Shown in pieces: positions 1 through 30,658 of a DNA stretch of 30,658 nt (positions are counted from its first letter, which is position 1; every line of letters starts with the position of its first letter). The DNA comes from a virus. Its lineage: Duplodnaviria > Caudoviricetes. Where the stretch lies: IMG/VR virus record IMGVR_UViG_3300009069_000041, positions 1 through 30,658 of that record. One strand, 5' to 3'. Both the position numbers and the translations under genes were made by a program. Under the pieces are notes generated by a model. That model was not told the origin of the DNA and ran no database searches. It worked only from the letters and a program-made list of their open reading frames with translations.

Positions 1-1050
1 TCAACGGACCTGACGAGGGTTCTTTGGTACGAGTGTACTGGATGCCGCGTCAGCGATGTCGTCATAATTGAGCGCTTCCGCCGCCCCGGCGAGGTATTCC
101 GGGGAGAAGCGCGCGTAGATCGAGCGCGTCACCTTGACGTCGCTGTGCCCGAGATACGACGCGATCTCTTCCATGGGGATACCCGCTTCGGCCATGTGCA
201 CCGCTGCGGAGTGGCGCAGCATGTGCGGCGTCGCTTTCGCCAGCCCGGCGCGCTTGCCAGCTGATGCGAGACCTTTCTTGACGCTGGCGACGCGCCTGCC
301 GGCATACTCGATGACGTAGCGGGTCAGCGCGCCCGCCTGCGCCTCGCGCAGGGCGGCGCGCGCCTGCCGCGTCATGGGAACGATCGCGCGGCCCTTGTGC
401 GGGGTTCTGATTTCCGGGTCTTCGAGCATGATGCGCCCCCGCTCGAAATCGACGCGATCCCATGTCAGCCCGAGAATGGCCTGTACGCGGCCAGCGGTGG
501 CGACGCCCAGGATCGTGAACAGGCGCAGGTGGGGCGCATCGCAGGCGTCGATCAGCTTGCGGACCTGCGCGCGCGTCAGATGGCGCTCACTCGGCTTGGG
601 CTTGCCGGGTCTCTCGATGTACGGCGCGCGCTCGATATGCCCGTTCTTCTCCGCCCATAGCAGAACCATGCGCAGGTGCCCCAGCTCTGTGTGAATGGTG
701 CCGTCCTTGATACCTGCGTCGCGGCGGCGCGCGGCGTGCTGCTTGCAGTGCTCAACGGTGATGGCATGCGCGGGCAGGGGGGCGAACAGGGGCGCGAGCG
801 CTTTCCATGTATGGGGGAGGGTGGCGCTGATGGCTCGGCCCGCCATGGCGCGCGCATAGGCGCGCCATAGCGCTTCGACCGTATCGGCCTCGGGGCGCGT
901 CAGCTCGGCGTAGAGTGCTGGCGCAATCTGTCGAGCCTTGCGCGGGTCGCTGGTTCCAAGCGAGCGACGTTTCCGCTGTCCATCGGCGGCGGTGTAGATG
1001 AGGACGAGCTTTCCTCGGTGGTGTCCGATCGACCATTCGGGCTCTTGCAT
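1..1050 (-). CDS. int: Tyrosine recombinase (phage integrase)
   Basis: Catalytic motifs TAGRVQAILGL (R), HMLRH (HxxR), LGHS and SIY (Y); 349 aa. Confidence 0.95.
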   Translation of the reverse strand: MQEPEWSIGHHRGKLVLIYTAADGQRKRRSLGTSDPRKARQIAPALYAELTRPEADTVEALWRAYARAMAGRAISATLPHTWKALAPLFAPLPAHAITVEHCKQHAARRRDAGIKDGTIHTELGHLRMVLLWAEKNGHIERAPYIERPGKPKPSERHLTRAQVRKLIDACDAPHLRLFTILGVATAGRVQAILGLTWDRVDFERGRIMLEDPEIRTPHKGRAIVPMTRQARAALREAQAGALTRYVIEYAGRRVASVKKGLASAGKRAGLAKATPHMLRHSAAVHMAEAGIPMEEIASYLGHSDVKVTRSIYARFSPEYLAGAAEALNYDDIADAASSTLVPKNPRQVR

Positions 1051-1205
1051 TCGTATTCCTCAACAGCTTCGGCACTGACACGATAGAGCTTGCCAGTACG
1101 AAAGCCCCGAAGCTCTCCGCGCGCAACCAAATTCCGCACGGTCTTCTCGCTGACGCCCCATCGCTGCGCCAGCATCTGCGGCGTGAAGACGCGAGTTTCA
1201 GCCAT
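900..1205 (-). CDS. xis: Excisionase-like HTH protein
   Basis: FTPQMLAQRWGVSEKTVRNLVARGELRGFRTGKLYRV is a MerR/HTH_17-like fold; directly upstream of and overlapping int; GGAGG RBS. Confidence 0.85.
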   Translation of the reverse strand: MAETRVFTPQMLAQRWGVSEKTVRNLVARGELRGFRTGKLYRVSAEAVEEYECKSPNGRSDTTEESSSSSTPPPMDSGNVARLEPATRARLDRLRQHSTPS

Positions 1206-1208
1206 CGC

Positions 1209-1334
1209 TTACCTCCCGCCCCGCCTGAGGAAATTGATCACTGCCGCAGCGGTGAGAAACAGGAGCGTCATCGCGCCGGCATATGTCATCAGCCCGAGCG
1301 GGTGGAACATAAGCCAGAGGAACCATTCAATCAT
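1209..1334 (-). CDS. Small membrane protein (41 aa), not in the ORF track
   Basis: Hand-translated MIEWFLWLMFHPLGLMTYAGAMTLLFLTAAAVINFLRRGGR; ATGA overlap with the upstream gene; fills the gap before xis. Confidence 0.7.
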   Translation of the reverse strand: MIEWFLWLMFHPLGLMTYAGAMTLLFLTAAAVINFLRRGGR

Positions 1335-2140
1335 GTTCCGCCCTCCCCGTCGCTCCGCTCCTGGTCGATGAGTGCGAGGATGGCATAAGCTACCCTACGC
1401 GCCCCAAGCGCGGCCATCTCACATTCGGCCTCGCGCTCTTGATCTGCTACGCGGGCCGCGATGCGCAGCGCCTCCCTCAGCGCAGCCTCCCGCGCTTCAC
1501 GGCGGATCGCGGCGGGGTCGGTCTTCGCCTTGAAAAACTCCTGTTTTAGTGCGGCCTGCAATTTAGCGCCCGGCCCTAATATATACCCAGGCTCTTCGTA
1601 AGGCAGATCGTCTATCTGGTCCAACACAGCGGAAACTGCCTTCAGCCCTTCCGTTGTGATTCTATGAGTTTCTTCTTCAGCTGGGCCGCTCGTTTCGCAG
1701 TCATCCAGCAGGTAAAAAACTTGCCTGCCAAGCTCCCCAACAAGATCCAACAATGACTGTTGTTTCTCTGCGGGCTTGCTGATTGAAGCCCGGTCGGATG
1801 CGTCAACCAGCGCCGATATGATGCGGCGCTCGAAATCGGCTTGGGCGGCGGCTTTGGCATTGTTGGGATCATCGCAATCGGCAATCGTCTCTTCGATGCC
1901 AAAAGTGACCTGCCAACCGTAGCTATCGCTGCCAAAGTACATTTCGACGCTATATATGCCGAAAGGCGTAGTAGCCTCATAGCTGCCCGTAGGTTCGTGG
2001 CGTGGGTCTTCGGCGCTGCGGGCTTGTGTGATTTCCACCCACTCCAGTGCCTTCACCCCCACCCCGCCCGAGCGGTCGAGGGCGGTGGCGGCCTCTTCAA
2101 GTACAACCCAGCTCGCCTCCATTATCGGATGATCGCTCAT
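1331..2140 (-). CDS. Hypothetical mosaic phage protein
   Basis: 269 aa; ATGA overlaps at both ends; internal segment of visibly lower GC. Confidence 0.75.
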   Translation of the reverse strand: MSDHPIMEASWVVLEEAATALDRSGGVGVKALEWVEITQARSAEDPRHEPTGSYEATTPFGIYSVEMYFGSDSYGWQVTFGIEETIADCDDPNNAKAAAQADFERRIISALVDASDRASISKPAEKQQSLLDLVGELGRQVFYLLDDCETSGPAEEETHRITTEGLKAVSAVLDQIDDLPYEEPGYILGPGAKLQAALKQEFFKAKTDPAAIRREAREAALREALRIAARVADQEREAECEMAALGARRVAYAILALIDQERSDGEGGT

Positions 2141-2343
2141 CGCGTCTGCTCCTTCGTCTTCTGCTTCGCGGCCTCGACCTCGGCTACAAGCCGGTCCCGG
2201 TAGCGGACCAGCGCGGCCATGACGGACGGTTCGAGGGAGACGACGTAGTTTTCGTGGTGACTGACGGCCAGCCAGATCTGGTAGCCGTCGAAGGACGCAT
2301 AGACCCCGTCTCCGAGGTATTCGCGCCGGTCGTGCTGCGGCAT
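2137..2343 (-). CDS. Hypothetical phage protein (68 aa, YLGDGVYASFDGYQIWL)
   Basis: Start reassigned to MPQH after GGGAG; coupled to the next gene. Confidence 0.75.
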   Translation of the reverse strand: MPQHDRREYLGDGVYASFDGYQIWLAVSHHENYVVSLEPSVMAALVRYRDRLVAEVEAAKQKTKEQTR

Positions 2344-2357
2344 TTCCCGTCTCCCGA

Positions 2358-3287
2358 TCAGCTTGTCATGGCCATGCCGGCCACCTTGCCCTTCGCGATG
2401 GCCAGAACGACCATGCGCGCGACGCTCTCGCTCAATCCGCACTCGCGCATCAGGTCGCGCTTGGCGGCAGCCAGCGCCTCCTGGGCGGCGGATGCTGGCG
2501 CGGGAGCGCTTGCTTGCGGGGCAGCTGGGGCGGGCGCTGGCTCGTCAGCCAGCGCTGCCCGCTGCGCCTCGAAGCGCTGGCGATCAGCTGCGGCTTGCTC
2601 CTGACGCGCGCGCTCATCTTCTTGGCGCTGGCGCTCGGCTTCTGCGCGCTCGCGCTCTGCCTTCTCCTTGCGCAGCTGCTCGAGCTCTCTGCGCTCGGCC
2701 TCGACGCGCTCCGCATCCGCCTTGGCCTGCCGCAAGCGCTCAAGCGCAGCGCCGCGCTCTTTTTCCAGCACAAGCGCCTGCGGCCCGATCTCGCTGCGGT
2801 CGATGACGATTTCCTCGATGTCACCGATCAGGTGATCGATATGCCCGATGCTGGCCCCGGCGTGCAGCCTGCTGCGTTCATCGATCCGGATGCGGATATC
2901 GTTGATCCGCTGCTTTTTCTTTTCCTCGCGCTGCTCCCACACCGTCAGCGGCTCGCGCGCCTTGTCGCGCAGGTCGTCAAGCGTCATGCGCACCTTGCGG
3001 CGCACGGCATCGACCGCATCGATCTCCTTGCGCTTTCCCTCGTTCAGCGCCTTGCCGGCGCCGTCGATGGCCGTCTTGCGCTTGACGATCAGGGCTGCGC
3101 GGCTGGCGATGGCCTTTCGGCCCTTGTCCGTATCGAGGTCGATTTCCGCACCAGCGATCCACTCGTTGATCTCGTCAACCAGCCTGTCGAAAGCGGTCTC
3201 GTCGCGGAAGATCAGCGCAGGCTCCTGCTCGATCATCTCCATGTAGCTGTAGCTGTTGTGACCTATGGTCGGTGCTTGATCATTCAT
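2358..3287 (-). CDS. Coiled-coil phage protein (309 aa; often loosely labelled TolA-like)
   Basis: Start MNDQ at 3287 with GAGG RBS; DLDTDKGRKAIASRA motif, then an E/R/A-rich coiled coil. Confidence 0.8.
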   Translation of the reverse strand: MNDQAPTIGHNSYSYMEMIEQEPALIFRDETAFDRLVDEINEWIAGAEIDLDTDKGRKAIASRAALIVKRKTAIDGAGKALNEGKRKEIDAVDAVRRKVRMTLDDLRDKAREPLTVWEQREEKKKQRINDIRIRIDERSRLHAGASIGHIDHLIGDIEEIVIDRSEIGPQALVLEKERGAALERLRQAKADAERVEAERRELEQLRKEKAERERAEAERQRQEDERARQEQAAADRQRFEAQRAALADEPAPAPAAPQASAPAPASAAQEALAAAKRDLMRECGLSESVARMVVLAIAKGKVAGMAMTS

Positions 3288-3451
3288 CACTTTTTCCTCT
3301 TGCGATCCGTTCCTGCCGCCTGCCAGACGCGCGCAATGAAGATGCGCCAGCGCTTTTCCCGGTCTTTCATCGGTATGCGGGCGAAGTGCTGGCCCAGCTG
3401 GTTCGCCATCTCGTCCAGCTGGGCCTGTGTCAGGCCTTGCTGCTCGCTCAT
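3287..3451 (-). CDS. Hypothetical protein (54 aa)
   Basis: MSEQQGLTQAQLDEM...; start/stop overlaps with both neighbours. Confidence 0.65.
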   Translation of the reverse strand: MSEQQGLTQAQLDEMANQLGQHFARIPMKDREKRWRIFIARVWQAAGTDRKRKK

Positions 3452-3834
3452 GCGGCGTCGGCTGGCGCGTCCTGCTCCCGGCAGGCTCTCTCGATGGCGC
3501 GCAGCACCTCGACGGCCATATGCCGCCCGTGCGGCGGCATGGCCGCGAGGGACTTCGCGCACTGCGCCAGCGCGGTGCTGTCTGCCTTGTTGGCCTGCTC
3601 GACCTCGCCATCCTCGAAGAACGACGCGATCGGCATGCGCGTGGCCTTGGCGATGCCGTGCAGCCGCCCCACGGAGATGCGGTCAAAGCCGCTCTCGTAC
3701 TTCTGCACCTGCTGGTAGGTGACGCCAATTGCTTGAGCGAGTGCGGTTTGCGACAGGCCGGCCTGCTTGCGGTAGAGCTTGATCTTGAGCCCGACACTGC
3801 GGTCGACCGGGGTGACGTCTCGTACTTTCGCCAT
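3448..3834 (-). CDS. XRE-family HTH transcriptional regulator (128 aa)
   Basis: RKQAGLSQTALAQAIGVTYQQVQKYESGFDRIS; AAGGA RBS before MAKVRD. Confidence 0.9.
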   Translation of the reverse strand: MAKVRDVTPVDRSVGLKIKLYRKQAGLSQTALAQAIGVTYQQVQKYESGFDRISVGRLHGIAKATRMPIASFFEDGEVEQANKADSTALAQCAKSLAAMPPHGRHMAVEVLRAIERACREQDAPADAA

Positions 3835-3838
3835 GGAA

Positions 3839-5620
3839 TTATCCTTCCTTTTCGGCTGATTGGCGGTACTGCGGCGGGAGCCAGCCCGTCGCTTCGACGA
3901 TGACGAAGACGACATTGACCAGCGCATCCTTCTTTGCGCTGGCGTAGCCGTTATTCTTGATCAGGGTTTCGATGTGCTCCGGCTCGCCGCGACCCGACCA
4001 GCCAATGCTCTCGATGCGAGTGCCGCTGCCCATGGCCAGCGCCTCGCGCATGACGGCCAGCAGGCGCGCCTTGGTGCAGCCTTGCAGGTACTCCTGCATC
4101 GGCATCAGCTCGCGCAGCTCGGCAACCAGCTCGTCATGAGGCAGAACGTCGATCAGGTGCTGAATGTACGAGCGGCGCACGTTCTCGCGATGCTGCGCGC
4201 CATCGGAGACGTCGATCGACGCGGCGGCGCAGATGGCCAGCTCCTTTGCGGTGTCCTGCGCGTCAAGGCCCGCGAACTGCGCATAGCTCTCGGTAAACAA
4301 TCCGCCCGGGATTTCAGGCTTGCCTTCAACGTCGATGGCCTGATGGCCATCAAGGCGGATGCGCAGCGGCGAGCCGTAGCGCGTGTGCAGCGCGGCCAGC
4401 ATCAGGTGCATCGCCAGGGTCGGATGGCGCGCGATGACGCGCGCCATCGCGACTGAGAGCGCGTCGTGCATCGTCGCGGAAAGCGCAGCGCTGATCGTCT
4501 CGCCGGGTTCAGGTTCGCTGGTCTCCGGCTCGGCCGGGCGTGCTGGCGGGTCGTTCAGCGCCGTATCGTCAGGATCCGGCGCGTCATCCGCTGCCGCATC
4601 AGGTGGCGTCACAAGACTGATCGAGAAGCCATATGTGCGCACGTCGACAAGGACGTGCAGGTGCGGGAGGTCCGCAATTCCGGCCAGCGCATCCCTGATG
4701 CCCTCTGCGATCCGCTCGAAATCGGCAAAGCCTGCTGGCGGCTCATGATCCGGCAGATCGGGCGCTGGCTGCTGGCGCAGATACCAGCCGTCATCGGCTT
4801 CAAAGCGGTCCATGGTTTTCGCTGCGCCGGCCTGCGCGATGATGGCGATCAGCTGCTGCTCCTTGGCGGTGCGCAGTCCGTGAAGGATCGAGCGATCAAG
4901 TATGATCGGATCGTCGCTGAACAGGTCTTCGTGTACGCGCCCGCCTGCCTCGATGTACTCGTCCAGGCTGACAAGCGCGAAGCTCGGATCGGTGGTCGTG
5001 GTTGTATCCTCCGCGACCAGCTTTCGGCGGATCGCGTAGCGGTGAAGCATGCCCGCTTTGCGCAGCGCCTTGAAGGCCTCGAGCTGCGCCTTCTGATCGC
5101 TGGTCAAGGTGAACTGACGCACGGCGTCGGCTTCGATGTTCCCTTCGCGGAAGGCGTCGAGAATGGTCGGGTGAATGCTGCCCAGCGCCATGACCTGACG
5201 CGCGGTGCGTACCGGCATGCCAAAGCGTTCAGCGACCTCGTTGGCCTCAAGCCCCAGCTCGGCAAAGGCGCGATACTGGTCGACGGGGTGAAGCTGCTGG
5301 CGATGGAAATTCTCGACCAGCGACAGCTTCTTGGCCTCGTCGTACTCAACGACGATGCAGCTGATCTCGTCGTCCTCGCTCATATGCCCGCGCTCGGCAA
5401 GCAGGCGCAGGGCCGCGAGGCGGCGGTTTCCCGCTGCGACCAGCTTCTTGCCGGCGCGCTTTGTGACGACAAGGGGGTATAGCAGCCCCTCGGCGGCGAT
5501 GTTGTCGGCAAGGGCTTCGACTTCGGCTTCACGATCGCTGCGACGGCTGTTGATGCTGTCTTTGCGCGCATGGCCGAATTCGAGGTCGCCAAGCCGGATG
5601 GTGGCGGTTTCTCTGTTCAT
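3839..5620 (-). CDS. ParB/RepB/Spo0J-family protein (593 aa, plasmid/ICE type)
   Basis: GLLYPLVV, AAGNRRLAAL (GxRR box), SLVENFHRQQLHPVDQYRAF, then an HTH; start MNRET with GGAG RBS and ATGA overlap. Confidence 0.88.
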   Translation of the reverse strand: MNRETATIRLGDLEFGHARKDSINSRRSDREAEVEALADNIAAEGLLYPLVVTKRAGKKLVAAGNRRLAALRLLAERGHMSEDDEISCIVVEYDEAKKLSLVENFHRQQLHPVDQYRAFAELGLEANEVAERFGMPVRTARQVMALGSIHPTILDAFREGNIEADAVRQFTLTSDQKAQLEAFKALRKAGMLHRYAIRRKLVAEDTTTTTDPSFALVSLDEYIEAGGRVHEDLFSDDPIILDRSILHGLRTAKEQQLIAIIAQAGAAKTMDRFEADDGWYLRQQPAPDLPDHEPPAGFADFERIAEGIRDALAGIADLPHLHVLVDVRTYGFSISLVTPPDAAADDAPDPDDTALNDPPARPAEPETSEPEPGETISAALSATMHDALSVAMARVIARHPTLAMHLMLAALHTRYGSPLRIRLDGHQAIDVEGKPEIPGGLFTESYAQFAGLDAQDTAKELAICAAASIDVSDGAQHRENVRRSYIQHLIDVLPHDELVAELRELMPMQEYLQGCTKARLLAVMREALAMGSGTRIESIGWSGRGEPEHIETLIKNNGYASAKKDALVNVVFVIVEATGWLPPQYRQSAEKEG

Positions 5621-6027
5621 GTCTGGTTCTCCGGTCCGTAGACTTTGTAGGCCTGGTTGATCAGGTCGCGGTCGGCGGGGGTGATCCCCCCGACGCCGAT
5701 GCGCTCGTAGCGTGCGAGCGCGGCGCGCAGGGTGCGCATGACGGTCGAGTGCAGTTTCCCGCTTACTGTGGGGCTTGTGCACAGCCAGATCAGCTTTGCG
5801 GGCACGCTCATGGGGCGCGGAGCGTAATCTGGCTGGTGCTGGCCCGCGCTGGGTGTTGGCGCGCATGTTTCCGCTGGGGCCAGCGCGCGCGCCAAGTCAT
5901 GCAGGTCGTAGCCCGATGATTGCAGCACCCTGCGCATGACCGTCACAGTGGCGACGATCTCCCCGTCATAGTCGCTCGCCAGCTTTGTGAGCAGGCGAGC
6001 TACGCGCTGGCGAGCGACGGTATCCAT
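5617..6027 (-). CDS. Hypothetical phage protein
   Basis: 136 aa, in operon, GGAG RBS, LASDYDGEIVA motif. Confidence 0.75.
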   Translation of the reverse strand: MDTVARQRVARLLTKLASDYDGEIVATVTVMRRVLQSSGYDLHDLARALAPAETCAPTPSAGQHQPDYAPRPMSVPAKLIWLCTSPTVSGKLHSTVMRTLRAALARYERIGVGGITPADRDLINQAYKVYGPENQT

Positions 6028-6032
6028 GGCGC

Positions 6033-7208
6033 TTACTCCGCCGCCTGGAGTTCGGCTTTCGCCTCATCGAAGCCGGTACGCCATGCGCCGGCTTCCTCGG
6101 CCCGTCCCTCGTCGCGGTACTCGCCGGGCAGGGCGCGCGCGGTCATGCCTTTCGATGCCGCCTCCCTGCCGCGCTGATACGCGATCGCCATCGGGTCATC
6201 AGTGGCGGGCGGGGCCGCATCCCCGCCCGCCTCGGCTGCGCTGCCCTTGGCCTCGTCGCCGCCTTCCTGCGACGGGCCATTCGCAGCCGTCTGCTGCTCC
6301 GCGCCCTGCTCGGGCGCGGGCGTCTCCTGCTGTGCCCGCTTCTCCTGCGCGGGCTGCTCTGCTGGCGGCGTATCGTCCAGCGGGTTCTCGACCTTGTCGT
6401 AGACCTTGCCCGCAGCCGTCGCGCGCGGGGAGAACAGGCTCTCGACGGTTTCCTCGCCGTTCTTGATGGCCTGATACATGCCGTAGAGATCGGGCAAGTG
6501 CTCAAGCGTGACCTCTTCCTCGCCAGCGACGCCGAGAACCGCAAAGAGCTGCTGGGGCGTGACACCGTATTGCGCAAACGCCTTGATGGCGCGGTCGCGC
6601 CGCTCGGAGAGCGTCTTGATGTCCCCCTTGATCACCTTCTCGCAGGCCTCGTATGCGCTGCGCCAGACCGCTTTCGGGATGCCAGCAAAGATCGCGTTCC
6701 TGCGCGCGATCGAGCACGCCGCGTTGCCGGTCATGATGATCATGTCGTCGTTATACAGACGCCCCTTGCTGTCCACGATGCGGCGCTGAACCGTGGCCTT
6801 GACCGCCGCGTTCGTCTCGAGATCGTGAAACACGCCCTCCGCGATGACGACCTTGTTTTCCTTGTCGACCTGGATGATCCGCGCCGCGCAGCGGTTGTTC
6901 CCCCATTGCTGCTGCACGATTTCCGCCAGCCGGATCGACGGGCCACGGATCGGCTTCTTGCCACGCGGCAGGGCGTAGATCGCCTCCTGCGCCGCTTCTT
7001 CATCAAGCGTCGAGAGGCTGATGATGTTGTCGCGCGCCCGCTTGACCGAGCGCGGGTACTGGCGCGCGGTCGCGACCTGCTGGCTGATCTCCGCGCGCAT
7101 CATCTCCGAGACGAGCTTGCTGTCTTGGAGCAGGGACAGGTCAGTGACCTGATGTACCTCGCCGTCTTCATCGACGCCGGGAGGTAGGACTTCGGCTACG
7201 TTGTCCAT
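6033..7208 (-). CDS. Conserved phage protein, putative recombination/ssDNA-annealing partner of the exonuclease
   Basis: 391 aa; ARQYPR...YALPRG...GPSIRLAE...WGN motif; adjacent to the RecE-like nuclease. Function inferred from position only. Confidence 0.6.
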   Translation of the reverse strand: MDNVAEVLPPGVDEDGEVHQVTDLSLLQDSKLVSEMMRAEISQQVATARQYPRSVKRARDNIISLSTLDEEAAQEAIYALPRGKKPIRGPSIRLAEIVQQQWGNNRCAARIIQVDKENKVVIAEGVFHDLETNAAVKATVQRRIVDSKGRLYNDDMIIMTGNAACSIARRNAIFAGIPKAVWRSAYEACEKVIKGDIKTLSERRDRAIKAFAQYGVTPQQLFAVLGVAGEEEVTLEHLPDLYGMYQAIKNGEETVESLFSPRATAAGKVYDKVENPLDDTPPAEQPAQEKRAQQETPAPEQGAEQQTAANGPSQEGGDEAKGSAAEAGGDAAPPATDDPMAIAYQRGREAASKGMTARALPGEYRDEGRAEEAGAWRTGFDEAKAELQAAE

Positions 7209-7237
7209 CGAGTGTTCTCCGTGCGCTCCCGTGGTGA

Positions 7238-7274
7238 CGGCGCGCGCGGGCGGAGCGCTGCTCCGCGCGCGCCG
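7238..7274. repeat. 12-bp perfect inverted repeat (intergenic hairpin)
   Basis: CGGCGCGCGCGG (7238-7249) / CCGCGCGCGCCG (7263-7274). Confidence 0.7.
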
Positions 7275-7340
7275 GGTGTCAGCTTGCGAGCCTTGTCTCG
7301 GCCCGTTCTTTGAGGCTGGCTTCGGGATGTGGGTTGGCGC

Positions 7341-8306
7341 TCATCGGAACCACCATGCCGGCATGTCGTTCACGTCGAGCTCTGCCAGTGGCGCGGCGTT
7401 GACCCACGGCTCGCCCGGCGCAAAGCGCTCCGAGCAGGCGCGGAAGGCGTCTTCGGCCATGCGCAGCTCGCGCTTGGCCACGTCGAAGATCGGATTGTCG
7501 GGGTAGGTCAGGTACGTCCCCCATGTGACCGGGGCGCCGGAGGCCTGCCAGAACACGAAGGTGAACGCGAAAGGCTCGTTGTAGGCCACGCCGGCGAGCC
7601 AATCGTGATCGACTTGCGGGTGGTCATCAGCGACATGCACGCTCGACAGCAGGTGGCGCATCGAGGCGCGCCCCTCGCAATAGTGCGCCGCCTGCATCAG
7701 GTAGCCGCGGTTCCCGAGCGCGTTGATGCAGGTGCGCGCGAACTCGATGCCAAGCGTGTTCGTGATCGACTTGAGATCGACTGTCGAGCGCAGCTTCAAA
7801 TAGTCGAAGCGCGCCTTCTTGCGAATGCCGTCATCGGTCCAGAACACGCTGACCTCGGAGTAGCCGCCGCTGAAAGCGTTCGCCAGCTCGGGGTTGGCGC
7901 GGATCATGGTGCCGGCCTGCATGATGCGATCGTAATCCACGCGCATCAGCGGCGTCATGCCAGCCTCCGCGATGACGAGACGCTCTTCCTTGCCGGCTTT
8001 CAGGTTGGCCCCGTAATCGCAGGGCGCGTACTCGCTCTCGAATGCGGCGCGCCCTTCGAGCACGAACTTGTGGACCGCCTTGCCCTTGATCAGCGCCGGG
8101 CTCTTGGCGCTGTCATCGCCCGGATCGTGCATCGGGTTGTAGGCGCTCTCGAACCAGTAATCGGCCGGCTCGTAGCGCAGCTTTTTCATGTCGGTCGATC
8201 CGAGCGCGGGATCGGCGTGATACGCATCCTCGTTCAGTCCGAAGTAGATGCCATCCTTGTGCATCGGCACCTTTGGCTTTGTCTCGTCGGGCACTACAGC
8301 GTCCAT
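7341..8306 (-). CDS. PD-(D/E)XK exonuclease, RecE/ExoVIII-like (DUF3799 type)
   Basis: YHADPALGST, GKAVHKFVLE, KARFD...VDLKS, YLMQAAHY. Confidence 0.87.
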   Translation of the reverse strand: MDAVVPDETKPKVPMHKDGIYFGLNEDAYHADPALGSTDMKKLRYEPADYWFESAYNPMHDPGDDSAKSPALIKGKAVHKFVLEGRAAFESEYAPCDYGANLKAGKEERLVIAEAGMTPLMRVDYDRIMQAGTMIRANPELANAFSGGYSEVSVFWTDDGIRKKARFDYLKLRSTVDLKSITNTLGIEFARTCINALGNRGYLMQAAHYCEGRASMRHLLSSVHVADDHPQVDHDWLAGVAYNEPFAFTFVFWQASGAPVTWGTYLTYPDNPIFDVAKRELRMAEDAFRACSERFAPGEPWVNAAPLAELDVNDMPAWWFR

Positions 8307-8308
8307 AA

Positions 8309-8629
8309 TCAGACCCCTTTCGTTTCGATCAGTGCTGCGATGGCTTCCATTTGCACGGCCAGCTGCGGGCGCTCTTCCCCCAAGGCGCGCAGGCCAGCGA
8401 CAATGCGTGCTCGCTCGTCGTTGCGGACCCCGACCTCGAAGCTGCGGAGCAGCTGGTCGGCGGTATCGAGGCGGCGCTCTGCCTGGCGCTCGCCAGTGAT
8501 GTATTGATCCAGTCGAACGATGCTCATTTCCCCCCCTCGGTTGATCTCGCTGGTGAGCGCGAGCACAAGCACCACGCCGACGATGACGCCGACGAAAATG
8601 GCCACCAGTGCGAGTGCCGCGTATGTCAT
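8309..8629 (-). CDS. Hypothetical protein with N-terminal TM helix; possible internal start at 8527
   Basis: Hydrophobic residues 3-25; internal GAGGGGGGAA-ATG before MSIVRL. Confidence 0.65.
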   Translation of the reverse strand: MTYAALALVAIFVGVIVGVVLVLALTSEINRGGEMSIVRLDQYITGERQAERRLDTADQLLRSFEVGVRNDERARIVAGLRALGEERPQLAVQMEAIAALIETKGV

Positions 8630-8671
8630 GGGAAGATGGACGGGGCGGAGCGCGAGCCCCGCCCCTGCGCC

Positions 8672-9868
8672 TTACGCGACGCGATCAAGGAGCTTCTTGG
8701 CTTCCTTTTCGAAGGCGGTGCGCTCATCGGCAAACGGGATGTCGCGCGCCACGGCAGTGATGCCGTTCACCACGTCCCAGATGCTTTCGACGCGCCGGTC
8801 TTCTTCGCGCTCGACGGCCTCGATGATCATGTCGGTGCGCTTGCGGGTAAATCCGCGCGCCATGATGAAATCGACGGCCTCCTGCTGCTCGCTGGCGATC
8901 CTGGCCGACTTGGCCTTGTTGACCCCCTCGATCAGCTTCATGGACGAGCCGTCAGCGAAGGAGGACAGCGCCGGGCGCGCTTCTTCGAGAAAGCGCGCCG
9001 GGGCGTACTTTGTGTGCCGCATCGAGATTTCCTCGAAGTTCTCGACACCCCACATGAGGCGATTGCAGCAAATGGCCCGCAGGTAGAACGCTGCGATGAC
9101 CAGTGGCGCGGAACCGACCTCGGAGTTCTTGACGTAGAACCCCCGGAACATGAGATCCGGGTCGCCATTGGCCGTCTTGCCAACCTCGATGGGGTTGAGA
9201 TCGTCCACGAGGAACATGAACACGTCGCGGTCGCTGGCGTAGAGCGTCGTCGTGTCCTTCGTGACCGGCGCGTGCGGATCATAGACCATGGTGCGCCAGT
9301 CCATCGTGCCGGGGATTTTCCAGCGCGTGTCACCTGTGCCGTTGCCAGCGATCTGCTGCACTGCCTCGACCACCTCGTGATCGTAGATGCGGCCATATTC
9401 AGGCCCCGTTGCGGCGCGCATTTCGCCGCCCGGGACGCCGAACAGCTTGATGTCGTTCACCCCGCGATTGAAGCGCATGCCGTAGGACATCGCATCAGCG
9501 ACGATTTGGCTTGGCAGCGTACGCAGGTAGCCAGCCGGGGCCTTGGCGAGCTGCGCCAGCTGGCCAAACGACCAGTGCGTCGGCGTTGACACGCTGCCGT
9601 CAGGCATTCCCAGCATCAGAGGGTGCGTGTCCTCGACCGTGCGGATTTCCTCGGGGGCGAAGAACTCGACGCGCTTGGCTTCGATGCGTTCCTCGTTGCA
9701 GGCAGCGGCGCGGGTCAACACTGATTGGCGCAGCTCGTCCAGCGAGGTGAAGCGCTCATCGTGGGGGCGCGCCATCCACTGCTTCTGCAGGTCGTTGCGC
9801 ATGGTGCCGCCAGTGATGTTGGCGACTTTGAATTTTCCATCGGAAATGGCTGCTGACGTGTTCATCAT
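8672..9868 (-). CDS. DUF932-family protein (398 aa)
   Basis: WMARPHDERFTSL, PTHWSFGQLA, LYASDRDVFMFLVD, RGFYVKNSEVG, ICCNRLMWG; GGAGAG RBS. Confidence 0.82.
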   Translation of the reverse strand: MMNTSAAISDGKFKVANITGGTMRNDLQKQWMARPHDERFTSLDELRQSVLTRAAACNEERIEAKRVEFFAPEEIRTVEDTHPLMLGMPDGSVSTPTHWSFGQLAQLAKAPAGYLRTLPSQIVADAMSYGMRFNRGVNDIKLFGVPGGEMRAATGPEYGRIYDHEVVEAVQQIAGNGTGDTRWKIPGTMDWRTMVYDPHAPVTKDTTTLYASDRDVFMFLVDDLNPIEVGKTANGDPDLMFRGFYVKNSEVGSAPLVIAAFYLRAICCNRLMWGVENFEEISMRHTKYAPARFLEEARPALSSFADGSSMKLIEGVNKAKSARIASEQQEAVDFIMARGFTRKRTDMIIEAVEREEDRRVESIWDVVNGITAVARDIPFADERTAFEKEAKKLLDRVA

Positions 9869-9943
9869 GAAGGCTCTCCATACAGGGCGGGCTTGCCCAT
9901 ACGTCATAGGAAAGCGGAAAGTGATGGGTCTTGCAAGCCATAA

Positions 9944-9959
9944 TCCAACATATGATGGA
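9944..9959. promoter_or_regulatory. Near-perfect 16-bp palindrome, candidate operator of the leftward early promoter
   Basis: TCCAACATATGATGGA (one mismatched pair) in AT-rich intergenic DNA. Confidence 0.55.
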
Positions 9960-10109
9960 AAATATTTTCGGTGGAAAAGGTGTCCCGATGATGGAAATAC
10001 GCCCTTGACAGGCGCAATCAGGATAACCCCTTATACCCCGCAGGGGTCTCGCGCGGAAACAGTAACAGGTAAACGGATCAGAACAGGGCTCGCGGGGTAT
10101 GAAGGGAAA

Positions 10110-10146
10110 GGGGGATGACAGGGGCCTGAAGCCCCAGTCATCCCCC
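10110..10146 (-). terminator. Long hairpin downstream of the repressor gene, probable terminator
   Basis: GGGGGATGAC-A-GGGGC / GCCCC-A-GTCATCCCCC; followed on the minus strand by TTTCCCTT (weak U tract). Confidence 0.55.
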
Positions 10147-10190
10147 CTGCGTACCCACTTGAATTATCTGGTGTATACGCGCGCGCGGGC

Positions 10191-10808
10191 CTACGCGAAG
10201 ACCTTGATCGCCTTGACGACGACGCTCTTGATGGTCTCCCCCGGCGCATCGGTGCGATCAAGCGCAATGCCGCTTTCCGTCAGGAAAACCTTGTTGAGCC
10301 GCGTCATCACCAGCTCGTCCCGGCTGACCTCCGTGACGACGATCATCCCGTCGCGCAAGCCGCCGTACTTCTCCCGGTATGTCGCCAGCGGCACGACGAT
10401 CAGGTAGCTGCCCTGGGCGATCTCGTAGTCGCGCCCGCAAGCGCCGCTGACCCGCATGGCCTCCATATCGCCGGTCTGGTAGCGCCGATCCGGGTAGATC
10501 GGAATATCCAGAGCCGGCATGGGCTCTGCGCCCGGCTGACGGTAAACGCCATCAGCAACGATGCCGGTAAACGGCAGCGTGCTGTTGCGCGTCGGCGGCG
10601 CGCCAGTCGCGGCCGCCCTGCCGGTCAGGTACTCGGGGGAGCATTCCAGTGCACGCGCGAGCTTCTCGAGGTTGGCGCCGCGAACGCCCCTCTTTCGCTC
10701 GTGAAGAATGTCGATCAGGAACGTGCGCTCAAGGCCGCCGCGACGCGCGGCCTCCGATGGCGTGATCGACAGCTCGTCCAGGCGAGCTGCTACGCGATCT
10801 TTCAACAT
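10191..10808 (-). CDS. CI-like phage repressor (XRE HTH plus degenerate S24-like C-domain)
   Basis: PSEAARRGGLERTFLIDIL...NLEKLARALECSPEYL; divergent from the rightward operon. Confidence 0.82.
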   Translation of the reverse strand: MLKDRVAARLDELSITPSEAARRGGLERTFLIDILHERKRGVRGANLEKLARALECSPEYLTGRAAATGAPPTRNSTLPFTGIVADGVYRQPGAEPMPALDIPIYPDRRYQTGDMEAMRVSGACGRDYEIAQGSYLIVVPLATYREKYGGLRDGMIVVTEVSRDELVMTRLNKVFLTESGIALDRTDAPGETIKSVVVKAIKVFA

Positions 10809-10893
10809 GGTCTCCAGCCTTCAATTTACGCTCTGGCGTGAGCGGGGCACCTATCTAGCATGAAAATCGTGTAACTTTCCACAGGGCCAGCCC

Positions 10894-10922
10894 TTGACCT
10901 TTCCAAGCGCTTGCGGGCCAAT
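10894..10922 (+). promoter_or_regulatory. Candidate rightward early promoter
   Basis: TTGACC-N17-GCCAAT, with the perfect palindrome CAAGCGCTTG (10904-10913) in the spacer. Confidence 0.45.
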
Positions 10923-11006
10923 CATGTCCACTTGCATGTTGGAATTTCGATGGACATACTGACAGCGGTCGGTTTATCCATCACCAATCCAGCACAGGAG
11001 GTCGTC

Positions 11007-11360
11007 ATGAGCGCCGTCACCAAGGAAGATCTGCAAAAGGCCATCAAGGAGGCGATCCGCCTCAAGGGCCTTGCGAGCGAATATCAGGGAAACCATGGCA
11101 AGCATGTCTCGAACGTGGTCGAGCGGCACGGCATGGAGAAAACCGCGTTTACCTTCTCGCGCCGGCTGGTCGAGATGGAAGAGGGCAAGCGCCAGGCCAT
11201 CGTGCGCGCCTGCCTCGATTACTGGAACAAGCTGGGCTTCTTCGATCAGGTCGATGCGTTCGATGATCTGGTCGACACGATCAACGAAATCCGCGAAAAG
11301 GCGCTACAGGATGCTCCTGCTGGCGGCGACGAAACGCTGGACAGCTTGAGCGCCGCTTAA
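11007..11360 (+). CDS. GapR/DUF2312-like DNA-binding protein (117 aa, divergent)
   Basis: AGGAGG RBS; helical pattern ...HGMEKTAF..SRRLVEMEEGKRQ..VRACLDYWNKLG resembles GapR. Confidence 0.6.
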   Translation: MSAVTKEDLQKAIKEAIRLKGLASEYQGNHGKHVSNVVERHGMEKTAFTFSRRLVEMEEGKRQAIVRACLDYWNKLGFFDQVDAFDDLVDTINEIREKALQDAPAGGDETLDSLSAA

Positions 11361-11386
11361 CGCTCGATAGCTGCCGAGGATCAACC

Positions 11387-11668
11387 ATGGCTGTATTTGC
11401 GGTCACTACGACCATCCCCACCGAACGAGGCTTTGTCTGGTTCCCGTTCGAAACCGAACTGGAAACGCTTGAGGACCTTCGCCGCGTGCTGATCCGCGAC
11501 CGCGTCGTGATCGGCATCAAATACCAGACCGGCAACAGGAACCGCCAGTCTGTGAAGGTCATCAAGAAGCAGCAGATCCTGCTCGGTATCGGGATGGTCG
11601 GAACGATCGCGCCGATGCACATCGAGCTTGATGATGACGAAAATGGGAGCGCCGATCCTCGCAATTGA
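11387..11668 (+). CDS. Hypothetical protein
   Basis: 93 aa, GAGGA RBS. Confidence 0.75.
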   Translation: MAVFAVTTTIPTERGFVWFPFETELETLEDLRRVLIRDRVVIGIKYQTGNRNRQSVKVIKKQQILLGIGMVGTIAPMHIELDDDENGSADPRN

Positions 11669-12206
11669 CATCGCGAGCGAGTTCGGCTGGGCCGAGGGGC
11701 CCATAGGCGGGCAACCGCTGTCAGGGACCGCGCGCTTCGCCCCGAAAGGGGCGTCGCGCGCCGCAGTATTCGCTGCCGCGATCCAGTGGGCGGCTGACCG
11801 CTTGGCGGTCTCGCGCCCCAAGGCGATCTGGATGGAGGTGCCAAGCCTGCACTCCATCGCCAAGGGCAAATCCTCGACCGACGTGATGCGCATGCTGCTC
11901 GGGCTGCCCGCGATCATCGAGGGCGTCGCGCACCGGCGCGGGGTCTACACCGTCAGGACATGCAGCGCCGCTGACGTGCGGCACTATTTCATTGGCCAGC
12001 GCAGCCTGAAAGGCGAGGTCGCCAAGCCGCTCGTGCAGCAGCGGTGCGACGCGCTGGGCTGGCCGTACCCCGATCACAATGCGGCCGATGCCCTGGCGCT
12101 GTGGGCCTATGCCTGCGAGCAGGAGCTTCCGGGCTCCATGCCGGCGCTCCTGCCGCTCTGGACAGGGAGGTCGGTGCAATGGCCGGTCAAGCAGCGCAGG
12201 GGCTGA
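11628..12206 (+). CDS. RuvC-like Holliday junction resolvase (start may be 11643)
   Basis: ILAIDIASEFGWA (D), WMEVP (E), DHNAADALALW (D..D). Confidence 0.85.
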   Translation: MMMTKMGAPILAIDIASEFGWAEGPIGGQPLSGTARFAPKGASRAAVFAAAIQWAADRLAVSRPKAIWMEVPSLHSIAKGKSSTDVMRMLLGLPAIIEGVAHRRGVYTVRTCSAADVRHYFIGQRSLKGEVAKPLVQQRCDALGWPYPDHNAADALALWAYACEQELPGSMPALLPLWTGRSVQWPVKQRRG

Positions 12207-12556
12207 CCAAGACGGGTATGCGCAAGAGCCGCTGGCCACGCGGGCGGCTGCGCGTCGATCTTGATCAGAACCTGATCATGCGCGGTCACGTCATCAAGGT
12301 CGTGCAGCCGCGCATGGCGGAGGTCATGTCCGTCCTCTCCGAGAACGAGGGGAGCCGCATCGTTGCGCGGCGGCTGGCCACCAAGGTCTATGGCGCGCGC
12401 CTGCCCGAATACTGGCCGCGCGCGATCAGCACGCTGATTACCAGACTGCGCAAGGTCATCGAGCCCATGGGCTACGAGATCGAGAGCATGCGCGCGCTGA
12501 ACGGCGCCGGCAGTGGCCCGTCCTACCGATTGCTGCGCAGGGAGGAAGAGCCGTGA
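12179..12556 (+). CDS. Stand-alone OmpR/PhoB-type winged-helix protein (125 aa)
   Basis: GGGAGG RBS; LATKVYG...AISTLITRLRKVIEPMGYEIES...SYRL; no receiver domain. Confidence 0.75.
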   Translation: MAGQAAQGLTKTGMRKSRWPRGRLRVDLDQNLIMRGHVIKVVQPRMAEVMSVLSENEGSRIVARRLATKVYGARLPEYWPRAISTLITRLRKVIEPMGYEIESMRALNGAGSGPSYRLLRREEEP

Positions 12557-12822
12557 GCCAGCTTCCGAAGCTCTACGATGCCGTGCGCGAGTGCGAACTG
12601 GCGGCGCAGGACATTCGCCAGCGTGAGCGCGATGCGCGCCGCATGGCGCAGCGCGCTCTGCCGAACGCGAGACTGGAAGGAGAACCCGACCCGACAATGG
12701 AATATCGCGCCAATGCGATGGAACTGGCGGCGCGCGTGCTGCGCGCCGTCATGCGTCACGAAGGCGAGGCGCGCGACCTGATCAAGCGCCTCGATGCCGA
12801 GAAACGACAGGCGGCTGGATGA
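12553..12822 (+). CDS. Hypothetical protein
   Basis: 89 aa, GTGA overlap, GGAGG RBS. Confidence 0.7.
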   Translation: MSQLPKLYDAVRECELAAQDIRQRERDARRMAQRALPNARLEGEPDPTMEYRANAMELAARVLRAVMRHEGEARDLIKRLDAEKRQAAG

Positions 12823-13100
12823 TGAATGATCAAATCGACGTGCAGGAGAAGGACCCTGCTCAAATCCCGACCCGCCCCGAGATGGGGGATTTCGCCGGTA
12901 TGGCGCAGTTCGTGCATGAATGCGCCGGGCTGGTCAAGGTCCATGCCGAGCTGGCGCAGCAATATGCCGAGATCGGCGATCCGGTCGGGCTGACCTACGC
13001 GACGCGCTGCCTCGTGGCCTATACCAAGGCTGTAGGCTCGACCGTGAAGGTGATGAACGAAACCCGCAAGCGCAGAGAGATGCGCGATGAGCGGAGTTGA
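12819..13100 (+). CDS. Hypothetical protein
   Basis: 93 aa, ATGA overlap. Confidence 0.7.
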   Translation: MMNDQIDVQEKDPAQIPTRPEMGDFAGMAQFVHECAGLVKVHAELAQQYAEIGDPVGLTYATRCLVAYTKAVGSTVKVMNETRKRREMRDERS

Positions 13101-14772
13101 CGACGACAGCCTGGGCCAGCTGGACGATTTGAGCGACGCGCTGGGCGCAGACAGCGCCCCCGTTCCGCCCGTGGCCCGCATCTATGCCGGCGACGTGATT
13201 GACGAGACCGTGGGCGCGGGCTCGCTGATCTTCATCGTGCCGTCCGAGGACGTCGCGGAGGCTTTCAACGCATGGGGAGCGCCAGCGACCTGCCCAATTG
13301 GCGGGGTAAGCCGATGGGAGAGCGCACATTCCGAGCGCCTGCGCGACGCCGACATCGTTCTGGCGCTGTCGGAGAGCGATGCGCTGAAGGTCAGCCAGTC
13401 GCTTAAGGGGATCGCCAAGCGCGTGCGGCAGCTTCGGCTGCCGGCGCGCGCGCTGAACGGCGGGGTCAATGACTTCATCGCGGAGCGGGGTGGTCTCGAG
13501 GCGCTTTACGACATGGCGCAGCGCGCGCCCGCAGCTGGGTTCCAGTCGAAATTCAAGGCGCGTCTGTGGCGCGACCTTGGCAAGCCGACCGAGCCCTACG
13601 ACTGGCTCGTGAAGCCGCTGATCGCGCGCGGCGAGGTCAGCGTCGTGGCTGGCCCGTCAGGCTCGGGAAAATCGTTCCTGATCACCGATCTGGCGCTGGC
13701 CATTGCGCGCGGCAAGCCGTTCATGGGGATACACCGCGTCAAGCCGGGCGGCGTCATCTATCAGGCGGGCGAGGGCAAGAAAGGCCTGCTGACAAAGCGC
13801 CTGCCGGCATACATGCAATGGAACGGCCTGCGCTGGGAAGACGACCTGCCTTTCGCCGTGCTTCCCGCCGAGCTCGACCTGTTCCATGGCGACGACATGA
13901 CAACGGCGTTCATCGCGGAGTGCAAGGCGCTGGCCTCGATGATGGACCATCCGCTGGAGCTGATCGTCATCGACACGCTGGCGGCGGCGATCAGCGGCGC
14001 GGACGAGAACTCATCCAAGGATGTCGGGCCGGTCATTACCCGCTGCAACCGCATCCAGCAGGAGACCGGCGCAGCGGTCATCCTCGTGCATCACATGAAC
14101 GCCGACGGCTCGAAGATCCGGGGCTGGACGGGCTGGCAAGCCAACGTCGATGGCGTGCTGATCTGCTCGAAGCAGGAAGACATGCACGACGATGACGGGC
14201 GCATGATCCGCGAGCTGCGCATCGGCAAGGCCAAGGAGGGCGACGACAATTTCAAGCTCCGCTACGTGCTGGGCGTCGTCACCATTGGCAAGGACGAGGA
14301 CGGCGACCCGCTGACCTCGTGCGTCATCGACGAGCCCAAGGGCGGGCGCAGCGGCTCCGTGACGCGCAACACCATCCGCCTGACCGACCGCGAGCGCGAG
14401 TTCCTGGACGCGATCGAGTGGTGCTTGGCCGAGTACGGGATCAAGGCCGGGGAGGCTGGCCTGAAAATCGCCAGGACGGTTGATGTCGTCAAGCATGGCT
14501 ATGTGAAGCAGCGCTTTGCCGAGAAAACCTTCGCCGTCGATCCCGATGACAGCGACAAGGTGCAGAACAACCGCATCGATCAGGCGATCAAGCGCGCCGG
14601 CGCGTCGCTGGTCAAGCTCGGTCTGATTGATCGCGAGGGCAAGTATTACTGGCGCACCGACAAGCGCCTGACCGAGTGGACCGAAGAACCTGACAAGAAA
14701 AATGACACGCAGCCAGATGCGGCAAACCCCAATCCCGCAACCGATCCCGACGATGAGGTGCCCCTATGGTGA
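13087..14772 (+). CDS. RecA-fold (AAA_25/RepA-like) helicase with degenerate N-terminal TOPRIM-like domain
   Basis: Walker A GPSGSGKS, Walker B LIVIDT, ILVHH and IRG motifs. Confidence 0.88.
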   Translation: MSGVDDDSLGQLDDLSDALGADSAPVPPVARIYAGDVIDETVGAGSLIFIVPSEDVAEAFNAWGAPATCPIGGVSRWESAHSERLRDADIVLALSESDALKVSQSLKGIAKRVRQLRLPARALNGGVNDFIAERGGLEALYDMAQRAPAAGFQSKFKARLWRDLGKPTEPYDWLVKPLIARGEVSVVAGPSGSGKSFLITDLALAIARGKPFMGIHRVKPGGVIYQAGEGKKGLLTKRLPAYMQWNGLRWEDDLPFAVLPAELDLFHGDDMTTAFIAECKALASMMDHPLELIVIDTLAAAISGADENSSKDVGPVITRCNRIQQETGAAVILVHHMNADGSKIRGWTGWQANVDGVLICSKQEDMHDDDGRMIRELRIGKAKEGDDNFKLRYVLGVVTIGKDEDGDPLTSCVIDEPKGGRSGSVTRNTIRLTDREREFLDAIEWCLAEYGIKAGEAGLKIARTVDVVKHGYVKQRFAEKTFAVDPDDSDKVQNNRIDQAIKRAGASLVKLGLIDREGKYYWRTDKRLTEWTEEPDKKNDTQPDAANPNPATDPDDEVPLW

Positions 14773-14861
14773 GGAAATCTGACATCTACCTGACTGTCAT
14801 TTTCGCGCTGACGCTGACAGTCGCGGTCCAAATGGTCGCGCGAGGCCTGTCATGCGGCTGA
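14766..14861 (+). CDS. Small membrane peptide (31 aa), not in the ORF track
   Basis: MVRKSDIYLTVIFALTLTVAVQMVARGLSCG; GAGGTG RBS; bridges both neighbours. Confidence 0.5.
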   Translation: MVRKSDIYLTVIFALTLTVAVQMVARGLSCG

Positions 14862-15433
14862 CCGTCAGCGAGCTGCCCAAGGTCGTCATGCAGGATCCGA
14901 TCGCGCGCGCATGGGCGCAGGCCTATGAGGCCGCGCCCGATGCGTGCCTGTGGACGGCGGAAGACGTCGATGCACGCATGGCCGATGCCATGCGGCTGTT
15001 ATCATCGACAGTGGGGCGCGTCGGGCCGAAGCGCGAGGGCACCGGCATGCCAGCGTACCGGCACGAGGCTTTGGACATCTGGTTTCAGCAGCTTGCCGAG
15101 GATGCGGAGCAGCGTCGAGGCGAGAAGAACCGCGTCAAGCTGCGCCCCGGCGCCGACGAGATCAGCATGATGGAGCAGGCAATCAGCTGGCAGGCGCGAT
15201 ACCTGGACCAGCACGCGGGCGTGCGCCGCGTTTACAAGACGTGGCTGTATGCCAAGGCGACGCGGCGTCGCTTTGCGCGCGTCTGCAACAAGATCGGCTG
15301 GGCGCGATCGACAGCCAACCGCCGCCGCTGGCAGGGCGCTCTGCTGATCGCGACCGGCCTGATGCGCGATGAAATCCCCTTGCAGCTGCCGCTGCATTTC
15401 GAGGACATGGAGGACGACGATGGAATGGACTGA
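14852..15433 (+). CDS. DUF6362-like protein, putative late-gene regulator/antiterminator
   Basis: WTAEDVDARMADAMRLL, RPGADEISMMEQAISW, C-terminal HTH; located where lambda has Q. Confidence 0.65.
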   Translation: MRLTVSELPKVVMQDPIARAWAQAYEAAPDACLWTAEDVDARMADAMRLLSSTVGRVGPKREGTGMPAYRHEALDIWFQQLAEDAEQRRGEKNRVKLRPGADEISMMEQAISWQARYLDQHAGVRRVYKTWLYAKATRRRFARVCNKIGWARSTANRRRWQGALLIATGLMRDEIPLQLPLHFEDMEDDDGMD

Positions 15434-16055
15434 CAAGCAGGTCGAGTACCTGCTTCGGCGCTGGCGCGAGGGTGCCAGCGCTGGCGTAATTGCTGACGAG
15501 CTGAAGGTTTCGAGGAACGCGGTCATCGGGCAGGTGCACCGGCTGCGCAAGCGCTATGGTCCGGAGGTCGTCGAGCATCGCGTACCCCAGCGCGGAAATC
15601 GGGGCTTACAAGTGGCGCGTGAGCCCGAGAGTGCACCCAGCCCTCCCGCTGACACCAGCCAGCAGCAAGATGCGGCCAGCGCGCCCCGCAGCGCCCCGCA
15701 GCCAAAGCCAGCGCAAGAGCCGGAAAAGCAGCGCGCTGCGCAGCGCGCCCCGGATCGGAAGCCACTGCGCAAGCGAGCCGCGCTCGCTGCGCTGCCCGAT
15801 CCCGTGCATGTCACTGTCGCCATGCCGCCGCGCGCGCTGATCAATCTGGGAAAGGGGCAGTGCCGCAACCCGGTCGGGGAGGTTCCGGGCCACCCTGGCC
15901 GGCACGTCTTCTGCGCCGAGCCCGTGTTCGAGAATACGCCATACTGCGCGGCATGCGCGCTGGTCGTGTTCTCGCAGATGTGGTGGGATCAGAACGAGAA
16001 GCGCCGAAAGCGGGCGCAGGAGCTGGCCGGGGTCGTTCCCGAGGCCGCCGAGTGA
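15420..16055 (+). CDS. gcrA: GcrA-family cell-cycle regulator (211 aa)
   Basis: MEWTDKQVEYL..W.EGASAGVIADEL.VSRNAVIGQVHRL; Pro/Ala linker; C-terminal CRNPVG...FC...PYC. Confidence 0.9.
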   Translation: MEWTDKQVEYLLRRWREGASAGVIADELKVSRNAVIGQVHRLRKRYGPEVVEHRVPQRGNRGLQVAREPESAPSPPADTSQQQDAASAPRSAPQPKPAQEPEKQRAAQRAPDRKPLRKRAALAALPDPVHVTVAMPPRALINLGKGQCRNPVGEVPGHPGRHVFCAEPVFENTPYCAACALVVFSQMWWDQNEKRRKRAQELAGVVPEAAE

Positions 16056-16087
16056 AGCCCCGGCCAAGTGCCGGGGCTTCTGCTTTC
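16054..16087. terminator. Hairpin terminator between convergent operons
   Basis: GAAGCCCCGGC-CAAGT-GCCGGGGCTTC (11-bp stem), then TGCTTT. Confidence 0.75.
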
Positions 16088-16367
16088 AGGGGTGCTGATC
16101 AGTCTCGGTCAGCTCGTCCTCGCTGACGAACGTGGGCTCAAGCCCGAGCGCGCGCGCCAAGCGCGCCGGGCGGCAGTCGGGGCGGGCGTCATAGTCGCCC
16201 CGGCACTGGACGCTGCGCCCGGCCAGGGTTGCCTTGTGGCACACGAACCAGTCGTCATCCTTGCGCACGCCGGTCAGGATTTCGCGCCGGCGCTCGTCGC
16301 TGACGATCTTGTCTTTCCCATACAGGCACTCGCTGCACCGCTGCGCCATGACCTCATAGCCGCTCAT
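16086..16367 (-). CDS. Small Cys/His-rich putative Zn-binding protein
   Basis: CSEC...FVCHK...QCRG; 93 aa. Confidence 0.75.
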   Translation of the reverse strand: MSGYEVMAQRCSECLYGKDKIVSDERRREILTGVRKDDDWFVCHKATLAGRSVQCRGDYDARPDCRPARLARALGLEPTFVSEDELTETDQHP

Positions 16368-16569
16368 TGGTCTTCACCAGCTTTTCCCAGCTGCGACCAG
16401 CGAGCAGGGCTCGGGCTGCCACATCGCGGGGCACAGGAATGTCGATATGGATGCACGCCGCAGGAAGCACGCATGCAGCGCGGTTCTGTTGAACGACCAA
16501 AACGCTGCCCGATGGCAAGTGATACCGGCGCAGCGTGTTTCCGTTGTAGCGGTCAATGCGCATCACCAT
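16354..16569 (-). CDS. Hypothetical protein (71 aa)
   Basis: GGGAGAG RBS before MVMRID; overlaps both neighbours. Confidence 0.6.
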   Translation of the reverse strand: MVMRIDRYNGNTLRRYHLPSGSVLVVQQNRAACVLPAACIHIDIPVPRDVAARALLAGRSWEKLVKTNERL

Positions 16570-16898
16570 GCTCTCCCATAGACGATGTCGCGCATTTCGC
16601 GGCACCAGCGGTCGCGCGCGGCATGCGTTGGCATCTCGGTCCGCAGACTGGTTTCAACCCACACGGCTCGGGCCGAGATCCGGGGGATGGCCTCGTCGAT
16701 GGTCAGGCCAAGTTGACCTGCCGCGTTGGTCACGGCCAAGCGAAGCATGTCGTCGTGAAATACTGGCCCGCAGACTTCGTTTGTTGCCAGCATGCCGGCT
16801 GCATGATCGAGATAGCTGTCGTCGCGCAAGTCGAGCCCCAGCGCGGGGCTCGACATGGCGCATATGACAGCGGCGGCTTTCATGGTTTTCATCATCAT
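16563..16898 (-). CDS. Putative exported protein (111 aa)
   Basis: Signal-peptide-like MKTMKAAAVICAMSSPALG; two Cys in the mature part; ATGA overlap. Confidence 0.7.
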   Translation of the reverse strand: MMMKTMKAAAVICAMSSPALGLDLRDDSYLDHAAGMLATNEVCGPVFHDDMLRLAVTNAAGQLGLTIDEAIPRISARAVWVETSLRTEMPTHAARDRWCREMRDIVYGRAW

Positions 16899-17347
16899 GA
16901 CGCCTCCCGCAGCGCGCTGACATCGCCAAGCACGGTAAAGTCCAGACCATTGTACCTCGCGATGTAGTAAAGCTGCGCGCGAATGCCCTGATCCCACGTC
17001 ACGCCATCGAAGTGCATCGCGTCAGCCGTCCGATCGTGCGCCGATTGCAGCTGTTCGAGAAAGTCTATACCGCACTCACCGGCAACTTCGATGACCGACG
17101 GGATTTTGTATGTATCCGCAAGCGCATTGATGCCATACCCCTCGATTTCTACTTGGTACTCATCATCGGGGATCAGGCAGCCGATCGCGCATGACAGCTG
17201 CTTGCCATCGGGCTTCGTGTGCCTGTAGCAACAGGTGACCACTTCATCCGCCGCGTCGGCGCTGCCAGCGATTGGGCGTGTGGTTGAAGGCTCACCCTGC
17301 TCGGTCAGGTGCTTGGCGACCTTGTCGAAAATCTCTTGCTCTGTCAT
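16895..17347 (-). CDS. Conserved phage hypothetical protein (150 aa)
   Basis: QEIFDKVAKHL..QG...CCYR...CAIGCLIPD..Y...LQSAHD; GGAG RBS. Confidence 0.78.
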   Translation of the reverse strand: MTEQEIFDKVAKHLTEQGEPSTTRPIAGSADAADEVVTCCYRHTKPDGKQLSCAIGCLIPDDEYQVEIEGYGINALADTYKIPSVIEVAGECGIDFLEQLQSAHDRTADAMHFDGVTWDQGIRAQLYYIARYNGLDFTVLGDVSALREAS

Positions 17348-17516
17348 CGGTGCTCTCCGCGTATTGCCAGCTGATGATCTCGCCAATGATCGGCGCTGCC
17401 AGCTGGCCAGTGATGGGCTCGATGTATCCCCGCTCCGGCGCCCAGCAGAGCAGGAAGGGCTGATCGGAGCGCGCCGTGCGCGCCTCGATCAGCCTGAATG
17501 CTGCGGGCCGTCTCAC
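17292..17516 (-). CDS. Hypothetical protein (74 aa, GTG start)
   Basis: GTGA overlap with the upstream stop; GAGG RBS; overlaps the next gene by 56 nt. Confidence 0.5.
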   Translation of the reverse strand: MRRPAAFRLIEARTARSDQPFLLCWAPERGYIEPITGQLAAPIIGEIISWQYAESTDDRARDFRQGRQAPDRAG

Positions 17517-17941
17517 TTGGCCTCGCGGTGCGATGCTGCCAGCGCAAGCGCGCGCAGCGCGGCGCTGCCGGTCACGCCAAAGTCGTTCAGCATTTCCTCG
17601 AAGGGGTTCACCTCGGGAAGCGCCATGGTCTTTGCGCCGGTCAGCGCGCTCGAGTACCGGATCAGGTATTCGAGGCACTGATAGAGCTCGTCGTCGTCCG
17701 CGCCCGCGACCGCCAGGTTCCCGGTATTGCTCTCGATGACGATGCGCAGCCGGTCGGCCATGCCGATCGCCATCTCGATGCTGACATTGTATTCCGAGGC
17801 GACCGCGTTGTAGTTCTCAATCGCGCGAAAGACATCTCGAAGCGCGTCTGCCAGCGCGTCCTCGTGCTTTTTCAGGTCGGAAGCGATGCGGTCTCGGGCG
17901 GCGGTCAGCGCAGGACTGACAAGCGGGATCGGGTGTGGCAT
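17513..17941 (-). CDS. Hypothetical helical protein
   Basis: 142 aa, GGGGAG RBS. Confidence 0.75.
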   Translation of the reverse strand: MPHPIPLVSPALTAARDRIASDLKKHEDALADALRDVFRAIENYNAVASEYNVSIEMAIGMADRLRIVIESNTGNLAVAGADDDELYQCLEYLIRYSSALTGAKTMALPEVNPFEEMLNDFGVTGSAALRALALAASHREAK

Positions 17942-17942
17942 T

Positions 17943-18125
17943 TCAGGTTCTCCCCTCGATTGGCTTGAGAATGGAGCTGACGGGGACGATGCGCTCGTCC
18001 CCGCAGCGATTGGCGTCCGCGTCGGCGCGTGTCGCGTAGACGCGGGCGTATTGCAGGCTGGTCGTGTAGGATCGCATCCGCCCCGGGATGGCGACGTACC
18101 GGCAGCCTTTCATGATGACGAACAT
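17943..18125 (-). CDS. Hypothetical protein
   Basis: 60 aa, fills the operon gap. Confidence 0.65.
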   Translation of the reverse strand: MFVIMKGCRYVAIPGRMRSYTTSLQYARVYATRADADANRCGDERIVPVSSILKPIEGRT

Positions 18126-18137
18126 CAGCGCCCCCGG

Positions 18138-18668
18138 TCAGCAGATGCGGAAGCCGCCGCTGAAGTGGCAAAATTGCGCGAACTCGGCCACCATCTCGGG
18201 GACGAAGCGGTAGCTGGTCGTGAATGGACGGTGCTTGCCCGTGCCGTCGCAGCCATTGCACCAGCCGGTCTGACCAAAGCGCGGGTGATCGGGCTTGAAG
18301 CCGTTCTCGCTCGTGATCAAGCGGGACGGCTGGCCCGCAAACTGCGCAATTTCATCAGTGCGCACGCCAGTGCCGCCGCACCACCGGCAGGTTTCGTCAG
18401 GCAGCGCTGCCAGCGCCGCGGCGTGCGCCGCGGCGTGTCGATCGACCACGCCACGGTCGATGAGTTGTTCCAGCTCGTCACCGAGCAGCAGCGCATCGCT
18501 GGCGCTCAATCCATCGCCATCGTTCGAGTGCCAGTGCTTGCAGTTTATCGCTATATCGGGGCAGTGCTCCTCGATGAAGTCAGCGATGGGGTGCCACGTC
18601 CAGACGTTGGCGCGGAAATACGCGCCGCGCTCGTGGCTCGGGTTGTTGCCATAGATGTCCATGCCCAC
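18138..18668 (-). CDS. Hypothetical protein with DnaJ-type CxxCxGxG zinc finger (176 aa, GTG start)
   Basis: CRWCGGTG and CNGCDGTG; AGGAG RBS. Confidence 0.8.
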   Translation of the reverse strand: MGMDIYGNNPSHERGAYFRANVWTWHPIADFIEEHCPDIAINCKHWHSNDGDGLSASDALLLGDELEQLIDRGVVDRHAAAHAAALAALPDETCRWCGGTGVRTDEIAQFAGQPSRLITSENGFKPDHPRFGQTGWCNGCDGTGKHRPFTTSYRFVPEMVAEFAQFCHFSGGFRIC

Positions 18669-18670
18669 GA

Positions 18671-18940
18671 TCAGGCTCCTTTCAGGAAATCGCGGAAGGC
18701 GGGGTAGGTGCACTCGATGCCAAGCAGCGTGGCGGTCATCCGCCATGCGTGGCCATCGAGGTTCACTTGCATCATGGTCTCGCGCTCGACGTGATCCATG
18801 ATCGCGTCAGCGACGAGATACGCCTCGAACAGGGTGTACTCGTACTGATCGGGGAAGTGGTAGACGTTCGTCAGCAGCGCGGCGGTATAGACGGCGCGCA
18901 GCAGGCCCATGCGCTCGGGGGTGTAATGGGGCTCGCTCAT
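18671..18940 (-). CDS. Hypothetical protein
   Basis: 89 aa, TAATG overlap, GAGG RBS. Confidence 0.72.
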   Translation of the reverse strand: MSEPHYTPERMGLLRAVYTAALLTNVYHFPDQYEYTLFEAYLVADAIMDHVERETMMQVNLDGHAWRMTATLLGIECTYPAFRDFLKGA

Positions 18941-19341
18941 TACGCCACCTCGCTCGGCGTCAGCGGCGCGTTGCGCACAAGCATCTGCGCAGCATACAAG
19001 CGACGCTCAAGCAGGCTGCGGGCATGGCTCTGATCGATGGGGATGACAGCCTCGCCAATTTTTTCAAGCAGATACCACTGCAAGCCGGGGTGCTGCGCGC
19101 ACTCCGCGTCGAAGAAGTCGAGCGACACTTTTGCAGCGCGCAGTGCAAGGACGGCATTGCTGCACTCTGCGTCGCTGATGCTGCACCTGTGCAAGTATGT
19201 GCCGTTCTCGCGCGGAGCCCAGATCGCGGTCATGTATGGCTTCATCGCGCGCACTGCCTTCAGGTCATGCACAGCGAGGTCGTCCCAGTAATTCTTGACG
19301 ATCGGCTTCGCGATCCGCTTCATTTTCTGATACATCGTCAT
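18940..19341 (-). CDS. Hypothetical protein (133 aa), first gene of the second leftward operon
   Basis: GGAG RBS before MTMYQK. Confidence 0.7.
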   Translation of the reverse strand: MTMYQKMKRIAKPIVKNYWDDLAVHDLKAVRAMKPYMTAIWAPRENGTYLHRCSISDAECSNAVLALRAAKVSLDFFDAECAQHPGLQWYLLEKIGEAVIPIDQSHARSLLERRLYAAQMLVRNAPLTPSEVA

Positions 19342-19724
19342 AATGGCGTCTCCATACAGCGCACCAATTGCGCATTGATATGTTGGGGCAGCAGCTTCCA
19401 TCTTGAAAGCCTTTTTTCCAACAGACTGGTGTCTGATTTTTCGCAACAGAAAGCGGCATATCAAGCCGCCAAAGCCAAACTGTCTAAGCATTATGCCCGA
19501 TTATCGCTGGTGAAAAGCGCAACGCAGTCGTGTTGGATTGCGCGATTTCCACGCTGGAATTCGCTGGACGTTCTTTTCCGGGTTGACCAGTGAGACAAAA
19601 CCGGCCCAATCTCGCGCCCAAGGTATGGCGGTGGCGTTCGCCATGCCCCATGGTTCTCCAGACCAGTCCTCCGCCCCCGGCGCAGCGATGCACCGGGGGC
19701 GATCTCGTTTCAGGGAGCTGCCGC

Positions 19725-20270
19725 GTGCTGATCGAGGTCCGCATTTCTGATGGTCGGCTGGCGCGCTACGCGCGCGCCCTGGCCGAAGCGGGGCCGCGTG
19801 GCCGGCAGGAGATGGCGCGCGGGCTCAATGAGGGCGGCGACCGCGTTCGCACGCTTGTGCGCCGCGCGCTGCGCGATCAGACCGGCGTCATCAAGTATGG
19901 CACGGTCGTTGCGAATACGGTCAGCATCAGAGCTGCGCCCGGTCGGCTTGAATACAGGATCCGGGGCGAGGGGCCAGGGCTGCCGATCGAAGAGTTCAAG
20001 ACCAGTGTGCGCGACGGCAAGGGTGGCGGCGTCGTTGGCCAGCCGTGGCGGATCGCGCGCCAGTTCAAGCGATCATTCCGTCAGCAGTATCGAGGCGGTC
20101 TGATGGCGCGGCTCGGGCCTGATCGCTTCCCGATCAGGCGGCTGCGCGGGCCAAATCTGGCGCATGAAATCGTTGAAGGCGAGAGCTTGCAGACGTTCGA
20201 TCAGCAAGCGACTGCGCAGGTGATGCGCGCCATGACGAGACGTCTGGCGCGCATCTTTCCGAACCCGTAA
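19725..20270 (+). CDS. Phage tail-completion / minor tail protein, gpZ-like (181 aa, GTG start)
   Basis: Basic protein with ARGLNEGG..VRT...R.PIRRL.GP motifs; GGGAG RBS. Confidence 0.65.
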   Translation: MLIEVRISDGRLARYARALAEAGPRGRQEMARGLNEGGDRVRTLVRRALRDQTGVIKYGTVVANTVSIRAAPGRLEYRIRGEGPGLPIEEFKTSVRDGKGGGVVGQPWRIARQFKRSFRQQYRGGLMARLGPDRFPIRRLRGPNLAHEIVEGESLQTFDQQATAQVMRAMTRRLARIFPNP

Positions 20271-20274
20271 GGGA

Positions 20275-21003
20275 TCAGGCGCTCTCCGCCATGGGCTGCT
20301 CGTCAGCCTCGGGCTCGGGGCTGTAGACGAAGTAGCGCGTTTCCTCGTTGGTCGCCCCCTTGACGATGCGGTGCTTCATCCCGAGGCGCTTGGCCGTGTC
20401 GCGCAGCTGGGTGGTCGGATCCTTGAGGCCCAGGGCCTTCATTTCCCCGATGCTGACGCCCTCATCGCGCTGCGCCAGATCGATCAGCTGCTTGCCGCGC
20501 GATCCCTCACGGAAGGGGCCGCGCTGCTTGTTCTCCTTGCGCTCGCTTTCAGGGCGGGCGGCGTCACGCAGCGCAGCGAGCACGGGGCCCTTGCCCCGGC
20601 GCTCGCGCGCGGCCTTGCCGTATTCAGCCAGCGAGACCGGCGGGGGCTGGTCGTCAGCGACCGCTTCAGCTTCGCTCTCTGCCTCCGCGACCACCTCCGG
20701 CGCGGGCAGGGGCGCTTCGCGGCGCAGCCATGCCGGGATGGCCAGCGGGTCATCGTCGTCAGCCTGCGCCTCGGGCTCGGGCTGATCACCATCAGGCTCG
20801 GGGCTGGGCTCGTCCTCGATGCCAGCGTCATCATCGCCCATCGTCTCGCTGGCCTCCGCGTCGCTGCGCGTGTCCATGACGAAGTCCTTGAGGGAGAATT
20901 CCCAGCGGCCAGCATCGTTCTGATGCAGGTCAATCATGCTGGTGTCGTAGCCCTGCCGGCGCGCGGCTTTGGAGGCTGATTTCTTGTTCGCATAGTCGGT
21001 CAT
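20275..21003 (-). CDS. Acidic low-complexity protein with C-terminal winged HTH (DUF3489-like), 242 aa
   Basis: GGAG RBS; REGSRGKQLIDLAQRDEGVSIGEM...RYFV at the C-terminus. Confidence 0.72.
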   Translation of the reverse strand: MTDYANKKSASKAARRQGYDTSMIDLHQNDAGRWEFSLKDFVMDTRSDAEASETMGDDDAGIEDEPSPEPDGDQPEPEAQADDDDPLAIPAWLRREAPLPAPEVVAEAESEAEAVADDQPPPVSLAEYGKAARERRGKGPVLAALRDAARPESERKENKQRGPFREGSRGKQLIDLAQRDEGVSIGEMKALGLKDPTTQLRDTAKRLGMKHRIVKGATNEETRYFVYSPEPEADEQPMAESA

Positions 21004-21096
21004 AGTAGGCTCCATTCATTCAGCGCCATGATTGACGCTAAAGTGACGCTAGGACACAACGGACAGGCCTACAAGTTCGAACTTGCAACCAAAGGG

Positions 21097-21256
21097 GTCG
21101 GTCCGGTTCGGGAGCGGTCCGGTTCGGGAGCGGTCCGGTTCGGGTCCGTCCGGCTGCATCGCGGTCGGGTTCGGGGCGAGGGACTTCGGGTCCGTCCGGT
21201 TCGGGTCCGTCCGGTTCGGGGCGGTCGAGTTCGGGAACGGTCGGGTTCGGGAACGC
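21097..21256. repeat. Degenerate tandem array of 15-16-bp units (core GTC[C/G]GGTTCGGG)
   Basis: GGTCCGGTTCGGGAGC x2, GTCCGGTTCGGGTCC units, GTTCGGGAACG x2; about 9 TTCGGG cores. Confidence 0.85.
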
Positions 21257-21551
21257 CAGATCCCGATCAATCAAAGCCTTCTCATTCCAAAGCGATCCCT
21301 TGCGGATCACAGGCAGCCGGCTCATCGGTTTGGGGCGTCAGCGGCGGACATGCCCCAAGTCGTGCGGCGCGCGTCATGCTCCCGGCGCGCGCTACCATGA
21401 CGCGCCTATCGGCTGGCTTGCGCGTGAGTGTGACGCTGGCAACGCGCACGCATGTGAAGCGCTGGCCAGTGCGCGCGCATGGCGCGCGCGCATTGACCAC
21501 ATAGTCGAGACGCGGTGAAGTAGCCGAACCCGATCCCGACAACCAAATGAC

Positions 21552-21583
21552 AAAGCGTCGCGCTCACTGCGCGGCGCTTTTTT
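21552..21583 (+). terminator. Rho-independent terminator
   Basis: AAAGCGTCGCGC-TCACT-GCGCGGCGC followed by TTTTTT. Confidence 0.75.
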
Positions 21584-21590
21584 GTGCGCA

Positions 21591-21779
21591 CGCCATACAA
21601 GCGCCGCCATGCCAAGCGCTGCGCGCGTCACCAGCGCCACGCCATAGCAGGATCCGCACCGTAGCACGGGCCAAGCATGGCGCGAGCTGGTGACGCTGCA
21701 AAGCGCCATAGCGCGCGCCATGCGCGCGCGCGGCGGCGCGCTGCGCGCTGCGGCTGACCTCAAGTCGCCATAGCGCCAT
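21591..21779 (+). repeat. CGCCAT motif cluster with three CGCCATAGC direct repeats
   Basis: CGCCATAGC at 21640, 21704 and 21766; CGCCAT also at 21591, 21605, 21716 and 21774. Confidence 0.6.
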
Positions 21780-22310
21780 GACGACACGCATCGACCCCGG
21801 TTCGGTATCGTATCGAGCCGCATCGAGCCGCCCCGCGCCGAAACTGCCGCCAGCGCTGCGCACTGCCATAATTCGACAGCTGCCAGCGTGAAAAGGGATC
21901 GCCCCCGAACGGTTACAGGTCCAATAGCGGCCCGCCAAAGAACCGCGGCGCCTGCTCGATAGCGCAAAGAGCCGCCAGTGCTGCCCAATAGCCGCCATCG
22001 AACGAACCAGCGTGTCCAATCGCTGTCCCCCAGGCGCGACACATCGAGCCGCTGTCTCCCGGCAGCGACAGGCAGGCTCTGGTCGCGCAGGCACGACGCA
22101 GACAGCCCCCAGGCTGTCCAGCTCGTGCCGAAATGCGCAGACGACGAACCGATCAGCCGGGTCGCGCAGGCGAAAATGCGGGTGTCGTGCACCCGGCCAG
22201 AGGGACCGTAGATGGGCCGAGCCGTTGCGCGGCCGCCGCAGCGGGCTTTTTCCGCGTTTTATCGCTGAAATTTTTCCCGCTTTACTTTTCATTCGGAGCC
22301 AGATGAACGC

Positions 22311-22928
22311 ATGAGTAGCAAACGCTCAAAGAAGGTCGAAGAACCTGCCGAAAAACTGTGGTTCGCTGACAGAACCGAGCGCCGCTCGATCGATGATCTT
22401 GAGCCCTACGCTCGAAACGCGCGATTGCACAGCGATGAGCAGGTGGCCCAAATTGCCCGGTCTATAGAAACTTTCGGTTTCACCGTGCCTGTTCTGATCT
22501 CGTCGGACGGCGGCATCATTGCTGGCCATGGTCGCGTCCTTGCCGCGCGTCAGCTCGGGCTTGCGGAGGTGCCGTGCATCATCGCGCCGGACGACTGGGA
22601 CGAGGACAAGCGCCGCGCCTACGTGCTGGCGGATAACCGCATCGCGGAGAGCGGCGAGTGGGACGCAGAGCTGCTGAAAGTCGAGCTGGGCGCGCTGATC
22701 GAAGTCGGCATCAACGCCACCGATCTCGGCTTCTCCGATGAAGAGCTGAACACGATCATGAACGGCTGGGAGGCTGATCTGGACAAGACCAACAAGGTCG
22801 CTCCGGAGCTGTCAGACATGACGGCCACCATCAAGGTGAAGGTCAACCAGACACAGAAGGATGAAGTTGTCCAGGTGCTGAAAGACGCCCTCGACGTGGC
22901 GGGCTATGGCGATGCCGGCGTCGAGTAA
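22311..22928 (+). CDS. ParB/Srx N-terminal domain protein (terminase-associated type)
   Basis: LEPYARNARLHS, SIETFGFTVPVLI, IIAGHGRVLAA, AYVLADNRIAE..EWD; no methyltransferase domain follows. Confidence 0.92.
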   Translation: MSSKRSKKVEEPAEKLWFADRTERRSIDDLEPYARNARLHSDEQVAQIARSIETFGFTVPVLISSDGGIIAGHGRVLAARQLGLAEVPCIIAPDDWDEDKRRAYVLADNRIAESGEWDAELLKVELGALIEVGINATDLGFSDEELNTIMNGWEADLDKTNKVAPELSDMTATIKVKVNQTQKDEVVQVLKDALDVAGYGDAGVE

Positions 22929-23766
22929 GCTCTGCCTGCTCTCGGCGTATCCGTACCTGAACAAGTGCTCGGCCAAGGTGCTGAACGGTGTCGTTGCGCG
23001 CCGGGGCGAGATCGAATTCTTTCTCGACAGCGGAGCTTATACCGCATGGACCAAAGGCGAGGTCATCAGCATTCCGCAGTACCGGGCCTTCATCGAAAGC
23101 CTGCCATTCACGCCAGACCGCATGATGACGCTCGACGTCATCGGAGACGCCGAAGGGACGCGGCGCAACTTCGATCTGATGCTGGGGCTTGGCCTCGACA
23201 TCGTGCCCATCATCACGCGCGGCGAGGATCCGTCCGCGCTGGAATATTACTACCAGCACAGCGATCTCGTCGGCCTCGGCGGCGTGGCCCGCGTGGACAG
23301 CGCCTCCGCCGCATGGTGCCAAGCGATGATGTCGCATGTGGGCGACAGGAAGGCGCATATCCTCGGCATGACCCGGTTCGATTGGGTGAAGCTCCTGCGC
23401 CCATGGTCAGTCGATAGCTCGACATGGCTCTCCGGTGCCCGGTTTGGCGAGTGCCATGTCTATCTCGGCAACGGACACCTGACGAAATTTGAGCCCCGGC
23501 GCGGCAAGCCGCCGAAGCGCCTTGCAGAGCGCATTCGGCGGCTGGGCTTCGACCCCTACGAGCTGGGGCGGGCCTATGCCGGCGTCGGCAACAACTCGCT
23601 TTGGCAGCAGATCACGGCGTGCTCGTGGATTGAGTATTCCATCGAGCAGCAGCGCAACATCGGGACGCGCCTGTTTCTCGCCTTTTCGACCGAAGTGTTC
23701 TTCCACCAGCTCGTTGCTTGCTACGATCGCGTCATGGCGGTCAGGCAGGCGCGAGGTCTCAACTGA
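22906..23766 (+). CDS. TGT-fold (DpdA-like) guanine transglycosylase, putative 7-deazaguanine DNA insertase
   Basis: FFLDSGAYT, TLDVIG, GLGG, AHILG and SVDSSTW match TGT barrel catalytic positions; no CxCxxC Zn site; directly upstream of preQ0 genes. Confidence 0.75.
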   Translation: MAMPASSKLCLLSAYPYLNKCSAKVLNGVVARRGEIEFFLDSGAYTAWTKGEVISIPQYRAFIESLPFTPDRMMTLDVIGDAEGTRRNFDLMLGLGLDIVPIITRGEDPSALEYYYQHSDLVGLGGVARVDSASAAWCQAMMSHVGDRKAHILGMTRFDWVKLLRPWSVDSSTWLSGARFGECHVYLGNGHLTKFEPRRGKPPKRLAERIRRLGFDPYELGRAYAGVGNNSLWQQITACSWIEYSIEQQRNIGTRLFLAFSTEVFFHQLVACYDRVMAVRQARGLN

Positions 23767-23778
23767 AGAGCCTCTTGC

Positions 23779-25014
23779 ATGTGTTCGATATTCGGCGCCG
23801 TGGGGCGCTCTGACCTGAATGACCAGCTCCTGACCATCATCCGCGACCGTGCCCGCGACAGGGGGCGTGATGGCGGGCAGATGCAGCGCTTCGCCCTGTC
23901 AGGGGGCGGCATGGCCATCCTCGGGAACTGGCGCGCGACGCCAACCCCGGAGGTGGAGGTTGCGCCGCTCCAGCCCTACGATGGCGTCGTGCACAACGGC
24001 ACGATCGCCAACGACAAGGAGCTGGGCGCGCGCGAGGGCGAGATCGACAGCATGGTGCTGCCGCGCATCCTCGATCGGCGCAACATTCACGCCTTCCTGT
24101 CGTCGCTGCGCCGGATCAGGGGCAGCTACGCGCTCGCCGCCTATACCGGCAGCACGGTTCTCGCGGCCACGAACTACAAGCCGCTGTACTACGCCCGCCT
24201 GGGCGACACGACCTACTTCTCGTCCATGGAGCGCCATCTGGCCTCGCCAGTGACGCCGCCCGGCTTTCGGCCCGCGCGCATGGAGCCCTACAGCGTCATG
24301 GACCTGATGACGTTCGAGCGCCTGCCGCTGCCGCGCCGGGAGAAGAAGCGGGCGCTGGTGATCTGCTCCGCTGGCCTCGACAGCACGACAGCGGCCTACA
24401 AGCTGGCCAATGACGGCTACGAGGTCGCGCTTCTGCATTTCCGCTACGGCTGCAAGGCGCAGACCCGCGAGGTGGCGCTGGTCCACGAGATCGGGTCGCA
24501 CCTGAACGCGCATGTCTACCTGCTCGACATCGACTACTCGCCATTCCAAGGCGGATCGCCGCTGCTGACCGGCAAGGAGATCGCTGGCGCGGTCGAGGGA
24601 GCCGAGTACGCCCATGAGTGGGTGCCGGCACGAAACCTGCTGATGATCGCGCATGCCGTCGCTTTCGCGGAGGCCAACGGTTTCAGCTACGTCGCGCTGG
24701 GCAATAACCTTGAGGAAGCCGGGGCGTACCCGGATAACGAGGAAGAGTTCACGCACCTGCTCGACATGGCGCTGGACTATGCCGTCAGCGATGGCGCGAA
24801 GGTGCGCCTGATCGCGCCCCTGGGCGGTCTGATGAAGCACGAGATCGTCGCGCTCGGCGCGTCGCTTGGCGTGCCCTACGAGCTGACATGGAGCTGCTAT
24901 CGCGGCGGCAACGTGCATTGCGGGCGCTGCGGGCCGTGCATGATGCGCAAGACCGCGTTCGCGCGTCATGGCCTGACCGATCCCGCCTTCGCTCACGAGA
25001 GGGCGCCGGCATGA
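23779..25014 (+). CDS. queC: Gat-QueC fusion (Ntn glutamine amidotransferase plus 7-cyano-7-deazaguanine synthase)
   Basis: N-terminal MCSIFG (Cys1), RGRD, HNGTIAN, IDS; QueC motifs SAGLDS, VPARN, YPD, TWSCY, CGRCGPC. Confidence 0.93.
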   Translation: MCSIFGAVGRSDLNDQLLTIIRDRARDRGRDGGQMQRFALSGGGMAILGNWRATPTPEVEVAPLQPYDGVVHNGTIANDKELGAREGEIDSMVLPRILDRRNIHAFLSSLRRIRGSYALAAYTGSTVLAATNYKPLYYARLGDTTYFSSMERHLASPVTPPGFRPARMEPYSVMDLMTFERLPLPRREKKRALVICSAGLDSTTAAYKLANDGYEVALLHFRYGCKAQTREVALVHEIGSHLNAHVYLLDIDYSPFQGGSPLLTGKEIAGAVEGAEYAHEWVPARNLLMIAHAVAFAEANGFSYVALGNNLEEAGAYPDNEEEFTHLLDMALDYAVSDGAKVRLIAPLGGLMKHEIVALGASLGVPYELTWSCYRGGNVHCGRCGPCMMRKTAFARHGLTDPAFAHERAPA

Positions 25015-25685
25015 TCTCCGAGAAGCTGCGCGAGCGCCTCGAGGCCAAGGGCGTGCGCATGCACGCCAACGACCATATCGGGGACCACCTGACGAAATAC
25101 GAGCTGATCGCGCTTCAAGAGGAAGTCGAGCAGCGCGTCGCTGCGCTGCTCGACAGCCTCCTGATCGACCGCGCGTCAGATCATAACAGCAAGGACACGC
25201 ATCGCCGCGTCGCCAAGATGTTCATGCAGGAGGTCTTTGCCGGGCGCTACGCCGACAAGCCGGCAGTGACCGAGTTTCCGAACGTCAGCCAGCTCGACCA
25301 GCTCTACGTGGTTGGCCCGATCAGCGTTCGTTCGGCCTGCTCGCACCACCTTGTGCCGATCCTTGGCAGCGCATGGGTCGGCGTGATCCCCGGCGAGAAC
25401 GTCATCGGGCTCTCGAAATTCGGGCGGATCGCCGAATGGATCATGGCGCGGCCGCAAATTCAGGAAGAAGCGACGGTCATGCTCGCTGACGAGATCGAGG
25501 CCCTGTGCAAGCCGCTTGGCCTTGGCGTTGTCGTCAAGGCCGCGCATATGTGCTGCTCCTGGCGGGGGCTGAAAGACAATTCGGAGATGACGACGAGCGT
25601 GATGCGAGGCGTCCTTCGCGATGACCCGGCTGCCCGGAGCGAGTTTCTCACGTTCATCGGGGGGCATCGCTTCACATGCCGGTAA
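25011..25685 (+). CDS. folE: GTP cyclohydrolase I (224 aa)
   Basis: SACSHHLVP, GLSKFGRI, RPQIQE, HMCCSWRG; ATGA overlap. Confidence 0.95.
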   Translation: MISEKLRERLEAKGVRMHANDHIGDHLTKYELIALQEEVEQRVAALLDSLLIDRASDHNSKDTHRRVAKMFMQEVFAGRYADKPAVTEFPNVSQLDQLYVVGPISVRSACSHHLVPILGSAWVGVIPGENVIGLSKFGRIAEWIMARPQIQEEATVMLADEIEALCKPLGLGVVVKAAHMCCSWRGLKDNSEMTTSVMRGVLRDDPAARSEFLTFIGGHRFTCR

Positions 25686-26137
25686 AATATCGCTCAACCA
25701 AGACGTATGGCCACGAAGTCGGCCTGTCCTGCGCGTTTCGCCAGCACCGCGCCGACAGTCACTGCCGGTTTCTGCACGGCTACGCGCTCTCGATCCGCCT
25801 CGAGTTCGAGGCGCAGGCCCTCGACGCCCGCAATTGGGTTGTCGATTTCGGCTCATTGAAGTCGTTCAAGCAGGAGCTGGTCGACACGTTCGACCACAAG
25901 ACGCTGGTCGCCGCCGATGATCCGTCGCTGGCCGTGTTCAAGCAGATGGAGCGCGTCGGCATTTGCGAGCTGGTCGTCGTCGAAAAGACGGGCTGCGAGG
26001 CTTTTGCCGAGCTGATCTTCGAGTGCGCCGAGATCTGGCTGAAAGATGCCGGCTACGCGCCCCGCGTTCGCGTCAGAGAGGTCGAAGTGCGCGAGCATGG
26101 CGCAAATTCGGCCATTTTCTCGAAAGGGGCCGCGTGA
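25676..26137 (+). CDS. queD: 6-carboxy-5,6,7,8-tetrahydropterin synthase
   Basis: SHCRFLHGY, WVVDFG, FDHK, EVREH. Confidence 0.93.
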   Translation: MPVKYRSTKTYGHEVGLSCAFRQHRADSHCRFLHGYALSIRLEFEAQALDARNWVVDFGSLKSFKQELVDTFDHKTLVAADDPSLAVFKQMERVGICELVVVEKTGCEAFAELIFECAEIWLKDAGYAPRVRVREVEVREHGANSAIFSKGAA

Positions 26138-26802
26138 TGCTCGCTGTCAACGAGATTTTCCCGACAATTCAGGGCGAAGCCGTCTATACCGGCACGCCAT
26201 CGACCTTTGTGCGGCTGCAAGGCTGCGGCGTCGGCTGCCCGTGGTGCGATACCAAGTTCACCTGGGCGATTGACGCGGCGGATGAGGCTTCCGTCGAGCA
26301 CGTGCTCGCAAAGACCGAGAGCGCCACGCCCCAGCACGCCCGCATGACCGACGATCAGCTGCTCGCGATCGTCTCTGACATGCTCCCGCGCCATGTCGTC
26401 TTCACCGGTGGCGAGCCCGCGCTGTACGATCTGACGAAAGTGACGCGCCAGCTGGCCGAGTTCGGCTTCTCGACGCAGATCGAAACGAGCGGGACGCAGC
26501 TGATCAAGGTCGATCAGTCGACGCATGTGACCCTGTCTCCGAAGATCGGCATGCCCGGTGGCTTCAAGGTGCTCGACAGCGCGATCTTCCGCGCCGACGA
26601 GATCAAGATGCCGGTCGGCAAGCTGGATGACATTCACAAGCTCGACATCCTGCTGGCCAAGGCTGACGAGATCGATCACCCGACGATCTGGCTCCAGCCG
26701 CTTTCGCAGAGCGACAAGGCCACCAAGCTGTGCATCGACGTGGCAACGGAGCGCGGCTGGAAGGTGTCGCTGCAGACGCATAAATACGCCGGCGTGCGCT
26801 GA
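26137..26802 (+). CDS. queE: 7-carboxy-7-deazaguanine synthase (radical SAM, 221 aa)
   Basis: NEIFPTIQGE, CGVGCPWCDT (CxxxCxxC), FTGGEP, IETSG, SLQTHK. Confidence 0.95.
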   Translation: MLAVNEIFPTIQGEAVYTGTPSTFVRLQGCGVGCPWCDTKFTWAIDAADEASVEHVLAKTESATPQHARMTDDQLLAIVSDMLPRHVVFTGGEPALYDLTKVTRQLAEFGFSTQIETSGTQLIKVDQSTHVTLSPKIGMPGGFKVLDSAIFRADEIKMPVGKLDDIHKLDILLAKADEIDHPTIWLQPLSQSDKATKLCIDVATERGWKVSLQTHKYAGVR

Positions 26803-27329
26803 TGGCGAAGGAGCCGACCGCCACGCCGCAGCCGCGCGGCGACGGGATGGTTCCAACCACCCAGGTCGCCGCCGTGCTGATGATCACGAAGCAGCGGCTC
26901 GGGCAGCTGCAATCGATGGGGTATATCCCGCGCTCGCAGGTCAGGGGGCATGTCTCCCTCGTGGGCGCGGTTCAAGGCTACATCAAGTTCCTCAAGGACG
27001 AGGAGCGCAAGGCGTCGAAGGTCGCGTCGGAGAGCCGCGTGCGCGATGCGCGCGCACGCGAGCTCGAATTGCGCATCTCGGAGCGCGAGGGACGCCTGAT
27101 CGACATCAACGATGTCGTCGCATTCGAGACGGACGTGCTTGGTCAGCTGCGGGCAAACCTGTCCTCGCTGGCCGCGCGCGTCACGCGCGATCTCGACCTG
27201 CGCGAGAAAATCGACAGAGAGCTGAATGACATCCTTGCTACCTGCCAGCGTCGCTTCCAAGAGGCGGAGCGAACTGTATGGTCTGGCAGCGAAGCTGATA
27301 ACGCCGATCAAGGCGCAGACGCCGGATGA
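26802..27329 (+). CDS. terS: Terminase small subunit (Nu1-like)
   Basis: N-terminal HTH (TTQVAAVLMITKQRLGQL), coiled coil RARELELRISEREGRLI; overlaps terL. Confidence 0.85.
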   Translation: MAKEPTATPQPRGDGMVPTTQVAAVLMITKQRLGQLQSMGYIPRSQVRGHVSLVGAVQGYIKFLKDEERKASKVASESRVRDARARELELRISEREGRLIDINDVVAFETDVLGQLRANLSSLAARVTRDLDLREKIDRELNDILATCQRRFQEAERTVWSGSEADNADQGADAG

Positions 27330-30291
27330 ATGGGGCGCGCAGCACCGCATCTACCCGCCAAGCTCCGGTGTCCCGGGGCCGCGTGATCCGTACCTGACGC
27401 CATATGTCGTTGATGTCGAGCGCGCCGTTGTCAGCGGGCGCTTCCAGCGCGTCGTTTTCGTCTCTGCGGCACAGGGCGGCAAGACCGATCTGGTGCTCGA
27501 TGTCATAGGTCACAAGCTCGACACGCGGCCCGTGCCGATCCTGTATGTCGGCCCGTCGAAAGAGTTTCTGACCGACCAGTTCGAGCCCCGCCTGATGAGC
27601 CTGTTCGATGAGGCGGCGACGCTGTCTCACAAGGTCGTGCGTGGCCGCGCCATGAAGAAGACGCTCAAGCGCGTCTCGGGCGTCCCGGTGCGCCTTGCGC
27701 ATGCCGGGTCATCGACTGCGCTGAAATCCGACCCTGCCGCGTTCGCTGCGGTCGATGAGTACGACGAGATGATGGCCAACATCCGGGGCCAGGGCGATCC
27801 GCTCGGTCTGGTGGAGGCGCGCGGCGTCACCTACGCCGATTTCTGCGCCTTGATCACCTCGACGCCATCGCGGGGCGCAAAGGAGACCGAGGCGTGCGAC
27901 TTGACCGGGCTGGAGTTCTGGAAAGTGCTTGATCCAGACGAAATCGACAGCCCGATCTGGAAGCTGTGGCAGGAAGGCACGCGCTATCATTGGGCATGGC
28001 CGTGCAAACACTGCGATGAGTATTTCATCCCCCGGTTCTCGCTGCTGACGTGGCCAAAGGATGCGACGCCAAGTCAGGCGCGGCGCGAGACCAGCATGTG
28101 CTGCCCGCATTGTGGCGGCGTCCACGACGACGCCGACAAGGCGGACATGAACGCCAAGGGCGTCTATGTCGCGCCGGGCATGTCGATCGACAGCAATGGC
28201 GTCGTTAGCGGCGACCCGCCCGAGACATCGACGGCCTCGTTCTGGGCGTCAGGGCTGGCCTCGCCCTTCGTGTCATGGGGCGAGCGCGTCGAGCGCTACC
28301 TGAAGGCGCTGGCCAGCGGCGAGAGCGACAAGGTTCAGACCGCCGTCAATGCTGGCTTCGGAGAGACATTCATCCCGGCTGGCGGCGACGTGCCGAGCTG
28401 GGAGCAGGTGTTGCAGCTGCGCACGCCGCTGCCGCGCAGGACTGTGCCGCTCGAGGCCGTGTTCCTGACCGCTGGCGTCGACGTGCAGGGCAACGGGCTC
28501 TACTACACCGTCCGGGGCTGGGGCTCACGCGCGCAGTCCTGGCTGATCGATCACGGCATCATGTGGGGCGACACCAGCATGCCGGAGGTGTGGGCCGATC
28601 TCGGGGAATACCTGACGCAGCCCATCGACGGGATGTATGTCAAGGTCGCCTACATCGACAGTGGCTTCCGCCCGGGCAAGAAGTTCATCGTGCCCGAGAA
28701 CCGCGTCTATGAGTTCTGCCGGCAGTACCGCCGTTTCGTCTTCCCGGCCAAGGGCCGCGCGACGATTTCGAACGACCTGTGGATCCGGGTTTCGCGCATC
28801 GAGGTCAACACGCAGGGCAAGGCCGCGAGCTACGGGCTCGATCTGGTGCTGATCAACACCGACAAGGCCAAGAGCTTCGTGCACGAGCGGCTGCGCTACC
28901 CGATCGACGCGAAGGGCGCTTTCCTGCTCCACGAGGAAGCTGACGAGGACTACTGCAAGCAGATCGTCGCGGAGGCGCGCGTCAAGAAGCCGAATGGCGG
29001 TTTCGATTGGGTGCCCGTCAGCCGCGAGAACCACTTCCTCGATTGCTTCGACCCGCAAACCGAACTGCTGACCGATCAGGGCTGGATGGCAGTCGAGGAT
29101 GCGGTGTCCTATGGCGGCGCTTTTGCGACCGTGAACCTCAACACTGACGAGATCGAGTACCAAAAAGCGACAAGCAGCGTCAGGCGCAGACACGTTGGCG
29201 CGATGGTGCGCCTCAAGGGGCGCGCCATCGACGCGCTCGTGACACCAAATCATCGTATGGTCACGGTGCGCAGCAACCCCGTTGACGAGACGGCCAGGAT
29301 CACACTCGCCAAAGACCTGACAATCTGGCACCGGATCAAGATGACCGCGACGTGGCGCGGAAGCGATCCGGCGTGGGTTCACCTGCCTGCCGTGGACATC
29401 GAAATCCCACGGCGCGGGGGCATTCACGAGCCGGCACGCAAGCTGGCAACGAGCGACGTCTGCGAGCTTCTCGGCTGGTATGTCTCCGAGGGTCACAAGC
29501 GCGCCATTGGCCGCTCCCGCGCAGTCGTCATCAGCCAGAACCCAGGTTCAAAACAGGAGCGCATTTGCGCCTTGATCGATCGCTGCGGGTTTCGATGGCG
29601 TATCACAAACGGTCGGCAAATCGTCGTCACCTCGCGCCAGCTCTACGATCTCGTCAGCGAGTGCGAAATGCCTGGCGACGGTCGCGGCTGCTATCGCAAG
29701 CGCGTTCCAGATTGGGTGAAGGGCTTGGCGGCACCGTTGATCGAGCGCTTCATTGAGGCGGCCATCCTTGGCGATGGGTGGGTGCAGAACCGGTTCCGCA
29801 CGTTTGCGACCACCAGCCGGGTGCTTGCCAACGATATGCAAGAGCTGATGCTGAAAATTGGGAAAACAGCGAGCCTGCGCACCAGAACTGTGCCCGCATG
29901 CCGTATTCGCGGCAGCGAGCATCAGACAGCGGTGCAGTATCATGTCTCCGAGCGCCTGACGCGCGCCGCGCTCCTGCGCCGGGCGGATAACGCGCCCATT
30001 TTCGAGACCGTCGACTACAATGGCATGGTTTATTGCGTGACCGTTCCGAACGGCACGCTCATCGCGCGTCGAAACGGCCTGCCAATGATCGTCGGGAACT
30101 GCGAGGCGCAGGCCGCAGCCGCCGCCTATCATGCAGGCGTCTTTCGCCTGCCTGATGGCGCGCGGCGTGATCCGCCAGCCCCGGAGCCGGATTTGCCGTC
30201 GCCCGCGCCCGAGCCGAACAAGCCGCCGCCGCGGCGTGACAACCCGCGCAAGAGCCGGTTTGCCGACATCGCCGCCCGTCTGAACGAGTGA
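27226..30291 (+). CDS. terL: Terminase large subunit, lambda GpA family, intein-containing (1021 aa precursor, about 669 aa spliced)
   Basis: AAQGGKT Walker A, AVDEYD Walker B, STPS, CKHC/CPHC, LTAGVDVQ, IDSG, ENHFLD/C. Confidence 0.95.
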   Translation: MTSLLPASVASKRRSELYGLAAKLITPIKAQTPDEWGAQHRIYPPSSGVPGPRDPYLTPYVVDVERAVVSGRFQRVVFVSAAQGGKTDLVLDVIGHKLDTRPVPILYVGPSKEFLTDQFEPRLMSLFDEAATLSHKVVRGRAMKKTLKRVSGVPVRLAHAGSSTALKSDPAAFAAVDEYDEMMANIRGQGDPLGLVEARGVTYADFCALITSTPSRGAKETEACDLTGLEFWKVLDPDEIDSPIWKLWQEGTRYHWAWPCKHCDEYFIPRFSLLTWPKDATPSQARRETSMCCPHCGGVHDDADKADMNAKGVYVAPGMSIDSNGVVSGDPPETSTASFWASGLASPFVSWGERVERYLKALASGESDKVQTAVNAGFGETFIPAGGDVPSWEQVLQLRTPLPRRTVPLEAVFLTAGVDVQGNGLYYTVRGWGSRAQSWLIDHGIMWGDTSMPEVWADLGEYLTQPIDGMYVKVAYIDSGFRPGKKFIVPENRVYEFCRQYRRFVFPAKGRATISNDLWIRVSRIEVNTQGKAASYGLDLVLINTDKAKSFVHERLRYPIDAKGAFLLHEEADEDYCKQIVAEARVKKPNGGFDWVPVSRENHFLDCFDPQTELLTDQGWMAVEDAVSYGGAFATVNLNTDEIEYQKATSSVRRRHVGAMVRLKGRAIDALVTPNHRMVTVRSNPVDETARITLAKDLTIWHRIKMTATWRGSDPAWVHLPAVDIEIPRRGGIHEPARKLATSDVCELLGWYVSEGHKRAIGRSRAVVISQNPGSKQERICALIDRCGFRWRITNGRQIVVTSRQLYDLVSECEMPGDGRGCYRKRVPDWVKGLAAPLIERFIEAAILGDGWVQNRFRTFATTSRVLANDMQELMLKIGKTASLRTRTVPACRIRGSEHQTAVQYHVSERLTRAALLRRADNAPIFETVDYNGMVYCVTVPNGTLIARRNGLPMIVGNCEAQAAAAAYHAGVFRLPDGARRDPPAPEPDLPSPAPEPNKPPPRRDNPRKSRFADIAARLNE
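29044..30099 (+). mobile_element. Intein (352 aa) with LAGLIDADG homing endonuclease
   Basis: Block A CFDPQTELLT, block B VTPNHR, LLGWYVSEG and FIEAAILGDG, block F VYCVTVPNG, terminal GN followed by +1 Cys; removal restores NHFLD-CEA. Confidence 0.95.
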
Positions 30292-30304
30292 CAAGGACGA
30301 TCAT

Positions 30305-30658
30305 ATGCTGAAAAGGATCGCTTCTGCGTTCGGGATCGGGCGCAGCACGCCGAAATCGGCCTACATGCGCGGTGGCGCGTCCCCGTTCTTCTGGAACTGG
30401 GCCCCGGCGCTGCGCGACCCGCGCACGGAGGTCTCGTCCTCGTGGCAGAAGGCTGCTGCGCGCGCCGTTGACAGCCTGCACAATTCAGGCTGGCTCGCTG
30501 GCGGCGTCGAACAGGCGGTCGCCTCGACGGTGGGAACTGGCTTGCGGCTCAACGCAATGCCTGACGCTGCGATCCTCGGCTGGACGGCTGATGAAGCCGC
30601 GAATTGGGCCCGGGACGTCGAGCACCGCTGGGAAATGTGGGCGCGCCGCCCGAACGAG
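30305..30658 (+). CDS. Lambda-family portal protein, 5' part (truncated by the window edge)
   Basis: Open frame MLKRIASAFG...AAARAVDSLHNSGWLAGGV...VGTGLRL; AAGGA RBS; follows terL. Confidence 0.88.
   Translation, partial: MLKRIASAFGIGRSTPKSAYMRGGASPFFWNWAPALRDPRTEVSSSWQKAAARAVDSLHNSGWLAGGVEQAVASTVGTGLRLNAMPDAAILGWTADEAANWARDVEHRWEMWARRPNE

Follow-up and report, generated by a model that had tools for sequence, protein, structure and literature searches.

The window, by which we mean the whole 30,658-nucleotide stretch of IMG/VR record IMGVR_UViG_3300009069_000041 that was analysed, belongs to a provirus that is 60% complete. A tyrosine integrase gene (1..1050, minus strand; phrog_1, E 3e-54) provides a temperate-phage context; the window also encodes a repressor-like gene and GcrA, which suggests an alphaproteobacterial host. 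On the plus strand lies a run of abutting genes that begins with a ParB-like gene (22311..22928, 205 aa; phrog_620, E 1e-48), the end of which overlaps the start of dpdA (22906..23766), predicted to encode a DpdA1-type DNA guanine transglycosylase of 286 aa. The run continues with gat-queC (23779..25014; PF06508 and PF13537), which encodes a class II glutamine amidotransferase–QueC fusion, folE for GTP cyclohydrolase I (25011..25685; PF01227, E 3e-42), queD (25676..26137; phrog_2389, E 2e-40), queE for the radical SAM CDG synthase (26137..26802; TIGR04322, 268.7 bits against a cut-off of 200), a terminase small subunit gene (26802..27329; phrog_57, E 4e-15) and a gpA-type terminase large subunit gene (27226..30291; PF05876, PF20454 and PF14528), and it closes with an open reading frame cut by the end of the window. 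The large subunit is interrupted after about residue 608 by an intein-like LAGLIDADG insert. In Gat-QueC the two domains are truly fused, and its N-terminus, MCSIFG, is as in the Gat-QueC of phage 9g; the 25 phage matches listed for it have 42-48% identity. Elsewhere, a second ParB-domain protein of 675 aa is encoded in the early region (3839-5866, minus strand), and a tail-completion/neck gene (19590-20270, plus strand; phrog_27) lies upstream of the packaging module, apart from the other structural genes. No tRNA gene, Rfam family or sigma-70 promoter was found in the window.

There are two candidate start codons for dpdA, ATG 22906 and ATG 22912, both inside the end of parB and neither preceded by a clear ribosome-binding site. 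A sequence-only reading of this DNA had singled out the 286-aa frame as the base-exchange enzyme of the module, pointing to four motifs and to a missing CxCxxC zinc site. All of these features are there: DSGAYT, LDVIG, HILG and SVDSSTW supply D41, D77, H151 and D170, respectively, and CxCxxC is absent from the protein, which has 6 cysteines. A match to phrog_887 (E 2e-29; phrog_7068 is also matched) and 129 relatives among 1813 candidates mark this as a real gene, and the four residues are invariant across 42 aligned relatives. The product has no model match in Pfam, NCBIfam (TGT models included) or PADLOC, and searches of PDB sequences with the protein and with its profile returned nothing meaningful.

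The AlphaFold2 model, built with 42 relatives in the alignment, has a pLDDT of 93.5 and is a TGT-type (beta/alpha)8 barrel rather than the non-TIM-barrel fold that would have spoken against the assignment. In a VIA search of 48,161 chains the top five matches all belong to the TGT family (Z 12.6-14.9), namely arcTGT (Z 14.9, rmsd 3.5, 233 aligned), bacterial DpdA 7UI4 (Z 14.8, rmsd 3.4, 241 aligned), bTGT, QTRT2 and Cap10 (Z 12.6), and the next, unrelated barrel scores 11.4. Among viral models, the closest structural matches are a protein of an uncultured phage (TM 0.90) and TGT-like proteins from the phages Sonali and Megan. These structural matches and phrog_887 back the assignment as the base-exchange enzyme of the module. 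In a joint alignment with five bacterial TGTs, D41, D77 and D170 fall on the aspartates of the DSGG, FD and FDC motifs, and D41, D77, H151 and D170 are invariant with respect to the characterised DpdA1. The conserved His196 of phage DpdA1 (PMC6884629), which by our reading of the 9g numbering lies in KVHGFG, aligns with H151, although this column is a poor discriminator, given that nt-1, phiST and HVTV-1 also have His there.

The same reading had called the protein compact and divergent, and neither term sets it apart. The known phage DpdA span 240–385 aa (9g 317, CAjan 306, iggy 312, Rosebush 385, phiSM 240 and Dp-1 311), with the same motif series and likewise no CxCxxC, so that compactness and zinc loss, being common to all known phage DpdA checked, have to be rejected as marks of novelty. 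Indeed, the CxCxxC...H zinc site of tRNA TGTs and bacterial DpdA is absent from all 132 clade rows and 114 other phage-type rows of our alignments, and the 9g enzyme had already been stated to be without two of the four zinc ligands (PMC5699537).

By eye, the protein had also been left unplaced among the DpdA groups; comparison with DpdA1-4 by HMM and phylogeny puts it with DpdA1. Its BLAST scores against Rosebush, 9g and phiSM (67, 61 and 56 bits) resemble those of known members with one another (9g-Rosebush 66, 9g-phiSM 51, Rosebush-phiSM 39), with a weaker 27 against Dp-1; tblastn against 9g gives E 2e-8, and a clade profile scores 126-128 bits on 9g, CAjan and iggy, 104 on Rosebush and 95 on phiSM. 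Similarity to DpdA2, DpdA3 or DpdA4 is lacking both by BLAST (20 bits, 19 bits and no match) and by the clade HMM (1.5, 0.3 and -0.4 bits) for nt-1 YP_008125322, phiST gp042, taken as DpdA3 from its position and size, and HVTV1_69, respectively.

Within DpdA1, FastTree (132 rows) places the window protein inside a 50-row clade (SH 97) that holds no characterised enzyme, and IQ-TREE (56 selected rows) gives support of 94 for 17 clade rows. The nearest characterised enzyme is that of Rosebush, at a tree path of 2.79 that is shorter than the one from Rosebush to 9g (3.04), and the patristic distance to phiSM (4.37) exceeds the maximum among the six characterised DpdA1 (3.74). As to clear nesting within a characterised clade, which would have removed the claim to novelty, midpoint-rooted trees set the lineage beside the Rosebush group; when DpdA2, DpdA3, DpdA4 and Orion are added the root falls on the window lineage via long branches, and a sister position outside the other DpdA1 is not rejected (p-AU 0.283), in trees that leave out the Salmonella 7-11 DpdA. 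Judged by its sequences, the window lineage is distinct, supported and DpdA1-like. The suggestion of an uncharacterised subfamily therefore holds in so far as the lineage is without a characterised member, and draws nothing from size, motifs or zinc loss, none of which is unusual.

Thirty-six of the 129 relatives score at least 155 bits, with 34-81% identity, the closest being P0002 at 81%. A relative is encoded by 360 IMG/VR stretches, the best 80 of which were analysed as viral loci, and 11 of 30 GTDB loci are clade members; the clade size given here is a lower bound. Prophages in assemblies of Paraburkholderia strains (L093, L094) also carry members of the lineage, and L093, from Paraburkholderia adhaesiva, shares the gat-queC module. 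Among 50,697 records of cultured phages, tblastn matched 227, including 9g, Rosebush and phiSM; none is a close relative, the best matches having 26-40% identity. Some modules carry two dpdA-like genes, as in L094 (5747-6544 and about 7824-8741), where phrog_887 matches one gene at 220 bits and the other belongs to the window lineage, and as in phage Megan (gp2 and gp3; L139); such pairs could give two motifs. Six distant DpdA1 relatives (P0121-P0126) are 616-789 aa long, with a match that ends at the nucleophile Asp motif, and three of them have intein/LAGLIDADG Pfam matches. In P0128 an N6-methyltransferase-like domain is followed by a fused DpdA1-like domain.

The genomic surroundings were surveyed in 72 non-redundant loci of 91, the denominators being loci with enough flank. 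A parB gene lies directly upstream of dpdA in 58/68, QueC is found in 59/69 and FolE, QueD and QueE occur together in 53/57. Gat-QueC is rare (2/69), and most relatives would accordingly make dPreQ0 or something else. A terminase was found with only two query types in 15/42 loci, an undercount, since L018 and L093 carry other terminases. A tyrosine integrase is present in 7 of the 28 records tested (4 of the 11 near-complete ones) and a serine recombinase in none of those tested, which indicates that the lineage spans temperate and apparently lytic phages.

Just upstream of parB, a suggestive sequence (22227..22294, plus strand) may be a cos-like packaging end. No other tile of the window matches the lambda left end as well (score 49, against 39.5 for the next), although 2 of 30 shuffled queries also reach 49. 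Of the best 80 of the 360 viral loci, 24 have their ends just ahead of parB, 560-835 nt upstream of dpdA; downstream, 1/80 ends in the 500-1000 nt bin. This clustering of locus ends, together with the lambda match, makes it likely that the module stands first in the packaged genome, as in Rosebush, Bipper and StAugustine. Farther upstream (21095-21255), a 15-16 bp unit with the core GGTCCGGTTCGG is repeated in tandem about ten times, imperfectly. The substrate had been called open between DNA and RNA; homology, the module and its location at the packaging end all favour DNA.

In a temperate prophage, a parB–dpdA–gat-queC–folE–queD–queE–terminase module makes archaeosine in progeny DNA likely, and with good confidence we favour the following mechanism, the chemical steps of which are all drawn from 9g and bacterial DpdA. 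From its position before the terminase genes, the operon would be expressed late in lytic growth, when its products would supply preQ0. DpdA would then exchange guanine for the 7-deazaguanine in newly replicated phage DNA by a double-displacement reaction in which, on the model of bacterial DpdA (PMC10164549), D41 would be the general acid/base and D170 the nucleophile. Gat-QueC would yield archaeosine (dG+) as the predicted final base, and the modified progeny DNA would be shielded from host restriction enzymes. We propose that late expression would at the same time leave the integrated prophage and the host chromosome unmodified.

One part of the active site differs from that of the characterised enzymes. 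A beta-5 histidine of the guanine pocket, present in all six characterised DpdA1, is Thr104 in the window protein; the use of this residue as a criterion is an observation of the present analysis and is not published. Among the 125 clade rows with a residue at position 104, 121 have Thr, 4 have Gln and none has His, while 7 further rows have a gap; the same column is His in 106 of 114 other phage-type rows, and Arg105 is present in 112 of 132 clade rows, all counted on rows that were not deduplicated and with clade membership taken from the FastTree tree. The joint MAFFT alignment pairs this column with the Gln in the IVQG motif of bTGT and with the His of other DpdA1, and T104 may correspond to His181 of 7UI4; the mapping of T104 rests on this alignment and on a local hhalign to the five bacterial TGTs, the support from which is low (probability 7%, E 0.005). 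Because the pocket histidine is replaced, base recognition may differ from that of other DpdA1. Thr104 does not predict the final base, since it accompanies plain QueC, Gat-QueC, QueF and no QueC alike. At beta-6 the protein reads GGVA, which is similar to GGLV/GGMV in preQ0/G+ phages and not to the SPAN of the preQ1 phages Dp-1 and phiSM. Three clade members with Gln104 (L037, L039 and L089), for which queC was not found in the DNA examined, are candidates for a different base, for example dCDG or dDG.

It is conceivable, if improbable, that the change from His to Thr/Arg goes further and alters the chemistry or the substrate, with another purine being inserted or a protein being modified as by the TGT-family enzyme Cap10. 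The alignment of T104 with the bTGT Gln and the DpdA1 His, the near-uniform Thr of the clade and the place of Cap10 among the top structural matches would accord with this, but the preQ0 pathway is kept in the loci surveyed, Thr104 does not track the final base and the pocket position is already Gln or His among working enzymes. It is similarly improbable that the prophage is decaying and the module in it a silent relic: the window is a provirus fragment in which no tail genes were seen, yet all six genes of the module are intact open frames with catalytic motifs, as are those for the terminase and the integrase, and a relative with 81% identity exists (P0002). That dpdA encodes a tRNA-guanine transglycosylase altering host tRNA is very improbable, for although the fold is the same, structure searches score arcTGT and bTGT as high as bacterial DpdA and PHROG and GenBank names say 'queuine tRNA-ribosyltransferase', the protein has no Pfam/NCBIfam TGT match and no zinc motif, no tRNA gene accompanies it in the window, 9g dpdA modified DNA and did not complement E. 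coli tgt (PMC6884629), and the genomes with related loci have their own bTGT (5/5).

The ParB-like protein upstream, which consists of a ParB N-terminal domain and a small conserved C-terminal domain, is a candidate helper, with the chances about evenly balanced. Bacterial DpdA acts together with the ParB-like DpdB (PMC10164549), phage thymine dioxygenases have a short ParB as their activator (PMC13229309, where the idea that ParB directs DNA-modifying enzymes is credited to Iyer 2013), and a ParB gene has been suggested before, untested, as a dpdB homolog in phage CRB2 (PMC6392294). The best cultured matches of the ParB-like protein lie mostly within phage DNA-methyltransferase genes. Its profile matches 4 of 10 phages searched (Rosebush, Bipper, Sonali and phiSM), with no match in 9g, CAjan, iggy, Dp-1, Erebus or HD01. 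The 9g DpdA is active alone in E. coli (PMC6884629); phiSM DpdA1, with a parB next to its gene, showed no activity in that host (PMC10516641). Neither paper uses the term 'ParB' in its main text, nor do the supplements of PMC6884629. In a mirror-tree test of 45 loci, rho was 0.15 for DpdA-ParB, 0.29 for DpdA-QueC and 0.59 for ParB-QueE, and the interval for the rho difference spans zero, so that no special ParB-DpdA co-inheritance is seen. A weak search for ParB-DpdA fusions (7999 candidates scored) found none among 8 longer relatives and 120 others listed, about one locus in seven has no adjacent parB by the test used here, and the predicted DpdA-ParB complex, with a score of 0.06 against a mark of 0.32, counts neither for nor against the pairing.

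More tentatively, and with rather more doubt than conviction, phage DpdA1 might fall into two classes, one stand-alone and linked to replication (9g, CAjan, iggy, Dp-1), the other activated by ParB and linked to packaging. The widespread window lineage with its Thr-Arg pocket would be the largest part of the second class seen here, would mark a new sequence motif, one other than GA or GGC, and would bring deazaguanine hypermodification into temperate phages. Such a division would explain the inactivity of phiSM DpdA1 in E. coli. In the papers covered here, a target motif is reported for only two phage DpdA, those of CAjan and iggy, and several DpdA failed in E. coli (PMC10516641); were ParB the missing activator, co-expression would make the failed enzymes accessible and provide further tools for labelling DNA at specific sites. 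The Paraburkholderia prophages would make temperate phages that hypermodify only their progeny DNA approachable by induction. Should neither ParB dependence nor a new motif hold, the window lineage would be simply one more DpdA1 branch. Neither the lineage nor its Thr pocket was found described in literature searches. Uncultured Caudovirales are mentioned 22 times in the supplement of PMC10516641, at least two of these mentions being in rows filed under DpdA3, and the DpdA1 entries there may include a clade member. What is new here, a lineage of uncultured phages and prophages with a Thr pocket and a ParB-like neighbour, is of modest novelty.

Among the closest known systems is that of Rosebush, which shares the motif set, the lack of a zinc site and a ParB-first order before the terminase, with Que genes downstream and the terminase downstream where seen, and whose DNA carries about 28% dPreQ0 at G (PMC6884629). 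The window protein differs in having about 40% identity to that of Rosebush over 132 residues, in forming a separate supported clade and in its Thr for the pocket His, and the module has Gat-QueC in place of QueC. ParB-first modules occur also in Bipper, Sonali, Finch, Funsized, Megan and StAugustine, the last with a 471-aa QueC-like gene that matches the window's Gat-QueC. The dG+ system of 9g has the same enzyme set (DpdA1, Gat-QueC and FolE/QueD/QueE; PMC6884629), but identity is 29% over residues 11-181, the 9g genes adjoin DNA polymerase and no ParB of the window type was found in 9g. DpdA-DpdB of Salmonella Montevideo (7UI4; PMC10164549) shares the fold, the catalytic aspartates and a ParB-superfamily partner gene, whereas bacterial DpdA is 413 aa long, keeps the zinc site and is part of a restriction-modification island; PADLOC found no Dpd match in the window. 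The ParB-dependent phage thymine dioxygenases (PMC13229309) differ in catalytic fold and base, but are likewise phage DNA-modifying enzymes beside a short ParB, which is a required activator on dsDNA there and is proposed as such for the window lineage.
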